The notes below the pieces were generated by a model. The model saw only the letters and a program-made list of their open reading frames with translations, did not search any database and was not told where the DNA came from. From assembly GCA_038205015.1 (NCBI GenBank), contig JBBRCK010000003.1:2527-66526 (forward strand): a stretch of DNA of 64,000 nt, written 5' to 3'. Positions 1-64,000 of this stretch are shown in pieces. The first letter of the stretch is position 1. Every line of letters starts with the position of its first letter. The position numbers were made by a program, and so were the translations under genes. The DNA is from Candidatus Levyibacteriota bacterium. Its GTDB lineage: Bacteria > Patescibacteriota > Microgenomatia > Levybacterales > UBA12049.

Positions 1-10
1 AAACAGGTTT

Positions 11-2773
11 ATGGATAGCTCATCTGGCCAAGTGGCGCTGGAGCGTGGCGATCGTCGCCAAATTGAAGGCGTAGTTAGTCCTGATACAAAAGTAGAATTA
101 AGCGCGGTGGTTGTAAGTGGCTATCGGGATTTTGCCAGGGACCACACGCAAAAATTAATAGATTTAGTAAATGCTGGACGTTATGAGGCAATGAAAGCGC
201 AGCAAGCCACAGGTCAGGTGGCGTATCTGGAGGATAATGAATTACTTAGACTTTTTTCAGAAACTGCTGCTAACGGAACGCTGCTTCAGGTAAAATCTCA
301 ACAAGAAGTTGCAGATATTATCGCAAAACACCCATATATGATACAAAACCTTGCAGTTATAGGTGAAAGAGTTGCACGGGATAACTTAGCAGCCCTAGGA
401 ATGAGAGCTTATATGGATAGGCCCGGAACAAGAACGCGAATTGAAGATGCTCAAAGAGTAATCGATTTACCAGTTGGTCAGGGAAGAGTGACAGAGGCAT
501 ATAGCAGAGTGGTTGAGTGGGCAAACGCCAGGCAAGAACAGGGTGGAAGAGTGGGTGATCATACCAACCTACAAGATTTAGGCATTAGACTTAATAGTCG
601 TACATCCAGAGGTGTTCTTGCCACAAGCATGGCTACGGGGCTTTTATTTGGTGGCCCAGGGGGAGCTGCAGTTGGAGGCGCCCTGGCAGGAGCAGGTCTT
701 TTTGTTGGAAGTAGGCTAACAAAAGAGGGTCCAAGTATACATATTGTGCGCGATCAAAGTGTTTTAGATCGGGCACAACAGCCGGAAGAGCAGGCCAGAA
801 TGGAAGGGATTATAAAAGTTGATCCTAATCATCCCGAACGCACAACCAGAGAGCAGTTAGCAGAGGGAGAAGCGATTAAGCTGATTTATCTTAGAGCGCT
901 GTATATGAAAGACTTAAAAGTTGACCCCAGCAACTTGGATGCGTTTTCAGATCAATTTATTGATAACAATTGGGGTCCAGATGGCGCACAGACGCCCGAA
1001 AAAACTGACACTAAAATGCAGGCGGCAATTAATGAGCAATTTAATACTCTTGGTGGTCCTATGGCAGCAACTCCCGAGGATGCAAGGATAATATTTAGAA
1101 GAGCAGAAGAAATTGTTTTTATGGAGCAATTTAGATTAATACATGAAGAAAGTAAACCTGCGGTTGATACGGCAAAATTATTAACCGGAAAGCTGGTTGA
1201 AATGCAACCCGGTGGAGCTGTTGATAAAGCCAGAAAACGTGAAGCGGCAGAGGAAAAGACCTTGTTGGGAAAAGACAAAGCGGGTGTTGAGGTAACACGG
1301 GTGGCAGTGGAAAGCATGGCAGGGAAAATTAAAACATTAGTAGACGCAGATACTGTATTAAATGATGAATTAGCAAAAATTGTTGGACCTGCTGGGGCAT
1401 TAGATTATATAAATGCAGTCGCGGCTTTAAATGAAATGTTAAGTACTACAGTTGCAGCGGGCGCTAGTGTTAGAGTTGAAAATGCAGACGGTGTTCCGGT
1501 TGAGATTAGGGCAATTCCTGCTGAAGAGGAAGCCGCAAAAGCCGACGCAAGAGCAGCGATAGCTGCCATTCCACCACAGGGTACTATGACGACAATGCAA
1601 TATGATAGATTTCTCCAAAAAGCCGAGACCGATATTAATGATAGGCTCACTGCAAAACTGGAAGAATTTAAGGTTCAGCGTAAATTGATTGGAGATACGC
1701 TTACTAAATTAAGAGCTGCTCAAAAAGCCACCACAGAAACAAGGCCGGTTATAGAATCCGGAGAAGTAATTAAAGGAGCACAAGAGCTCGTTAAAATACA
1801 AGATGCATTTGATAGAGTTACTACGGCAGGTTTTACGGAAGCACATTTGTTAGCTTTTAATTTTGATCAAGAAATGGCAGACGCTAATCTTTTGAACTCA
1901 ATGAATCCTGATTTGGGTTGGCCGGAAAGCGATAATGAGATAATGCGTCCGGATCTTAGAAGCGCAATAATTCAAGCTAGAGCAAATAATAGAGAAAGAA
2001 CAAGCGTGCCTAATGCGACTGTTGTAGAAACTAATTTTAACACAGCGCGGGCTTTAAATTTTACCCTAGAAGAGCTTTCAATTTTAACTTCGGATGAATT
2101 GGTTATTTTATCTACCTCGCGAACTCCAGCTGGAACAACACGGATGACAAGACCACAGCTAATAAGAGCTCAATTGTGGGCAAGAGAAAAAGTAAGATAT
2201 ACGCAAGAGGCGATTAGACAGGAAAATACCAATATTGAATCTGCAGAAAGAGTTCAGGATGTAAATTTAGCCAGGGTTGACATGAAAGAAGAAAGGGAGC
2301 AGCTTGAAATGGTAATAGATGTTGTTAAGCATAAACAGCAAATTGAAGCTCGGGCAAATAATGCCTGGATTGACAGAGAGGTTAGAACCAGCCTTGAAGA
2401 CGTTAATCCCGTAACGGTGGTGGCCAATAGTTATACTCCCGCAGAAGTAGCTTCGGGTCTTCCGCGAAATGTACTGGAAATTATTAATATTTTAACTGAT
2501 TATCAAAATAAGTCGGATAGAAATGGCGCTTTTTCACAGATTTGGAGAAACTTTGGTTCTGTACCCAACGGGATACTTTTAGAAAGATTAAATAGCGCCT
2601 TTGAGTTTACACCGGCAATTGGCCCCGGCATACCCGATATTAATGTGTTCGCAGCCGAAATTCAAAATAGAGAAAACACCAGTCCAACTTTTAGTATGGA
2701 ATTAGGTAGAGCGCTAGGGCGCAATGCAGTTAGAGAATTTGGGCAGTGGGGAGAAAGTTTAAGTAGAATATGA
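11..2773 (+). CDS. Large hypothetical protein (920 aa visible; frame is open to window edge so N-terminus may be truncated); glycine-zipper membrane-like segment ATSMATGLLFGGPGGAAVGGALAGAGLFVGS, remainder Ala/Glu/Arg-rich predicted helical
   Basis: Long uninterrupted ORF; no stop in frame between pos 2-10; composition visibly GC/Ala-richer than neighbours; no catalytic motif recognised. Confidence 0.5.
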   Translation: MDSSSGQVALERGDRRQIEGVVSPDTKVELSAVVVSGYRDFARDHTQKLIDLVNAGRYEAMKAQQATGQVAYLEDNELLRLFSETAANGTLLQVKSQQEVADIIAKHPYMIQNLAVIGERVARDNLAALGMRAYMDRPGTRTRIEDAQRVIDLPVGQGRVTEAYSRVVEWANARQEQGGRVGDHTNLQDLGIRLNSRTSRGVLATSMATGLLFGGPGGAAVGGALAGAGLFVGSRLTKEGPSIHIVRDQSVLDRAQQPEEQARMEGIIKVDPNHPERTTREQLAEGEAIKLIYLRALYMKDLKVDPSNLDAFSDQFIDNNWGPDGAQTPEKTDTKMQAAINEQFNTLGGPMAATPEDARIIFRRAEEIVFMEQFRLIHEESKPAVDTAKLLTGKLVEMQPGGAVDKARKREAAEEKTLLGKDKAGVEVTRVAVESMAGKIKTLVDADTVLNDELAKIVGPAGALDYINAVAALNEMLSTTVAAGASVRVENADGVPVEIRAIPAEEEAAKADARAAIAAIPPQGTMTTMQYDRFLQKAETDINDRLTAKLEEFKVQRKLIGDTLTKLRAAQKATTETRPVIESGEVIKGAQELVKIQDAFDRVTTAGFTEAHLLAFNFDQEMADANLLNSMNPDLGWPESDNEIMRPDLRSAIIQARANNRERTSVPNATVVETNFNTARALNFTLEELSILTSDELVILSTSRTPAGTTRMTRPQLIRAQLWAREKVRYTQEAIRQENTNIESAERVQDVNLARVDMKEEREQLEMVIDVVKHKQQIEARANNAWIDREVRTSLEDVNPVTVVANSYTPAEVASGLPRNVLEIINILTDYQNKSDRNGAFSQIWRNFGSVPNGILLERLNSAFEFTPAIGPGIPDINVFAAEIQNRENTSPTFSMELGRALGRNAVREFGQWGESLSRI

Positions 2774-3144
2774 TTACAACCAAAGCCATAATTAATTTAT
2801 TACCATTTCAAAGCGAGTTTAAACTCGACTTGTTAGAGAAGTTTGATACTTTGTCGGAAGAAGAACAGGCAAGAACCGCTGATATTATTTGGCAAGCATT
2901 TTATATGGTGTATGATATAAAGCTTAAAAATAATGTTGACAAAATTATGACAGAAGCGGATAAAAACGGTGAAAAATTTGATCCCACTTTTTATAAAAAA
3001 GCAGCCGACAGAACTGATGATGAAATTAGGGAATTATTGGCCTCATCATCTCAAACGCTTGATTTGGAAGAAGCGAGAAAAAGCATGGAAATGATTATTA
3101 GAGAAATTAATGCCGCGAAAACAAGTAGGCCACTTAAGAATTAA
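2770..3144 (+). CDS. Small acidic hypothetical protein (124 aa), start overlaps stop of upstream ORF (ATGA), likely translationally coupled partner
   Basis: ATG at 2770 overlapping TGA 2771-2773; same strand; no recognisable domain. Confidence 0.45.
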   Translation: MITTKAIINLLPFQSEFKLDLLEKFDTLSEEEQARTADIIWQAFYMVYDIKLKNNVDKIMTEADKNGEKFDPTFYKKAADRTDDEIRELLASSSQTLDLEEARKSMEMIIREINAAKTSRPLKN

Positions 3145-3145
3145 T

Positions 3146-4936
3146 TTATCTACTTGCTCGTAAAGCATTTATAATTACCCCAACGTCAATTGCTTCTTGT
3201 AAAAAAGCTCCCTGAATTGGAGAAATGAAACCTAGCGATGCAAATCCCATTCCCAAAATACTTATTCCAATTCCAATAAAAATACTTTGTTTGGCAATAG
3301 CAACAGTTTTTTTGGAGATATTTAAGCAATCAACTACCAGCGAAAAATTTCCTCCTAGGAAAACTATATCTGCAGCTTCGGATGCAGCAGTTTGCTCCTC
3401 ATTACTAAAAACCATTCCTACGTCCGCCAGGGCTAAAGCCGGTGCGTCATTAATTCCATCTCCCACCATTGCTGTAATTTTGCCCTGCTTCTTAAGTTCT
3501 ACTATGCCTTTTTGTTTATCTTCGGGCGTTGCTTCTGCTTGAATTACAATATTTTCTCCCAAAGATGCAACTACTTTTTCGGCGGCTTCTTTTTTATCTC
3601 CGGTAAAAATATGCAATTCAAAGCCTTTTCTTTTTAAATCCTTAATAATATTTTTCGAATCTTCTTTTATTTCATCTTCAAAAGAAAACTGAGCGATTTG
3701 TTTATTGTTTTCAAAAATTCCAATTGTCATTCCGCTTTGATTTTTTAGCTTTGACAACATGTATTTTTTATTTTTAATTACTCCGGTAATGCCAACGCCA
3801 ATTTTTTCTTCGATACTTTCAGCTTTGATAACCGGTGCTTTTTTCAGTTTTGCATACTCAACAATGGCTTTAGCTAATGGATGTAATGAGTTTCTTTCAA
3901 TCCCTTCGGCAATTGCTAAAAGCTGTTTTTCTTGATAGCTTTCTTCTAAGAGTTTAAATTCAGTTACTTTAGGTTTTCCCAAGGTAATAGTGCCAGTTTT
4001 ATCAAAAATAATAGCCGTGGCTCTTGATAAAACTTCTAAACTGGCGAGTTTTTTAACAATAACATGTTTTTTGGAGGCGGCGTTAACTCCTCCAAGCAGG
4101 GCAATCGGAGTGGCAATGATTAAAGGGCAAGGTGTAGCAATTGCTAAAACCGACAAAGCTCTGGTTAAATCAAATCCTGAGAATACATAGGCAAGCCCTG
4201 TGATTACTAGGGTAACAATTGTAAAATAGCCAGAATATTTATCAGCTAGCCTGATAAAAGGAGTTTTTTCATCCTGGGCATTTCTTACCATTGCCACAAT
4301 TTTGTTATAGGCTGAGTCTTTTTGTTCTTTTATAACCTTTATGATAATTGGATTTCCAATATTTATGGTTCCGCTTCTAATTGGATCTCCTTTTATTTTT
4401 TCAATGGTATAAGGCTCTCCAGTTAGTGATGATTCATCGGTTAATCCCCCTTCGGAGACTAAGACTCCGTCCAGTCCGATAACTTCGCCCTTTCTGATAT
4501 AAATTTCTACGCCTTTTTTAATACTTTCTATTTTTACTTTTTGCCCCATTGCACCCTGATGCCAAAGAAAAACCTCGTTGGGAATTCTTTCGGCCAGCTT
4601 AGTTAAAGATTTTTTAGCCTGCGAAACGCCATAATCTTCCAGCGTTCTTCCAGAGGAAATCATTAGAGCTAAGATTGATGCAACTAAGTATTCGCGGGTT
4701 GCTAACGCTACTAAAATTGCCAAAATAGCAATATAATCTAAAGCGTACTGTTTTTTGAGAATTGAAGCTACTGTTTCGTAAAAAAGACGGTAACTTCCTA
4801 AAAGTGTAATAAAAATAACCAGTAAATTTGCAGGAATATTTAATTTTAATAAAAGTAATACTAGATAAATAATAATACCAGCCGTAATAATTGCAGGAAT
4901 TTTAAAGGCTTTGATTAGATTTATTTTTTGGTTCAT
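3146..4936 (-). CDS. P-type cation-transporting ATPase, P1B-like (TPCP motif in TM6, no N-terminal metal-binding domain)
   Basis: DKTGTIT phosphorylation motif, GDGINDAPALA hinge motif, ATPCPLIIATP membrane motif, TGE(P) actuator-like region. Confidence 0.85.
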   Translation of the reverse strand: MNQKINLIKAFKIPAIITAGIIIYLVLLLLKLNIPANLLVIFITLLGSYRLFYETVASILKKQYALDYIAILAILVALATREYLVASILALMISSGRTLEDYGVSQAKKSLTKLAERIPNEVFLWHQGAMGQKVKIESIKKGVEIYIRKGEVIGLDGVLVSEGGLTDESSLTGEPYTIEKIKGDPIRSGTINIGNPIIIKVIKEQKDSAYNKIVAMVRNAQDEKTPFIRLADKYSGYFTIVTLVITGLAYVFSGFDLTRALSVLAIATPCPLIIATPIALLGGVNAASKKHVIVKKLASLEVLSRATAIIFDKTGTITLGKPKVTEFKLLEESYQEKQLLAIAEGIERNSLHPLAKAIVEYAKLKKAPVIKAESIEEKIGVGITGVIKNKKYMLSKLKNQSGMTIGIFENNKQIAQFSFEDEIKEDSKNIIKDLKRKGFELHIFTGDKKEAAEKVVASLGENIVIQAEATPEDKQKGIVELKKQGKITAMVGDGINDAPALALADVGMVFSNEEQTAASEAADIVFLGGNFSLVVDCLNISKKTVAIAKQSIFIGIGISILGMGFASLGFISPIQGAFLQEAIDVGVIINALRASR

Positions 4937-4945
4937 TTTTTCAAG

Positions 4946-5030
4946 CGGAGGAGGTGAGATTTGAACTCACGATCCCTTGCGGGATGGCGGTTTAGTAAAC
5001 CGCTGCACTAGGCCACTATGCGACTCCTCC
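4946..5030 (-). tRNA. Type II (long variable arm) tRNA, Ser-like (G73 discriminator); anticodon loop reads UUACUAA giving nominal anticodon ACU, which is atypical
   Basis: Manual cloverleaf on minus strand: acceptor GGAGGAG/CTCCTCC, D-arm GCA..TGC, anticodon stem GCGGT/ACCGC, variable hairpin ATCCC-GCAA-GGGAT, T-arm GTGAG-TTCAAAT-CTCAC; no encoded CCA. Confidence 0.65.
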
Positions 5031-5660
5031 GGGTATATTTATTATTTTATCAAACTGCTCATAAATTCCAATCACTTTTAGTTGTATTTTATAGTCAGAA
5101 TATCTTATTGTACATGTTCCCATATAATCTTTTCTATATTTTTTGCCCCTTGGTATCGTAATGGTAGGTTTTATAAATTGAGATGTGGGAATTTTTAATA
5201 AATTACTCCAATATTTACTTATTTCATTAAAATTTTGAGTGGAATGAATTTGGAGTTTTACTCGAAATTTTGCTTCATTTAGCGGAAAGCTTATGCGAAG
5301 CAGTCTTATAAACAATTGTAATAGTAAAGGATCGGAGTTTGTCATATCAAGTTTGTTAGTAGAGGGATATTTTGAACCTTCACACCAATAAATAATAGAG
5401 ACAAGTATTTTTGCGGTAGTTTTATCAAAAATTTTAAAGTTTTTGATTATATCTTTCTCTGATGTTTTTATATCGTTTCTTCTTCTCTCATATGTTTTTA
5501 ATAAAGTGTCCCAACGTGTTGAGGAATTATCGTGCTTGCACCAATTACGAATGGTGGTTGCCGGTATTCCTGTTATTTCCTGCAGCTTTGTAAAAGAATA
5601 ATGGTATTTTGTGCGTAGGTTTTGTGCTTTTTCTAAGTCTTTGTCTTGATATTTTCTCAT
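5016..5660 (-). CDS. HTH-domain protein with C-terminal LAGLIDADG-like motif (ILVSIIYWCEGSK); putative homing-endonuclease-like / tRNA-locus-associated protein; paralog of 33841..34533
   Basis: N-terminal HTH-like TKLQEITGIPATTIRNW; shares blocks with paralog (YWxEG, NxDP, KFRVKLQIHS/IKVELHLYS, ISKYWSNLLKIP/IKFWEKELGIP, GTC); start 3 nt after tRNA-Ser 3' end, stop TAG inside downstream tRNA D-loop. Confidence 0.55.
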   Translation of the reverse strand: MRKYQDKDLEKAQNLRTKYHYSFTKLQEITGIPATTIRNWCKHDNSSTRWDTLLKTYERRRNDIKTSEKDIIKNFKIFDKTTAKILVSIIYWCEGSKYPSTNKLDMTNSDPLLLQLFIRLLRISFPLNEAKFRVKLQIHSTQNFNEISKYWSNLLKIPTSQFIKPTITIPRGKKYRKDYMGTCTIRYSDYKIQLKVIGIYEQFDKIINIPGGVA

Positions 5661-5662
5661 GG

Positions 5663-5750
5663 TGGCGGAGGGTACAGGATTCGAACCTGTGGACGGCTAT
5701 TCACCGTCACGGCTTAGCAAGCCGCTCTATTACCACTCTAGCAACCCTCC
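5663..5750 (-). tRNA. tRNA-Ser (anticodon GCU), CCA encoded
   Basis: Minus-strand cloverleaf GGAGGGT...ACCCTCC-G-CCA, anticodon stem GCGGC/GCCGT loop TTGCTAA, long variable arm GACGG-TGAATA-GCCGTC, T-arm ACAGG-TTCGAAT-CCTGT. Confidence 0.85.
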
Positions 5751-5757
5751 AGAGTAA

Positions 5758-5770
5758 TTATTATAGCATA
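5758..5770 (-). promoter_or_regulatory. Extended -10 promoter (TGcTATAAT) about 9 nt upstream of tRNA-Ser 5' end; likely drives tRNA-Ser / ORF 5016-5660 / downstream tRNA as one transcript
   Basis: Reverse complement of 5760-5768 attatagca = TGCTATAAT; weak or no -35. Confidence 0.35.
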
Positions 5771-6165
5771 GTTAAAACCCCTATCTTGAGCAAATAATTA
5801 AATTTGATACTCGTATATTTTCCCCGGGTATTTTCGTAAGTAGCAATATCGCTTGAAAATAAGTGCTCAAAATATTTTCTCATCGTCCTGATTGAGTTTC
5901 CGTATGCGGATAGAAAGCAATATCATCTGCCAACATATCATGTATAAAAGGTAGAACTACTTCTTAATTCTTGGATCAGTTAATACTTCTACATTTTCAT
6001 GATAATCACCAAATACTAATTGGAAGACATGCTGGAATGTTATCTATAAGCCTTAGTAACTTTTTCATTTTACAATTTTTTGAAATCTTCTGTTTTTGAT
6101 TTCGCTTAATGTTTTAATTAGCGTTACGCTTTGACCAGTCCTTGGTATTTTAGTATATTGTTCGT

Positions 6166-7401
6166 ATGCGCAATATATATTACCTAATACTTCTGGTGGC
6201 AATTGGGGTTGTAGTTTATTTCATGATTCCTAAATCTCCTTTTGCCCTTGATGATTATGGGCAAATAGTTAGAAATATTAGTGTTCATAGGATTCAGAAT
6301 ATTCCCTTATTTTTTACTCAAAGCATAGCATTTCCAGGACAAGGACAATCTCTATTAACGTATTACTACAAACCATTTTTATATACTTTTTATAGTTTTT
6401 TATATGCGTTGGGCAATGGATCGTCCTTTCCTTTTCATAGTTTTCAATTGGCGTTGTATATTCTAAACGCGTTGCTAGTTTTTTTATTATTTAATAAATT
6501 TTTCAGTAAAAATATGTCTTTTTTATTATCTATTATTTTTTTACTGCATCCAGCTAATAATGAAGTGGTTTCATATATTGCCAGTCTTCAAGATACTTTA
6601 TTTTTATTCTTCGGAATAACAGCTTTAAATTTACTGACTTTAAAAGATACAAAAAAATTACTTACCGTAATTAGCGTATCTATTTTAATATTGTTTTCAA
6701 TTTTTTCTAAAGAAACAGGCTTATTATTCTTAACGATATCAATTGTCTATTTAATTATTTTTAAAACAAATCTTGTTAAATACTATTTGGTTTCATTTAT
6801 TTTTAGTGGCCTAATCTATTTAGGCCTTAAGTTATTAGCATTAAATCACGTTATTTTAGTTTTACTTTCAACACCAATTCAACAAATGCCTTTTAAGGAC
6901 AGAATAATAATTATTCCCAAAATAATTTATTTTTACCTCAAGGAATTACTTTTTCCATCTATGTATTTTCCTGATGTTAAATTATTGCAAAATACAAATA
7001 TTATCACCAGTATTGGCCCTTTGTTGGCAATTATTCTAATTTTGATTCTCATAGTATTTATAGGAATTTTTATTAAGCACTATTATTCTTCATATTTTTC
7101 TATATTCATTTTTTTTACAACATGGTTTGTAATCGGTATTAGCTTTCATTCACAAATTATTCCTCTAGATGTGCCAATTGCGACTCGTTGGTTATACTTT
7201 CCAATCGTCGGGGCACTTGGTATGGTAGGGGTAGTTTTAAGCATAATAAAATCATGGACAATAAAAATAAAATATAAACGCATGTTGTTAATTGCATATA
7301 TTATTTACGTTAGTCTTCTGGTATTTGAGATTGAGGCAGAGCAGCTCAGTTATTTAAGATTAAATCCACAAAATAAAATAATTAATAGTTTAAATAATTA
7401 G
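6166..7401 (+). CDS. Polytopic membrane protein, putative GT-C-type glycosyltransferase (ArnT/PMT-like) or related membrane glycosylation enzyme
   Basis: About 11 predicted hydrophobic helices, Asp-rich first loop (ALDDYGQ); no soluble domain; assignment by architecture only. Confidence 0.4.
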   Translation: MRNIYYLILLVAIGVVVYFMIPKSPFALDDYGQIVRNISVHRIQNIPLFFTQSIAFPGQGQSLLTYYYKPFLYTFYSFLYALGNGSSFPFHSFQLALYILNALLVFLLFNKFFSKNMSFLLSIIFLLHPANNEVVSYIASLQDTLFLFFGITALNLLTLKDTKKLLTVISVSILILFSIFSKETGLLFLTISIVYLIIFKTNLVKYYLVSFIFSGLIYLGLKLLALNHVILVLLSTPIQQMPFKDRIIIIPKIIYFYLKELLFPSMYFPDVKLLQNTNIITSIGPLLAIILILILIVFIGIFIKHYYSSYFSIFIFFTTWFVIGISFHSQIIPLDVPIATRWLYFPIVGALGMVGVVLSIIKSWTIKIKYKRMLLIAYIIYVSLLVFEIEAEQLSYLRLNPQNKIINSLNN

Positions 7402-7421
7402 GATAAAAGTAATAAAGAATA

Positions 7422-7982
7422 TTAAATTTCGTAGGAAAAGATTTTGCCGGGAACATTTTCGTAAGAGCACATCTCTTCGATTGTGACGTGTTCGAAATAT
7501 CTTCGCATTGGCCTAATCGAATTACCGTGTGCTGAGATAAAAATAATGTCGTCTTTTTTCCAGGTTGGTAGTGCATCTTTTAGGAAATCTAAAACTCTAA
7601 TTTCGACATCTTTAATACTTTCGCCATTAGGCGGGGGAATATCGTATGATCTGTGCCATAGGGCAAAATCTTTTGGGTCCATTTTTGCCAATTCATCCTT
7701 ATTTTTACCGGTTAAATTGCCGTAGTCTCGTTCTTTAATTCTGGGGTCGGTGATAACTTCTACTCCCAGGTGAAATCCGTCTAAAACCAGTTCTAAAGTA
7801 TGTTTGGAGCGGATTAAATTCGATTGATAGGCTTTAGTGACTGCTTCATTTTTTAGTCTTTCTCCGATTCCCGTTGCCTCTTCGATACCCGCAGGTGTTA
7901 AGTCAACATCGTGAATTCCTGAAAAATCATGATCGAGATTATCAATAGTTTGTCCGTGCCGGAAGATAAATATCTTAGCCAT
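7422..7982 (-). CDS. Histidine phosphatase superfamily (phosphoglycerate mutase-like) protein
   Basis: N-terminal FRHGQT (RHG catalytic motif), C-terminal AHGNSIR second histidine motif. Confidence 0.8.
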   Translation of the reverse strand: MAKIFIFRHGQTIDNLDHDFSGIHDVDLTPAGIEEATGIGERLKNEAVTKAYQSNLIRSKHTLELVLDGFHLGVEVITDPRIKERDYGNLTGKNKDELAKMDPKDFALWHRSYDIPPPNGESIKDVEIRVLDFLKDALPTWKKDDIIFISAHGNSIRPMRRYFEHVTIEEMCSYENVPGKIFSYEI

Positions 7983-8027
7983 ATAAAATTAGTATATAGT
8001 ATTATACATATCGTATCTAGTAAGAGA

Positions 8028-8600
8028 TTAGGCGTAGGGATCGTAATATTTTAGGTCCGGAAAATCTTCTAAAATTTGTGATTCATAAGGTACAGTTAAA
8101 ACAGTTTGCATGCTGGTGGGTTCAAGGACCGGTTCTCCATCAAGCCCGTTTCCTACGGGTTTTCCTCTAATAATATATAACTTCCTTGGTTCATATTCAT
8201 ATCTTCCGGCCATACTATATCTTAAGTTTAGCCTAAGGTTTGGATCTCTTTTATCAACACTAGACACGCTAATTCCAGTTTCTTCCAGGGGTTCTTTTTG
8301 TCCCATCCAATTTCCCCATACTGCTTTGCTAACTTTCCCCGGAGTCTTATCAAGTTCGATATCCGGGCTCCATCTGGCAAACAATGGTCCATCTTCCATG
8401 GCTTTTAATATGTTTGGAGTAACTGAAGCTAGCGCATGCTCAAATCTTGCTTGTTCATATTCGCTCCAATATGTTCCTGTGCCAAGGAGTCTCCATTCTT
8501 TTGAAAATTGACTAAAATCTGGCTCTGGGCTTGCTTGAGCTTCGCTTTTAGTATCTTCGGGCGCTATTGCGGTTGGTTGCGATTCTGTGTCTGGACCCAT
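8028..8600 (-). CDS. Hypothetical protein (190 aa), Pro/Glu-rich N-terminus, no recognised domain; composition slightly GC-richer than neighbours
   Basis: ORF only. Confidence 0.4.
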   Translation of the reverse strand: MGPDTESQPTAIAPEDTKSEAQASPEPDFSQFSKEWRLLGTGTYWSEYEQARFEHALASVTPNILKAMEDGPLFARWSPDIELDKTPGKVSKAVWGNWMGQKEPLEETGISVSSVDKRDPNLRLNLRYSMAGRYEYEPRKLYIIRGKPVGNGLDGEPVLEPTSMQTVLTVPYESQILEDFPDLKYYDPYA

Positions 8601-8642
8601 AAATTAAAAATGACAGATTTAAAATATTAAGTCAAATTACCA

Positions 8643-8677
8643 ATAAAAAACCCCAACGAATACGTTAGGGTTTTTTT
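8643..8677 (-). terminator. Rho-independent terminator immediately 3' of tmRNA (hairpin CCCTAACG-TATT-CGTTGGGG followed by T-run on minus strand); A-run on other side makes it potentially bidirectional
   Basis: Plus strand aaaaaaccccaacgaatacgttagggttttttt. Confidence 0.55.
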
Positions 8678-8678
8678 G

Positions 8679-9038
8679 TGGAGATGTCGAGCTATGAACT
8701 CGAGTCCAAGAAAACATTTTAAAAACGTCTACAAGCTTATTCTACTTTTAAGTGTCGTTCTACTCTTTTCCAATAGACGGGAATAAATAAAACCTAGATT
8801 ATAAATTCGATAAGGACCTAATCGGCTTCCTTATTAATTTCTCAACTGTATTTATGCTCATATAGTCCCATTGAGAAAAGACATTATGAACAGCTCAACC
8901 TATTTAAGCAAATGCGTAAAGAGGTTGTGCGCTGGAACGTGAAGTTCTAGCATTTAATTTTTGACTAAGTTAACGGCGTTTAGTCATTGCCGGCTTGCAT
9001 TTTTTAAAGTGCGAATCTTGTCGATGCAATGCATCCCC
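8679..9038 (-). ncRNA. ssrA: tmRNA (SsrA), about 360 nt, tag peptide ending ...AQPLYAFA-stop
   Basis: Minus strand 5' GGGGATGCATTGCATCGACAAGA (tmRNA-like 5' end). 3' end GGAC-TCGAG-TTCATAG-CTCGA-CATCTCCA (T-arm plus acceptor). Acceptor helix GGGGATG/CATCTCC with G3-U70 wobble (Ala identity). Internal frame ...GCA CAA CCT CTT TAC GCA TTT GCT TAA (stop at plus 8904-8906). Directly downstream of smpB. Confidence 0.8.
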
Positions 9039-9092
9039 AATAGTTGGAATTATATGTCTTTTAGCTTCAAAAGTCAAGTTTTTGAGGGTAAT

Positions 9093-9524
9093 TTAGGACA
9101 ATTCCTGTTCAATTCTTCTATTAAGATCTCGTTTTTTAATCGATTCTTTTTTTTCGTATTTTTTCTTACCTTTTCCAAGCGCAACCTCAAGCTTAATAAA
9201 GCCGTGTTTTAAGTATAAAGATACCGGTACCAAAGTTAAATTAGAGCCTTCAGTTTTTGATTTTAAAGAAATAATTTCCTGTTTATGTAAGAGAAGTTTT
9301 CTCGTTCTTCTATTGTCGAATCCTTCAATTTGTCCTGGTTGATAAGGGAAGATTTTAGCATTAACCAAATAAGCTTCACTTCCGACAATTCTAATAAAAG
9401 AACCGGTTAAATCTGCCTTGCCAAGTCTTACCGATTTTACTTCGTGGCCATAAAGATTAATTCCTGCCTCAAACTTGTCTGAGAGCTGGTAATTAAAAAA
9501 GGCTTTTTTATTGGTAATTTTCAT
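9093..9524 (-). CDS. smpB: SsrA-binding protein SmpB
   Basis: Conserved SmpB blocks: GHEVKSVRLGKADLTGSFIRI, NRRTRKLLLHKQEI, GSNLTLVPVSLYLKHGFIKLEVALGKGKKKYEKK. Confidence 0.9.
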   Translation of the reverse strand: MKITNKKAFFNYQLSDKFEAGINLYGHEVKSVRLGKADLTGSFIRIVGSEAYLVNAKIFPYQPGQIEGFDNRRTRKLLLHKQEIISLKSKTEGSNLTLVPVSLYLKHGFIKLEVALGKGKKKYEKKESIKKRDLNRRIEQELS

Positions 9525-9560
9525 TCCACAATAATACGTTAAAACCTAAAAAATGGCAAT

Positions 9561-11366
9561 TTATTTAAGGTTAATTTCGTATAATTTGCCCGAGGATAAC
9601 ACATACACTTTCTTATCTTTTTCAAAAACTTCAAAATCGCTGGCGTTTTTAATAAAAGAAGCTTGATATTCAGCCTTATAATTTCCGCTTTTATCCAATA
9701 CAACAATTCTTGAGTTACCGTTATCTAAAATATAAACATTGTCAAAGTCGATATTGGAATAAATTCTAGTTGGGTTTGAAAGGTTTTTACTTAAATTATT
9801 AAGAGTAAAATTGTCTTTTTTGCCCTTAGTAAATTTGATAATTGTTCCATTTGAAAAAAGCACATAGACCGAACTATCAATTGTCATTGCGCTGGCTTTG
9901 GAAAAATCGACAGAAGAGCTATCGGCTAAATAATTTGTTTTAGAAAAACCCGAGTCTGTTTGAACAAATTTTAATATTTGATTTTGTTTTTTATCTAAAA
10001 CGTAAACATTACCAAAATATAATGCTAGTCCGCCTGCGCTTTGCCAATCACTGTCATTTTTGATTAAAGTTTTTTGGTTGGAGCCGTCTTTTTTAAGAGT
10101 AAAAATATTATTGGCAGTTAATCCATAAATATTCTTATCATCCTCAAAATAATACAGAGCGCTATTTTTCGTTTCTGCCAAAAGTAGGGGGCTTAGCGAT
10201 AAATCGATTTGTTTTTGAGGTATTTTAGCAACTTGAGACGTGCTGTTTAAAGCCGTATTTACTTTAGCCAATAAATTTAAAACTTGTTTTTCCTGGGATG
10301 AATTTTTCGGGAAACTGCTTTTGCCATTTTCTAAAATTTCTTTAGCTTTGGTAAAGCTATCATTTGCTAAATTCTGATTTAAGCCAATCAAGCCTTGTCC
10401 TTCGTTATACTTTTTAGTAGCCGGAGGATAGATGCTTTCAAAAGCTGTTTTTATTCTAGTATCACCTTGTTTTTTTAGAGCAAAAAAGACACTTCCTACA
10501 AAAACTACAATAATAATTACAACAATTGTTAAAAGGACTTTTTTAGGATGGTTTAATCCCAAATTAGAAGTAAGTTTAGGGTGTGGCAATAAATTGGTAA
10601 AAGATTTTAATTTACTTATCAGGCCTACTTGTTGATTAATGGTTGATGAATAAAAAGGTTTTTTTTCTTCAACTTTTTCTTCTATTTCTTCTGTTTCTTC
10701 TGTTTTGTCATCTTCTATTGAAAAATGCAAATCCTTTTCATCTGCCGGTACTAATTCTTCAACAGGTTTTTTATAGTTAATAATAATCGAAGATGCGCCT
10801 GATTCATCTTTTTCATGTAAAAGGGGAGCGATATTTTCGGCCGCATCTTTAGGACTTAAGCCGTCAAGCATTTCAAAAAGAGTATCGGTTGAAATAACCT
10901 TGGAAAATTGCTTAGTTTGAAGTATTAAAACATCGCCGTCTTGTAAAAATCCGGAAGCAACTTTTATAGCTTTATTCTCCTGATCATTTGCTTCCAAAAG
11001 ATGTCCAAGTTTGCCTTCTCTTTTTAAGGATAACTTACCATCCCCTAAAATATAAACGTATAAAACATTGTCGATAAAAGCTCCGATCACAAAAGAACAG
11101 CTTATTTCTTGGGGGATTTTTTCGGAAGTTAGCAAAACTGCATTTTTGATTGATTCTAGATCTTTTGTTTCTAAGGTAAAAAATTCTTGTTCTAAGCTAT
11201 CAAGAATCTCTTTTCCCAAGACATTTAAGTAATCTTTTTCCTCAGATTCTTCTTGAGTTTCCAGAGAAAGCACTGCAAAGAGTTTGCCGGCATTATAGGC
11301 CTGAGCCCAACTGTAAACGTTTGGGTTGGCAACGATTTTAGCAAATGAAAGATTAGATTCAGTCAT
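9561..11366 (-). CDS. Membrane protein with N-terminal cytoplasmic degenerate PP2C-like domain, single TM helix and approx 300-aa extracytoplasmic domain
   Basis: PPM-like blocks FAVLSLETQ (in place of FAVxDGHGG), YVYILGDGKLSL (GDSR-like), DGDVLILQT (GD-LLLCSDGL-like); TM VLLTIVVIIIVVFVGSVFFAL; weak assignment. Confidence 0.45.
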   Translation of the reverse strand: MTESNLSFAKIVANPNVYSWAQAYNAGKLFAVLSLETQEESEEKDYLNVLGKEILDSLEQEFFTLETKDLESIKNAVLLTSEKIPQEISCSFVIGAFIDNVLYVYILGDGKLSLKREGKLGHLLEANDQENKAIKVASGFLQDGDVLILQTKQFSKVISTDTLFEMLDGLSPKDAAENIAPLLHEKDESGASSIIINYKKPVEELVPADEKDLHFSIEDDKTEETEEIEEKVEEKKPFYSSTINQQVGLISKLKSFTNLLPHPKLTSNLGLNHPKKVLLTIVVIIIVVFVGSVFFALKKQGDTRIKTAFESIYPPATKKYNEGQGLIGLNQNLANDSFTKAKEILENGKSSFPKNSSQEKQVLNLLAKVNTALNSTSQVAKIPQKQIDLSLSPLLLAETKNSALYYFEDDKNIYGLTANNIFTLKKDGSNQKTLIKNDSDWQSAGGLALYFGNVYVLDKKQNQILKFVQTDSGFSKTNYLADSSSVDFSKASAMTIDSSVYVLFSNGTIIKFTKGKKDNFTLNNLSKNLSNPTRIYSNIDFDNVYILDNGNSRIVVLDKSGNYKAEYQASFIKNASDFEVFEKDKKVYVLSSGKLYEINLK

Positions 11367-11369
11367 TTT

Positions 11370-11618
11370 TTATAGTATAACAAGTGAAACGATAAAAAGC
11401 GAAATAGTAATAAGCAATAATAAAAGCGCAAACATTTTAATAATTGCAAAGTCTTTTGAAGCATGAATAATATGGTCCATCGATAAAATCTGCCTAATAA
11501 CAATTAGCAGAAATACAATTGCAAAAAAATCGGCAATCAAAAAAACAAGCTTGAAAATTAAGAAAAATCCGTTAAGTTTAAAAAGATTATTAAAATTTAA
11601 AGTATTTAGATTATTCAT
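11370..11618 (-). CDS. Small hypothetical membrane protein (82 aa, 2 TM)
   Basis: ORF with two hydrophobic helices; overlaps next gene by 8 nt. Confidence 0.35.
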   Translation of the reverse strand: MNNLNTLNFNNLFKLNGFFLIFKLVFLIADFFAIVFLLIVIRQILSMDHIIHASKDFAIIKMFALLLLLITISLFIVSLVIL

Positions 11619-12276
11619 TTCTTTTTCCTATCAGATTTGCTACCACATGAACAGCGTCCTCAGGTTTTGGTACAGATTCAAAAATAAAGTTGTCTATTGT
11701 TCCTGCGGTTTGTACCAATACGTCCCCGTAATTAAAAATAGTTCTAAGTGCGCCAATCTGGGCATAACTAACGTCTTGCACTAGGCTTATTTTTGTCGAG
11801 GCAATATTTTTATAGACTAATCCTTGGAAGTCAACGTCAATGACCCTTTTTTCAGTCACAAGATCGATATTAAAATACCAAGTTATAAAGTTAATAAATA
11901 GATAAATTGTTACTAAAAGATAATAGTAAATCACAAAAAACATATTAAATTTTTGCGGAAAGATAAATATTGAAATTTTAAAATACATTAAAATTGGAAT
12001 AATAAAAAGTGGAGCTAAGAGTAGAAGCATGCTAATTGAAAACCAAGGTAGGTTTGTAATTAGCGCTTTTCTTATGAAAAGAATTACTTTTTCATCCACT
12101 TCTTGATTCTCAAAAGTTATGTCGTTTGGATTTTTGCAGTAGGTTGTAAAGAGTCTAACAGTACCTTCTTCCTCATAATATGAGGGAGTTGTGGAGATTG
12201 GTTTTTTATCCAAAACTTCGGTTGGTTTTTTGGCAGCGGGTGCTTCTTTTTCTTCTGCGACAAAAATATCTGGCAT
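11611..12276 (-). CDS. Membrane protein with bacterial PH (bPH_2/DUF304-like) architecture: 2 TM hairpin followed by soluble beta-rich domain
   Basis: Architecture (TM pair then ~90 aa domain RVIDVDFQGLVY...) only. Confidence 0.4.
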   Translation of the reverse strand: MPDIFVAEEKEAPAAKKPTEVLDKKPISTTPSYYEEEGTVRLFTTYCKNPNDITFENQEVDEKVILFIRKALITNLPWFSISMLLLLAPLFIIPILMYFKISIFIFPQKFNMFFVIYYYLLVTIYLFINFITWYFNIDLVTEKRVIDVDFQGLVYKNIASTKISLVQDVSYAQIGALRTIFNYGDVLVQTAGTIDNFIFESVPKPEDAVHVVANLIGKRNE

Positions 12277-12277
12277 T

Positions 12278-14080
12278 TTATCTTTCTACATTATACAACG
12301 GACCGACAATTTGTATACTCGCAGGTGCCCTAAGGTTAAAATAATTTTTAAAATCACTTCCGGAGAAGTTTGTGCTTTGGCCATCTCCCGATACGCTTAC
12401 CGAAGATGTTTTTCCTGATCCAAAATCAGCAGAGATAGAAATGCTATCAATTGAAGAATAGGGAGTTACTCCCCTTGATGAAAGTTCCTGCCTCACTTTT
12501 GCCCCGTCCCAAGTGTCTGTTCCAGCAGGATTTGGTTTGTCAACTTGGTATAAGTGGTTTGTGGTACCTGAGTCCTTCTGTGCCAAAAGCAAGACATTTA
12601 CTATGTCAGCGGCTTCGGAAGATTTAAGCCAGGCAGTTTTATTATAATCTGCTCTTGAACCCCAATCGCAGTAAAACCAAGGAGAGTTTTTATCATAGGC
12701 GTTGCTATTTAAATCGGAAAAACTATTAATAGCGCCGGTTGAGTCCTGCGCATTTTTTGTAAATGAGGTTCCTGACCAGCCGATATCTGCGGATGAGTGA
12801 ACATAGCCTCCATGCGTGGATGAAAACCAAGCGGTAATTGGGTTTCCACCGCTGGACATCACAATGCCGGCAGTATCTGATACTGCTTGCTTCCAGGAAT
12901 CCGAATTTTCTTCGCGTTTAACAACTTGGCAGGATTGGCTGGGGCAAATCGAAGATGCACCGTTGTTGGTTTTTGATAAAGCGTAGCTTCTGGCGGCAAT
13001 TGCTTGTGCTTTTAATGATTCAGATGGCCAGGCTGCTGGGACTTCGTAAACATGTTTTAGATACTCCTCGATACCCCAATTGTCGTCAAAGGATTGTCCG
13101 TACTCATTAGATCCAACTACGTGAATATTGATTCCGGTATTATATCCGGTAGTATAGTCGGCGTTATAATAGGCTTTTAAAATTTGCTCTGCATTTTGAC
13201 CCGCCTCTGCTCTTGCTTTTGCGCCGTATTGATTTAATCCCACCCGATTGGGGACACCGTAGCTAAAAAAACCAAACTTGGGTGAAAAACCCGGGTCCTT
13301 GCCGACGTCTGAGGAGCAACCACCTTGAGTGTTATAGGCATAAAGTGGAATATTAAGTCCGTTTAGTCTGGTGCTTAAAATGCCTTGTTGAATGGAGTTA
13401 AGTTGGGAGAGTTGATTAGTAAGTGTTGATTGATAAGCTTTTGCGCCGGATACAATTTTATCAAGTTGTGCGGATTGGGCGTCGAGGTTTGCTTTTAGAG
13501 AACTCAAGCTTATTTCTTTAACCTCTAAATCTTTCTTTTTATTTTCCAAATCCTGGATTGTGATTACAATATTGGTAATTATTGCCTTATCCCTGTCGGC
13601 ATTGGCTTTTTGGTATCCCAAAATTTGGGTGAATTCCGATGCGGAATTGGCTGATAAGAAAATAACTAACGGGGAGTTATAGTATGATTTAATGTAATAA
13701 TCTCTGATAGTTTGATTTAAAATATTTTGCTGCTTTTCCATCTCTTTATAACCTTGGTCTATCTGTTTTCTTTTTTCCGATAAACTAAATTCAATTGATG
13801 AGACGGTGTTTTTTATGCCTTTAATTTGCGTATTTAAACTGTTAAGTCTTGATTGAAGAGGAGTAGTTGCATTAATTGAAGACTGGAGTGCTTGATTAAT
13901 AGTTGCTTCGCATTGCTTTAACAAATCTTGGCAGGCAGAGCCAAAGCCGTTATTGCCACCGCAAGCATTTTGGACATTGGACATATCGCAACTGGTATCT
14001 TGAGCTTTGGAAAAAGGAATTAAAACAATACCAACCGTTAAAAAGATTATAGAAAAAAATAAAAAGAGGATTTTTTTCAT
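12278..14080 (-). CDS. Secreted coiled-coil protein with C-terminal SpoIID/LytB domain (peptidoglycan remodelling)
   Basis: Signal peptide, long Q/N/L-rich coiled coil, SpoIID block IEEYLKHVYEVPAAWPSESLKAQAIAARSYALSK. Confidence 0.7.
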   Translation of the reverse strand: MKKILFLFFSIIFLTVGIVLIPFSKAQDTSCDMSNVQNACGGNNGFGSACQDLLKQCEATINQALQSSINATTPLQSRLNSLNTQIKGIKNTVSSIEFSLSEKRKQIDQGYKEMEKQQNILNQTIRDYYIKSYYNSPLVIFLSANSASEFTQILGYQKANADRDKAIITNIVITIQDLENKKKDLEVKEISLSSLKANLDAQSAQLDKIVSGAKAYQSTLTNQLSQLNSIQQGILSTRLNGLNIPLYAYNTQGGCSSDVGKDPGFSPKFGFFSYGVPNRVGLNQYGAKARAEAGQNAEQILKAYYNADYTTGYNTGINIHVVGSNEYGQSFDDNWGIEEYLKHVYEVPAAWPSESLKAQAIAARSYALSKTNNGASSICPSQSCQVVKREENSDSWKQAVSDTAGIVMSSGGNPITAWFSSTHGGYVHSSADIGWSGTSFTKNAQDSTGAINSFSDLNSNAYDKNSPWFYCDWGSRADYNKTAWLKSSEAADIVNVLLLAQKDSGTTNHLYQVDKPNPAGTDTWDGAKVRQELSSRGVTPYSSIDSISISADFGSGKTSSVSVSGDGQSTNFSGSDFKNYFNLRAPASIQIVGPLYNVER

Positions 14081-14162
14081 TGCATTTTATTATACCAAAC
14101 AATCACGTTTTAATTTGCAAATCTTAAAAGTTTGTGTTATCTTCCAGTTGAAAGGAAAGCGT

Positions 14163-14744
14163 ATGGAAGAGGCACCTTTAGAAGTGATTCCATCATTTGC
14201 ACCCTTGCCCAAAAAAAGGATAAATAAAAGATTTATCTACCTCAGCTTTGCAATTTTATTAATAGTTTTAATATTTTTAGGATTTATGTATTTAAGTTCT
14301 AACAAAAAAAACACAATTGATCAGGAAGCTGCGGTAACAACTCCAACTCAAGCTCCAACTGAAACACCAGTACTTACTTCTTCTATTTCGCCAACACCTT
14401 CAGTTACCAGTACTCTAACTCCAAAACCAACGGTAAATCCTGTTGATAAGGTAATGAGTTTGGACAGAAGTAAGCTTTCAATCACCGTTGAAAACGGAAG
14501 TGGCGAAACAGGCGCTGCATCTAAGGCCTCGGATGTATTAAAAAATCTTGGCTATAATGTTATAGCAATTGCAAATGCCGATAATTCAAATTATTCAAAT
14601 GTTACGATTCAGGTGAAGTCATCAAACTCAAAGTTTTTGGATTTATTAAAAAAAGATTTAGGATTTACTTATACTATTGGAACTACTTCGGCTAATCTTT
14701 CCGATGGTTTTTCTTCCGATGCTGTTGTTATAATAGGTAAGTAA
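14163..14744 (+). CDS. LytR/CpsA/Psr C-terminal domain (LytR_C) membrane-anchored protein; start moved to ATG 14163 (track start 14007 overlaps convergent upstream gene)
   Basis: RBS aaGGAAAgcgtATG; TM helix, Thr/Pro/Ser linker, LytR_C-like block LSITVENGSGETGAASKASDVLKNLGYNV. Confidence 0.65.
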   Translation: MEEAPLEVIPSFAPLPKKRINKRFIYLSFAILLIVLIFLGFMYLSSNKKNTIDQEAAVTTPTQAPTETPVLTSSISPTPSVTSTLTPKPTVNPVDKVMSLDRSKLSITVENGSGETGAASKASDVLKNLGYNVIAIANADNSNYSNVTIQVKSSNSKFLDLLKKDLGFTYTIGTTSANLSDGFSSDAVVIIGK

Positions 14745-15199
14745 TGAAGATTTATTTGGCATCAGACCACGCCGGTTTTGAGTTAAAAGAACAAGTTAAA
14801 AAATATCTTCTAACTTTAGATTACGTTGTAAAAGATTGTGGAGATTTTAATCCAACTCCGGGAGACGATTACCCATTATTTATTGCCAAAGCTGCCGAAA
14901 TGGTTTCTAAGGACCCGTTGTCAAAGGGAATTATTTTTGGAAAATCCGGATCAGGAGAAGAGATTGTTGCAAATAAGTTTAAAAACGTTAGAGCTATTTT
15001 AGGATTTTCAAAGGAGAATGTTATCTTGGCAAGACAAGATAATGATGCAAATGTTTTATCATTGGGCTGTGCTTTTGAAGATTTTGACAAAGCCTTAATA
15101 CTTGTTAAGCTGTTTTTAGAAACTCCTTTTTCAAACGAAGAAAGACACAAAAGAAGAATAGAAGAGATTAAAGAAATTGAGGAGAAAAATTATGCATAA
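14744..15199 (+). CDS. rpiB: Ribose-5-phosphate isomerase B (RpiB/LacA/LacB family)
   Basis: MKIYLASDHAGFELKEQVKKYL N-terminus typical of RpiB; ~150 aa. Confidence 0.85.
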   Translation: MKIYLASDHAGFELKEQVKKYLLTLDYVVKDCGDFNPTPGDDYPLFIAKAAEMVSKDPLSKGIIFGKSGSGEEIVANKFKNVRAILGFSKENVILARQDNDANVLSLGCAFEDFDKALILVKLFLETPFSNEERHKRRIEEIKEIEEKNYA

Positions 15200-15818
15200 T
15201 GTAATTCCCGGAATTCTGGAAACAGATTCTTTGGAAATTGAAAAAAAACTTTCTTTTATTAAGCGTTTTTCAAATAAAGTTCATATCGATATTTTAGACG
15301 GTAAATTTTGTCCGGAAATAAGTTTTAACGACCCCACTTTTTTTAAAAAATACGCCAGTGATTTCTTTATGGAAGCTCATTTGATGGTTGAAGATCCAGC
15401 ATCTTACGTTAAGCCCTTTGCTGCGAATGGTTTTAAAAGATTTTTGGGTCAAGTTGAAAAAATGAAAAATTTGGATGAATTTGTGGCTGAGGGACAGATT
15501 TTTGGAGAAGTCGGGTTAGCTTTGGATATTAATACGCCGGTTGAATCAATATCGATAAATTTTGATGATTTAGATACTGTTTTATTAATGGCTGTAAAAG
15601 CAGGTAGGTCTGGGCAAGTTTTTATGCCGGAAGTTTTAAATAAAATAAAGGCGTTGCGGGCAAAAACCAGTCTTCCAATTGAGGTTGACGGAGGAGTTAA
15701 TGAAACAACGATTGTAAGTTGTAACCAAGAAGGAGCGCGAAGATTTGTCGTTACCAGTCATATTTTTAAAGACAAGGATCCGATGCAGGCTTTTGAAAAA
15801 CTCCTTTCATTTAGTTAG
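15192..15818 (+). CDS. rpe: Ribulose-phosphate 3-epimerase
   Basis: IPGILETDSL...HIDILDGKFCPEISF matches RPE N-terminal metal/substrate block; start could also be 15177. Confidence 0.7.
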   Translation: MHNVIPGILETDSLEIEKKLSFIKRFSNKVHIDILDGKFCPEISFNDPTFFKKYASDFFMEAHLMVEDPASYVKPFAANGFKRFLGQVEKMKNLDEFVAEGQIFGEVGLALDINTPVESISINFDDLDTVLLMAVKAGRSGQVFMPEVLNKIKALRAKTSLPIEVDGGVNETTIVSCNQEGARRFVVTSHIFKDKDPMQAFEKLLSFS

Positions 15819-18120
15819 GTCTTATAAAGGTCGCGCTTGGGGTTGCCGCGAATTCGCATTTATCATTTCCCTTAACAAAGAATTCCATTTTTCCAAAGCA
15901 TGTTTTTTGCAAAACGTCAGATGGTATTTTTTCTTTTTCGTCAGGAGAATTTTGCAATAGTAACGTCATGATTTTGTTCCAAATTGGGGCAGCGCCGGTA
16001 ATTCCTGAGGCAAGACTTTGACTCATTGGTGAGTTGTCGTTGTTTCCAACCCAGACGGCAGTAAGAAATGATGGGGTAAAGCCAATTGTCCAGTTGTCCC
16101 TTTTACTGTCTGACGTTCCTGTTTTAACTGACACTGTATGGCCGGCGATGTTTAACGGAGAATTTAATCCAAACTCCCAAGATCTGGCGCCGTTATCGGC
16201 CAAAATATCTGAAATTATATAAGAGACTCCAGAAGAAAGAATTTGATTGGGTAACTCTATTTGCTTTCGATAATTAATGTCCTTTGCATAGTCGGTTAAT
16301 CTAAGGATTGGATCAAGTTCAACTTTTTTTCCGAGATTTGCAACAGTACCATAAACAGTTGCCATATCGGTCATTTTTACCTCTGCAGCGCCAAGCGTAA
16401 TTGATAAACCGTAGTTTTGAGGATTTCCCCAGGTTGTAATCCCCATATTTTTCCCTGTATCCATCATTTGCTTAAGGCCGATTTTTTGCAATGTTTTTAC
16501 GGCAGGAATATTAAAGGAATTGGCAAATGCAATTCTTAAAGGGATTCTGCCATGGAATGCACCATCATAATTTACAGGAGAATAGGGAGCCGAGCCGGGG
16601 ATAGCGTAAGTAATGGGAGAATCATCAAGCACCGTTGCCGCGGTAAATCCGTTTGATAGTGCTGCTGCGTAGGTAACAACTTTTATTGAAGATCCAGGCT
16701 GTCTTAAGGAGGTTGTAAGATTTACATTTCCGCTGTTTTGGTCTTGATAATCTTTGCTTCCAACCATTGCCAAAATATCTCCGTTTTGAGGATTAGTAAC
16801 CAAAGCCGCACCATTTGTTAGATTTAAATAAGCATCTTGATTTACTTCTTGAGTAACGATATCCTGAATCTTATTTTGTAATTTTAAATCAAGAGTGGTG
16901 ATTACATTTAATCCCCCTTTTTCAACCATAGGAAGCCCGTATTTTTTAATTAAGTACTCTTTAACGTACATCACAAAATGAGGTGCATAAATTGGAGTTT
17001 GTGGTGGTTGAAAAGTCAAATTTTCATTTAAAGCACTTTCTTCGTCCTCTTTGGTAATATATTTTAAGTTAAGCATTTTTTGTAAGACCTCTTTTTGTCT
17101 CTGACGCCAAAGATCGGGATTTTGACCGTAAGGAGAGTAGGTAGTTGGGGCCTGCGGCATGCCGGCTAAAAAGGCACTTTCTGCAAGGTCTAAGTCTTTA
17201 ACATTTTTATTAAAATATGTTTCGGATGCAGCCTCAACTCCCCAGGCTGTTCCACCATATGGTACTTGGTTAAAATACATTTCTAAGATTTGGTTTTTTG
17301 TATAAATCTTTTCCGCCCAAAATGCCAAAGCAAGCTCTCTAATTTTTCTTTGAATTGTTTTTTCGGGCGTTAACAGAGTGGATTTAATAAGTTGTTGGGT
17401 AATCGTTGATCCTCCCTGAATTGATTTTCCGGAAAAATTGGCTATGGTTGCTCTTATCATTGCGTTTATGTCAAAGCCGGGGTTTTTATAAAAATCTTTA
17501 TCTTCGATGGCAATAGTGGCGTTGATAAAGTTATTGGGAATTGACCCTAAAGGCACCAAAGTTCTATTTTCATTGGCAAAAATTTGATATAAAAGGATTC
17601 CGTTTCTGTCAAAAATTTTAGTAGTTTGAGGTATTTCTCGTTCAGAAAGTTGGCTTGGATTAGGAAGGCTATGTACAAAAACATAAGCTCCGAAAGGGAT
17701 GAAGGCTATTAAAAAGCAAAATATAAAGCCTAAAACAAAATATTTAAACTTAATTACTATATGTTTTGGAACAGGATAAATTGTGATTTCATTCTGCGGT
17801 AGCGTTTTAATTTTTTGGATTCGTTTTTTTCTTTTTTGGGAATTAAATTTTCTGGTAATCCTTTTCCAAAACAAGCGACTTTTAAACTTAAAAATTTCAA
17901 AATTATAGCGTATTTTTTTTAGTTTTGATTTTCTGTAGGATTTAATTTCTTTTTCGGATTTTATCAAAGTGCTTTTAAGATACAAATAGGTTTTAAGAAG
18001 CAGCTCAAAGACGGTTTTAAAAAAGAAAATCACAAGATTACCGATTGCCGTTAAGCTTAAAACGATAACTTTTATTATTATGATTAAAATATCCATAGGT
18101 AAGTTGAAGGTTGTGGCCAA
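15811..18120 (-). CDS. Class A penicillin-binding protein (GT51 transglycosylase + transpeptidase), copy 1
   Basis: GT51 GGSTITQQLIKS; TPase SxxK RQPGSSIKVV, SFN, KTGTSD. Confidence 0.85.
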   Translation of the reverse strand: MATTFNLPMDILIIIIKVIVLSLTAIGNLVIFFFKTVFELLLKTYLYLKSTLIKSEKEIKSYRKSKLKKIRYNFEIFKFKSRLFWKRITRKFNSQKRKKRIQKIKTLPQNEITIYPVPKHIVIKFKYFVLGFIFCFLIAFIPFGAYVFVHSLPNPSQLSEREIPQTTKIFDRNGILLYQIFANENRTLVPLGSIPNNFINATIAIEDKDFYKNPGFDINAMIRATIANFSGKSIQGGSTITQQLIKSTLLTPEKTIQRKIRELALAFWAEKIYTKNQILEMYFNQVPYGGTAWGVEAASETYFNKNVKDLDLAESAFLAGMPQAPTTYSPYGQNPDLWRQRQKEVLQKMLNLKYITKEDEESALNENLTFQPPQTPIYAPHFVMYVKEYLIKKYGLPMVEKGGLNVITTLDLKLQNKIQDIVTQEVNQDAYLNLTNGAALVTNPQNGDILAMVGSKDYQDQNSGNVNLTTSLRQPGSSIKVVTYAAALSNGFTAATVLDDSPITYAIPGSAPYSPVNYDGAFHGRIPLRIAFANSFNIPAVKTLQKIGLKQMMDTGKNMGITTWGNPQNYGLSITLGAAEVKMTDMATVYGTVANLGKKVELDPILRLTDYAKDINYRKQIELPNQILSSGVSYIISDILADNGARSWEFGLNSPLNIAGHTVSVKTGTSDSKRDNWTIGFTPSFLTAVWVGNNDNSPMSQSLASGITGAAPIWNKIMTLLLQNSPDEKEKIPSDVLQKTCFGKMEFFVKGNDKCEFAATPSATFIRPN

Positions 18121-18156
18121 TTATACTATAGGTAAGCTAAGTTTAAAAGCCTTACT

Positions 18157-20355
18157 TTATGGTTTAGGCATGGGAGTAGGGGTCGGATGCGGGCAGGACA
18201 TACAGTATTTATCTCCAGTTGCATCGGTAAAGATTGTTTGTTCTTTGGGTTCCGTATTATCAACCTGTCCTTTTTTGGCTAAATCCTGAGTAGTTTTATC
18301 GATCAAGACACTTTCCTTAGCTACCGATCCGGCTAATTTTTCGGTTCCTTTGATAAAATATTCAAATCTGGTTGGGCAGGCAACGTCGGTTTGCGGAAAA
18401 AAACCGGTATCAGAGCAAACCTGTTTTTGAATAACGTTTGTCGGTCTTGATAATGCTTCCTGCGGTTTTTCTTTAAGAAGTTCTGACATAATGTCATTCC
18501 AAATCGGCGCTGCTCCGGTAATACCAGAAACAAGCCCGCTCATTGGCGTATTGTCGTCGTTGCCAACCCAGGTTGCAACTAAAATGGAAGGGGTGTATCC
18601 AATTGTCCAGTTGTCGCGATAATCATTAGTGGTACCGGTTTTTACAGATACTATTTGATTTTTAATTTTAAGTTGGGAATTGTCTCCAAATTCCAAAAGT
18701 CTAGCTCCGTTATCAGCTAAAATGTCGGAAATGATATAAGAAACACCGTCAGGCAAGACCTTTTTCCCAAAAATAGGACTCTGTGGAGCTTTATATTCTT
18801 CTAATACTTTTCCACCCTTGTCAGTTATTTTTAGTATAGGATGGAGGTCAATTCTATATCCTCCGTTTGCAAAAACTCCAAAGGCAGTTGCCATATCTAC
18901 CATTTTGACTTCCGCTCCGCCAAGAGTCAGGGAAAGTCCGTAATTTTCAGGATGGTTAAAAGTGGTAATTCCCATGGCTGAAGCCGTAGCAGTCATTTCA
19001 TCCACTCCGTTTAGTTTTAGCATTTTAACGGCAGGAATATTTAAAGAATTTCCTAAAGCATAGCGCATCTGAACCAATCCATGCCATTTTCCGTCGTAGT
19101 TTAGCGGGCAGTAATCTTTTCCGCCCTGATTTGGATAACAGGTTGGTCCGTCAACAAAAGTCATTGCTGCGTTATATTTATTAATTAATCCAACTACATA
19201 ATTTACCGGTTTTATTGAAGACCCAGGTTGTCTTAAGGAGGTAGTAATATTTACATTCCCGGCAATTTCGTTATTGAAATAATCTTTGCTTCCAACCATT
19301 GCCAAAATTTCTCCTGTTCCTGGCTTAGTAACTAGTGAAGAACCATTGGTAACGTGATAATATTTAGGAAGTGCGTTTACTTCATCGGCGACTGATTGTT
19401 GCGCCAAATCCTGGATTTTTATGTCAAGACTGGTAATTACCTTAAGACCGCCTACTTCAACGGCCTTTTCTCCGTATTTGGCAATTAATAAATCCTTGAT
19501 ATACAAAACAAAATGAGGAGCCTTAATGTTATCTGAGATTTTCTTGTAGTTTAGATTTTCCTGCGCTGCTTTGTTCATTTGAGCTTTGGTAATATAGCCT
19601 TGATCTTGCATGGCTTTTAAGACTTCAATTTGCCTTGCTTTGGCAAGCTCGGGCTGTGAGCCAAACGGGGAATATTTAGTTGGAGATTGGGGAAGGCCGG
19701 CTAAAAGTGCGCTTTGAGCTAAATTCAGATCTTTGGCATGTTTTCCAAAATAACGCTGCGCCGCCGCCTCGATTCCATAAGAAGTTCCTCCATATGGGCT
19801 TTGATTTAAGTACATCTCAAGAATTTGTGCTTTTGAATAAATTATTTCTGTTGCAAAAGATAAAATTATCTCTTTTATCTTTCTGAGGACGGTTTGCTCC
19901 TGAGTCAGGAGGCTATTTTTTACCAATTGTTGAGTAAGAGTTGATCCTCCTTGAATTTGTTTGTGAAAAACAGTTGAGATAAAAGCCCTGGTAATTCCGC
20001 GCAAATCGATTGCGCCGTGCTCATAAAAGTTTCTATCCTCAATTGAAATAGTGGCTTGTTGCATGTATTTGGGGACAACGGCAAGTTTTATAAAAGTCTG
20101 ATTTTTTTTATCGTAAATGTTGTATAAAAGCTCACCGTTTCTATCATAAATTACAGTTGATTGAGGATTTGAAGAGCTCGATAATCTGGTTGGGAGAGGA
20201 AGATCTTTGAGAATAAAGAAGTAAAACAGACCGCAAAAAATTATAAAAGAAGAAAGTAAGAGAATCTCTATTTTTGTAAAGTCTCTATTTTTTATTTTTT
20301 TTACTATTTTTTTGTGTGGAGAAAGATTGCGAATAAACTCAAAGCGCATGCTCAA
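18157..20355 (-). CDS. Class A penicillin-binding protein, copy 2 (tandem paralog)
   Basis: GGSTLTQQLVKN; RQPGSSIKPV; KTGTTN. Confidence 0.85.
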   Translation of the reverse strand: MSMRFEFIRNLSPHKKIVKKIKNRDFTKIEILLLSSFIIFCGLFYFFILKDLPLPTRLSSSSNPQSTVIYDRNGELLYNIYDKKNQTFIKLAVVPKYMQQATISIEDRNFYEHGAIDLRGITRAFISTVFHKQIQGGSTLTQQLVKNSLLTQEQTVLRKIKEIILSFATEIIYSKAQILEMYLNQSPYGGTSYGIEAAAQRYFGKHAKDLNLAQSALLAGLPQSPTKYSPFGSQPELAKARQIEVLKAMQDQGYITKAQMNKAAQENLNYKKISDNIKAPHFVLYIKDLLIAKYGEKAVEVGGLKVITSLDIKIQDLAQQSVADEVNALPKYYHVTNGSSLVTKPGTGEILAMVGSKDYFNNEIAGNVNITTSLRQPGSSIKPVNYVVGLINKYNAAMTFVDGPTCYPNQGGKDYCPLNYDGKWHGLVQMRYALGNSLNIPAVKMLKLNGVDEMTATASAMGITTFNHPENYGLSLTLGGAEVKMVDMATAFGVFANGGYRIDLHPILKITDKGGKVLEEYKAPQSPIFGKKVLPDGVSYIISDILADNGARLLEFGDNSQLKIKNQIVSVKTGTTNDYRDNWTIGYTPSILVATWVGNDDNTPMSGLVSGITGAAPIWNDIMSELLKEKPQEALSRPTNVIQKQVCSDTGFFPQTDVACPTRFEYFIKGTEKLAGSVAKESVLIDKTTQDLAKKGQVDNTEPKEQTIFTDATGDKYCMSCPHPTPTPMPKP

Positions 20356-20418
20356 TATAATATCACTACTTTAACTTGCTTACAACGCATTTTAATAATT
20401 GTTATAATTGTAGAGTAG

Positions 20419-21444
20419 ATGAACGTCTTTCAATTTATCACTACTTTATCGATACCATTTTTAGGATTTAATTGGATTGATATTTTTATTATTTTAATAT
20501 TAGCTTTTTACACTTTTGAAGGCTATTCCCAAGGATTTTTGGTAGCTACCACAGATTTCGCTTCATTTATAGTTTCCTTTGCATTAGGGCTAACTTTTTA
20601 TGGAAAGATCGCCTCATTTTTGGTTAATAACTTTCATTTACTGCATGGGTTTGCTAACGCCATCGGATTTTTTATCGCCGCAGTATTTTTTGAGGTAATT
20701 TTTACCGTTTTAATTAGAAATCTAGTTTTAAAAACCAGCCTTTTTGAGAAAGAAGGATTTAAAAATAAAACAATTGAAAGCATTAATAATTTCTTAGGCG
20801 TAGTTCCGGGATTTTTGTCGGGATTTTTGTTAGCGGCCTTTATTTTAAGTTTAATTATTACTCTTCCTTTATCGGTATTTTTAAAAAATTCGGTAAATAA
20901 TTCAAAAATTGGTAGCGTTTTGGTTTTTAATACTCAAGGATTTGCAAAACAATGGGGTGATGTTTTTGGTGGGGCAGTAAACGACACATTGTCTTTTTTA
21001 ACAGTTGAGCCAAAGGGAAACGAGAAAGTTGACCTTCATTTTACCACTAAAGATGTAAGTGTTAGCAAAGTTGATGAGCAAAAAATGCTAACGATGGTAA
21101 ATGGTGAAAGGCAAAAGGTTGGCTTAAACAGTTTATCTTTTTCCGAAGATTTGGCAAAAGTTGGTAGAGCACATTGCCAAGATATGTTTGCCAGAGGCTA
21201 TTTTTCGCATTACACTCCCGAGGGATTATCTCCGTTTGACAGAATGATGGCGGCGAGTATAAATTTTAATTATGCGGGGGAAAATTTGGCATTGGCGCCT
21301 AGTATTGAGTTGGCAATGAGTGGTTTAATGCAAAGTCCGGGACATAAAGCAAATATCCTTTCTCAAAATTTTAACAGGGTTGGAATTGGGGTAATTGATG
21401 GTGGAGTATATGGCGAGATGTTTTGTCAGGAATTTATGGATTGA
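20419..21444 (+). CDS. CvpA-family membrane domain fused to C-terminal CAP/SCP (PR-1-like) extracellular domain
   Basis: N-terminal 4-TM CvpA-like region; C-terminal CAP blocks GHCQDMFARGYFSHYTPEG, GENLA, PGHKANILSQNFNRVGIGV. Confidence 0.6.
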   Translation: MNVFQFITTLSIPFLGFNWIDIFIILILAFYTFEGYSQGFLVATTDFASFIVSFALGLTFYGKIASFLVNNFHLLHGFANAIGFFIAAVFFEVIFTVLIRNLVLKTSLFEKEGFKNKTIESINNFLGVVPGFLSGFLLAAFILSLIITLPLSVFLKNSVNNSKIGSVLVFNTQGFAKQWGDVFGGAVNDTLSFLTVEPKGNEKVDLHFTTKDVSVSKVDEQKMLTMVNGERQKVGLNSLSFSEDLAKVGRAHCQDMFARGYFSHYTPEGLSPFDRMMAASINFNYAGENLALAPSIELAMSGLMQSPGHKANILSQNFNRVGIGVIDGGVYGEMFCQEFMD

Positions 21445-21446
21445 AT

Positions 21447-22532
21447 ATGAATTTAAAAAATATTGAAAGAGAAGACTTTAAGGGCAAAAAAGTATTTTTA
21501 AGGGTAGATTTAGATGTACCGATAAAGTCGGGAAAAATATTGGATGATTTGCGGCTTAAAGCTTGGTTTCCGACGTTAGAATTTCTTCTTAAAAATGGCG
21601 CAGAAGTTGTGTTAGCAGGTCATTTGGGAAGACCTAAGAAGCAATTTCCAATTTCTAATTTCCAATTTTCAAAAGAAAACGAGAAATTTAGTTTAAAGCC
21701 GATTGCACAATGGGTTAATAATCAGCTTGAGTTGCATTCGGATTTAGATGAGGTAGAGGTAAACAGATTTAAAGCTTTTAAAACTAAAGGAAGTGTAATA
21801 ATTCTGGAAAATCTGAGGTTTTATAAAGAAGAAGAGGAAGACGATGAGGAATTTTCTAAACAACTTGCTTTATTTGCAGACATATACGTAAACGATGCCT
21901 TTGCCTCAAGTCATAGAGCACATGCTTCAATTGTTGGAATTACCAAATTTCTGCCCTCGTTTGCAGGTATAAGGCTTTTGGAGGAAGTAAAAGTTTTATC
22001 TCAAATTTTGGAAAATCCAAAAAAGCCTATGTGCGTGATTTTGGGTGGAGCAAAAATCGAAACAAAACTTCCCTTGGTTGAAAAAATGCACCAATTTGCG
22101 GATTATGTTTTGGTTGGTGGGGAAATTGCAGAGAATACTAAGGTTTTATTAAAAGTTGCACACGAGAAAATATCTGCAGAACAACATACAAAGTCTGCTC
22201 TTTTAATTGCAGATTTAACATCCAATCAAAAAGATATAACGCAAAAGAGTGCGCAAAATTTTTTACAGATTGCGCAAAAGTGCGAAACAATTGTTTGGAA
22301 TGGGCCAATGGGAATGGTAGAAGAAGAGAAAAGTAAATCAGGAACTTTAGATTTGGCAACTGGACTTTCAAAAATTCTTGGATATAAAATAGTTGGGGGA
22401 GGAGACACTTTAAGTTTTCTTAAAGAAAATAATCTGCTAAAACATTATGATTTTGTTTCAATTGGCGGTGGGGCAATGCTTGAGCTTCTGGCAGGTGAAG
22501 AACTTCCGGGATTAGTAGTTTTAGAAAAATAA
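21447..22532 (+). CDS. pgk: Phosphoglycerate kinase (ATG 21447 preferred over TTG 21423)
   Basis: KKVFLRVDLDVP, AGHLGRPKK, GGGDT...GGGAMLE. Confidence 0.9.
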   Translation: MNLKNIEREDFKGKKVFLRVDLDVPIKSGKILDDLRLKAWFPTLEFLLKNGAEVVLAGHLGRPKKQFPISNFQFSKENEKFSLKPIAQWVNNQLELHSDLDEVEVNRFKAFKTKGSVIILENLRFYKEEEEDDEEFSKQLALFADIYVNDAFASSHRAHASIVGITKFLPSFAGIRLLEEVKVLSQILENPKKPMCVILGGAKIETKLPLVEKMHQFADYVLVGGEIAENTKVLLKVAHEKISAEQHTKSALLIADLTSNQKDITQKSAQNFLQIAQKCETIVWNGPMGMVEEEKSKSGTLDLATGLSKILGYKIVGGGDTLSFLKENNLLKHYDFVSIGGGAMLELLAGEELPGLVVLEK

Positions 22533-22666
22533 CTTCAAGCCGTAATTAATTTGAAGTATGTCTTTATTCCGTTTAAAACCTCGGCATTTGCATCGCATAA
22601 AAAGAGTAATCCAGATTGCAGAACATAATTAATTTTAAGAATCTAATACTTCAGAATAAAGAATAG

Positions 22667-24097
22667 TTAGCGCTTAATATAATAGTCTACCTTGCTATCA
22701 GAATATTCGAGTTTCCATATACTGCTTGCCGACAATAGATACATATCAAGATTTGTGCCCGGCACAGCAATGGCCCAAGAAAAATTTTGTTTTTCAAAAG
22801 CCTGTGTCCAAACGTTACTATTATAAATGTCGACAAAATCTTTAAACGGATTAATTCCATTTTCTTCCCAAACAGTCATTCTTCCATCAATGAAGGTTTT
22901 TATTTGAGGAACGCGCCAAATAAGATAACTACCCATGCTGTAATTATTAAATCCCCGTCCCCGTGGTGGATTCTCATTTAAGAAATCGCTTAGTTTTTCG
23001 GAACAACGTAAATTTAAGCAATAAACATTCCAGTTAAATGTATTAAGGCTAACTGCTGGTAATCTGATCAGTAAAGCGTAACAAAGCAATGCAAAAGTAA
23101 TTGACAAAGCCAGTAAATTCAGAATTTTGTGCCATTTAACAGTCACCATGCCTTGAATATACTTGAAGAAAATAAGGGCGACGGGAAAAGAACACAAGAC
23201 ATAAATTAAAAGATATCTCCGAAAGCCTAAAGTTAGAAAAAAGAAAATCGTGTTGATAAGGACATGCGGTAAAAATTTTTTCCAATCCTTGATAAGTATA
23301 AAAGCGGATATTATCAACAGTACTGCGGAATAAATAAAAAAGATTATTTGTCCCGGGGAGCCGTTGGGAATCGGCCTCCATTCTGCTATGTGAGATTGCA
23401 TTTGTGAAGATATAGCGTTTTTAAAATCTTCTGTAAAAACCCTATAAGTAAAGGGGTTAATAAAACAGGCTAACACAGATAGTATAAAAATGCTTAATTC
23501 AGTTAACAACTCTTTTTGTTTTTTTACATCACGAAATCCTAAGATTATCCTCCATGCCAAAAATATAAACCAAATACTAAGCCCCAGAATGAAACCGCCA
23601 TGTAGGTTGGCCCATATCAGAAAAACAAAAGGGAGGTAAATAAACCGCTTTTTATTAATAAGAGAATATACAATGGCTAAGCCTAGGATAGTATCCAATT
23701 GCGCTCTCATTCCAAGCCAAGCGACACCAGAGAGTATGAGAAATGGGGGTAATAAGAACATTTTTAACCATGGTTTAACCTTGTAAGCTAAAGTAATGAA
23801 TATAAATGCCAGAGTAACGGTTGCTGCGCCCCAGATAGACAATCCGACAAAGCCAAATGTTTTAAAAAATGGGTAAAGTATGACTTCATAACCCCAGGAA
23901 GGATTAACCCAATAATAATTGGGTAAGGAGGAGGAGAAAATATTTCTAGTTAATATTTTTCCGGTTTGCCAAAAATATTGCCCATATCTTAAGTGCCATC
24001 CTAAATCCGGATCAGTTGGAGGCCAAAGCATGAAGGTAAAGACGACAACTATAATTAAAATTTCTAAAATTATAGGCAGAAGCAGACTTTTCTTCAT
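22667..24097 (-). CDS. Polytopic membrane protein (476 aa), possible GT-C-like glycosyltransferase/polymerase
   Basis: About 12 hydrophobic helices, TDPDLGWHLRYGQY first loop; architecture only. Confidence 0.4.
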   Translation of the reverse strand: MKKSLLLPIILEILIIVVVFTFMLWPPTDPDLGWHLRYGQYFWQTGKILTRNIFSSSLPNYYWVNPSWGYEVILYPFFKTFGFVGLSIWGAATVTLAFIFITLAYKVKPWLKMFLLPPFLILSGVAWLGMRAQLDTILGLAIVYSLINKKRFIYLPFVFLIWANLHGGFILGLSIWFIFLAWRIILGFRDVKKQKELLTELSIFILSVLACFINPFTYRVFTEDFKNAISSQMQSHIAEWRPIPNGSPGQIIFFIYSAVLLIISAFILIKDWKKFLPHVLINTIFFFLTLGFRRYLLIYVLCSFPVALIFFKYIQGMVTVKWHKILNLLALSITFALLCYALLIRLPAVSLNTFNWNVYCLNLRCSEKLSDFLNENPPRGRGFNNYSMGSYLIWRVPQIKTFIDGRMTVWEENGINPFKDFVDIYNSNVWTQAFEKQNFSWAIAVPGTNLDMYLLSASSIWKLEYSDSKVDYYIKR

Positions 24098-24176
24098 AAG
24101 ATAAATCTATAGCACTCAATTAGTAATTGCAAGGGAAGTATTGAGTAATTTAGCCTCAAAATGATATAATTGTTTT

Positions 24177-24329
24177 ATGAAATGCTCTACGTGTGGCCAA
24201 GAAATGAAACTATTGTCCGTAGATACAACTATTAGTCACAAAAACAGCAAGTATTATAAGAGAACGATTTATTGGTGCGAAGAAGATGATATCTGGGTTA
24301 CAACAGAAATCCCAAAAGATTTGGATTAA
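24177..24329 (+). CDS. Small (50 aa) YgiT/MqsA-type zinc-finger protein, below ORF-track cutoff; probably leaderless
   Basis: MKCSTCGQEMKLL...YWCEEDDIW; extended -10 aTGaTATAAT at 24162-24170 placing TSS at/near ATG 24177. Confidence 0.45.
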   Translation: MKCSTCGQEMKLLSVDTTISHKNSKYYKRTIYWCEEDDIWVTTEIPKDLD

Positions 24330-24402
24330 TTCACTTAGCTTAGTATTTAAGATTTTCCACTTGTTCTTAATTTAAAAACTTTGTTATACTAGTTTCACTG
24401 TC

Positions 24403-25485
24403 ATGATAAGAACTGCCATTAACGGATACGGAAGGATTGGGCGCGTAGCGCACAGAGTAATTTTAGAAAAATATCTACAAGAAATCGATATTGTTGCAAT
24501 TAATGCAGGTTCCTCAACCGACATTAAGGGTTGGATGTATTTATTAAAATACGACACTTCTTATGGCCCAATCTATTCCATGGATGTTTCGTATCAAGAG
24601 GCGGATGCAAATCCTCAACTTAAAGATTTAATTGGTTATTTATTAATAGATAGTAAAAAAATTCCTGTTTTGTCACAAAAAGACCCAACACTTCTTCCTT
24701 GGGGAAATTTAGGAATAGATGTAGTTATCGAATCAACGGGTCATTTTACAGACGAAGAAGGGCTAAAAAAGCATCTGACGGCAGGTGCTAAGGGTGTTGT
24801 TTTATCTGCACCGGCAAAAGACGGAAATGTGCCAACTTACGTTATGTCGGTTAATAACGATAAGTATCAGGGTGAATCCGCAATCAACAATGCTTCTTGC
24901 ACCACTAACTGTATTGCGCCGGTTGCAAGGGCAATGGTTGACGCATTCGGGGTTGATAAAGCAATGATGACCACGGTTCATGGATATACTTCGGACCAAG
25001 AATTACAAGACGGAGGACACAAAGACTACCGAAGAGCAAGAGCAGCGGCGCAAAACATAATTCCAACCTCAACAGGCGCAACCATTGCGGCAGCTCAGGC
25101 GGTTCCTGAATTAAAAGGACTGTTTGAAGGACTTTCCTTAAGAGTTCCGGTTGCAGTTGGTTCGTTGTCGGATTTTACCTTTCTGCTTAAAAGAGACACG
25201 ACGGTAGAAGAAGTTAATGATATTTTAAAGCAATCAGCGGCTGCTCCCGAATACGCCGGAATTCTTTCAGTAACTTCAGAGCCCTTGGTCTCATCGGATA
25301 TTGTTGGAAGCTCATATTCTTCAATTGTTGATTTATCATTAACTCAAGTAATTGGTAATATGGTAAAAATTGTTGCTTGGTATGATAATGAATACGGCTA
25401 TGCAAATAGATTAGTTGAGGAAGTAATTATGATGGGGAAAAGGCCTACAGTTCAAGAGCCCCTGCCGCCTCAAATTACTCCATAA
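24403..25485 (+). CDS. gap: Glyceraldehyde-3-phosphate dehydrogenase
   Basis: INGYGRIGR, ASCTTNCIAP catalytic Cys block. Confidence 0.9.
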   Translation: MIRTAINGYGRIGRVAHRVILEKYLQEIDIVAINAGSSTDIKGWMYLLKYDTSYGPIYSMDVSYQEADANPQLKDLIGYLLIDSKKIPVLSQKDPTLLPWGNLGIDVVIESTGHFTDEEGLKKHLTAGAKGVVLSAPAKDGNVPTYVMSVNNDKYQGESAINNASCTTNCIAPVARAMVDAFGVDKAMMTTVHGYTSDQELQDGGHKDYRRARAAAQNIIPTSTGATIAAAQAVPELKGLFEGLSLRVPVAVGSLSDFTFLLKRDTTVEEVNDILKQSAAAPEYAGILSVTSEPLVSSDIVGSSYSSIVDLSLTQVIGNMVKIVAWYDNEYGYANRLVEEVIMMGKRPTVQEPLPPQITP

Positions 25486-25503
25486 ATAGTTATTGCATTA
25501 CTA

Positions 25504-26055
25504 TTGTATAATAGCAACATGAATAAGCTTATACCCTTTTTTGTACTATTTTTTATATTTTCCTTAACCAGTTTTTCTTTTGCAAAAGATGCCGTTTCTA
25601 GCCCATCGGCAGAAATAGTTCAGTACGACCTTCCGTACCCTGGGATTTTACCGGATAATCCTTTATATTTTCTAAAAGCAGTTAGAGATAACCTGATTAG
25701 GTTTTTTATTACGGACTCTTTGAAAAAAGGGGAATATGATCTTTTAATGTCGGATAAACGATTAGCCAGTTCGCAAAAACTTTTAGACGAAGGTAAAGTA
25801 GATTTATCGATAACCACGCTTTCAAAGTCTGGCAACTATTTTTATAGTTCTATTGAAAATATTGTAAAGGCGAAAAAAGAAGGACAAAATGCCAATCCTT
25901 TATTAGACAAACTCTTAACGGCGTCAAAAAAACATCAAGAAATAATTTCTGAAATGACAAGAAAAGCAAGCGGAAAAAACAAACAAGCGGTCCTAGGATT
26001 ATTGGAAAGAGCAAGAGATTTTCAAATAAAGGTAGAACAAAATAAGCCTAGATAA
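25504..26055 (+). CDS. Hypothetical secreted protein (signal peptide, 183 aa)
   Basis: N-terminal hydrophobic signal, otherwise helical K/E-rich. Confidence 0.4.
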   Translation: MYNSNMNKLIPFFVLFFIFSLTSFSFAKDAVSSPSAEIVQYDLPYPGILPDNPLYFLKAVRDNLIRFFITDSLKKGEYDLLMSDKRLASSQKLLDEGKVDLSITTLSKSGNYFYSSIENIVKAKKEGQNANPLLDKLLTASKKHQEIISEMTRKASGKNKQAVLGLLERARDFQIKVEQNKPR

Positions 26056-26211
26056 GTGCTTTTTCTGCCCCTTAAGAATAAATTTTTTACCCGGAACTTT
26101 ATGTATAGAGAATATGTTTTTTGTTCCTTTTTTTAAACTTTACCAAAAGATAGGAAAACTGAAGCTGAAAAACATACTGACCCTCTTTGATACAGATATT
26201 AATAGTTGACG

Positions 26212-26256
26212 CCATAGTCCTAGTGTCATATTATTTTTTTGGCACTATATCTAGTG
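26212..26256 (+). promoter_or_regulatory. Tandem NrdR-box-like palindromes (CCATAGTCCTAGTG and CACTATATCTAGTG), centres 31 bp apart, upstream of nrdR-nrdJ
   Basis: Imperfect 14-bp palindromes resembling NrdR box (CACwAtATaTwGTG) at 26212-26225 and 26243-26256; spacing of three helical turns typical of NrdR operators. Confidence 0.45.
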
Positions 26257-26308
26257 ATTGAAAGTCAAAATTTAAGAGTTAAGGGTCAAAAATAGGAAAT
26301 TTTGATTT

Positions 26309-26773
26309 TTGCCTTTTAAATTTATGAAGTGTCCATATTGCGGAAGCAAAGAAACAGAAGTAGTAGAAACCAGAGACTCTGAAGACCTGGAGACAATAAG
26401 AAGAAGGCGAGAGTGTATAACGTGTAAGAAAAGGTTTACAACTTACGAACGAATAGAAAACATTAATTTAATAGTAATCAAAAAAGACGGAAAACGGGAG
26501 CAGTTTAACAGAGATAAATTAAAAGCCGGAATAATCAGATCTTGCGAAAAAACAAAAGTATCTCTTGAAGATATTGAAAAAATAGTAACGGAAATCGAAA
26601 GAGAATTAAGGGGAGAAGCGAGTGTTGAGGTTGAAAGTAAGAAAATCGGACAAATGGTTGCCAGTAGGCTTAAGGCACTAGATAAAGTCGCTTACATCAG
26701 ATTCTCGAGCGTTTTTAGAAGATTTGTAGATGTAGAGGATTTTGAAAAAGAAGTAAAAAGATTAATAAAATAA
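26309..26773 (+). CDS. nrdR: Transcriptional repressor NrdR (zinc ribbon + ATP-cone)
   Basis: MKCPYCGS...CITCKKRFTTYERIE zinc ribbon; ATP-cone IVIKKDGKREQFNRDKL. Confidence 0.9.
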   Translation: MPFKFMKCPYCGSKETEVVETRDSEDLETIRRRRECITCKKRFTTYERIENINLIVIKKDGKREQFNRDKLKAGIIRSCEKTKVSLEDIEKIVTEIERELRGEASVEVESKKIGQMVASRLKALDKVAYIRFSSVFRRFVDVEDFEKEVKRLIK

Positions 26774-26775
26774 TT

Positions 26776-29205
26776 ATGAAATTAGACGGAATGAGACAAA
26801 AAGTATTTTTAGACAGATATTCTTTAAGAGATACCAAGGGTAATCCTACAGAGAAAACCCCGGATGAGATGTGGAAGAGGGTTGCAAAGGCAATTTCCGG
26901 AGTTGAAAAACCAAAAGACCGCAAAAAATGGGAGAAAAAGTTTTACGACGTAATGGATGGCTTTAAATTTTTACCAGGAGGAAGAATTTTATCAGGTGCT
27001 GGAACAGGATATGACGTTACATACTTTAACTGCTTTGTAATCCCAAACCCACCAGACTCCCGCGAGGGGATAATGGAAAATTTAACCCAAATGATTGAGA
27101 TTATGGCAAGAGCAGGTGGAGTGGGAGTTAATTTATCTTCCCTTCGGCCAAGAGGGTCAAGAGTTAAAAAGGTTAATGGATTTTCTTCAGGACCTTTAAA
27201 TTGGGCGTCACTTTATTCAGTAGCGACAAAAGATATTGTTCAGCAGGGTGGTTCAAGGAGGGGAGCGTTAATGCTAATGCTTAATGATTGGCATCCGGAT
27301 ATAGAAGAATTCATAACCAAGAAGCAGGATTTAACTCAGCTTAACGGGGCTAACCTTTCGGTTTGTGTTTCCGATGCTTTTATGGAAGCTGTTAAGAAAA
27401 ATGCAGATTGGGATTTAGTCTTTGCAGACTTAGATGATAAAAAATATGACACAAAATGGACAGGAGATATGGATGTGTGGAAAAAATTAGGCGGAAAAAC
27501 AAAAGTTATAAAAACAGTGAAAGCAAAGGATCTCTGGGATTTAATTTGTAAGGCAGCATGGACTTCTGCCGAGCCAGGTCTTCACTTTTTGGATAGAAGT
27601 AATAAGAGAAGTAATACTTGGTATTTCGAAAGACTTTCAGCCACAAATCCTTGCGGAGAACAACCTTTATCTCCTTGGGCAGTTTGTAATTTAGGCGCAA
27701 TGAATTTAGCAGCCTACGTTGATAAAAAGGGTCAGTTTGACTATGACAATTTTGGAAAAGATGTAAAGGTTGCCATGCGATTTTTAGACAATGTAATTGA
27801 CGATACGTATTATTTTTATAAGGAAAATGAAAAAGTTGCCAAAGATATTAGAAGAACCGGACTTGGAATTTTGGGACTGGCAGACGCTTTAATCAAAATG
27901 AAAGTTAAATACGGTTCTGACGAATCCTTACCGGTTATTGAAAAAATATTTAAAACCTTAAGAGATAATGCGTATATTGCATCTTCTGACATGGCCGTTG
28001 AAAAAGGAATTTTTCCTAAATTTAACAAAGAAAAATATTTACAAGGTTTCCATTTAAAAAAACTTCCTGAAGAAATAAGACAAAAAATTGCAAAACAAGG
28101 AATAAGAAATGCAGTTTTATTAACAATTGCCCCAACAGGAACGACAGGTCTTCTTTCGGGAGCTTCATCGGGGATTGAGCCAGTTTATGAATTCCAGTTT
28201 ATAAGAAAGGATAGGCTTGGTGAACACATGATGTATCACCCACTCTATGAAGAGTTCAAAAAAGAAAATCCAAATGTAGAAAAACCGGATTATTTTGTCT
28301 CGGCAAATGATTTAACTCCAGAAGAGCACGTTAGAGTTCAAGCAATTGCTCAGGATTATATCGATTCATCAATTTCAAAAACCGTTAATGCACCCAAAAC
28401 ACATACGGTTGATGACGTAAAAAGACTTTATGAATTAGCCTACGACTCTGGTCTTAAGGGAATTACTTATATGAGGGATGGATCAAGACAAGGAGTTTTA
28501 GAAAGAGTTGAAGAGAAAAAAGAAGAAGTAAAAGAACTACCAAAACAACTAGCCAGCCTTCCGGTTATGCCAAGGCCGGTGATGGTAGAAGGGGTAACGT
28601 ATCAGTCAGATACTCCGGTTGGTAAAACCTTTATAACTATTAATCACAATGAAGGTAATGAGCCATTCGAAGTGTTTATAACGGTTGGAAAATCTGGATC
28701 AGACGTAACCGCAATGGCTGACGCATTAGGAAGAATGATTTCTCTTAATCTAAGACTTAACGGGGGACTTGCACCACGAGAAAGAGTTAGGCAAATTGTT
28801 GCGCAGCTGATTGGAATCGGCGGAGCGAGATCAATTGGTTTTGGTGCAAATAAAGTTTTGTCTCTTCCCGATGCCGTTGCTAAAGTACTTTCCAAGCATT
28901 TTGAGTTTAGGGTTAACGGGGTAGTAGAAGATAGGCCAAGAATTGTTAATGGAGTAGAAAATGGCCACACTAGCGGAAACGGACACGCGCAGGCTATGTC
29001 AGCAGCTCAAGAAAGTATTAAAAAAGATAAAGAAGAAATCGTTAAGCTTGAGCAATTAAGTTTGCAAACTCCATCGGGCTCTTTGTCTGTAACTGAAGGA
29101 ACGGCGACAGGACTTTATGATATCTGTCCGGACTGCGGCGGAGCAAGTTTGGCATATGAAGAAGGTTGTAAAAAATGTTATGCATGCGGATATTCCGAAT
29201 GCTAG
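26776..29205 (+). CDS. nrdJ: Ribonucleoside-diphosphate/triphosphate reductase, class II (adenosylcobalamin-dependent) NrdJ-like
   Basis: ATNPCGEQPL active-site block, C-terminal Cys cluster CPDCGG...CKKCYACGYSEC; no NrdB partner; B12 salvage genes adjacent. Confidence 0.8.
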   Translation: MKLDGMRQKVFLDRYSLRDTKGNPTEKTPDEMWKRVAKAISGVEKPKDRKKWEKKFYDVMDGFKFLPGGRILSGAGTGYDVTYFNCFVIPNPPDSREGIMENLTQMIEIMARAGGVGVNLSSLRPRGSRVKKVNGFSSGPLNWASLYSVATKDIVQQGGSRRGALMLMLNDWHPDIEEFITKKQDLTQLNGANLSVCVSDAFMEAVKKNADWDLVFADLDDKKYDTKWTGDMDVWKKLGGKTKVIKTVKAKDLWDLICKAAWTSAEPGLHFLDRSNKRSNTWYFERLSATNPCGEQPLSPWAVCNLGAMNLAAYVDKKGQFDYDNFGKDVKVAMRFLDNVIDDTYYFYKENEKVAKDIRRTGLGILGLADALIKMKVKYGSDESLPVIEKIFKTLRDNAYIASSDMAVEKGIFPKFNKEKYLQGFHLKKLPEEIRQKIAKQGIRNAVLLTIAPTGTTGLLSGASSGIEPVYEFQFIRKDRLGEHMMYHPLYEEFKKENPNVEKPDYFVSANDLTPEEHVRVQAIAQDYIDSSISKTVNAPKTHTVDDVKRLYELAYDSGLKGITYMRDGSRQGVLERVEEKKEEVKELPKQLASLPVMPRPVMVEGVTYQSDTPVGKTFITINHNEGNEPFEVFITVGKSGSDVTAMADALGRMISLNLRLNGGLAPRERVRQIVAQLIGIGGARSIGFGANKVLSLPDAVAKVLSKHFEFRVNGVVEDRPRIVNGVENGHTSGNGHAQAMSAAQESIKKDKEEIVKLEQLSLQTPSGSLSVTEGTATGLYDICPDCGGASLAYEEGCKKCYACGYSEC

Positions 29206-29214
29206 TTGATTAAA

Positions 29215-29346
29215 AGTTAAATATAGGTAATCTTGGTGTAAATCCAGGGCTGTGCCGCAACTGTTAAAGTCAGAAAACTATATTTAATTTAAATGCCCGA
29301 GCAGGACACTATCATATCCTTCTCGGAATAAGAGAAGGATTTTTTT
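29215..29346 (+). promoter_or_regulatory. Cobalamin (B12) riboswitch with intrinsic terminator expression platform, upstream of DUF4430-membrane-PduO operon
   Basis: AGGUAAUCUUGGUGUAAAUCC, GCUGUGCCGCAACUGU, AGUCAGAAAAC match Cbl riboswitch core/B12 box; terminator CCTTCTC-GGAATAA-GAGAAGG + T7 at 29318-29346. Confidence 0.6.
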
Positions 29347-29709
29347 ATGAAAAGCAAAATAATAATTCTTATCACCTTAGTAGTTTTAGTTTTAACAGTA
29401 ACTGGTGTAGTGATAACTAATGTTAAAAATAAACCAGTAAGTGGTCAATTAATAGTAGCTGCTAAAACAACAGATGCCTTTTCTTATAAGGGTGAGAATG
29501 GAAAAAACGCGCTAATAATCTTAAAAAAAATGGCGAAAGTTGAGCAGGGTTCAAGCGGTTTGGTTACATCAATCAATGGTAGATTAGCACTTAGTTTAAA
29601 AAGAGAGTTCTGGGCTTTTTATGTAAACGGAAAGATGGCAAATGTTGGTCCCGCCGAGTATAATACCAAAGATCAAGATTTAATTAAATGGCAAATAGAA
29701 AAATATTAA
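29347..29709 (+). CDS. DUF4430-like small exported/membrane-anchored protein (family recurrently associated with cobalamin uptake operons)
   Basis: N-terminal TM/signal, C-terminal FWAFYVNGKMANVGPAEY...DLIKW block. Confidence 0.45.
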   Translation: MKSKIIILITLVVLVLTVTGVVITNVKNKPVSGQLIVAAKTTDAFSYKGENGKNALIILKKMAKVEQGSSGLVTSINGRLALSLKREFWAFYVNGKMANVGPAEYNTKDQDLIKWQIEKY

Positions 29710-30230
29710 TGAAAAAAATAATAAGTCCAATCTCTATAATTTTATTCGCAGTAATTTTAAGATTACTACCGCATCCGCCAAATTTAGTTCCGATCGCTGC
29801 AATGGCGTTGTTTGGAGGTTATTATCTTAATAAGAAATTTGCGCTAGTAATTCCTTTGATTGCTATGTTTATTTCAGACATTTTTTTAGGTTTTCATGCA
29901 ACTATGCCGTATGTTTACGGGAGCTTTCTTTTAACAGGAATATTGGGCTTATGGCTAAAAAACCATAGACACGCGAGAAATATTGTTGGAGGGACATTAT
30001 TATCGTCAATTGCATTCTTCTTAATTACAAATTTTGGGGTTTGGGCACAAGGCTCGTATGCAAGAGATGTTAGTGGGCTTTTCCAAAGCTATATCATGGG
30101 AATACCTTTTCTTAGAAATACTCTGCTTGGTGATCTTGGTTATGTTGGTTTGTTTTTCGGTTCTTATGAACTAGCTAAGTTTTTGATATTAGAGCATGGT
30201 TTCAGTAGGGTATTAACGATTAAAAAATAA
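29709..30230 (+). CDS. Small polytopic membrane protein, candidate B12 transporter substrate-capture (ECF S-like) component; ATG 29709 overlapping upstream stop (TAATG) preferred over 29688
   Basis: 5-6 hydrophobic helices, ~174 aa, sits between riboswitch-controlled DUF4430 and PduO; function by context only. Confidence 0.35.
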   Translation: MKKIISPISIILFAVILRLLPHPPNLVPIAAMALFGGYYLNKKFALVIPLIAMFISDIFLGFHATMPYVYGSFLLTGILGLWLKNHRHARNIVGGTLLSSIAFFLITNFGVWAQGSYARDVSGLFQSYIMGIPFLRNTLLGDLGYVGLFFGSYELAKFLILEHGFSRVLTIKK

Positions 30231-30231
30231 C

Positions 30232-30777
30232 ATGCCAATTTATACACGATTTGGTGATAAAGGAAAGACAGCTCTTCATACCGGAAAAACAGTTTCTAAG
30301 GCGAGCACAAGGGTAGAAGCCTATGGAAATTTAGATGAATTAAATAGTTTTTTAGGAGTTGTTTTATTCGAGCTTAAAGATAAAAAAATAAAAGCAGAAA
30401 TTTTACAAATTCAAAATGATTTATTTGAAATTGGCGCAAACCTTGCGGGGCCGGGGGAAAAAGGGTATTCGGGATTTGGAGAAAAATTAAAAAAAAGAGT
30501 GCTGGAGTTTGAAAAGACAATCGATGTATTAACAAATAAGCTCCCTAAGCTTAAAAACTTTATTTTGCCAGGCGGAAAAACAGGCTCGCTTTTGCATTAT
30601 GCCAGAACTGTTTCCAGGCGCGCCGAAAGAAGGACTGTTGCATTAGCCGGAAAAGAAGAGGTTTTAGAAGAAGTGTTGATTTATTTAAATAGACTTTCGG
30701 ATCTTTTATTTACATTTGCAAGATATATAAATTATAAAGAAAAACAAAAAGAAACCATTTGGACTACAAAGCCTTAG
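30232..30777 (+). CDS. PduO-type ATP:cob(I)alamin adenosyltransferase
   Basis: MPIYTRFGDKGKTALHTG...EAYGNLDELNSFLGV typical PduO/MMAB N-terminus. Confidence 0.85.
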   Translation: MPIYTRFGDKGKTALHTGKTVSKASTRVEAYGNLDELNSFLGVVLFELKDKKIKAEILQIQNDLFEIGANLAGPGEKGYSGFGEKLKKRVLEFEKTIDVLTNKLPKLKNFILPGGKTGSLLHYARTVSRRAERRTVALAGKEEVLEEVLIYLNRLSDLLFTFARYINYKEKQKETIWTTKP

Positions 30778-30818
30778 CATTTATTGTTCTTTATTTAGCT
30801 AAATGTTATGATTAATTC

Positions 30819-33770
30819 ATGGACGACGCTGCTCAGAAACAAAATCCAAATCCGAATTTGAAACCCGATCAAGTTTTAGTAAATGGCCAACCGCAGGTAA
30901 ATAATCAACAACCCCCACTAGTTGGTACAGCCAACAAAGAAGCTGGAGTGAGTACTCCATATATTGAACGCTCTCAGCCGGAGATTAAAACTGACTTTTC
31001 TACTCAGGGATTTATTCAAAATACTCAAGCACCTGTTCCGCACGTTCCTGAAGTAGGCCTAGAAGCTAGCGCAGAATCAACACCTGTACAAACAGAGCCA
31101 ACCGGCAAGGTTGTTTTGCCGATGACAGAAGGCGAAGCAGACAAGACTTTAAATAAGAGCCAGTCGAAATTTAATTTACATGAAAATATAGAAGGTGAAT
31201 ATACAGAAGATTCATTACCGTTTTTTGCAACGTTAATAAAAAAAATTTTTAAAGAAATGCGCAAAAGACTTGTTCCCGGTCCCTCAATGTTAGCATTCTT
31301 GCCGCTTATTCCTATGGCTTATGCACAACAAACAGTTGACTTATGTCCAAGAGGAAACTTTCGCATATTATGCTTTCTTACTGCTCAGCGGGCTGTGACA
31401 ACAGTGTCAAGTTCAAATTCTTCAGGGGCAAATATTTTACTGGCAATTTTTTTAGTACTGGTAATTTTATCTGTAACAGTTTTATTAATTCTTGGAATTT
31501 TATACCTTTTATTCATTTGGTATAAAAACAGGGATAGAGAAAAACAATCTCTTGAATCAACGCTCTTACAGATTGCAGTTCCTAAGGATAATGAAATAAA
31601 AATCGATGCCGCAGAACAGCTTTTTGCAAGTTTTTCCGGAATACGAGCTCATGGAATGTTTGCTTTTTTAAAGAATCCTCCGCATATCTCCTTTGAAATA
31701 GTGGGAATGTCCGAGGATATAAAATTTTATATTTATACCCCAAATAAATATAGAGATATGGTAGAAAAACAAATTAATGCCTCATATCCGGATGCAGAGA
31801 TAAGGGTGGTTGAGGAAAAAGGAGCTAAAGAGGGATATATTATTGGTAATGAATACAATATTTTCAGTAAAGATGGAAAAGTTGCTTTTGCATCGTTAAA
31901 ACTGAAAGATTCAAATTATAAGCCTTTAAAAGTCTACAAAGACTTTGCAGTTGATCCGCTGGCTTCAATCACTTCGGTTTTAGCTAAAATGAGTCATGGA
32001 GAAGGTGCGGCAGTTCAGATTTTAATAACAGGTGCTGATTCCAAGTGGAGTAAGATGGGGAGAAAATTTATCTCGGGTGTCAAGAAAACAGAATCAAATC
32101 CCGAGACCGCTAAGTATTCGGCAGACCCTAAAGAGCTGGAGGCAGTCGAGGGTAAAGTATCCAAACCCGGCTTTCAAGCGGTAGTAAGGCTTGTGGTGTC
32201 TTCAAGTTCGCAAGAAGCAGCCACGGTGCACCTTGAAAATATTATTAATTCCTTCGGACAATTTGAAGGATATAACGCTTTTACTAAAAATAAACACTGG
32301 CTTAAAGGGAATTTTATAACAGATTTTGTCTATAGATTTTTCCCATCGGGCGGTAATCTTTCGATTCTAAATAGCGAAGAATTAGCGAGCATGTTCCATT
32401 TTCCAAATAAAAGTGTTACTACGCCTCATATTTATTGGATTAACGCAAAAAGAGCTCCCGCGCCGGCACAAATTCCGGATTCAGGACTATATCTTGGTAT
32501 GAGTACTTTTAGGGGAATTGCTAAACCTGTATATATGAGAGATGACGATAGAAGAAGACACACTTACATTATTGGAAAAACAGGTGTTGGAAAATCGGAA
32601 ATGTTAAAACAAATGATTCTCCAGGATGTTAATGAGGGAAAAGGACTTGCGGTAATTGATCCGCATGGAGATTTAATCGAAGATGTTATGAAAATGATTC
32701 CTCCGGAAAGAGCAGAGGATGTAATCTTATTCGATCCTTCGGATACTGAAAGACCGCTGGGATTAAATATGTTAGAGGCAAAAACTGAGCAGGAAAAACA
32801 CTATATTGTTTCTTCAATCGTAGGACTTATGTACAAGCTTTACGATCCAAACAAGACCGGCATCATTGGCCCTAGATTTGAGCATGCCATTAGAAATGCA
32901 ATGCTTACGGTAATGAGTGAACCTGGAAGCACTTTTATAGAGGTGGTAAGAGCCCTAACCGATGCAAATTTCGTCCAAGAGCTACTTCCAAAAGTGCAAG
33001 ATCCGATAGTCAGGCGTTACTGGACAGACCAGATTGCTCAAACTAATGATTTTCATAAGTCCGAAACTCTTGATTATATAGTTTCTAAATTCGGAAGATT
33101 TGTTACTAACAAAATGATTCGAAACATTATCGGACAAAGTGAATCTGCTTTTGATTTCAGAAAGATAATGGATGAGGGGAAGATTCTTTTAGTTAATTTA
33201 TCTAAAGGAAAAATCGGAGAAGAAAACGCAGCCTTTTTAGGCTTAGTTTTGGTTCCTAGAATTTTAATTGCCGCCATGAGCAGGCAAGATATTGCACAGG
33301 AAGATAGAAAAGACTTTTACCTGTACGTTGACGAATTCCAGAATTTTGCAACTCCTGATTTTGCCCAAATTCTATCCGAAGCCAGGAAGTTTAAATTAAA
33401 CTTAATCGTTGCCAATCAGTTTATCGGACAAATGGATGAAGATGTTAAAAACGCGATTTTTGGAAACGTTGGAACAATAATGTCATTTAGAGTTGGCGTA
33501 ACAGATGCAAATTATCTGATGCATGAATTCCAACCGGTTTTTACAGAGACAGATTTAATTAATGTTGATGTTTATAACGCATATGTAAAGACAATAGTAG
33601 GGAACGAGCCGGTTACGCCTTTTTCCATTGATACTTCAAAAGATATGACTAAGGAAAAGGGCTTAGAGAATCCAAGAGTGGCAGAACTTGTCAGGGAGCT
33701 TTCCAGGCTAAAATATGGAAAAGATGTGGCGAGCCTTGAGGTTAATATTGCGCAAAGAGCCAGGCTGTAA
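30819..33770 (+). CDS. Membrane-anchored P-loop ATPase of FtsK/HerA superfamily (VirD4/TraD/TraG-coupling-protein-like); Q/P/N-rich disordered N-terminus (~160 aa), 2-3 TM, C-terminal ATPase
   Basis: Walker A YIIGKTGVGKSEML, DPHGDL, Walker B LYVDEFQNF, NLIVANQF; low-complexity N-terminus NPNPNLKPDQVLVNGQPQVNNQQPPL. Confidence 0.6.
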   Translation: MDDAAQKQNPNPNLKPDQVLVNGQPQVNNQQPPLVGTANKEAGVSTPYIERSQPEIKTDFSTQGFIQNTQAPVPHVPEVGLEASAESTPVQTEPTGKVVLPMTEGEADKTLNKSQSKFNLHENIEGEYTEDSLPFFATLIKKIFKEMRKRLVPGPSMLAFLPLIPMAYAQQTVDLCPRGNFRILCFLTAQRAVTTVSSSNSSGANILLAIFLVLVILSVTVLLILGILYLLFIWYKNRDREKQSLESTLLQIAVPKDNEIKIDAAEQLFASFSGIRAHGMFAFLKNPPHISFEIVGMSEDIKFYIYTPNKYRDMVEKQINASYPDAEIRVVEEKGAKEGYIIGNEYNIFSKDGKVAFASLKLKDSNYKPLKVYKDFAVDPLASITSVLAKMSHGEGAAVQILITGADSKWSKMGRKFISGVKKTESNPETAKYSADPKELEAVEGKVSKPGFQAVVRLVVSSSSQEAATVHLENIINSFGQFEGYNAFTKNKHWLKGNFITDFVYRFFPSGGNLSILNSEELASMFHFPNKSVTTPHIYWINAKRAPAPAQIPDSGLYLGMSTFRGIAKPVYMRDDDRRRHTYIIGKTGVGKSEMLKQMILQDVNEGKGLAVIDPHGDLIEDVMKMIPPERAEDVILFDPSDTERPLGLNMLEAKTEQEKHYIVSSIVGLMYKLYDPNKTGIIGPRFEHAIRNAMLTVMSEPGSTFIEVVRALTDANFVQELLPKVQDPIVRRYWTDQIAQTNDFHKSETLDYIVSKFGRFVTNKMIRNIIGQSESAFDFRKIMDEGKILLVNLSKGKIGEENAAFLGLVLVPRILIAAMSRQDIAQEDRKDFYLYVDEFQNFATPDFAQILSEARKFKLNLIVANQFIGQMDEDVKNAIFGNVGTIMSFRVGVTDANYLMHEFQPVFTETDLINVDVYNAYVKTIVGNEPVTPFSIDTSKDMTKEKGLENPRVAELVRELSRLKYGKDVASLEVNIAQRARL

Positions 33771-33772
33771 AG

Positions 33773-33801
33773 TTGACAAACCCCGCCAAAATTTGTACTA
33801 T
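33773..33801 (+). promoter_or_regulatory. Sigma70-type promoter TTGACA-17-TACTAT for ORF 33841
   Basis: ttgacaaaccccgccaaaatttgtactat. Confidence 0.4.
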
Positions 33802-33840
33802 TGAAATATATCCTTATAATATTAATTTGGGTGTTCGGTT

Positions 33841-34533
33841 ATGGCAAGAGTTATTGATAGACAAAAAGCAATTGAGTTAAGAAAGAAAGGTCAAACTTAC
33901 AGCGAAATAAGGCATAAGCTGAATATTTCTAAAAGCACGCTTTCTGATTGGTTATCAAAATTTCCGCTAACTGCAGAACAGTTAATTAAGCTTGAAAAGA
34001 GTAGAAAACGAAATAACTTTTTGGGCATAGAAAAAATTAGATTAACAAAACAAAGGAAAAGAGAAAATCGAATAAATACTATTTATGAAATAGAAAAAAA
34101 ACGTTGGCGGTCTTTAAGTATTAAAGAACTTGAGTTGGCGGGCCTTTTCCTTTATTGGGGAGAAGGGAGGAAAAACCTAAAAAGCGCCTTGGCAATTAAT
34201 AATACAGATCCACAAGTGGTTAAATTTGCCTTACGCTGGATGACAGAAGCATTAAAAATTTCCAAAAACAGAATTAAAGTAGAATTGCATCTTTATTCGG
34301 ATATGAATATATTAAGCGAGATAAAATTTTGGGAAAAAGAGCTTGGAATTCCAAAGTTTCAATTTTATAAGCCTTACATAAAAATAAATACTAAAGCCGC
34401 AGTTGACCATAAGGGGTTTGGGCATGGCACATGTGGGTTGATCGTAAATGATGTTAGGCTAAAAGAAAAAGTTATGATGAGTATTAAGGCAATTTCCAAT
34501 CGATGTTCTACGAAAATTGAAGCTATGGTATAA
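33841..34533 (+). CDS. HTH-domain protein with LAGLIDADG-like motif (ELAGLFLYWGEGRK); paralog of 5016..5660; stop 12 nt before tRNA-Ile
   Basis: HTH GQTYSEIRHKLNISKSTLSDWL; conserved blocks shared with paralog (see 5016..5660). Confidence 0.55.
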   Translation: MARVIDRQKAIELRKKGQTYSEIRHKLNISKSTLSDWLSKFPLTAEQLIKLEKSRKRNNFLGIEKIRLTKQRKRENRINTIYEIEKKRWRSLSIKELELAGLFLYWGEGRKNLKSALAINNTDPQVVKFALRWMTEALKISKNRIKVELHLYSDMNILSEIKFWEKELGIPKFQFYKPYIKINTKAAVDHKGFGHGTCGLIVNDVRLKEKVMMSIKAISNRCSTKIEAMV

Positions 34534-34545
34534 TTATCTTTACTT

Positions 34546-34617
34546 GCGCCTGTAGTTCATCGGTAGAACAATTGTCTTATAAACAATAGGTGTTTGGTTC
34601 GACTCCAAGCAGGCGCA
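34546..34617 (+). tRNA. tRNA-Ile (anticodon UAU)
   Basis: Acceptor GCGCCTG/CAGGCGC, D GTTC..GAAC, anticodon stem ATTGT/ACAAT loop CTTATAA, T-arm TTTGG-TTCGACT-CCAAG, discriminator A. Confidence 0.75.
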
Positions 34618-34638
34618 CAGCGTCTTAATTTTTTTGCT

Positions 34639-35499
34639 TTAAAGTTCGGTTAAAACTGAAGAATCTTTGCCGCGTTCTGGCACATACTGGAGATATCTTT
34701 CGGTTGTTGAAAGTCTTTTATGCCCTAAAACCTTAGATAGGGAAACTAGTGACACCCCATGTTTTAAGTGATGAGCAACGAAAGTATGTCTTAAATCATT
34801 TACCTTGGCATCTTTAATTTCTGCTAATCTAAAATACCTTTCAACCGCGGTTCTAATGTTTCTAATTAAGAAAGGTTTTCCGGATTTAGTAATAAAAAGG
34901 TGGTCGTCAGTCACTTTTGGCCTTAAATCTGAATATCTAGCTAATGCTTCTTGAGCTCTTTTGTTTAATGGAACAATTCTGTCGGCATGTTTTTCAAAAG
35001 GTGAAATATGTAGCGTGTCTTTGGTTACGTCGGAAAGTCTAAGGTTAGCAAGCTCACCGATTCTAATACCGGTTTGCAAGAGTAATTCTATAACAGCAAA
35101 CATTCTGGCGTCGTTTCTTGCAGCATCGCGTAGCGCTCTGTATTCGGTCGGAGTAAGTATTCTAGGTGGAGCAAGCTGGTACTTAGGGTGTGAGACTAAA
35201 AGGGAAGGGTCGTCGGTAATATATTCGCTTACTTTTAAGAATCTATAAAAAGTTCTGGTGGAGTTAATTTTTCGAGAAATTGACTTTGGAGTATAGCCTT
35301 CTTTACCTAGTTTTGCCAAAAATGCTTCGATATCTTCTTTTGCAACTTCATGAACCTGATTTCTTTGAAGCTCTTCTAAAAAGGCTATTAATTGGTCAAT
35401 ATCTTTACCGTATGCAACCACAGTAGAAGCAGACTTTTTGTTGTCCTTTAAAAAGTTTTTAAATTCATTATGGGCATCTCTTAATTTGATTGGTTTCAT
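34639..35499 (-). CDS. Tyrosine recombinase XerC/XerD-like
   Basis: N-terminal SAM-like core-binding domain; C-terminal R...HxxR...Y: LRHTFVAHHLKHG...GHKRLSTTERYLQ. Confidence 0.85.
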   Translation of the reverse strand: MKPIKLRDAHNEFKNFLKDNKKSASTVVAYGKDIDQLIAFLEELQRNQVHEVAKEDIEAFLAKLGKEGYTPKSISRKINSTRTFYRFLKVSEYITDDPSLLVSHPKYQLAPPRILTPTEYRALRDAARNDARMFAVIELLLQTGIRIGELANLRLSDVTKDTLHISPFEKHADRIVPLNKRAQEALARYSDLRPKVTDDHLFITKSGKPFLIRNIRTAVERYFRLAEIKDAKVNDLRHTFVAHHLKHGVSLVSLSKVLGHKRLSTTERYLQYVPERGKDSSVLTEL

Positions 35500-35622
35500 A
35501 TAATAATAAATTCAAAGCTAGACTAAGAATTATTGTATCCTATAATATCACTAATTTTCACACTAGTCAAGCACGAAAAAGCCCTATAGCAGATTTATAT
35601 GGTATTATATAGTTAAGTTGAT

Positions 35623-35961
35623 ATGAAAAAGGTTCTTTATATATTCACGGTCATAGTTTTAAGTATTATTATTAGTAATTTGCTTCATTCAATTTATGAT
35701 TTATGGCACAAGCAAGACCTGATAACTACAGCCACAAAACAGCTTGACGCTGAAAAACTCAAAAATGCCAAGCTAAAAGGAGAGCTTTCTTATGTAAAAA
35801 CCCAGCAATTTGTTGATGAAACAGCCAGAAATAAGCTGTTTTTAATAAAACCGGGGGAGCAACAGGTTTTAATCTCAAAAGATTTATTAAAGCTAAATAC
35901 CGGGGATCAAAAAAAGAGTAATCTTTCAAACTGGCAAAAGTGGCTGAATCTTTTCTTCTAG
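35623..35961 (+). CDS. Septum formation initiator FtsB/DivIC-like
   Basis: Single N-terminal TM, coiled coil, C-terminal ETARNKLFLIKPGEQQVLI block typical of DivIC/FtsB. Confidence 0.6.
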   Translation: MKKVLYIFTVIVLSIIISNLLHSIYDLWHKQDLITTATKQLDAEKLKNAKLKGELSYVKTQQFVDETARNKLFLIKPGEQQVLISKDLLKLNTGDQKKSNLSNWQKWLNLFF

Positions 35962-36035
35962 TACCAGGGGTGAGATTCGAACTCACGACCGCAAGGATAT
36001 GAATCTTGTGCTCTAACCAACTGAGCTACCCTGGC
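35962..36035 (-). tRNA. tRNA with anticodon CAU (elongator Met or lysidine-type Ile2)
   Basis: Acceptor GCCAGGG/CCCTGGT (G1-U72), D GCTC..GAGC, anticodon loop TTCATAT, T-arm GTGAG-TTCGAAT-CTCAC. Confidence 0.8.
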
Positions 36036-36096
36036 TCGCAATTATTTTAACATTTACTTCAAATTGAAGCAAATTTGTGCTATAATAGTAAAACGC

Positions 36097-36385
36097 GCGG
36101 GGTAGTGTACAGTGCACGTGAGGCTTAATAAAATGGGCCGTTTTGATAGTAATATTAAAAATGAACTTGGCTATATCGGTGAACTCCTGATTAAATCAGG
36201 ACAATACCGAGGGAAGTCCTTAAAAAAGACCCCGTAGAGACTACACGCCGAGCTCCCCAATTTAATTGGGGATGATGATATAGTCCGACACTCTAAGTAA
36301 TTGGAGAAACAGTGCATAATCTCACAGGCTAGGCGCAACTCCTAGCCCCGCAACAAGTTAACCCACTTCGAAAGATGTGGGTTTT
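36097..36385 (+). ncRNA. Candidate structured ncRNA (~290 nt), identity unresolved (RNase P RNA-like GAGGGAAGUCC element but not confirmed)
   Basis: Extended -10 TGcTATAAT at 36078-36086. 5'/3' closing helix GCGGGG/CCCCGC. Several perfect hairpins: CCCCAAUU-UAAUUGGGG, GGCUAGG-CGCAACU-CCUAGCC, UCCUGAUU-AAA-UCAGGA. Intrinsic terminator at 36361-36386. No ORF of 60 aa or more. Confidence 0.35.
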
Positions 36386-36387
36386 TA
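36361..36387 (+). terminator. Rho-independent terminator (ACCCAC-ttcgaaagat-GTGGGT + TTTTT) ending the candidate ncRNA just before murD
   Basis: Hairpin plus T-run. Confidence 0.55.
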
Positions 36388-36395
36388 TTGTATAA

Positions 36396-37712
36396 TTGCC
36401 ATTAATGAACTTAAAAGATAAAAAAATTGCAGTAATCGGAGAGGGAGTAGAGGGGCTTTCTTCAAAAAAATATTTAGAAAGTAAGGGCGCAATTGTCACA
36501 ATTCTAGATAAAAAACAAGGCGATGATTATCTTCAAAACCTGAATGAATATGATTTAGTTATAAGAAGCCCCGGAATAAAATTAGAGCTTTTAAAAGATG
36601 TTTCTCAAGAAAAAATAACGTCACAAACAAAACTTTTTTTTGATCTTTCTCCTGCAAAAATTATCGGAGTAACAGGAACAAAAGGAAAGGGAACCACTTC
36701 TTCTTTAATTTACGAAATGCTAAGAAAAGAAGGTTTTGATGCGTATCTAGGAGGCAATATTGGTGTTTCTCCATTTGAGTTTTTGGATAAATTAAATGTT
36801 CACTCAGTTGTGGTCTTAGAGTTGTCGAGTTTTCAGTTAATTGATTTAGAAAAAAGTCCAAATATTGCAGTAATGTTAATGACAACTTCAGAGCATTTGG
36901 ACTGGCATAAATCACAAGAAGAATATCTTACTGCCAAAAGAAATATTTTAAGATTTCAAAAAGAAGAAGACATTGCAATTATTAATAAAGACTATTTGGC
37001 AAGTCGGGAATCGGACGTAGAGACAAACGGACAGGTTTACTATATTAGTAGAGAAGAAGAAGTAAATAGGGGATGTTTTGTAAAAGAAAACGCGGTTTGG
37101 ATGAGAACGGGTGATTTGGAAGAGAAAGTAATTAATACTCAAGAAGTATTAATTCCCGGTGCTCATAATCTGGAAAACGTTTGCGCTTCGGCTCTCGCCT
37201 CGTTTTTGGCAGGAGTTCAGATTCATAATATTACTCAAGTTTTAAAGACCTTTAAGGGCTTAGAACATAGACTTGAATTAATCACAACAATTAAGGGTGT
37301 TAGATACTTTGATGATTCGTTTTCAACCACGCCTGAAACCGCAATCGCGGCAATAAATGCATTTAATAATCCCGAAATTTTAATATTGGGAGGTTCATCT
37401 AAAAATTCGGATTTTAAAGTTTTGGGAGAAGCTATCTCAAACGCTACAAATATAAAGGCAATTATTGGGATTGGAATTGAGTGGCCAAGAATAAAAGCAG
37501 AAATCAAAGAACCAAGGTCTGAAATTTACTTTATAGAAGGTGCAGATAGTATGGAGAAAATAGTGGTTGCGGTTTCAAAATTAGCAGTTGATGGCGATGT
37601 TGTTCTTTTGTCTCCAGCTTGTGCGTCTTTTGATATGTTTAAAAATTACAAAGAAAGAGGCGAACAATTTAAAAGAGAAGTCCTGCTCTTAAAAGAAAAT
37701 GAGTCAAATTAG
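36396..37712 (+). CDS. murD: UDP-N-acetylmuramoylalanine--D-glutamate ligase
   Basis: Rossmann N-term KKIAVIGEGVEG, Mur ligase P-loop GVTGTKGKGTTSS, size 438 aa. Confidence 0.85.
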   Translation: MPLMNLKDKKIAVIGEGVEGLSSKKYLESKGAIVTILDKKQGDDYLQNLNEYDLVIRSPGIKLELLKDVSQEKITSQTKLFFDLSPAKIIGVTGTKGKGTTSSLIYEMLRKEGFDAYLGGNIGVSPFEFLDKLNVHSVVVLELSSFQLIDLEKSPNIAVMLMTTSEHLDWHKSQEEYLTAKRNILRFQKEEDIAIINKDYLASRESDVETNGQVYYISREEEVNRGCFVKENAVWMRTGDLEEKVINTQEVLIPGAHNLENVCASALASFLAGVQIHNITQVLKTFKGLEHRLELITTIKGVRYFDDSFSTTPETAIAAINAFNNPEILILGGSSKNSDFKVLGEAISNATNIKAIIGIGIEWPRIKAEIKEPRSEIYFIEGADSMEKIVVAVSKLAVDGDVVLLSPACASFDMFKNYKERGEQFKREVLLLKENESN

Positions 37713-38874
37713 CTTTAAAATAGTCAAAAAAGATAAAAAATTAAAAATGAGAGCGGGAATAATTTCTACGCCCCACGGAGATATTGAAACGCCAATTTTT
37801 ATTCCGGTTGGAACAAATTCTTCTGTAAAATCTGTTAGTCCTCGTGACCTAAAAGAAATGGGTGCCCAAATAATTCTTTCAAACACCTACCATTTACATC
37901 TTCGGCCTGGCGAGGATTTAATAAAAAAGTTCGGAGGGCTTTCTAAATGGATGTCTTGGGGTGGTCCTACAATGACAGATTCAGGTGGGTTTCAGGTTTT
38001 TTCTTTAGGAATTGGCTTAGAGCACGGGGTTGGAAAACTTTTAAGAGAAGAGGAGGGAGAAGCAAAGCCAAGGCTTAATAAAATAACACAAGAAGGAGTA
38101 ACATTTCAATCTCATTTAGACGGGAGCAAGCAATATTTATCACCTGAAGTTTCAATTGCGATTCAAGAAAAAATTGGAGCTGATTTAATTGTTTCTTTTG
38201 ATGACTTAGAATCTCCTAAATATAATCACAAAGAAACAGAAAAGTCTTTGGATTTAACAGAGGATTGGTCACTTCGTTCAATTGCCGCTCACAAAAGAAA
38301 AGATCAATTATTATATGGCGTAACGCATGGGGGAAGCTTTGAGGATTTAAGGGTAAAATCTGCCAAATTTATCGATGAAAACTTTGATGCAATTGCTTTG
38401 GGAGGTGCTCATAAAAATAAACAAGATATGAGTAAGATTGTTGAATGGACAATTGCCAATGTGTCGGATGAAAAACCTCGGCACATGTTGGGAATTGGGG
38501 AAGTGGACGATATTTTTGAGCTGATTGAAAGAGGAATTGACACTTTTGACTGTGTTATTCCAACTAGAATTGGAAGAACTGGATATTTCTTTGTTTCTCC
38601 ACCACAAGGAAATACTAAAAATAGATTCAGAATGGATATTAATAAACCTCAGTTTAGAACCGACCCAAAACCCTTGGATAAAAACTGCAGTTGCTATACT
38701 TGTCAGAATTTTACACGCGCATATCTTTTTCATTTATTCAGAAATAGAGAGCTTTTGGCATACAGCTTAATTAGTACTCATAACGTTCATTTTTTAGTAA
38801 ATTTAACAAAACAAATAAGAAAGGTAATTCTTGAGGATAAATTTCAAGCACTTAAGAAAAAGTGGTTGGTGTGA
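37699..38874 (+). CDS. tgt: Queuine tRNA-ribosyltransferase
   Basis: TPIFIPVGT, DCVIPTRIGRTG, zinc site CSCYTCQNFTRAYLFHL. Confidence 0.9.
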   Translation: MSQISFKIVKKDKKLKMRAGIISTPHGDIETPIFIPVGTNSSVKSVSPRDLKEMGAQIILSNTYHLHLRPGEDLIKKFGGLSKWMSWGGPTMTDSGGFQVFSLGIGLEHGVGKLLREEEGEAKPRLNKITQEGVTFQSHLDGSKQYLSPEVSIAIQEKIGADLIVSFDDLESPKYNHKETEKSLDLTEDWSLRSIAAHKRKDQLLYGVTHGGSFEDLRVKSAKFIDENFDAIALGGAHKNKQDMSKIVEWTIANVSDEKPRHMLGIGEVDDIFELIERGIDTFDCVIPTRIGRTGYFFVSPPQGNTKNRFRMDINKPQFRTDPKPLDKNCSCYTCQNFTRAYLFHLFRNRELLAYSLISTHNVHFLVNLTKQIRKVILEDKFQALKKKWLV

Positions 38875-38886
38875 TAATATAAAAGC

Positions 38887-39861
38887 ATGAGTAAAGTTGT
38901 TTTTTCAGGAATTCAGCCATCGGGAAATTTGCATATTGGAAATTATATCGGTGCAATTTCGCAGTGGGTGGCAATGCAAAATGAAAGGGATAGTATTTTT
39001 TGTATTGTTGATTTACACGCCATAACTGTTCCTCAGGATCCAACTAAGTTAAAAGAAAAAGTTTTGGAAGTCGCTGCTTTATATTTGGCCTGTGGAATTA
39101 ATCCTGAAAAATCACATATTTTTGTACAAAGCGAAAATCCAAATCATCCATATTTAGCCTGGATTTTAAACACTATTACTCCGTTTGGACAATTAGAGAG
39201 AATGACGCAGTTTAAAGATAAGGCAGAAAAGCACGAGGCAAATGCAGGGCTTTTTGATTACCCTGTGTTAATGGCAGCAGATATTTTGCTTTATCAAACC
39301 GATGAGGTACCGGTTGGTGAAGATCAAAAACAGCATATTGAACTAACCAGGGATTTAGCTGAGAAGTTCAATAGTAAGTTTGGCGAAACTTTTAAACTTC
39401 CAATTCCGGTTATCGGTAAAGAAACAGCCAGAATAATGAGCTTACAAGACCCGGCTTCTAAAATGAGTAAATCTGATAGCAATCCACTCGGAACAATAAA
39501 TTTATTAGATTCAGAGGATTTAGTTAAAGAAAAAATTAAAAAAGCTATTACTGATTCAGGTACTCAAATTTCAAGAGATCAAGGGTCAGAAGGGTTATCG
39601 AATCTTTTTAGTATATATTCTAGCTTTAAAAGTCAGACGTTAACAGATTCTTATATTGAATTAGAAGGAAAATCTTATGGAGAATTTAAAACTTTGCTAT
39701 CAAATCTAGTTTGGAAAGAATTATCAGAGATTCAAAATAAATATCAGGAAATAAGAGCTGATGAAGCAAAGCTTAGAAAAATTCTAGATGAAGGAAGAGA
39801 TTTTGCAATAGAAAAGTCTTCTCAAACCCTTGCTCAAGTTAAAGAAAAAGTAGGATTGTAA
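38887..39861 (+). CDS. trpS: Tryptophanyl-tRNA synthetase
   Basis: HIGN (HIGH) in FSGIQPSGNLHIGNYIGA, KMSKS. Confidence 0.9.
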   Translation: MSKVVFSGIQPSGNLHIGNYIGAISQWVAMQNERDSIFCIVDLHAITVPQDPTKLKEKVLEVAALYLACGINPEKSHIFVQSENPNHPYLAWILNTITPFGQLERMTQFKDKAEKHEANAGLFDYPVLMAADILLYQTDEVPVGEDQKQHIELTRDLAEKFNSKFGETFKLPIPVIGKETARIMSLQDPASKMSKSDSNPLGTINLLDSEDLVKEKIKKAITDSGTQISRDQGSEGLSNLFSIYSSFKSQTLTDSYIELEGKSYGEFKTLLSNLVWKELSEIQNKYQEIRADEAKLRKILDEGRDFAIEKSSQTLAQVKEKVGL

Positions 39862-39883
39862 GCTTTCTTTTGAGCCTCCCGTG

Positions 39884-39892
39884 TGTTATAAT
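39884..39892 (+). promoter_or_regulatory. Extended -10 promoter TGtTATAAT; predicted TSS within ~2 nt of ftsH ATG 39902 (leaderless or near-leaderless)
   Basis: gtgTGtTATAATttccgaactATG. Confidence 0.35.
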
Positions 39893-39901
39893 TTCCGAAC
39901 T

Positions 39902-41755
39902 ATGGCTAGCCTTAAAAGACCCAAGAAACTAAAGCACGTTAAAGTAAAAATGAAGCTTTCGTGGAAAAACATAATTATTTATGCTTTTCTAATTCTTTTT
40001 ACCGGATTTATATTTTTTGGCGCAAGTCAATCTTCAACTACCTCATTTGACCAGACTATAAAAACAGTACCGTTGTCTCAACTTATTAACGATGTAAAAA
40101 TGGGAAAAGCATCAACGATTAATGTTTATCCAAATAAAATAAGCGCACCCGAAAAAAGTATAACTTTAGAAAGTTTTAAAGAGGCAAATGCTGACGTTTA
40201 CCAACTTTTTAAAAATGCCGGAGTTTCTTTAGATAAAACAAAAGTTGTTATAAAAGATGAAACTAGCCTTAATAATTGGATAAATATACTCTCGGGAGTA
40301 CTCCCAATTGTTCTTATGGTTGCATTTTTTTACTTTATTTTCAGACAGGCAAGGGGAGCGCAGGAAAATATATTCTCTTTTGGTAAATCTTCGGCCAAGC
40401 TTTTTTCTAAAGATACTCCCAAAGTAAGTTTTGCCGATGTTGCGGGAGTTGACGAAGCAAAACAGGAATTAACAGAAGTAGTTGATTTTCTTAAAAACCC
40501 AGGAAAATATAAAGCTATGGGAGCAAGAACCCCAAAGGGAGTTTTAATGGTTGGTCCATCTGGAACCGGAAAAACTCTTTTGGCAAGAGCAACAGCCGGA
40601 GAAGCAGGAGTAGCTTTCTTTTCTATGGCAGGGAGCGAATTTATGGAAATGCTGGTTGGAGTTGGAGCATCGAGGGTAAGAGATTTATTTAATAACGCCA
40701 AAAAAGCTCAACCGGCAATTATTTTTATCGATGAAGTTGATGCAATCGGAAGACAAAGAGGTTCAGGTTTTATGGGCGGACACGACGAAAGAGAGCAGAC
40801 TCTAAATCAGATTTTGGTTGAAATGGATGGTTTTACTCCAAACGAACAGTTGGTAGTAATGGCAGCAACAAACCGACCCGACGTTTTGGATCCGGCCTTA
40901 GTTAGGCCCGGTAGATTTGATAGAAGAGTTGTTTTGGAGTTTCCTGATGTTAAGGGGAGAGAGGCAATTTTAGCAATTCATGCAAAAGGAAAGCCGTTTG
41001 AAAAAAACGTTGATTGGATAAAAATTGCCAAAAGAACAGTTGGCTTTTCCGGCGCTGATTTAGAAAACATGCTAAATGAATCAGCTATCTTGGCAGCACG
41101 TTTAGGTAAAAAAGAAATCGATATGAGCGATTTGGAAGAAGCCGCAACAAAAGTAAAATTGGGACCTGAAAAAAAGAGATTGCAATCAGACTTAGACAGA
41201 AAAATGACAGCTTATCATGAGGCGGGTCACGCTTTGGTTTCTTGGTTTATGCCAAATATGGACCCAGTTCACAGGATTTCAATTGTTTCAAGAGGAATGA
41301 GTTTGGGGCACACGATGATGGAGCCAATGGATAGAATTCATGAAACAAAGACCCATCTAATAGAAGAAATAGCGGTAATGCTTGGAGGAAGAGCGGCTGA
41401 AAATATAGTGTTTAAAGATATGACAACCGGAGCATCAGATGATATTGCTAAAGCAACAGAAGTCGCCCGGGCAATGGTGGTTGAATACGGAATGAGTGAA
41501 TTGGGCCCGATTAATTTAGACGGAGATAAAAGAAATCCTTACGAACAGTCGACAGTCTCACCAGATATGGCTTCAAAAATTGACGGACAAGTTAAGCAGC
41601 TTACAGATGAAGGCTATAGGCAAGCAGTGGAAATTCTTAAAAAATTAAGAACAAAACTTGATGTTTTAGCCGAAGAACTTTTAAAGAAGGAAACTTTGGA
41701 ATCGGAAGAATTTGAAAAGTTGATAGGCTTAAAACCTGCTCTTTTAACAGCTTAG
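39902..41755 (+). CDS. ftsH: ATP-dependent zinc metalloprotease FtsH (start at ATG 39902; track start 39881 would contain its own -10)
   Basis: AAA Walker A GPSGTGKT, SRH, HEAGHA zinc motif. Confidence 0.9.
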   Translation: MASLKRPKKLKHVKVKMKLSWKNIIIYAFLILFTGFIFFGASQSSTTSFDQTIKTVPLSQLINDVKMGKASTINVYPNKISAPEKSITLESFKEANADVYQLFKNAGVSLDKTKVVIKDETSLNNWINILSGVLPIVLMVAFFYFIFRQARGAQENIFSFGKSSAKLFSKDTPKVSFADVAGVDEAKQELTEVVDFLKNPGKYKAMGARTPKGVLMVGPSGTGKTLLARATAGEAGVAFFSMAGSEFMEMLVGVGASRVRDLFNNAKKAQPAIIFIDEVDAIGRQRGSGFMGGHDEREQTLNQILVEMDGFTPNEQLVVMAATNRPDVLDPALVRPGRFDRRVVLEFPDVKGREAILAIHAKGKPFEKNVDWIKIAKRTVGFSGADLENMLNESAILAARLGKKEIDMSDLEEAATKVKLGPEKKRLQSDLDRKMTAYHEAGHALVSWFMPNMDPVHRISIVSRGMSLGHTMMEPMDRIHETKTHLIEEIAVMLGGRAAENIVFKDMTTGASDDIAKATEVARAMVVEYGMSELGPINLDGDKRNPYEQSTVSPDMASKIDGQVKQLTDEGYRQAVEILKKLRTKLDVLAEELLKKETLESEEFEKLIGLKPALLTA

Positions 41756-41762
41756 GCGTAAT

Positions 41763-41791
41763 TGACATTAAAAAATATTGTCGATATATTT
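41763..41791 (+). promoter_or_regulatory. Sigma70-type promoter TTGACA-17-TATATT upstream of 41797 ORF
   Basis: ttgacattaaaaaatattgtcgatatatt. Confidence 0.4.
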
Positions 41792-41796
41792 AAATT

Positions 41797-42444
41797 ATGG
41801 TAAAGAAAGAATCTACGAAAATCACTGTTTTTTCCAAAAAAGAAGCGATTAATTTTGGTTTTGAAGTTTCCAAAGAGAATGTGCTTTTTTTCTTGAGTCT
41901 TTTTGTAGTTTGGGCATTTGTTGCAATTATCTCTTCCTCTATTCAGAATGCCTTAAATGCCAATAAGCAAGTTATTATTTCCTTTATATTCAGTCTGGCG
42001 ATGTGGGTTGTAAATTCAATAATTTCAATGGGGTTTATTAATATTGCTTTAGAATTTGTTGACAAGAAAAAGCCAGAACTTAAAGATATTTATTTCACTA
42101 AAAAAATATTTAATTATATTTTAGCCTCGTCTTTACGAACAATCATTACGGTTTTTGGCTTTATTCTTTTTATAGTTCCGGGAATTATCCTTTCAATAAA
42201 ACTTCAGTACTCACAGTATTTAATTGTAGATAAGGGCTTTGGCGTGGTTGACTCACTTAAGGGGAGTTGGGAAATGACCAAGGGTGTTAAGTGGAATCTT
42301 TTTCTCTTGGGTTTACTTTTAGGCCTTATCAACATTTTAGGATTATTATGCCTTCTAGTTGGACTTTTGATAACAGTTCCTCTTACTATGCTTGCCGAGG
42401 CTTATGTTTACAGGAAACTTCTTGCTCAGGTTAACCTCAAATAG
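41797..42444 (+). CDS. Hypothetical polytopic membrane protein (215 aa)
   Basis: 4-5 hydrophobic helices; no motif recognised. Confidence 0.4.
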   Translation: MVKKESTKITVFSKKEAINFGFEVSKENVLFFLSLFVVWAFVAIISSSIQNALNANKQVIISFIFSLAMWVVNSIISMGFINIALEFVDKKKPELKDIYFTKKIFNYILASSLRTIITVFGFILFIVPGIILSIKLQYSQYLIVDKGFGVVDSLKGSWEMTKGVKWNLFLLGLLLGLINILGLLCLLVGLLITVPLTMLAEAYVYRKLLAQVNLK

Positions 42445-42459
42445 GCTATAATCGGTTTT

Positions 42460-43371
42460 ATGAATAAACTTGTTCTAATAGACGGGAATGCCATAATTCA
42501 CAGAGCTTTTCATGCACTTCCTCCTTTAAATGCCAATGGCGGTACGCCTACCAACGCAGTTTACGGATTTTTTATGATGCTTTTTAAGGTAATTCAGGAC
42601 TTAAAGCCGGAATACCTAATAGTTTGTTTTGATAAGAAAGCACCGACTTTTAGAAAACAAATGTATGTTGGATATCAGGCTAAAAGACCAAAGATGTCTG
42701 ATGATTTAATTCCACAAATTGATATCGTCCACAAGGCGCTAGATAGGGCTAAGATTACTCATTTTGAAGTAGACGGATACGAAGCGGATGATCTAATCGG
42801 GACAATCTCTGTTGAGGCAAAAAAAGAAGGGTTGCAGACAATAATTGTTTCAGGAGATAGAGATTTGTTGCAGCTGGTAAACGATAGAGTTTTAATGCTG
42901 GCGCCAATTGTTGGAATTACAAAAATGATTCTTTTTGATGAAAGCAAGGTTAGAGAAAAATATGGTTTAAATCCGGAACAAATTGTTGACTATAAAGCCT
43001 TGGTGGGTGACCCATCGGATAACTATCCCGGAGTTACAGGAATTGGACCTAAAACCGCCAGCGGCTTACTGGCAGAATATCAAAGCCTGGAGAATTTATA
43101 CGCCAATATTTCCAAGCTTCCTCTAAAAATACAGGAAAAACTGGCTCAAGATGCAGAGCAGTCGGCGATGGCCAAAAGACTGGCTACTATTATTAAAGAT
43201 GCACCAATTACTTTTAAAAAAGAAGAGGCACAGGCTAATAAAATGGATCAAGAGGCTTTAAAAAAAGTTTTCGAAGAGTTAAACTTTAGAAGTTTGCTAA
43301 CCAGATTTCCAAACACCGAGGAAGTTAAGGTAGAAAAAAAGAAAGATGATACCCAACTTGGTCTTTTATGA
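42460..43371 (+). CDS. 5'-3' exonuclease (Pol I N-terminal/FEN-like, stand-alone)
   Basis: LVLIDGNAIIHRAFHALPPL, SGDRDLLQL, GDPSDNYPGV H3TH. Confidence 0.85.
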   Translation: MNKLVLIDGNAIIHRAFHALPPLNANGGTPTNAVYGFFMMLFKVIQDLKPEYLIVCFDKKAPTFRKQMYVGYQAKRPKMSDDLIPQIDIVHKALDRAKITHFEVDGYEADDLIGTISVEAKKEGLQTIIVSGDRDLLQLVNDRVLMLAPIVGITKMILFDESKVREKYGLNPEQIVDYKALVGDPSDNYPGVTGIGPKTASGLLAEYQSLENLYANISKLPLKIQEKLAQDAEQSAMAKRLATIIKDAPITFKKEEAQANKMDQEALKKVFEELNFRSLLTRFPNTEEVKVEKKKDDTQLGLL

Positions 43372-44465
43372 AAGTTGCAATTGTTCATGATTATATAAAA
43401 GAATATGGGGGAGCAGAAAGGGTGCTTGAGGCTTTATCTGAAATTTATCCAAACGCGCCAATTTATACTGCATTTTGCGATGAAAGTTCAACCGCTTATG
43501 AGCATTTTAAAACCAGGCAAATTATCTCTTCTTGGTTTAACTATGTTCCATTTGCTTCAAAATTAGCCTCACCCCTTCGGTTTTTAACTCCTCTTATTTG
43601 GGGCAGTTTTAATTTTTCTAAATATGACGTAGTTATTTCATCTGCCAGTTGGTATATAACCAAAGGATTCAAAAAAAATGGAGATAAACTTACCGAAATT
43701 TGTTATTGTCATACTCCTCCGCGTTGGCTATACGGATATTCAACCAGTGTTAACTTTCAAAAATATAAGCTTGTAAAAATATATGCTGCAATTGTTGGGC
43801 ATTTTTTAAGACTTTACGATTTTGAAAGAGCACAAAAAGTCGACTATTTTATTGCAAATTCAAAAGAAGTTGCGGCTAGAATTGACAAGTTCTATCGAAA
43901 ACCATCAATTATCATTTATCCGCCGGTTTCTTTACCAAAAGTTGAGCACGTTGAAAAAAGCGATTATTACTTTATTGTTTCTAGAATTGTTGGGGCAAAG
44001 GGCTTGGAGTTGGCAGTTGAAGCGGCAGTTAGAGAAGGATTTAAGTTAAAAATTGCCGGTTCTCCGGCAGGATATTATTTTGAACACAATAAGTTAGTTA
44101 AAAAATCAAAGGGAAAGGTTGAATTTTTAGGACAAGTTAGCGATGAGGAGTTGGCAAAACTTTATAAAGGTGCAAAGGGTTTTTTGGCTTTGGCAAAAGA
44201 TGAAGATTTTGGCATAACGCCGGTTGAAGCAATGCTTTCAGGCACTCCAGTTGTTGCTTTTAATGGCGGGGGATATAAAGAAACAGTAGTTGACGGAAAA
44301 ACAGGAATAATATTTAATGATTATTCAATTGATGGGTTAATTACGGCTATTAAAAGGCTTGAGAACACAAAAATTGATCCTCAAAATTGTATTGGACAAG
44401 CGCAAAAGTTTTCTAAAGAGAGATTTAAAAGAGAAATAAAAGAATTTGTTGAAAAACATGCCTGA
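43368..44465 (+). CDS. Glycosyltransferase family 4
   Basis: EDFGITPVEAMLSGTPVVAF (E-x7-E GT4 motif). Confidence 0.8.
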   Translation: MKVAIVHDYIKEYGGAERVLEALSEIYPNAPIYTAFCDESSTAYEHFKTRQIISSWFNYVPFASKLASPLRFLTPLIWGSFNFSKYDVVISSASWYITKGFKKNGDKLTEICYCHTPPRWLYGYSTSVNFQKYKLVKIYAAIVGHFLRLYDFERAQKVDYFIANSKEVAARIDKFYRKPSIIIYPPVSLPKVEHVEKSDYYFIVSRIVGAKGLELAVEAAVREGFKLKIAGSPAGYYFEHNKLVKKSKGKVEFLGQVSDEELAKLYKGAKGFLALAKDEDFGITPVEAMLSGTPVVAFNGGGYKETVVDGKTGIIFNDYSIDGLITAIKRLENTKIDPQNCIGQAQKFSKERFKREIKEFVEKHA

Positions 44466-45321
44466 ACTTCCAGAAGTTGAAACATTAAAATTAGGTCTTC
44501 AGAAATACCTTGTTGGTAGAAAAATTGAAGATATAAAAATCCTCGTGCCAAAAATATTTCAAGGAAATACAAAAGATGTAATTGGCGCAAAAGTTGTTGA
44601 TATTAAAAGAGTAGGCAAGGGTTTAATTGTTGAGCTTGATAATGATTTTGATTTAGTGGTGCATTTAAAAATGACTGGTCAAATGATTTATCGGGGAAAA
44701 GAAACTAAGAATGTCGTTTTGTCCAAAAAAGCCGGTGGAGAAGTTCCCTCAAAATATAGTCACGTAATATTTTTTCTAGATAAAGATGCAAAACTTTATT
44801 ATAACGACCTGCGTCGATTTGGTTATATTAAGGTAATTAAAAAATCGGAAGTAAAAAGTTTGCCATTTTTTAAGGAAATGGGTCCGGAGCCTTATAATAA
44901 CCCGGATTTTGGTCAAAAAACTTTAAGCTTAAAAGGTTTCCAGTCAGTTTTAGAAAAAAGCGGACTGCCGGTAAAAGTAATTTTAATGGATCAGAAAAAA
45001 ATTGGAGGAATCGGCAATATTTATGCTAACGAAGCTTTGTTTTTGTCTAGTATTAATCCAAAAAGAAAAGCAAAAGATGTAACTAAAGACGAAATAGCTT
45101 TGCTTTATAAGTCAATTTATAAGGTTATTGATAAGGGACTTCGTTTCGGTGGATCTTCGGATGAAAATTTTGTGAATGTTTTAGGACAAGATGGTCAGTA
45201 TCAACAGTATTTTTTAGCCTATGGTCAAGAAAAGGAAAAGTGTTCAATTTGCGGAGGAATCATCGAAAAAATTCAATTAGGAAGCCGTGGTACCTACTTT
45301 TGCCCCAAGCACCAAAAATAA
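44458..45321 (+). CDS. fpg: Formamidopyrimidine-DNA glycosylase (Fpg/Nei family); start at MPELPEV (Pro2 catalytic)
   Basis: MPELPEVETL, H2TH, C-terminal zinc finger CSICGG...CPKHQ. Confidence 0.85.
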   Translation: MPELPEVETLKLGLQKYLVGRKIEDIKILVPKIFQGNTKDVIGAKVVDIKRVGKGLIVELDNDFDLVVHLKMTGQMIYRGKETKNVVLSKKAGGEVPSKYSHVIFFLDKDAKLYYNDLRRFGYIKVIKKSEVKSLPFFKEMGPEPYNNPDFGQKTLSLKGFQSVLEKSGLPVKVILMDQKKIGGIGNIYANEALFLSSINPKRKAKDVTKDEIALLYKSIYKVIDKGLRFGGSSDENFVNVLGQDGQYQQYFLAYGQEKEKCSICGGIIEKIQLGSRGTYFCPKHQK

Positions 45322-45373
45322 TTATTGATTTTTATAAGTCTTATTGTTAGTATAAGCTGCTGGCAATTAATAA

Positions 45374-46087
45374 TTGCTTTATTTTATGGCTTACAGCGAA
45401 AAAGTAGTCATGTCCATAGGAGGATCACTCATTATTCCGGGTGGAGGGATTGATGTTAAGTTTTTAATTAAACTTAATACCTTTATTAGAAAGCAACTGG
45501 CGAAGAATAAAAACCGCCAGTTTTTTTTGGTTATTGGAGGCGGACAAATTGCCAGACATTACAGAGATGCTGGAGAAAAAGTAATAAGACACACTTTAAC
45601 CAGAGACGATTTAGATTGGTTGGGGGTTCACGCCACCAGGCTAAATGCTCAACTTATCAGAACAATTTTTCGAGAAATAGCCCATCCTCATTTAATTAAG
45701 CATTACGAAATAATTAGAAAAGTTACAGAACCGGTTGTAGTTGCCGCAGGTTGGAAGCCTGGTTGGTCTACCGATTTTGATGCAATCTTGCTTTGCGAAG
45801 ACTATGGAGTCTCTGAGGTTATTAATTTAAGCAATATCAAAAAAGTTTATGATAAAGATCCAAGGAAATATAAAAATGCTAAACCAATTGATAAGATTTC
45901 ATGGAAAAATTTTAGAAAATTAGTGGGTGATAAATGGATTCCCGGCATGCATGCGCCGTTTGATCCGGTCGCATCTGAAAAAGCAGAGAAATTAGGCATT
46001 AAAGTAGTTGTTTTGTCAGGCCATGATTTTAAAAATTTAGATAACTATTTTAACAATAAAAAATTTGAAGGAACCGTGATAGAATAA
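45374..46087 (+). CDS. pyrH: Amino-acid-kinase-family protein, probable archaeal-type uridylate kinase
   Basis: VVMSIGGSLI, LVIGGGQIARHY; ~225-237 aa. Confidence 0.55.
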   Translation: MLYFMAYSEKVVMSIGGSLIIPGGGIDVKFLIKLNTFIRKQLAKNKNRQFFLVIGGGQIARHYRDAGEKVIRHTLTRDDLDWLGVHATRLNAQLIRTIFREIAHPHLIKHYEIIRKVTEPVVVAAGWKPGWSTDFDAILLCEDYGVSEVINLSNIKKVYDKDPRKYKNAKPIDKISWKNFRKLVGDKWIPGMHAPFDPVASEKAEKLGIKVVVLSGHDFKNLDNYFNNKKFEGTVIE

Positions 46088-46091
46088 CTCC

Positions 46092-47138
46092 ATGCTAAAA
46101 AGCATTTCTCTTCAGCATTTTAGAAGCTACGAAAAAGCAGAATTTAGCTTTGAACAAACCAACCTGGTCGTTGGTCCAAATACTTCTGGAAAAACTAACT
46201 TAATTGAAAGTATTTATCTTTTATCCTCTGGTAAAAGTTTTAGAACTGATAAAGATTTTCAAATGATAAATTTCAAAAGCGATTTCGCAAGAATTAAGGG
46301 TGAAATTGAAGACGAAGAGCTTGAGGTTTTATTAACCAACGGACAAGTTAACGGTAAGTCTCAGTATAAAAAGTTTCTGGTAAATGGGGTGCCGAAGAGG
46401 CGGGTTGATTTTTCCGGCAAGCTTTTATCGGTTATTTTCTCGCCTTCGGATTTAGATATTATTATTGATTCGCCTCACCTTAGAAGGAATTTTTTGGATG
46501 AGGTTTTAGAACAAGTTGATAGAGAATATCGACTGGCTGATTTATCGTATGTTAAGGCAATAAGGCAAAGGAACGCACTTTTGGAAATAACCAGAGAAAC
46601 GGGCGTTAGAAATCAGAAACAATTTGAATATTGGGATAATTTAGTTATTGAGAATGGACAAAAGATCACCCAAAAAAGACAAGAGTTTATTGATTATCTA
46701 AATTTAGAAACAAAAGACATTTTTAATTTTCAAGTTCATTATGATAAAAGTTTAATTTCCAGAGAAAGACTCGACCAATATAGAGAAGAAGAAGTAATGT
46801 CGGGAGTTACGTTGGTTGGTCCGCATAGAGATGATTTTTCCGTTTTAATGTTAAATGGTGGTAAAATTGCGCACGATATTAAGCATTATGGTTCAAGAGG
46901 TCAACAGAGATTAGCGATTTTACAACTTAAAAAATTACAGCTTTTATACGTAGAAAAGTTTTTAGGTAAAAGACCGATATTAATACTTGATGATATTTTT
47001 TCAGAACTCGATGAAGGACATATTAAGCATATCTTTGACCAAATCGGTAAACAACAGACGATAATTACTACAACGCATAAAGAATTTATTCCCCCGAAAC
47101 TTTTAAAAAAAATGAAGATAATTAGTTTTATAAAATAA
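46092..47138 (+). CDS. recF: DNA replication and repair protein RecF
   Basis: ISLQHFRSYEKAEFSFEQTNLVVGPNTSGKTNLIESIYLLSSGKSFR; C-terminal ILILDDIFSELD Walker B-like. Confidence 0.8.
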   Translation: MLKSISLQHFRSYEKAEFSFEQTNLVVGPNTSGKTNLIESIYLLSSGKSFRTDKDFQMINFKSDFARIKGEIEDEELEVLLTNGQVNGKSQYKKFLVNGVPKRRVDFSGKLLSVIFSPSDLDIIIDSPHLRRNFLDEVLEQVDREYRLADLSYVKAIRQRNALLEITRETGVRNQKQFEYWDNLVIENGQKITQKRQEFIDYLNLETKDIFNFQVHYDKSLISRERLDQYREEEVMSGVTLVGPHRDDFSVLMLNGGKIAHDIKHYGSRGQQRLAILQLKKLQLLYVEKFLGKRPILILDDIFSELDEGHIKHIFDQIGKQQTIITTTHKEFIPPKLLKKMKIISFIK

Positions 47139-47957
47139 ATGCAAGAGTTTAATCCAGTTGATTTAAAACAACTTTATATCCCTTCTCCAAATTCCAAAAA
47201 AGGGGACAACGGAAAACTCATGATTGTTGCCGGATCGATTCTTTTTCATGCCGCATCTTTATGGCCCTTAGAAGTGGCATCAAGAATTGTAGATATGGTA
47301 TTTTACTCATCAGTCTCTATGAACAAAGAAATTGTTCAAAAAGATAAGAATAGATTTAGAAACGGGATTGTAATACCACGGCATAAAATTGGAAAATATG
47401 TACAAGAAGCAGACTGTATTTTAATCGGGCCAGGCCTTCCAAGAGATAGTGGAAAAGAAAAAGAGGAAGAAAGCACTAAGGATTTAACAGAAAAATTACT
47501 TACAGAATTTCCTAATAAAAAATGGGTTGTAGATGGTGGATCATTACAAGTAATTAATCCAAATATTTTACCGAAAGCTTCAATAATAACTCCTAATAAA
47601 AAAGAGTTCGAAATGCTTTTTAAATGTCAAGCAAGCTTTGAAAACGCAATTAAGATGGCCAAAAAGTATGGAATCACAATTCTTTTAAAAGGGAAAGAAG
47701 ACATAGTTGCAGACAAGCATAAAAATGTAATCATAAAAGGAGGGAATGCCGGTATGACTAAAGGTGGTACGGGAGATGTTTTGGCAGGACTTACAGCCTC
47801 ATTTTATTCTAAAAACAACGCATTCTTATCAGCAACTTGCGCTTCTTATATCAATAAGCAAGCCGGAGACTCTCTTTATAAAACCCAAGGACTTTACTTT
47901 AATGCTTCTGATTTAGTAAATGAAATTCCTAAAATAATGAAGGAGTTTATTCGTTGA
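47139..47957 (+). CDS. NAD(P)H-hydrate dehydratase (YjeF C-terminal/carbohydrate kinase domain)
   Basis: KGDNGKLMIVAGS, GTGDVLAGLTASF. Confidence 0.8.
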   Translation: MQEFNPVDLKQLYIPSPNSKKGDNGKLMIVAGSILFHAASLWPLEVASRIVDMVFYSSVSMNKEIVQKDKNRFRNGIVIPRHKIGKYVQEADCILIGPGLPRDSGKEKEEESTKDLTEKLLTEFPNKKWVVDGGSLQVINPNILPKASIITPNKKEFEMLFKCQASFENAIKMAKKYGITILLKGKEDIVADKHKNVIIKGGNAGMTKGGTGDVLAGLTASFYSKNNAFLSATCASYINKQAGDSLYKTQGLYFNASDLVNEIPKIMKEFIR

Positions 47958-48222
47958 TTTTTTCGGAGACCTTTGAAAGTTGATAGGTAACAAATACTGC
48001 CAGAGCAGTCACGACAAAAGCGTAGATTACAAGAGAGATTATTCCGCTCCCGTTTGGTAAGAATTTTTTAACGTAAGAATTTACAAGTTCTTGGATTAAA
48101 CTATTCCAAGCTAGGGCTGCAACTAAACCAAAACCAGAGGTTGCTAGGGTTAGCATTTGCTTAATTAACTCCTGGTGTAATTTTTTTTCTTTAGGTGTTT
48201 CTTTTCGGGAATTGTTCGGCAT
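47947..48222 (-). CDS. Small hypothetical protein with C-terminal TM helix (91 aa)
   Basis: ORF, hydrophobic C-terminus. Confidence 0.35.
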   Translation of the reverse strand: MPNNSRKETPKEKKLHQELIKQMLTLATSGFGLVAALAWNSLIQELVNSYVKKFLPNGSGIISLVIYAFVVTALAVFVTYQLSKVSEKINE

Positions 48223-48248
48223 TTAATGCTATAATTATAGCACGTTTT

Positions 48249-49295
48249 ATGTATAAACCAAAATATTCAATTACTAACAAAATCCTCAAAAATATCGGTA
48301 ATATCGAAGCTTCGAAAGAAGTTATTGATCATGCCCCACTGCTTCCGTATTTTGAAAAAGAATTCAGGGAAAGTGCTTTGGTTAGAAGTGTTCATTATGG
48401 AACTCATATTGAGGGAAACGAGCTTAATTTAACCGAAGCTGAAAAAGTAATTAAAGGCCAGGATATTGTTGCAAGAGATAGAGATATTCAGGAGGTAATA
48501 AATTATCGAAAAGTAATTGATTATATCGGAAAATCACAAAATAGAAATGCCAAAGAAGCAGTCGGCGATGAAACAATCAAAGAGCTTCATAAGCTAACTG
48601 TTGATAGAATTTTGCCTTCTGAGCAATGCGGGGTTTTTAGAAAAACGCAGGTAGTTGTCAAAAACAGCCAAACAGGAGAAGTATCTTTTAGGCCGCCAAT
48701 GGCAGTTGCGATAACTTTTCAGATAAAAAATCTTTTGGAATTTATTAATTCAGAAGATGAAATGCACCCTGTTTTAAAATCCGGAGCGGTTCATTTTGAA
48801 CTGGTTAGAATTCATCCCTTTTTAGACGGAAACGGAAGGGTAGCAAGGGCTTTTGCAACCTTAATCTTATATAGAGAAGGTTATGATATCAGAAGATTTT
48901 TTTCGCTGGAGGAATATTTTGATAAGAGTGCAATTGAATATTATCAAGCTTTGCAAAGTGTTGAGAAAAAAGAGGGAGACTTAACGGATTGGCTTGAATA
49001 TTTTACTTTTGGTTTATCGGTAGAGCTTTCCAAAATAAGAGAAAGAGTAGAGAGTATTTCAATTGACGCAAAGTTAAAAGAAAAATTGGGAGGAGAGCCG
49101 ATTCTTTTATCGCCCAGGCAGATTAAGATTATTGAATATATTCAAAAGGTTGGTTATCTTCAAAACCAAGCATTCGAAAGCTTGTTTCCGATGGTTTCCG
49201 AAGATACGATACTTAACGAAATAAAGGGTTTGGCAAGTGTAGGAATTATTAAAAAGCATGGTGTAACCAAGGGTGCAAAATATATCATGGCGTAA
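48249..49295 (+). CDS. Fic/Doc family protein with C-terminal wHTH
   Basis: Fic motif HPFLDGNGRVARAF; ATG 48249 preferred (track start overlaps convergent gene). Confidence 0.85.
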   Translation: MYKPKYSITNKILKNIGNIEASKEVIDHAPLLPYFEKEFRESALVRSVHYGTHIEGNELNLTEAEKVIKGQDIVARDRDIQEVINYRKVIDYIGKSQNRNAKEAVGDETIKELHKLTVDRILPSEQCGVFRKTQVVVKNSQTGEVSFRPPMAVAITFQIKNLLEFINSEDEMHPVLKSGAVHFELVRIHPFLDGNGRVARAFATLILYREGYDIRRFFSLEEYFDKSAIEYYQALQSVEKKEGDLTDWLEYFTFGLSVELSKIRERVESISIDAKLKEKLGGEPILLSPRQIKIIEYIQKVGYLQNQAFESLFPMVSEDTILNEIKGLASVGIIKKHGVTKGAKYIMA

Positions 49296-49298
49296 TTT

Positions 49299-51053
49299 AT
49301 GAAATTTAAAGAACTTACCGACTATTTTGAAAAACTGGAAAATACCTCTTCAAGACTTGCCCTAATTGAAATTCTTTCAGAGCTTTTTAAAAAAACTCCA
49401 GCATCGGAGATTGAAATGATAACTTATTTAATTCAAGGCCGGCTGGCGCCTTTTTTTGTGCCCTTAGAGATTGGAATGGCGGAAAAAACAGTGGCGCAAT
49501 CAATTGCTAATGCTTATGGAATTAGAAGAGAGGTTGTTCTTAAGTCTTATCAGCGCTTAGGAGATATGGGAAAAGTAGCAGAAGAGTTAGGTGAAAAATC
49601 AATTCAAAAGTCAAAATTTACAGTTGGCGAAGTGTTTAAAATCTTAATTGAAATTGCCAATATGAAAGGTGAGGGAACCGTTGAAAAAAGGCAGACACTT
49701 TTATCAGATTTACTTAAGAAATTAGATTCAACATCTGCAAAGCATTTGGTTAGAATTCCACTTGGAAATACACGCCTTGGGATTGGAGATCCAACTGTAC
49801 TAGACGGGCTAGCAACGGCAAAATTAGGAGATAAATCTAAAAGAAAGCTTTTGGAAGGAGCATATAATCGAACTTCAGATTTAGGTTTAATTGCAAAAAC
49901 TTTGTGGGAAAAAGGTGTTTCGGGAGTCGAAAAATTGGAAGTAAGAGTTGGCTCTCCAATTCGCTCGGAACTTTGCGAAAGACTCCCAAACCCTGAAAAA
50001 GTAATCGAAAAAATGTCTTTCGACACCGCTCAGGATAAAGTAGGGGTTAACGTACAATTAAAATTTGACGGGTTCAGGGTCCAGATTCACAAAGACGGAG
50101 GAATTATTAGAATGTTCTCCAGAAATTTGGAGGAAATGACTCACATGTTTCCGGAATTAACCCAAGCCGCCAAAAAGCAAATTAAGGCAAAAACAGTTAT
50201 TCTGGATTCCGAAGCGCTGGCTTACAATCCCGAGTCGGAAGAATTTCTACCGTTTCAGGAAACAACAAAAAGAAGAAGAAAGCACGGCATTGAAGAAATG
50301 GTAAAAACCCTTCCTTTAAAAGCATTTGTTTTTGACATTTTATATAAAGACGGAAAACAATTGCTGGACGAGCCACTTAGAAAAAGAATGGAGATTTTAA
50401 AAGAAACCATTACCGAAGATGATGTTTTGATAAGAACAGAAAACCAAACCGTAAAAGATGCAAAAGAACTGGGAATTTTATTGGAAGATGCAATTTCCAA
50501 GGGCTTGGAGGGGTTGGTTATAAAACGCTTGGAAAGCCCCTACGAAGCGGGTGGTAGGAACTTTAACTGGGTCAAGCTAAAACGACACTCATCCGGAGAG
50601 TTAAACGATACAATTGACTGTGTGGTCTTAGGATACATATCAGGAAAAGGTAAAAGAACGGCTTTTGGAGCAGGAGCCTTACTGGTGGGAGTTTATGATA
50701 AGAAATTAGATGAATTTGTAACGGTTAGTAAGATCGGTACCGGCTTAACCGATGAAGAATGGAGAGAGATTCACAAAAGAGCAGATAAAATAAGTTTGGA
50801 ACATAAGCCGGCAAGAGTAAGTTCCTCAATCATTCCTTCAGTTTGGATTAAACCTGAAATTGTAATTGAAGTTTTGGCAGATGAAATAACGCGTTCTCCA
50901 ATTCATACTGCAGGAAAAATAGATAAAGAATCAGGATACGCGCTTAGATTTCCTAGACTAGTATCATTTCGCTCGTTGGATAAAAAAGCGGAAGATGCAA
51001 CGTCAGTTGAGGAATTAATTGAAATGTATAAGCTGCAGGGAAAACAAGATTAA
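49299..51053 (+). CDS. ATP-dependent DNA ligase (archaeal/eukaryotic type)
   Basis: Motif I KFDGFRVQIH (KxDGxR), EGLVIK, OB-fold region. Confidence 0.85.
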   Translation: MKFKELTDYFEKLENTSSRLALIEILSELFKKTPASEIEMITYLIQGRLAPFFVPLEIGMAEKTVAQSIANAYGIRREVVLKSYQRLGDMGKVAEELGEKSIQKSKFTVGEVFKILIEIANMKGEGTVEKRQTLLSDLLKKLDSTSAKHLVRIPLGNTRLGIGDPTVLDGLATAKLGDKSKRKLLEGAYNRTSDLGLIAKTLWEKGVSGVEKLEVRVGSPIRSELCERLPNPEKVIEKMSFDTAQDKVGVNVQLKFDGFRVQIHKDGGIIRMFSRNLEEMTHMFPELTQAAKKQIKAKTVILDSEALAYNPESEEFLPFQETTKRRRKHGIEEMVKTLPLKAFVFDILYKDGKQLLDEPLRKRMEILKETITEDDVLIRTENQTVKDAKELGILLEDAISKGLEGLVIKRLESPYEAGGRNFNWVKLKRHSSGELNDTIDCVVLGYISGKGKRTAFGAGALLVGVYDKKLDEFVTVSKIGTGLTDEEWREIHKRADKISLEHKPARVSSSIIPSVWIKPEIVIEVLADEITRSPIHTAGKIDKESGYALRFPRLVSFRSLDKKAEDATSVEELIEMYKLQGKQD

Positions 51054-51337
51054 GATATTTGGAATAAAACTTTAGCTACAGCAGAAAATTTCTTTTTCAA
51101 ACTGGGTTTTGTAATCCGATCAATTTCTTCAGTAGGTTTTGAATCAAAAATTGCAATTTTTCCATCCATATGCCATGTTCCAATTGGAGTAACTACTCTT
51201 CCTATTTCTTCTAGGTCAGGTGGGGTAGTGAGCATCATTTTATTAATTTCTTTTTGAGAATAAAGCTTTGGTTTCTCAGCAGTTTGAGTTCTGGGAATAA
51301 TTCTTCCAATATCTAATCCGTGTTCAGCAATTGCCAT
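51050..51337 (-). CDS. Hypothetical protein (95 aa)
   Basis: ORF only; 4-nt overlap with ligase stop. Confidence 0.3.
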   Translation of the reverse strand: MAIAEHGLDIGRIIPRTQTAEKPKLYSQKEINKMMLTTPPDLEEIGRVVTPIGTWHMDGKIAIFDSKPTEEIDRITKPSLKKKFSAVAKVLFQIS

Positions 51338-51414
51338 AAAATAAATTCATTTTAATTGTATTCCTTTAAGACAAGATTTGTCTAGACTTTTTTTATTTGT
51401 GTTAAAATGGCCGT

Positions 51415-52740
51415 ATGGATTTCGTTGCTGATTTGCATCTTCACTCCAAATACTCCCGTGCTGTTTCTCCCCAGATGAATTTATTAAATATGGATTTATG
51501 GGCTAAAAAGAAGGGATTAGATATTCTTTCAACAACCGACTGGACACACCCTTTATGGCTGAGAGAAATTCAACGAGAATTAGTTGAGGATGCAAAAGGA
51601 CTATTTAAATTAAAAAATCAAAAAAAATCCAAAACAAGATTTTTATTATCAGTTGAAGTTTCCAGTATATATACTCAAGGAGGAAGGGGAAGAAGAATCC
51701 ACAATTTAATTTTTTCACCAAGTTTTGTAACCTGTGAAAAAATTAACAAAGAATTAATCAAAAGAGGTTGTAATTTAGGATCAGATGGAAGGCCAATTAT
51801 TGGCTTATCTTCAATTGCTTTGGTAGAAATGGTTTTATCTATTGATAGCAAGGCTTTAATTATTCCCTGCCATGCTTGGACACCCTGGTTTTCTTTGTAT
51901 GGCTCAAATTCCGGCTTTGATTCAATCGAAGAATGCTTTGGAGAATATGCAAAATATATTTACGCTGTAGAGACAGGGTTATCGTCCGACCCTTATATGA
52001 ATTGGCAGATTAAAGAGTTAGATAACCTTTCAATTTTATCTAATTCCGATGCTCATTCAATGGCAAAAATGGGAAGAGAAGCGACTGTTTTTAAAACTAC
52101 AAAAAACAAAATTTCCTACGACGACATTGCTTCTGCAATCAAAAGAGAGAATAAGGGAACGGAAATTTTTTATACCATAGAGTTTTATCCTGAAGAGGGG
52201 AAATACCACTATACCGGCCATAGAAACTGCAATTTTGTGCAGGATCCAAGCCAAACCAAAGAAAAAGGGAGTATTTGTCCGGTTTGCCACCGGTCCTTAA
52301 CGGTTGGCGTGATGCACCGGGTTGAGGAGTTGGCAAGAGGCAGTTTTCCTAAAGAGGTTTCAACAATTAATCAAAACGGCGTTAAATGGATTGTTGATCC
52401 ATCTAAAAAGCATCCTCCGTTTGTAAAATTGGTTCCATTAAATGAAATTATCGCCGAAAGTCTTTCGTCAACGGTTGCAAGCTTAAAAGTAAAAACTTTA
52501 TTTGATGATTTATGTAAAGAGTTTGGTAGCGAATTAGATATCCTACTAAAAACTCCAATCTCTGATATCGAAAAATTTGCTGGTCCAAGAGTTGCTGAGG
52601 GAGTGGGGAAGGTAAGAAAGGGAGATATTGTAATACTGCCGGGCTTTGACGGACAGTATGGAGTTGTAAAAATCTGGGATGATAAAAAGATTTCGGAGAA
52701 ATCCCAAGAAACAAAAACCCAGTTGGGAATTGACTTTTAA
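51415..52740 (+). CDS. PHP-domain protein with internal Cys/His zinc-binding cluster (possibly endonuclease-Q-like; tentative)
   Basis: N-terminal DLHLHSKYS PHP motif; HRNC...CPVCH cluster. Confidence 0.6.
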   Translation: MDFVADLHLHSKYSRAVSPQMNLLNMDLWAKKKGLDILSTTDWTHPLWLREIQRELVEDAKGLFKLKNQKKSKTRFLLSVEVSSIYTQGGRGRRIHNLIFSPSFVTCEKINKELIKRGCNLGSDGRPIIGLSSIALVEMVLSIDSKALIIPCHAWTPWFSLYGSNSGFDSIEECFGEYAKYIYAVETGLSSDPYMNWQIKELDNLSILSNSDAHSMAKMGREATVFKTTKNKISYDDIASAIKRENKGTEIFYTIEFYPEEGKYHYTGHRNCNFVQDPSQTKEKGSICPVCHRSLTVGVMHRVEELARGSFPKEVSTINQNGVKWIVDPSKKHPPFVKLVPLNEIIAESLSSTVASLKVKTLFDDLCKEFGSELDILLKTPISDIEKFAGPRVAEGVGKVRKGDIVILPGFDGQYGVVKIWDDKKISEKSQETKTQLGIDF

Positions 52741-52785
52741 TTTTAGTAAAGATACATTTAACTTATATAGGAAAGGAGGTGAAAA

Positions 52786-53232
52786 ATGAATTATTTAAAT
52801 CAACTTACAAAAGCCCTCGATGAAAATTATAAAAAACTTCCCGTACTTCCTAAAGGAGTAAATGAGTTTATAGTCAGTGTTGCCCCTTGGTTAGCATTGG
52901 TATTTGGAGTATTGGCAATAGTTACGGGTTTGGGAGCGTTTGGTTTGTTAACAGCACTTTCTCCTGTTGCAATGTATGCAGGTGCCGGAGGATATGCTTT
53001 TACAGGACTTTTAGCAGCAGTAGTACTTTTGCTACAAGGTGTTGTAGAGCTTTTAGCCTTTCCGGGACTTAAAGCAAGGAAAGTAAAAGGGTGGAACTTA
53101 ATGTTTTATAGCCTTCTTTTAAGTGTATTAAGTTCTGTAGTTGCTCTTAGCGTTGGAAGCGTGGTTGGAGCAGTCGTAGGCTTTTTAATAGGTTATTATT
53201 TCTTGTATCAAGTAAAATCTTATTATAAATAG
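52786..53232 (+). CDS. Hypothetical membrane protein (148 aa, 4 TM, Gly/Ala-rich helices)
   Basis: Hydrophobic ORF with RBS aGGAGGtgaaaaATG. Confidence 0.4.
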   Translation: MNYLNQLTKALDENYKKLPVLPKGVNEFIVSVAPWLALVFGVLAIVTGLGAFGLLTALSPVAMYAGAGGYAFTGLLAAVVLLLQGVVELLAFPGLKARKVKGWNLMFYSLLLSVLSSVVALSVGSVVGAVVGFLIGYYFLYQVKSYYK

Positions 53233-53334
53233 GCCTTGATGTAAGATAATTGTAAAAATATATACTAGTTTATATTAGTATATATTTTTATATTGTAATA
53301 AAGGCTTGATTAAAAGTGGTAAAATAGCATAAAT

Positions 53335-53943
53335 ATGAAATTGATTGTAGGACTTGGTAACCCCGGAGAAGAACACGCAAAAACAAGACATAATCTCGGT
53401 TTTATGGTACTTGATGCCTTATTTAAAGACTATGCCACCCCAAAAGACTCATTTAGAGAAGAGAAGAAGTTTAAGGCAGAAATTGCGGAAATAGTCTGGC
53501 AGCCTAAAAAAGGAAAGATGGAAAAAGTAATTCTGGTAAAACCTACAACTTTTATGAACGGGTCGGGAATTTCAACTTCTTTAATTGCAAAGTTTTATAA
53601 AATCCAAGCCCAAGATGTTTGGGTTGTTCACGATGAAATTGATTTGCCGCTGGGTGGAATGAAGATAAGAATAGGGGGTTCTTCGGCGGGACATAAGGGA
53701 GTAGAGTCGATTTTACAAAAACTAGGAACGGAAAAATTCTGGAGATTTAGAATGGGAATTGGTCCTCAAAAAAGTAAGGTTGAAGGAAAAAGATTAAAAC
53801 CAATTGATAATTTTGTTTTAGGAGGATTTAGTGAAAGTGAAAAAGGAAAACTTAGAGAAATAATAAAAAGAGGCGTAAAAGCAATCGAAGATGCCTTGGA
53901 GGAAGGAATGGAAAGATCCATGAACCGCTTTAATACTAAATGA
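53335..53943 (+). CDS. pth: Peptidyl-tRNA hydrolase
   Basis: MKLIVGLGNPGEEHAKTRHNLGF. Confidence 0.9.
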   Translation: MKLIVGLGNPGEEHAKTRHNLGFMVLDALFKDYATPKDSFREEKKFKAEIAEIVWQPKKGKMEKVILVKPTTFMNGSGISTSLIAKFYKIQAQDVWVVHDEIDLPLGGMKIRIGGSSAGHKGVESILQKLGTEKFWRFRMGIGPQKSKVEGKRLKPIDNFVLGGFSESEKGKLREIIKRGVKAIEDALEEGMERSMNRFNTK

Positions 53944-54206
53944 AAAAAGTCTCCCAAATCTTAAAAGATTTTAATCCCACCAAAGATAAATATATTTCCC
54001 GGGATTTTCAGGCGCTTGGAATTCATCTGGCAGAAGAAATGGATGATTATAAAAATAGGGGAATGTGGATTAAGTTGGCAAAAACTAACCACAGGGCTAT
54101 TTTAGAACAAGCGCTGTCTTTTGTGTCGGACAGTAAAGCTGATAATAAGATTGGTTTATTTTTATGGAAGTTAAAACAGTTAAAAACTTTAAAAAAAGTT
54201 AAATAA
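53940..54206 (+). CDS. Hypothetical protein (88 aa)
   Basis: ORF with ATGA overlap to pth. Confidence 0.35.
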   Translation: MKKVSQILKDFNPTKDKYISRDFQALGIHLAEEMDDYKNRGMWIKLAKTNHRAILEQALSFVSDSKADNKIGLFLWKLKQLKTLKKVK

Positions 54207-54207
54207 A

Positions 54208-54474
54208 ATGCAAGCAAAAATTTATATACTGGGTTTTGTTCAGGGTGTCGGATTTAGACGGTTTGTTAAAAAAAATGGGTTAAAGCTTGGGCTTAAGGGA
54301 TTTGTTAGAAACTTAGATGATGGACGAGTTGAAGCTGTTATTCAGGGTTCTAAGACAGAGATTGAGAAACTCATTAAGATAATTGAGAAGGGAACATTTT
54401 TTTCCGACGTTAAATCGGTTGACGTAAATTGGGAGGAGGAGGATATCTTAAGTGATTTCCAGATTCTTAAGTGA
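54208..54474 (+). CDS. acyP: Acylphosphatase
   Basis: ILGFVQGVGFRRFV and GFVRNLDDGRVEAVIQG signature blocks. Confidence 0.85.
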   Translation: MQAKIYILGFVQGVGFRRFVKKNGLKLGLKGFVRNLDDGRVEAVIQGSKTEIEKLIKIIEKGTFFSDVKSVDVNWEEEDILSDFQILK

Positions 54475-54492
54475 TATAATTTTACTCTATCT

Positions 54493-55242
54493 ATGTTTGT
54501 AAGTATTTTATTTTTTACATTTTTAGCATCGATTGTCTCTTTACTTTTGGTTTCAGCACTTTTATTAAAAGAAAAGTTTATACACCGTTTTTCTTTTTCT
54601 CTTGTTGCTTTTGCGGCCGGGGCATTACTGGCAACAGCTTTTTTAGACACATTTAAAGAAGCAATAAAAATAGCGGGAGATTCTGTTTTTCTATGGGTAG
54701 CTCTTTCTTTCGCTGGCTTTTTTATAATAGAAAGACTTTTTGTTTTCATACATCATCATGATGAAGATACTGCTTTCGGTAAAGAGACGGAGTTTAAAAT
54801 TTCAACACCCTTTCTTCTTTTCGGAGACGGTTTACATAACTTCATAGATGGAGCATCTATCGCAGCAAGCTTTTTAGTAAGTTTTCCCTTAGGAGTTGTA
54901 ACGAGTATAACTGTATTTATTCACGAAATTCCTCATGAGCTTGGGGATTTTGGTATATTAATTCATAAAGGATGGGGAAGAAAAAAAGTTTTATGGTTTA
55001 ATATCTTAACGGGATTTACTGCTATCTTTGGAGCTGTTTTAGCTTTTTATCTTGGGAACATTTTTGATAAAGCAGTTCCTTTTCTTCTTGCAATAACAAC
55101 CGGAAATTTTCTTTATCTATCCGCAACCAACCTTGTTCCTGAAATTCACAATAAAGCAAAGCAAAGTCTTGCTATAAAGGAATCTTTTTTCTTTATTTTG
55201 GGGATTCTTCTAATTGCTTTTCTTATTCAAATATTAGGATAG
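54493..55242 (+). CDS. ZIP-family metal transporter (ZupT-like)
   Basis: HEIPHELGDFGIL signature, His-rich HHHDED loop. Confidence 0.85.
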   Translation: MFVSILFFTFLASIVSLLLVSALLLKEKFIHRFSFSLVAFAAGALLATAFLDTFKEAIKIAGDSVFLWVALSFAGFFIIERLFVFIHHHDEDTAFGKETEFKISTPFLLFGDGLHNFIDGASIAASFLVSFPLGVVTSITVFIHEIPHELGDFGILIHKGWGRKKVLWFNILTGFTAIFGAVLAFYLGNIFDKAVPFLLAITTGNFLYLSATNLVPEIHNKAKQSLAIKESFFFILGILLIAFLIQILG

Positions 55243-55782
55243 CTATTTAATTTTACAAACTACTTTTTGGTGGTAATTTTTAAAAGAATACCAAAAAGAA
55301 AAAGCCAAAAGCCCAATTACCAAAAGATGAACTTCTAGTCCTCCAAAAGGAAGAAAAGATAATGCTCCGGCCAGTCCTAATAGTGAAAGTAGAGAAAAAC
55401 CACAAGAACAGCTTCCTGCAACCATTATTCCTAATGCTGTTATCCCACCAATAGTAAGAGTTATTTTACCGCCTGCTTCTTTAAGATTTTTAAGTGTTTT
55501 AACAAGTATAAGTAAATTAGCGCCTACTAAAAGTGAAGAAATGATTAATAGCATAAAGTCTCTTTGTCCCAAGGCAGAATATGCCCCAATAATTAATTCT
55601 TTTAAAAGGGTAAGTTTAAATAGAAGCGGTCCATCACCCAAGATAAATGCCTGAATCAATCGATAATTAATAATTAAAACCGACAAACAATAATAAATGA
55701 AAGAGGTAAAAAGTATGATTAAAAGGGAAGAGGGGTTTAAAAAGTTGTTCTTAAAAGTTTCCTTAAGAGTGGGAAGGGCCAT
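55243..55782 (-). CDS. Hypothetical membrane protein with CxC motif, adjacent to DsbA-like gene (possible redox partner)
   Basis: 5 TM helices; GSCSCGFS. Confidence 0.35.
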   Translation of the reverse strand: MALPTLKETFKNNFLNPSSLLIILFTSFIYYCLSVLIINYRLIQAFILGDGPLLFKLTLLKELIIGAYSALGQRDFMLLIISSLLVGANLLILVKTLKNLKEAGGKITLTIGGITALGIMVAGSCSCGFSLLSLLGLAGALSFLPFGGLEVHLLVIGLLAFSFWYSFKNYHQKVVCKIK

Positions 55783-55783
55783 T

Positions 55784-56566
55784 TTATTTTGCTAGTTCTT
55801 TATCGATAATTGTTTTAAAGGCAGAGTAGGGCTGTGCTCCGACAACTGCGATACCATTTATAAATATTGTTGGTGTTCCGGAAACGCCTGCCGCTTGACC
55901 ATCAGCTAAATCCTTGCTGACATCGGCATTAAACTTTTTACTTGATAAACAGGTTTTAAATTGATCACCATTTAGCCCAAGATTTACAGCTACTTGAGTT
56001 AATCCGTCGGTGTTATACATTGATGTATCGGATTCGGATGGCTGGTTTTTATAAAGATAATCATGATATTCCCAGAATTTTCCCTGGTCATTTGCGCAAG
56101 CCACGGCATTTGAAGCAACAACTGAGGCATCTCCTAAGAATGCGAAATCTCTAAAATATAATTTAACTTTTCCCGTATCTACATAGTCTTTAATTAATTG
56201 AGATTCGCTATCTGTAAAAAACTTTTCGCAGAAAGGGCATCGGTAATCTGCAAATTGTACAACTGTAACTTTTGCATCTGCTTTTCCAAGAAAGGGCATT
56301 TTGCCGACTCCAACGTCTACTTTTTGCCCGTCGGTTAATCCTTGTTGTTGTGAGGGTTGTGCGGCGGCCGGTGCGGCGGCTTGGTTATTTAAGGCTTGCC
56401 CTTTTTCTAAATATTGAATTTTTGTGACTAATACACCGATTAAAAAAGCAGCAATTACTAAAAGAAAGACTAAGGCTTGAGTGGTGGTTAATTTTTTAAG
56501 CAAATTAAACAAGGAGTTTACGAGTTGGTTAGCTTTTTTAACTATCGGAACGTTATTTTTTGCCAT
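55784..56566 (-). CDS. DsbA-like thioredoxin-fold thiol-disulfide oxidoreductase, membrane-anchored
   Basis: N-terminal TM; CPFC active site in FADYRCPFCEKF. Confidence 0.75.
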   Translation of the reverse strand: MAKNNVPIVKKANQLVNSLFNLLKKLTTTQALVFLLVIAAFLIGVLVTKIQYLEKGQALNNQAAAPAAAQPSQQQGLTDGQKVDVGVGKMPFLGKADAKVTVVQFADYRCPFCEKFFTDSESQLIKDYVDTGKVKLYFRDFAFLGDASVVASNAVACANDQGKFWEYHDYLYKNQPSESDTSMYNTDGLTQVAVNLGLNGDQFKTCLSSKKFNADVSKDLADGQAAGVSGTPTIFINGIAVVGAQPYSAFKTIIDKELAK

Positions 56567-56665
56567 AGCGTTATTCTATATTTTTTAAAAAACTCATGTC
56601 AAGAGTTAAAATACAGTTGACAGATTTTAATATTATAGTATAAGCTTTGCTAAGAAATAGCTTCT

Positions 56666-57670
56666 ATGGCAAAAATTGTTTTTTTTGATACAGAAAAATG
56701 GGAAGAAGAGTATGTAAAGAATGCTCTTTTGGGACTTGATGCAATATTAACCAGCGAAAAGCTTGATGAAACTACTTTTTCCAAATACCAAGATGCAGAA
56801 ATTATTTCCTGTTTTATTTATAGTAAGCTCACCAAAAATATTTTAGAAAAACTTCCTAATTTGAAATTTATTGCTACCCGTTCGATGGGGTATGACCATA
56901 TTGATTTAGAATACTGTAAATTAAAGGGAATAATGGTTGCAAATGTTCCAAAATATGGTGCGCATACTGTTGCAGAGCATACCTTTGCTTTAATTTTGGC
57001 AATTTCTAGAAAAATTGTTCCAAGTGTTGAACAGGCTAGAAGAGGAGATTTCTCAAGTACCGGACTTGAAGGATTTGATTTAAGCGGGAAGACGTTGGGA
57101 GTAATTGGAACGGGGAATATTGGAGTAAATGTTTGCAATCTGGGCTTGTCGTTTGGGATGAGTGTACTGGCATATAATAGAAGTCAAAATCCGGAACTGG
57201 TTTCGAAGGGAGTTAAGTATGTTTCTTTAGATGAATTATTGGCCGGCTCTGACATAATTACGCTTCATCTTCCACATACCAAAGAAACTGAGCACATTAT
57301 TAATCTTTCAAATTTAGACAAAATTAAAAAAGGAGCGGTTTTAATCAATACGGCAAGGGGTTCTTTGGTTGAAACTCAAGCGATTGCCGAGGGTTTAGAA
57401 AAGGGGATTTTATCCGCCGCAGGACTGGATGTCTTAGAAGAGGAAGCACATCTAAGGGAAGAAAAGGAATTTTTGTCCGAAGAGTATCTTAAAAACATCG
57501 ATATTAAGACACAACTTATTAATCATGTTTTGTTAACAAGAGATGATGTCGTAATCACTCCTCATAACGCATTTAATAGTAAAGAAGCAGTGGAAGAGAT
57601 AATGGAGACTTCAGTTTACAATATTAAAAACTTTGCTGCAGGTACTCCTAGTAATATTGTTGGACAATAA
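56666..57670 (+). CDS. D-isomer-specific 2-hydroxyacid dehydrogenase
   Basis: GVIGTGNIGV NAD-binding, catalytic R/E/H region LINTARG...HNAF. Confidence 0.85.
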   Translation: MAKIVFFDTEKWEEEYVKNALLGLDAILTSEKLDETTFSKYQDAEIISCFIYSKLTKNILEKLPNLKFIATRSMGYDHIDLEYCKLKGIMVANVPKYGAHTVAEHTFALILAISRKIVPSVEQARRGDFSSTGLEGFDLSGKTLGVIGTGNIGVNVCNLGLSFGMSVLAYNRSQNPELVSKGVKYVSLDELLAGSDIITLHLPHTKETEHIINLSNLDKIKKGAVLINTARGSLVETQAIAEGLEKGILSAAGLDVLEEEAHLREEKEFLSEEYLKNIDIKTQLINHVLLTRDDVVITPHNAFNSKEAVEEIMETSVYNIKNFAAGTPSNIVGQ

Positions 57671-57756
57671 ATTTGTTCAACAGAAATCTTAATTGAATAA
57701 ATAATTACGGGTTGACTTAAACCTCTCGTTTCTGTATTTTAGATAGGGAGGTAAAT

Positions 57757-58083
57757 ATGGCAGATATAAATTTTACAGATCAAAATTTCCAACAAGAAGT
57801 CTTGGAATCAAAATCGCCGGTTTTGGTTGATTTTTGGGCAGAGTGGTGTGCTCCTTGTCGAATTGTTTCTCCGATAGTTGATGAATTGGCAACAGAATAT
57901 GGAGAAAAATTAAAAGTAGGAAAGTTAAACGTTGATGAAAGCGGTAAGACAGCACAAAGCTATGGAGTAATGAGTATTCCAAGTCTTTTAGTCTTTAAAG
58001 ATGGAAAAGTTATTAAAACCATGATTGGAGCTCAAAGCAAAGATAATTTTAAAAGAGAAATAGACAGTGTTTTAGGCGCTTAA
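57757..58083 (+). CDS. trxA: Thioredoxin
   Basis: WAEWCAPCR active site. Confidence 0.9.
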   Translation: MADINFTDQNFQQEVLESKSPVLVDFWAEWCAPCRIVSPIVDELATEYGEKLKVGKLNVDESGKTAQSYGVMSIPSLLVFKDGKVIKTMIGAQSKDNFKREIDSVLGA

Positions 58084-58093
58084 ATTCTTCAAA

Positions 58094-59005
58094 ATGATTT
58101 ACGACGTAATAATTATTGGCAGTGGTCCTGCAGGCTTAACCGCAGCAATTTATACAACCCGAGCAGATTTAAAAACTCTACTTGTTGCCGGTGGAAAATG
58201 GGGAGGACAGTTAATGCTGACAACTTTGGTTGAAAATTTTCCCGGTTTTCCCGAAGGCATTCAGGGACCGGATTTAATGTCCAATATGCGAAAACAAGCT
58301 GAGCATTTTGGGACAGAATTTATTGATGAAGATTTTGTTTCTGCAGATTTCTCCACGAAACCCTTTAAAATAACCGTCTCGGATAAAACCTACGAAGCAG
58401 AATCAGTAATTATTGCAACAGGAGCCGATACAAAATGGTTGGGCGTTAAGGGTGAGTCGGAAAAAATTGGCAGAGGAGTTTCAAGTTGCGCGCCCTGCGA
58501 CGGGGTCTTTTTTAGAAACAAAAATGTAATTGTTGTTGGTGGAGGAGATTCTGCGATGGAGGAAGCATTGGTGTTAACTAAGTTTGCAACTTCAGTGACT
58601 TTAGTTCATCGAAAAGATTCTTTTAAAGCCTCGGAAATAATGCAAAAAAGAGTGAGAGAAAATCCCAAAATTAAAATAATGTTTAATTCAGAGGTTGTAG
58701 AGGTTTTGGGTGATACAAATGTAACAGGAGTTAAGGTTAAGAATAATTTAACTGATAAAGAAGAAGAAATGTCAATTGATGGAATTTTTGTAGCTGTGGG
58801 GCATATGCCAAATACCTCAAGACTTAAGGATATAGAGTTAGACGAAGCCGGTTTTATAAAAGTTCACGATCATTTTTTAACTAATAAAGAGGGCGTTTTT
58901 GTGGCTGGAGATGTGCATGATTCTCATTACAAACAAGCAATCACCGCCGCCGGATATGGTTGTGCCGCTGCGTTAGAAGCGCAAAAGTGGCTTGAGGAGA
59001 AGTAA
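58094..59005 (+). CDS. trxB: Thioredoxin-disulfide reductase
   Basis: IIGSGPAGLTAA FAD site, CAPCDG redox-active disulfide, GGGDSAMEEA NADPH site. Confidence 0.9.
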   Translation: MIYDVIIIGSGPAGLTAAIYTTRADLKTLLVAGGKWGGQLMLTTLVENFPGFPEGIQGPDLMSNMRKQAEHFGTEFIDEDFVSADFSTKPFKITVSDKTYEAESVIIATGADTKWLGVKGESEKIGRGVSSCAPCDGVFFRNKNVIVVGGGDSAMEEALVLTKFATSVTLVHRKDSFKASEIMQKRVRENPKIKIMFNSEVVEVLGDTNVTGVKVKNNLTDKEEEMSIDGIFVAVGHMPNTSRLKDIELDEAGFIKVHDHFLTNKEGVFVAGDVHDSHYKQAITAAGYGCAAALEAQKWLEEK

Positions 59006-59026
59006 CGATACCTCTATAATAAGTTT

Positions 59027-60238
59027 GTGCAAGCAAAACTACTAAAATTAAAACTGGAACGCATCAAAACCATAATTATTTTTCATAAAGTTTCATTGAT
59101 TATACTTACGGGACTAACAATTGTTTTTGTTTCCGCAGTTATATTTTTAAGTTTTAGTTTGGCAGGGAAAAATCAGACAAATCTTGCTTTAGAAAAGAAG
59201 TTAAAAGATGTTTCTATTAAGCTCAAGTTTTTAGAAAATCAAGATCAATACAAGATTAATTTGGGTTTAAAAGAAAATATAAAAAACATACAAACATTAT
59301 ATAAGGATTCTTTAGGCTTGTATCAACGAATTCTTGATTTAAAAACCCAAAAACAAGATACAAAAGATTTAGATAAGGAGTTTGCCAAAGGATTAAGTTA
59401 TCTATCTGATTTAAATTACTCTTCGGGTTCTGCGAGTTTTAAAATTTTAGCATTTGATATAAACAAGAAGGAAGCTGATTTAGCGGCCGCTCAAGTTCAA
59501 GCTTCAGCTCCACAAAATCAAAATATACTCCAGAGTAATACGCCTCCATCAAGTGGTTTCTCAGTACAAAGTGTTTCAACTGATAATGTAAATTTTACGG
59601 TTTATATTATTGCAGCAGATTTAAATTCGACAAAAGTGGTTGTTGATACAGCATCGGGTAGTGATTGTGGCAATAATTGTCCAACCCTTCCTTTATCTGA
59701 TTATGTTTCAAGAAGTGGAGCTTATGCTGGAATAAATGGTTCGTATTTTTGTCCAGCAGAATATCCCAGTTGTGTCGGAAAAACAAATTCTTTTGACTTA
59801 CTCGCTATGAATAAAAATAAAGTCTACTTTAATTCTTCAAATAATGTTTATTCAACAAATCCAGCAGTTATTTTTTCAGGAAATTCTGCAAGATTTGTCG
59901 GTCAAGCCTTGGAATGGGGAAGAGATACAGGAGTTGATGCGGTACTTTCTAATTATCCGCTTTTAGTAAGTGGTGGAAATGTTGTTTATGGTGGGGGCGG
60001 AGATGCAAAATTTGCTCCAAAAGGAGCAAGGGGATTTGTTGCCAATAAGGGGAACACTGTTTATATAGGTTTTGTTTTAAATGCAACTATGCAAGAAAGC
60101 GCAAAAGTTTTAAAAGTATTAGGTATGGATAATGCGATGAACTTAGATGAAGGTGGTTCAACGGCTTTATGGTCAGGGGGTTATAAATTAGGGCCAGGAA
60201 GAAATATTCCCAACGCACTCCTTTTTATTAGAAAATAA
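59027..60238 (+). CDS. Membrane-anchored phosphodiester glycosidase family (NAGPA/DUF2233-like) protein
   Basis: TM, coiled region, C-terminal GINGSYF...NLDEGGSTAL blocks. Confidence 0.5.
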   Translation: MQAKLLKLKLERIKTIIIFHKVSLIILTGLTIVFVSAVIFLSFSLAGKNQTNLALEKKLKDVSIKLKFLENQDQYKINLGLKENIKNIQTLYKDSLGLYQRILDLKTQKQDTKDLDKEFAKGLSYLSDLNYSSGSASFKILAFDINKKEADLAAAQVQASAPQNQNILQSNTPPSSGFSVQSVSTDNVNFTVYIIAADLNSTKVVVDTASGSDCGNNCPTLPLSDYVSRSGAYAGINGSYFCPAEYPSCVGKTNSFDLLAMNKNKVYFNSSNNVYSTNPAVIFSGNSARFVGQALEWGRDTGVDAVLSNYPLLVSGGNVVYGGGGDAKFAPKGARGFVANKGNTVYIGFVLNATMQESAKVLKVLGMDNAMNLDEGGSTALWSGGYKLGPGRNIPNALLFIRK

Positions 60239-60239
60239 T

Positions 60240-60929
60240 TTAAGCTTTTGTTAGTTCAACAAGGTCATTTGATGTTAGATCTAAGCTTGGTGAAAAATAG
60301 TAACTGATTCCCAAAGGTTTTATTTTTTTTGCCATTTCGAGCCTAGCTTCAGCTATTAGCCCTGTATTTTCCCTGGCTGTTTTAACCGCACCGTTTAATA
60401 TAGCTATTGGCTTATCTCCTTGTTCTGAATCTGTAAAATGTGAAGAATAAGGACTTCTTGTAAGCATATGTACTCCACCAGAGTCTAAGACGATTAAAGC
60501 TTTAAGCGCTGAGCCAAGAAATTTATTTATATCTAGGTCAGAAAATATAGTTGTTGCTATTTTTAGGTTTTCTGCCATAGGATGCGTATGAATATTAACT
60601 ATGTCATTCATAAAAGGACTAAAAGTTCTCAGTCCATAAGGTAGAGCTGGCGAGCTAATATCTTGCTCAGTCCCAATAAAAATTTTGCTTTTAATAAGTT
60701 TACCCCTATCTAAGCCGATTATTAATCCTCTTTCTTTTCCATCTTGTTGAGTTGCATCCACCATTTCTTTCCATCTTTCTTGTGCGATAATTTCTGGTGA
60801 AAATCTTAGGGTTTGAGCCATTGCCCATTGCTCTAATCCTGGAAGTGTTTCATTATTAATAATTTCTGCATGTATGGTTGGTGGAAATTCGGATGAATCA
60901 ATACTCATGTAATCATACGAGTATACCAA
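60240..60929 (-). CDS. Hypothetical protein (229 aa); imperfect JAB/MPN-like H-x-H...S-x-x-D pattern
   Basis: NIHTHPMAENLKIATTIFSDLD spacing not canonical. Confidence 0.35.
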   Translation of the reverse strand: MVYSYDYMSIDSSEFPPTIHAEIINNETLPGLEQWAMAQTLRFSPEIIAQERWKEMVDATQQDGKERGLIIGLDRGKLIKSKIFIGTEQDISSPALPYGLRTFSPFMNDIVNIHTHPMAENLKIATTIFSDLDINKFLGSALKALIVLDSGGVHMLTRSPYSSHFTDSEQGDKPIAILNGAVKTARENTGLIAEARLEMAKKIKPLGISYYFSPSLDLTSNDLVELTKA

Positions 60930-60975
60930 AATTAATTCATTGACAACTTAATATCTTATTGAGATTATATTATTA

Positions 60976-61449
60976 ATGAATAAGTTAATTAAATTATTAT
61001 TTGCAGTTATAGTTTGTGAGGGGATTGGGATTTTAGGTTCATTGTTTACAATCTCTCAAATATTAACTTGGTATCAAGGCTTAAATAAGCCATTTTTTTC
61101 TCCTCCGAATTGGGTTTTTGGGCCGGTTTGGACGATGCTTTATGGTTTAATGGGAATTTCTATTTTCCTTATTTTTGAAGCTAAAATCAAAAAAAGAGAA
61201 AGAAATAACCTTTTACTTTTATTCTCCTTACAACTTCTTCTTAATTTTTTATGGTCGGTAATTTTCTTCGGTATGCATTTATCAGCAGTTGCTTTTATAG
61301 AAATTATTTTTCTTTGGACCACAATTCTAATACTTATTATTAAGTTTTATAAATATTCAAAATTATCTTCATATTTATTAATTCCATATCTTTTTTGGGT
61401 AAGTTTTGCTTCACTTCTTAACATTTCGGTTGCTTTATTAAATAAGTAA
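60976..61449 (+). CDS. TspO/MBR family protein
   Basis: WYQGLNKPFFSPPNWVFGPVWTMLY. Confidence 0.85.
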   Translation: MNKLIKLLFAVIVCEGIGILGSLFTISQILTWYQGLNKPFFSPPNWVFGPVWTMLYGLMGISIFLIFEAKIKKRERNNLLLLFSLQLLLNFLWSVIFFGMHLSAVAFIEIIFLWTTILILIIKFYKYSKLSSYLLIPYLFWVSFASLLNISVALLNK

Positions 61450-61461
61450 TTTAGCCTCGAT

Positions 61462-61686
61462 TTGACATTTATTTTTATTAGGTTTAGAATATTTTCTTGG
61501 ATTATGACAATAGAACAGCTAAGAGAATTTACATTGGCAGAACTTAATGGCCCCAAAAACGTAGTTGGGTATCCGGATTTATCTTGGTATCCCACTCAGG
61601 TACCTATTCATATAGAGGGGCAACCTATTGTACTACGACCCCACGGAGAGGCTAAGCTTCGAAAGCTTCAAGCAAAAGGTAAGTAA
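61462..61686 (+). CDS. Hypothetical small protein
   Basis: ORF only; real start may be ATG 61504. Confidence 0.3.
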   Translation: MTFIFIRFRIFSWIMTIEQLREFTLAELNGPKNVVGYPDLSWYPTQVPIHIEGQPIVLRPHGEAKLRKLQAKGK

Positions 61687-61717
61687 GCAGTATTTATCAA
61701 TAAAATGATATAATTTT

Positions 61718-62764
61718 TTGATGCAAAAAGAAAAACATTACATCCCCGCGGTTGATGCATTAAGAATAATTTCAATTTTAGCCGTAATTTTTATCCATAC
61801 TACTACCAGGACGCTGGAAGCTTCTTTTTTTGACCTTCGAAACCTTCCTATAACATTTTTTATTAACCAAGTATTAAGATTTGCAGTGCCTTTGTTTTTT
61901 ATTATTTCCGGTTTCGTTTTGGAATTAAATTTTCATCTACACGAAAGTTACCTTGCTTATTTTAAAAAGAGAATTAACCGAATTTTTTTACCATATCTTT
62001 TTTGGAGTGCAATTTATTATTTTTTTGTATATAAAGTACATACCGAAAACTTTTTCTACGCCGTTATCAAAGGGGATGCTTCTTATCAGCTATATTTCAT
62101 TCCTGCTCTTTTAATTTTCTATTTTCTTTTTCCCTTTATTCATAATTTTTATAAGTTTTTTAACAGTAAATGGTTACTAATTGTTTTAGGTATATTACAG
62201 TTAAGTTTTCTATATTTTGATTATTATGTTCGTCAGCTAACGCTTTTTTATCCAATAACAATTGCTTTACTGAATTTTTTTGTTTTTTATCTAGGAATTG
62301 CAATTGCAAACAATCATGAGAGATTTATTTCTTTCGCAAAAAAATGGAAGTTAATCTTATTCATTAGCTTATTGGCATTTGCTGTATACATTAATTTTGA
62401 AGGTTTAACTTATTATTTAAAAACTCATAATTATCTTGCATTTTATTCTTCATGGAGGCCAAGTATTTTCATTTACACTTTATTGATAGGGAGCTTTCTG
62501 TATTATTTATTTGACAGAAATTTTAAATATACTATTATTATCAAAACTTTGTCGCGACTTTCTTTTTTTGTATTTTTTATTCACGTAATTATTCTTGAAG
62601 TAGTTTGGTACGCAATTGGTAAGAATTTATTTGCTTTGACTAACGGAAAAATTTCTCATCAACTTTGGTACGACCCATTGTACTTTCTTGCAGTTACAAT
62701 CGTTTCTTTTTCGATAGCCTTTATCGTGCATAAAATTCCATATCTCTCTAAAATAAGCGGGTGA
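61718..62764 (+). CDS. Acyltransferase family 3 (OafA-like) membrane protein
   Basis: IPAVDALRIISILAVIFIHTT N-terminus, 10 TM. Confidence 0.65.
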   Translation: MMQKEKHYIPAVDALRIISILAVIFIHTTTRTLEASFFDLRNLPITFFINQVLRFAVPLFFIISGFVLELNFHLHESYLAYFKKRINRIFLPYLFWSAIYYFFVYKVHTENFFYAVIKGDASYQLYFIPALLIFYFLFPFIHNFYKFFNSKWLLIVLGILQLSFLYFDYYVRQLTLFYPITIALLNFFVFYLGIAIANNHERFISFAKKWKLILFISLLAFAVYINFEGLTYYLKTHNYLAFYSSWRPSIFIYTLLIGSFLYYLFDRNFKYTIIIKTLSRLSFFVFFIHVIILEVVWYAIGKNLFALTNGKISHQLWYDPLYFLAVTIVSFSIAFIVHKIPYLSKISG

Positions 62765-62809
62765 GTTAATCAGTTTGACATCAATTTGAATTAACAATAC
62801 AATTTCTTT

Positions 62810-63214
62810 ATGGGTAAATTAAATATAATTACAAAAGGAATTATTGGATTATTAACACTTGAATTTATTTTGGGTATGGTAATGAATTTATACGCAGTTT
62901 CTCCAGATGATCCAGGATATTTAACAGAATCGCCATTAATTAAGTATTCTTCTATAACTCATATGGTAAGCGGAATTGCCTTGCCGCTACTTGCCTTAAT
63001 ACTTTTAGTACTTGCTTTTAAAAGTAAAAAACAAAATCTTAAGGTGTGGGCGATTTATGGTTTTATTAGCATGTTGATGGCAACAGCTGGGGGAATTGGA
63101 GCAGTAATGTTAAAAGATAGCGCATCTGAACTTTCGTCTTTTGTAATGTCGTTAGGATTTATTGCTTCTTTTCTAACTTATGGTAAATTTTACTTTCTTC
63201 TTAAAAATAAATAA
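62810..63214 (+). CDS. Hypothetical membrane protein (134 aa, 4 TM)
   Basis: ORF only. Confidence 0.4.
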   Translation: MGKLNIITKGIIGLLTLEFILGMVMNLYAVSPDDPGYLTESPLIKYSSITHMVSGIALPLLALILLVLAFKSKKQNLKVWAIYGFISMLMATAGGIGAVMLKDSASELSSFVMSLGFIASFLTYGKFYFLLKNK

Positions 63215-63256
63215 GTGCTAGGCATAATTTAGCCATAAATGATATAATCTCCACTT

Positions 63257-63643
63257 ATGATAGAAACTGAAACTAGTTTTGGTATTAAGCCGGAGGGGCC
63301 AAGTGAAAGCGTTTTTGTTAATCCACCCGAAGGAGCAGTCATGCCGGTAATTTCTTTATTAAGGCTTGCAGAAAGAGAAGGGGTATATGCAACTCTGTCT
63401 GATAAAGCTCGGGAAAGACTGGAAATGTATTTTTTAACCGGTCTGCCAATTACGAAGATTGCAGGTATTCAGCATGTTTCGAAACAAGCAGTAAATCAGA
63501 CCATAAGAAAAGCTCCCGAGATGTTGTATAAAAAAATGACCAAAGATGTTGTAATGCGAAAAACAACTATTAGTTATAGGGAGATATTAGGAATTTATTC
63601 AGATTACAGAATTTATCTTGCTGCAAAAAAGGGTGGAGAATAA
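63257..63643 (+). CDS. Putative DNA-binding protein with sigma-70 region-4-like HTH
   Basis: LTGLPITKIAGIQHVSKQAVNQTIRKA. Confidence 0.4.
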   Translation: MIETETSFGIKPEGPSESVFVNPPEGAVMPVISLLRLAEREGVYATLSDKARERLEMYFLTGLPITKIAGIQHVSKQAVNQTIRKAPEMLYKKMTKDVVMRKTTISYREILGIYSDYRIYLAAKKGGE

Positions 63644-63669
63644 AATATTTCTATTCCCCTTGACACATT

Positions 63670-63698
63670 TCTAGCCTTATGTTAATATCCAAAGTGTG
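63670..63698 (+). promoter_or_regulatory. Sigma70-type promoter TTGACA-17-TAATAT preceding a ~160-nt leader and tRNA-Ala
   Basis: ttgacacatttctagccttatgttaatat. Confidence 0.45.
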
Positions 63699-63862
63699 AA
63701 TGAATCTAGTTCAGGCGTGAGTCTGATGCTAAGAGGAAATTACTTTATGATGACACTTAGAAAAATAACTTTTTCAGCCGTATAAATTGCGGTTTTAGTG
63801 CCTCATACGGGTTTCCTCTAAATTAATTCATAGTATTTTTGATATTGGATTCGTGAGCGAAC

Positions 63863-63935
63863 GGGCCGTTAGTTCACCCGGTAGAACACTTCATTTGCAA
63901 TGAAGAGGTAGGCGGTTCGAGTCCGCCACGGTCCA
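63863..63935 (+). tRNA. tRNA-Ala (anticodon UGC) with G3-U70
   Basis: Acceptor GGGCCGT/ACGGTCC (G3-T70), anticodon stem CTTCA/TGAAG loop TTTGCAA, T-arm GGCGG-TTCGAGT-CCGCC, discriminator A. Confidence 0.85.
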
Positions 63936-64000
63936 CAAAACTTTACTTGTTGTTTAGCACGTAGCGCTTGTCACATGCGTGACCGCTACTTGCAAAATAA

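Follow-up and report, generated by a model that had tools for sequence, protein, structure and literature searches.

The locus described here lies within a 64,000-nucleotide stretch of a Candidatus Levyibacteriota contig, the whole of which is referred to as the window, and is centred on ORF-A (33841..34533, + strand), which encodes 230 aa and whose stop codon is followed after 12 nt, as first claimed, by the partner gene for tRNA-Ile(UAU) (34546..34618, +; detected by ARAGORN and by Rfam tRNA at 66.6 bits). ORF-A is preceded by a sigma-70-type promoter, TTGACA-17-TACTAT (33773..33801, +), that scores 10/12 in a consensus scan, and a matching -35 and (c)GTACyAT -10 are found again upstream of orthologs in many loci. 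The original prediction had given ORF-A this promoter of its own, which stands but is incomplete as an account of the unit, because the tRNA also has an extended -10 element, TGGTATAAT (34526..34534, +). Read directly from the sequence, this element consists of the last codons of ORF-A (..ATG GTA TAA) plus one base, ends 11 nt upstream of the tRNA 5' end and is likely to be used as the promoter of tRNA-Ile(UAU); a tggtataat or tatact motif is likewise present in the ORF-tRNA spacers of many orthologous loci. A hairpin with a T-run that resembles a terminator (34611..34635, +; terminator scan) ends the ORF-tRNA unit.

Immediately 5' of the ORF-A start codon is a conserved leader motif, GGTGTTCGGTT (33830..33840, +). 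The consensus of 64 family-A leaders, gtTc..tTATG, resembles tRNA T-loop DNA (GGTTCRA). The possibility that the leader is a degraded tRNA 5' half, the ORF having entered the tRNA gene at its T-loop, was considered and rejected: Infernal detects no tRNA signal in the leader, and the short GTTC motif is therefore all that remains. No convincing direct or inverted repeats bound ORF-A in the window.

The ORF-A protein begins with a helix-turn-helix (HTH; residues 1-41), continues as a single helix of 44 residues (45-88) and ends in an alpha/beta C-domain (about 92-230), and AF2 models reach pLDDT values of 92.9 and 93.4. Residues 2-41 match the Pfam families HTH_23 (30.1 bits, cut-off 24.6) and HTH_28 (28.7 bits, cut-off 25), by which the N-terminal domain is a predicted transposase-type HTH; HTH families match 42-48 of 73 members in Pfam. 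The Pfam matches are confined to this N-terminal HTH, so that identity with a known transcription-factor family, which had been named at the outset as a possible outcome, is not what was found. For the C-terminal 140 residues there is no match in Pfam, NCBIfam, PHROGs or PADLOC, none to a named regulator family whose effector or oligomerisation domain is known, and none to a PDB sequence in phmmer and hmmsearch searches. In family alignments Y105, E108, G109, K111, W164 and G196 of the C-domain are invariant and D123 is nearly so; the invariant Glu-Gly-x-Lys closes the first helix of the domain, and an N-[ST]-D motif is also kept. Close homologs number more than 1,388 for ORF-A and more than 175 for ORF-B, its paralog in the window, both counts being lower bounds.

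ORF-B (5016..5660, -; 214 aa) shares 27% identity with ORF-A over 142 aa (BLASTP E 5e-11), and profile-profile comparison of alignments of the two families gives 100% probability, confirming that the relationship goes beyond composition. The four ordered blocks that were initially listed as shared (NNTDP/NSDP, IKVELHLYS/FRVKLQIHS, FWEKELGIPKFQFYKP/YWSNLLKIPTSQFIKP and GHGTCG/YMGTCT) all fall inside the BLASTP alignment. Each protein consists of a transposase-type HTH at the N terminus, a long helix and a C-terminal domain that is conserved and unannotated, and tblastn detects no further copies in the window. ORF-B belongs to a subfamily linked to tRNA-Ser(GCU), whose gene (5663..5750, -; ARAGORN and Rfam) ends 2 nt upstream of the ORF-B ATG, a layout that is kept in loci L080-L095; processing of the tRNA from a co-transcript would give a near-leaderless ORF-B mRNA. 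At its other end, the final 15 nt of ORF-B are overlapped by a tRNA-Ser(ACU) gene (4945..5030, -; ARAGORN, Rfam 52.4 bits), and a promoter scan places a promoter-like TTGGAA-16-TAAAAT with a TG (5071..5044, -) within the ORF-B 3' end.

ORF-A and ORF-B are members of a superfamily of at least 4,300 clusters at 50% identity that is previously unannotated: it has no Pfam or NCBIfam model, its members are named only "HTH domain protein" or "hypothetical", and full-text literature searches found no description of the family. It resides mostly in cellular chromosomes of the Candidate Phyla Radiation (CPR), and also on giant phage contigs. A specific tie to tRNA loci had been proposed from the two copies in the window and holds in 159 independently fetched related loci plus the window, and in 22 IMG/VR contigs. 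Across the 159 loci and the window a tRNA gene adjoins 167 of 172 family ORFs, the other five having a tRNA fragment or a contig end, and the copies elsewhere, which might have lain away from tRNA genes, adjoin them too. The tRNA lies at the 3' end of 155/172 family ORFs vs 112/917 control ORFs taken from the same tRNA-rich loci (Fisher p 4.5e-93). The long members of the family were considered as possible fusions to a known enzyme, which was rejected as they are tandem fusions of two units.

Furthermore, the association is stricter than was claimed, as every subfamily has a single tRNA isoacceptor gene as its physical partner. Sequence clusters map to single isoacceptors (Ile-UAU, n=72; Ser-GCU, n=81), and smaller clades pair with Met, Arg, Gly, Val, Phe, Pro and Ser-GGA. 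In the ORF-A clade tRNA-Ile(UAU) accompanies 71/72 members, at -22 to +61 nt from the stop codon (median gap 14 nt) and on the same strand in 70; the 72nd member (L019) has a tRNA-Ile fragment in that place. In the ORF-B clade tRNA-Ser(GCU) is the nearest abutting tRNA in 73/81, and the ORF is either directly 3' or directly 5' of the same tRNA, so that the linkage survives rearrangement.

Specificity of this kind could also be expected of a protein that works on the RNA side, where it would bind or act upon the tRNA encoded next door, or its precursor, whether as a dedicated chaperone, in processing or modification, or as a sensor, and would be co-produced with it from one locus. ORF and tRNA are packed within a few nucleotides and often overlap, therefore co-transcripts must exist, and unusual tRNAs are found among the set (Ile-UAU as partner, and Ser-ACU nearby). 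Some LAGLIDADG proteins, to which the C-domain is compared below, act as RNA maturases, and its b-a-b-a-b-b core is similar to RNA-binding folds such as IF3-C and Alba, although Foldseek did not recover them. Such a role is nonetheless decidedly improbable, since the N-terminal domain is of a DNA-type, transposase-like kind, most subfamilies are paired with ordinary isoacceptors (Gly-GCC, Val-UAC, Phe-GAA, Arg-GCG) and no tRNA-modifying or RNA-binding family is matched. The tRNA also varies widely beside similar proteins, the Spearman correlation of ORF and tRNA identity being 0.31 over all pairs and 0.12 in the close set.

Comparison of close relatives reveals signatures of mobility. Loci L004 and L011 have flanking proteins that are 97% identical and flank DNA that is about 93-95% identical, but identity falls to 62-64% in the ORF-A proteins and to 64% in the tRNA-Ile genes; the divergence sets in at the middle of the ORF and reaches as far as a shared 15-nt remnant of a tRNA 3' end. 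The same swap pattern is seen in L001 and L012, with flanks 93-94% identical. Very close relatives differ in this stretch, mid-ORF through tRNA, by replacement with a divergent allele. A third member, the Met-linked ORF-C, detected by HMM hits and clusters, occupies a position in L005, L011, L039 and L069 that in side-by-side sequences is an empty site in the window, a 60-nt spacer between two divergent tRNA-Met genes (36036..36095), and is also empty in L002, L008 and L009. Presence/absence polymorphism and allele replacement at an otherwise conserved site, either of which is expected of homing endonuclease genes, are thus both found. Against a homing gene, nearly all copies of the family are intact, and in the Ser clade and in Ile-clade pairs from Parcubacteria the ORF and its flanks have diverged at the same pace, as would an ordinary gene passed on vertically. 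A link between C-domain identity and the type of tRNA sequence was evaluated and set aside as weak and not significant (Spearman 0.21, p 0.07); a simple pairing of a nuclease with an immune target therefore does not follow from it.

Remnants of tRNA 3' tails occur 5-16 nt downstream of the tRNA in 8 loci vs 0.2 expected, and start in the T-loop in those inspected in full (L004, L006, L009), while L022 has a 5'-half remnant. These remnants adjoin a tyrosine recombinase gene, and tyrosine recombinases also use tRNA sites that run from the T-loop to the 3' end. In the window, the neighbours of ORF-A are, as had been noted from the start, a large membrane ATPase and a Xer recombinase, found here as a 983-aa TrwB/HerA-type coupling ATPase and a 286-aa Xer-type tyrosine recombinase (34639..35499, -; Pfam Phage_integrase plus a SAM-like N-terminal domain) that is convergent with tRNA-Ile(UAU). 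ORF-A might accordingly be read as an accessory gene, a regulator or directionality factor, of a tyrosine-recombinase module with an att site at the tRNA 3' end, the tRNA linkage being a by-product of integration; the Xer-type gene lies just 3' of tRNA-Ile in the window and in Microgenomates relatives, and tRNA 3'-end remnants are accompanied by variable small genes between tRNA and Xer, a pattern that Williams is said to have described in 2002 as typical of att scars. This is highly improbable: most family loci have no Xer gene, among them those of the Parcubacteria, Ser, Gly and Val clades and of the phage arrays, the ORF is on the 5' side of the tRNA and outside the variable segment, and partial data already point to no enrichment of tyrosine recombinases beside family members. 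Moreover, Xer is highly conserved and syntenic like a host gene, with 74-86% identity where the ORF has 53-65%. The Xer neighbour is conserved in Microgenomates relatives only, a lineage-specific synteny that therefore falls outside the signature of the family. Synteny is kept with the ATPase in about 35 loci and with the Xer gene in about 27, which fits domestication as much as selfishness.

On giant phage contigs in IMG/VR, distant relatives of the family are embedded in dense tRNA arrays; a tRNA gene is found within about 150 nt of the homolog in 20/22 loci and six of those loci hold 10 to 22 tRNA genes in about 8.6 kb. Their flanks look phage-like (an intein, MetRS and mostly unannotated ORFs); GenBank phages and PLSDB plasmids yielded no relatives of the family. 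The D-arm/anticodon-loop signature of a type-2 tRNA-Ile(UAU), taken from some relatives, is present on 34 IMG/VR contigs, none of which carries the family and for which the best identity is 80%, so no donor is identified.

The C-domain was originally described as LAGLIDADG-like, a description that is retained only as a weak likeness. In its favour, hhalign against I-DmoI, with a verified I-DmoI sequence, gives Prob 68.7% and E 4.6e-5 and places E108 on E117 and K111 on K120, with the first half of the C-domain aligned to I-DmoI residues 100-146, the second LAGLIDADG motif; the Glu aligned with the I-DmoI catalytic residue is invariant across more than 130 aligned members. A narrower profile gives E 0.026 against I-DmoI, and hhalign against I-CreI gives nothing. 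Weak Pfam LAGLIDADG matches are seen in 7/73 and 2/34 members, the best LAGLIDADG_3 scores being 21.2-21.7 bits vs a cut-off of 22.5 (21.7 belongs to a phage member); no member tested reaches the gathering score of LAGLIDADG_1, _2, _3 or _WhiA, and the window ORFs have no Pfam LAGLIDADG match at E up to 10. By fold, a BFVD protein named homing endonuclease (rmsd 4.1 A over 112 columns, prob 0.84) is among the lowest-rmsd matches over 112-116 columns, and the BFVD matches also include several proteins of 789-1,123 aa (rmsd 3.5-4.5 A over 112-116 columns) that are suspected to carry inteins. Against the description, Foldseek places no LAGLIDADG structure among its top 50 PDB matches and returns weak OmpA-like and IspF-like matches alone (TM <=0.41), and the C-domain topology in the AF2 model is a-b-a-b-a-b-b-a vs the canonical LAGLIDADG a-b-b-a-b-b-a.

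An unlikely alternative is that each paralog is a domesticated DNA-binding regulator, a local transcription factor for the adjacent single tRNA gene by a WhiA-like logic, in which the HTH would occupy the promoter region, including the tRNA promoter in the ORF 3' end, and the C-domain would serve dimerisation or signal sensing, with no cutting. WhiA, in which an HTH is joined to degenerate LAGLIDADG-type domains, is a transcription factor of LAGLIDADG descent and provides a precedent for such domestication. An HTH with a small C-terminal domain is the standard layout of one-component regulators, whose genes typically adjoin their targets; the -10 element of the tRNA overlaps the ORF end, the promoter and leader are strongly conserved, including the T-loop-like GTTC motif, and the ORFs are intact and well conserved, with many pairs vertically inherited and long-lived synteny. 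However, a regulator leaves the presence of the family in phage arrays of 10 to 22 tRNA genes unexplained, and does not account for presence/absence polymorphism or for swaps of ORF+tRNA cassettes between 97%-identical flanks. It is also at odds with the occurrence of tRNA-Ile(UAU) without the upstream ORF (L076 has ftsH in that place) and with the invariance of the Glu that aligns with the I-DmoI catalytic residue, as WhiA has lost its catalytic residues. Furthermore, no bacterium is known to use isoacceptor-specific tRNA gene regulators.

The reading favoured here, with about even odds of being correct, is that ORF-A represents a new, free-standing, predicted homing-endonuclease-like family that targets tRNA genes and would spread selfishly with them, by analogy with SegB of phage T4. 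Through its HTH the protein would be anchored on or close to a tRNA gene, and its C-domain, probably dimeric, would cleave a near-palindromic tRNA-arm sequence, with the T-arm as the best guess, in alleles that have no cassette or a different one. Recombinational repair would then copy the ORF and the adjacent, presumably resistant, tRNA gene into the cut chromosome. The ORF would be transcribed from its own promoter and the tRNA from the -10 element inside the last codons of the ORF. Loss of the cassette would be prevented by the essential neighbouring tRNA, which is proposed as the reason for its long vertical persistence in many CPR lineages.

An improbable elaboration is a tRNA-partnered system in which the neighbouring tRNA or its gene is the specificity determinant, with either the tRNA acting as ligand or guide or the protein acting as a dedicated engine of tRNA-gene replacement or amplification. 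A ligand or guide tRNA made from a promoter inside the ORF 3' end would recall the overlapping guide RNAs of TnpB and IscB, and an engine could allow CPR bacteria and giant phages to diversify individual tRNAs under tRNA-cleaving toxins or defences.

The pairing of one subfamily with one isoacceptor is among the strictest genomic rules for any uncharacterised family, and the superfamily constitutes a large annotation blind spot. Should its members be endonucleases, they would form a new and very divergent homing family, related to LAGLIDADG, whose targets are the tRNA genes of cellular genomes. Such a family would be to chromosomes what SegB is to phages, with specificities for different tRNA sequences built in; it would be relevant to genome engineering and would explain how CPR bacteria and huge phages exchange tRNA genes. 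Should they have been domesticated, bacteria would have in them their first factors specific to the gene of one tRNA isoacceptor. Either reading provides a testable handle on tRNA gene turnover in the CPR and an annotation marker for the group.

Several known systems share parts of this picture. Islands of tyrosine integrases likewise land at tRNA genes; relatives of the locus have short direct repeats of the tRNA 3' end on the downstream side of the intact gene, and in the lineage of the window a tyrosine recombinase is next door; in contrast, the conserved unit here is the ORF plus the whole tRNA, on the 5' side, most loci have no integrase and no att pair in the form of a tRNA 3'-end direct repeat flanks ORF-A in the window. 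In WhiA, which is encoded by a single-copy housekeeping gene, two LAGLIDADG domains precede a C-terminal HTH and the catalytic acids are gone, whereas the family has one domain after an N-terminal HTH, an invariant acidic residue and several paralogs per genome, each beside a tRNA, and Pfam finds no LAGLIDADG_WhiA match in it. The likeness to I-DmoI and LAGLIDADG_3 lies in a first helix that ends in an invariant Glu-Gly-x-Lys, after which come a strand, a turn with N-[ST]-D and then an amphipathic helix; unlike LAGLIDADG enzymes, the family has only one clear strand after helix 1, an extra helix and long loop between the third and fourth strands, and an added N-terminal HTH and 44-residue helix, is not encoded in an intron or intein, and does not conserve the helix-packing glycines in its Ser clade.

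The closest comparison in genomic behaviour is with SegB, a GIY-YIG free-standing homing endonuclease encoded in the tRNA gene cluster of T-even phages, whose co-localisation with phage tRNA genes is statistically widespread (PMC13096335). SegB cuts within tRNA genes at RAWTSGAAC, the reverse complement of which is T-loop sequence, and drives the inheritance or amplification of the adjacent tRNA+HEG unit with no isotype preference (PMC13096335). The resemblance is one of genomic behaviour alone, as the family is an unrelated, putative endonuclease with an HTH and a LAGLIDADG-like domain and has no GIY-YIG domain in any Pfam scan. Like SegB, it is free-standing between tRNA genes, including those of phage arrays, and is accompanied by junction remnants, which start in the T-loop in the loci inspected in full; it differs in being mostly a feature of cellular (CPR) chromosomes and in the dedication of each subfamily to one isoacceptor.

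The paralogy predicted between ORF-A (window 33841..34533 (+), 230 aa) and ORF-B (5016..5660 (-), 214 aa) is borne out by BLASTP (E 5e-11, 27% identity, 142 aa aligned), through precisely the sequence blocks that the original prediction had listed. The window is AT-rich (35.5% GC) and belongs to a Patescibacteria (CPR) genome, with Candidatus Levyibacteriota as the name on the closest homologs. Also as predicted, ORF-A has a TTGACA-17-TACTAT promoter match (33773..33801, 10/12 in a promoter scan), ends 12 nt before tRNA-Ile(UAU) (34546..34618; ARAGORN, Rfam), and lies between a 983-aa TrwB/HerA-type ATPase upstream and, downstream, a 286-aa Xer-type tyrosine recombinase convergent with the tRNA. 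A terminator scan placed a terminator-like hairpin and T-run 3' of tRNA-Ile(UAU). ORF-B starts 2 nt after the end of tRNA-Ser(GCU) (5663..5750), and its 3' end, which contains a TG-extended promoter-like element, reaches 15 nt into tRNA-Ser(ACU) (4945..5030 (-)). The ACU anticodon, with A at position 34, is unusual for bacteria; a tRNA-Ser with this anticodon was seen again in 14 CPR loci (including L016, L080-L083, L124, L128 and L148), at the position where other relatives have tRNA-Ser(UGA), a tRNA of similar backbone. The Rfam scan also detected an AdoCbl-II (cobalamin) riboswitch (29209..29288 (+), 59.7 bits) and a tmRNA gene (8676..9038 (-), 108.6 bits), both unrelated to the ORF-A finding.

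The suggestion that this family is tied to tRNA loci holds far beyond the window. An HMM scan of every ORF in all fetched loci (given here as L numbers) found 172 members, of which 167 adjoin a tRNA gene and the remaining five coincide with tRNA fragments or contig ends; the enrichment, scored for a tRNA at the ORF 3' end, is 90% of members vs 12% of 917 control ORFs out of the same tRNA-rich loci (p 4.5e-93). Furthermore, the association is isoacceptor-specific, with sequence clusters linked to Ser-GCU (81 members), Ile-UAU (72), Met-CAU (4), Gly-GCC (4) and Arg-GCG (3), a mixed deep cluster partnered with Val-UAC, Val-GAC, Phe-GAA, Pro-UGG and Gly-GCC, and one member with Ser-GGA. For family A, the Ile-linked subfamily, 79 genome loci were fetched with the family-A alignment, and ARAGORN placed tRNA-Ile(UAU) directly 3' of the ORF in 70 of the 71 with >=38% identity, at a gap of -22 to +61 nt (median 14); only in L070 do the two lie on opposite strands. 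The sole exception, L019, has a tRNA-Ile fragment at the tRNA position. These loci cover Microgenomates and Parcubacteria lineages with otherwise unlike flanks. In family B, the Ser-linked subfamily, ~76 of 80 metagenome loci fetched with the family-B alignment have tRNA-Ser(GCU) adjoining the ORF, directly 5' of the ATG in near relatives of ORF-B and at or over the stop codon in more remote ones; the partnership therefore survives a switch in order. tRNA-Ile(UAU) can itself do without an adjoining family ORF: in L076, ftsH lies immediately 5' of it.

The last codons of ORF-A (ATG GTA TAA) and the next base form an extended -10 element, TGGTATAAT (34526..34534), 11 nt from the 5' end of tRNA-Ile(UAU), and many orthologous loci show the motif again between ORF and tRNA; it is therefore probable that tRNA-Ile(UAU) is transcribed from a promoter of its own within the 3' end of ORF-A. 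It is here that the main rival to a nuclease role belongs, a domesticated regulator of the neighbouring tRNA promoter resembling WhiA, the LAGLIDADG-derived HTH transcription factor, which we consider unlikely. A role on the RNA side is less likely still, and improbable overall. In nine loci (L007, L029, L046, L047, L052, L056, L058, L059 and L062) ORF-A overlaps the tRNA by 10 nt, which would put its stop at tRNA positions 8-10 (U8-A9-G10 = TAG, read from the tRNA sequences); RNase P cleavage of such a co-transcript would cost the ORF its stop codon. At its other end, ORF-A has a GTTC motif at positions -8..-5 before the start codon (33833..33836), with a leader consensus gtTc..tTATG, often GGTTCRATT, kept in Microgenomates and Parcubacteria orthologs. 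The motif looks like the T-loop DNA of a tRNA and, in reverse complement, like the cleavage motif of SegB, a phage T4-type endonuclease; it is no Shine-Dalgarno sequence, and Infernal gave no tRNA match in the leader. In several other subfamilies TATAAT lies just 6-9 nt 5' of the ATG, which suggests leaderless mRNAs.

The ORF-A N-terminus matches HTH_23 (30.1 bits) and HTH_28 (28.7 bits) over the Pfam cut-offs, with no Pfam match beyond it, and the Pfam matches of 73 members are HTH families, many transposase-associated (HTH_23, HTH_28, HTH_SB, HTH_Tnp_1 and CENP-B_N). AlphaFold2 (pLDDT 92.9 for the full length; 93.4 and pTM 0.86 for the C-terminal domain, or C-domain, alone) predicts an HTH (2-38), a single 44-residue helix (45-88) and an alpha/beta C-domain (~92-230) of order a-b-a-b-a-b-b-a. 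In alignments, Y105, E108, G109, K111, W164 and G196 are invariant in all subfamilies and W106, N121 and D123 nearly so, and an acidic/basic pair is conserved in the C-domain; the invariance of Cys198 is confined to clades A and B. The linker helix (residues 45-92, window 33973..34116) is hypervariable, with 26-60% identity between relatives that share 55-91% in the HTH and 50-93% in the C-domain.

Evidence on the predicted LAGLIDADG likeness of the C-domain is mixed. In its favour, hhalign aligned the diverse profile A6 with I-DmoI residues 100-146 (Prob 68.7%, E 4.6e-5; sequence verified as 1b24_A), that is, the second LAGLIDADG motif followed by a strand and helix, pairing Glu108 with the catalytic Glu E117 and Lys111 with K120. 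A phage member scores 21.2-21.7 bits against Pfam LAGLIDADG_3, and weak LAGLIDADG matches occur in 7/73 and 2/34 members. Among the BFVD matches of lowest rmsd (112-116 columns) are one annotated by name as a homing endonuclease (rmsd 4.1 A over 112 columns, TMq 0.38, prob 0.84) and several proteins of 789-1,123 aa that we suspect carry inteins. Against it, the LAGLIDADG_3 scores stay below the 22.5-bit cut-off, Foldseek listed just OmpA-, MotB- and IspF-like matches in the PDB (TM <=0.41), with no LAGLIDADG structure among the top 50, I-CreI gave no signal, and in the predicted C-domain helix 1 is followed by a single clear strand, while an additional helix and loop precede the final strand. 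On balance we somewhat favour a highly divergent offshoot of the LAGLIDADG scaffold with one motif, short of formal membership.

The family is large and appears to be undescribed. Homologs in a 90%-clustered database number >1,388 for ORF-A and >175 for ORF-B, and an exhaustive HMMER search with the C-domain profile returned 4,323 clusters (50% identity) at E<=1e-3 and 2,548 at E<=1e-10, nearly all of typical length ~220 aa; a few long proteins are two units fused in tandem. Members are named "hypothetical", "HTH domain-containing" or "transposase-like", no family in Pfam, NCBIfam, PHROGs or PADLOC covers the C-domain, and full-text literature searches found no description of it.

Several observations point to mobility. 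ORF and tRNA have been replaced as a cassette between close relatives. In L004 and L011 the flanking ATPase and Xer proteins are 97% identical (DNA ~93-95%), against 62-64% for ORF-A proteins and 64% for tRNA-Ile(UAU) genes, and the divergent block begins in the ORF after the HTH and ends at a common 15-nt tRNA 3'-end remnant, CCCAAGCAGACGCAC. The pair L001 and L012 shows the same contrast (flanks 93-94%, ORF 54%, tRNA 64%), and within this clade rho is 0.79 between the two flanks, 0.06 between tRNA and flanks and 0.12 between tRNA and ORF. tRNA 3'-tail remnants lie 5-16 nt 3' of tRNA-Ile in 8 loci, vs 0.2 by shuffles, those inspected in full (L004, L006 and L009) starting in the T-loop, and L022 has a 5'-half remnant between ORF and tRNA. 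A Met-linked paralog is polymorphic: in L005, L011, L039 and L069 it sits between a divergent pair of tRNA-Met genes, and the same site is empty in the window (60-nt spacer 36036..36095), L002, L008 and L009. Against mobility, ORFs are almost always intact, their divergence keeps step with the flanks in the Ser clade and Parcubacteria Ile-clade pairs, C-domain identity tracks tRNA type just weakly, and the ATPase (~35 loci) and Xer (~27) keep synteny with ORF-A and its tRNA. An accessory role to the integrase would concern this Xer neighbour; it is less likely than the WhiA-like regulator, and we regard it as very improbable.

The tRNA-Ile(UAU)-Xer interval holds one or two tRNA 3'-end remnants in L004 (1623..1716), L069 (5779..6510), L005, L002, L006 and L009, and five such relatives have an extra 300-700 nt of unrelated small-gene DNA, different per genome; the window has neither. 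The interval has the look of an integration hot spot, with a tyrosine recombinase next door. At window 36096..36354 (+), a tRNA-Met(CAU)-type gene missed by ARAGORN is split by a group I intron (36116..36307; Rfam Intron_gpI, 90 bits), its exons matching an intron-less 70-nt tRNA of L002. The intron is thus polymorphic: the window, L005, L011, L039, L061 and L069 carry it, and ARAGORN finds the same tRNA-Met uninterrupted (70-77 nt) in L002 and, at the corresponding place, in L008 and L009. In L011 a 471-aa ORF (9275..10690 (-)) directly adjoining the intron-containing tRNA-Met looked, judged by sequence only, like a large serine recombinase, which would be a further mobile-element signature at this cluster.

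Remote relatives occur in IMG/VR (22 loci, 20-30% identity, many on 100-527 kb contigs), and from their sequences (hhalign 100%) they unambiguously belong to the same superfamily; GenBank phages and plasmids yielded none. A tRNA gene lies <= ~150 nt from the homolog in 20/22, six loci hold 10 to 22 tRNA genes per ~8.6 kb, and in L161, L165 and L173 a gap of 5-20 nt separates the ORF end from a following tRNA-Val(UAC or GAC). The surrounding ORFs, mostly unannotated and including a LAGLIDADG_3 intein and MetRS, would fit huge phages. Beside the 22-tRNA array of L179, an ORF (6618..8639 (+)) has an intein with bona fide LAGLIDADG_3 (50.7 bits); canonical and putatively divergent LAGLIDADG-type genes therefore coexist on this contig. 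Meanwhile, some Levyibacteria relatives (L001, L002, L006 and L011) have a 'type 2' tRNA-Ile(UAU) D-arm, GTAACTCAG..AGAGTG, a signature found with the CTTATAA anticodon loop on 34 IMG/VR contigs (L182-L215, 66-80% identity), none with a family member, a possible hint of phage-type tRNA-Ile alleles circulating into Levyibacteria hosts.

By analogy, we put at about even the chance that the family consists of homing-type nucleases targeting tRNA genes. The HTH would anchor the protein while the LAGLIDADG-like domain, probably as a dimer, would cut a near-palindromic tRNA-arm sequence of a competing allele, the T-arm being the best guess, and repair would copy the ORF together with the adjoining tRNA. 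The tRNA association, its isoacceptor specificity, the cassette swaps, the polymorphism and the conserved acidic/basic pair are observed; we infer DNA cleavage, the site cut, dimer formation and the immunity of the tRNA in residence. Long-term retention of the cassette would follow from linkage to an essential tRNA. We would class the family as free-standing, homing endonuclease-like and associated with tRNA genes, with a real chance of an as yet undescribed function. In behaviour it comes closest to SegB, a GIY-YIG homing endonuclease whose free-standing gene is found alongside phage tRNA genes; SegB cleaves inside those genes at RAWTSGAAC, which in reverse complement is the T-loop sequence, and helps tRNA+segB units to be inherited and amplified (PMC13096335). 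The proposed logic is the same in both systems, but the protein is different.
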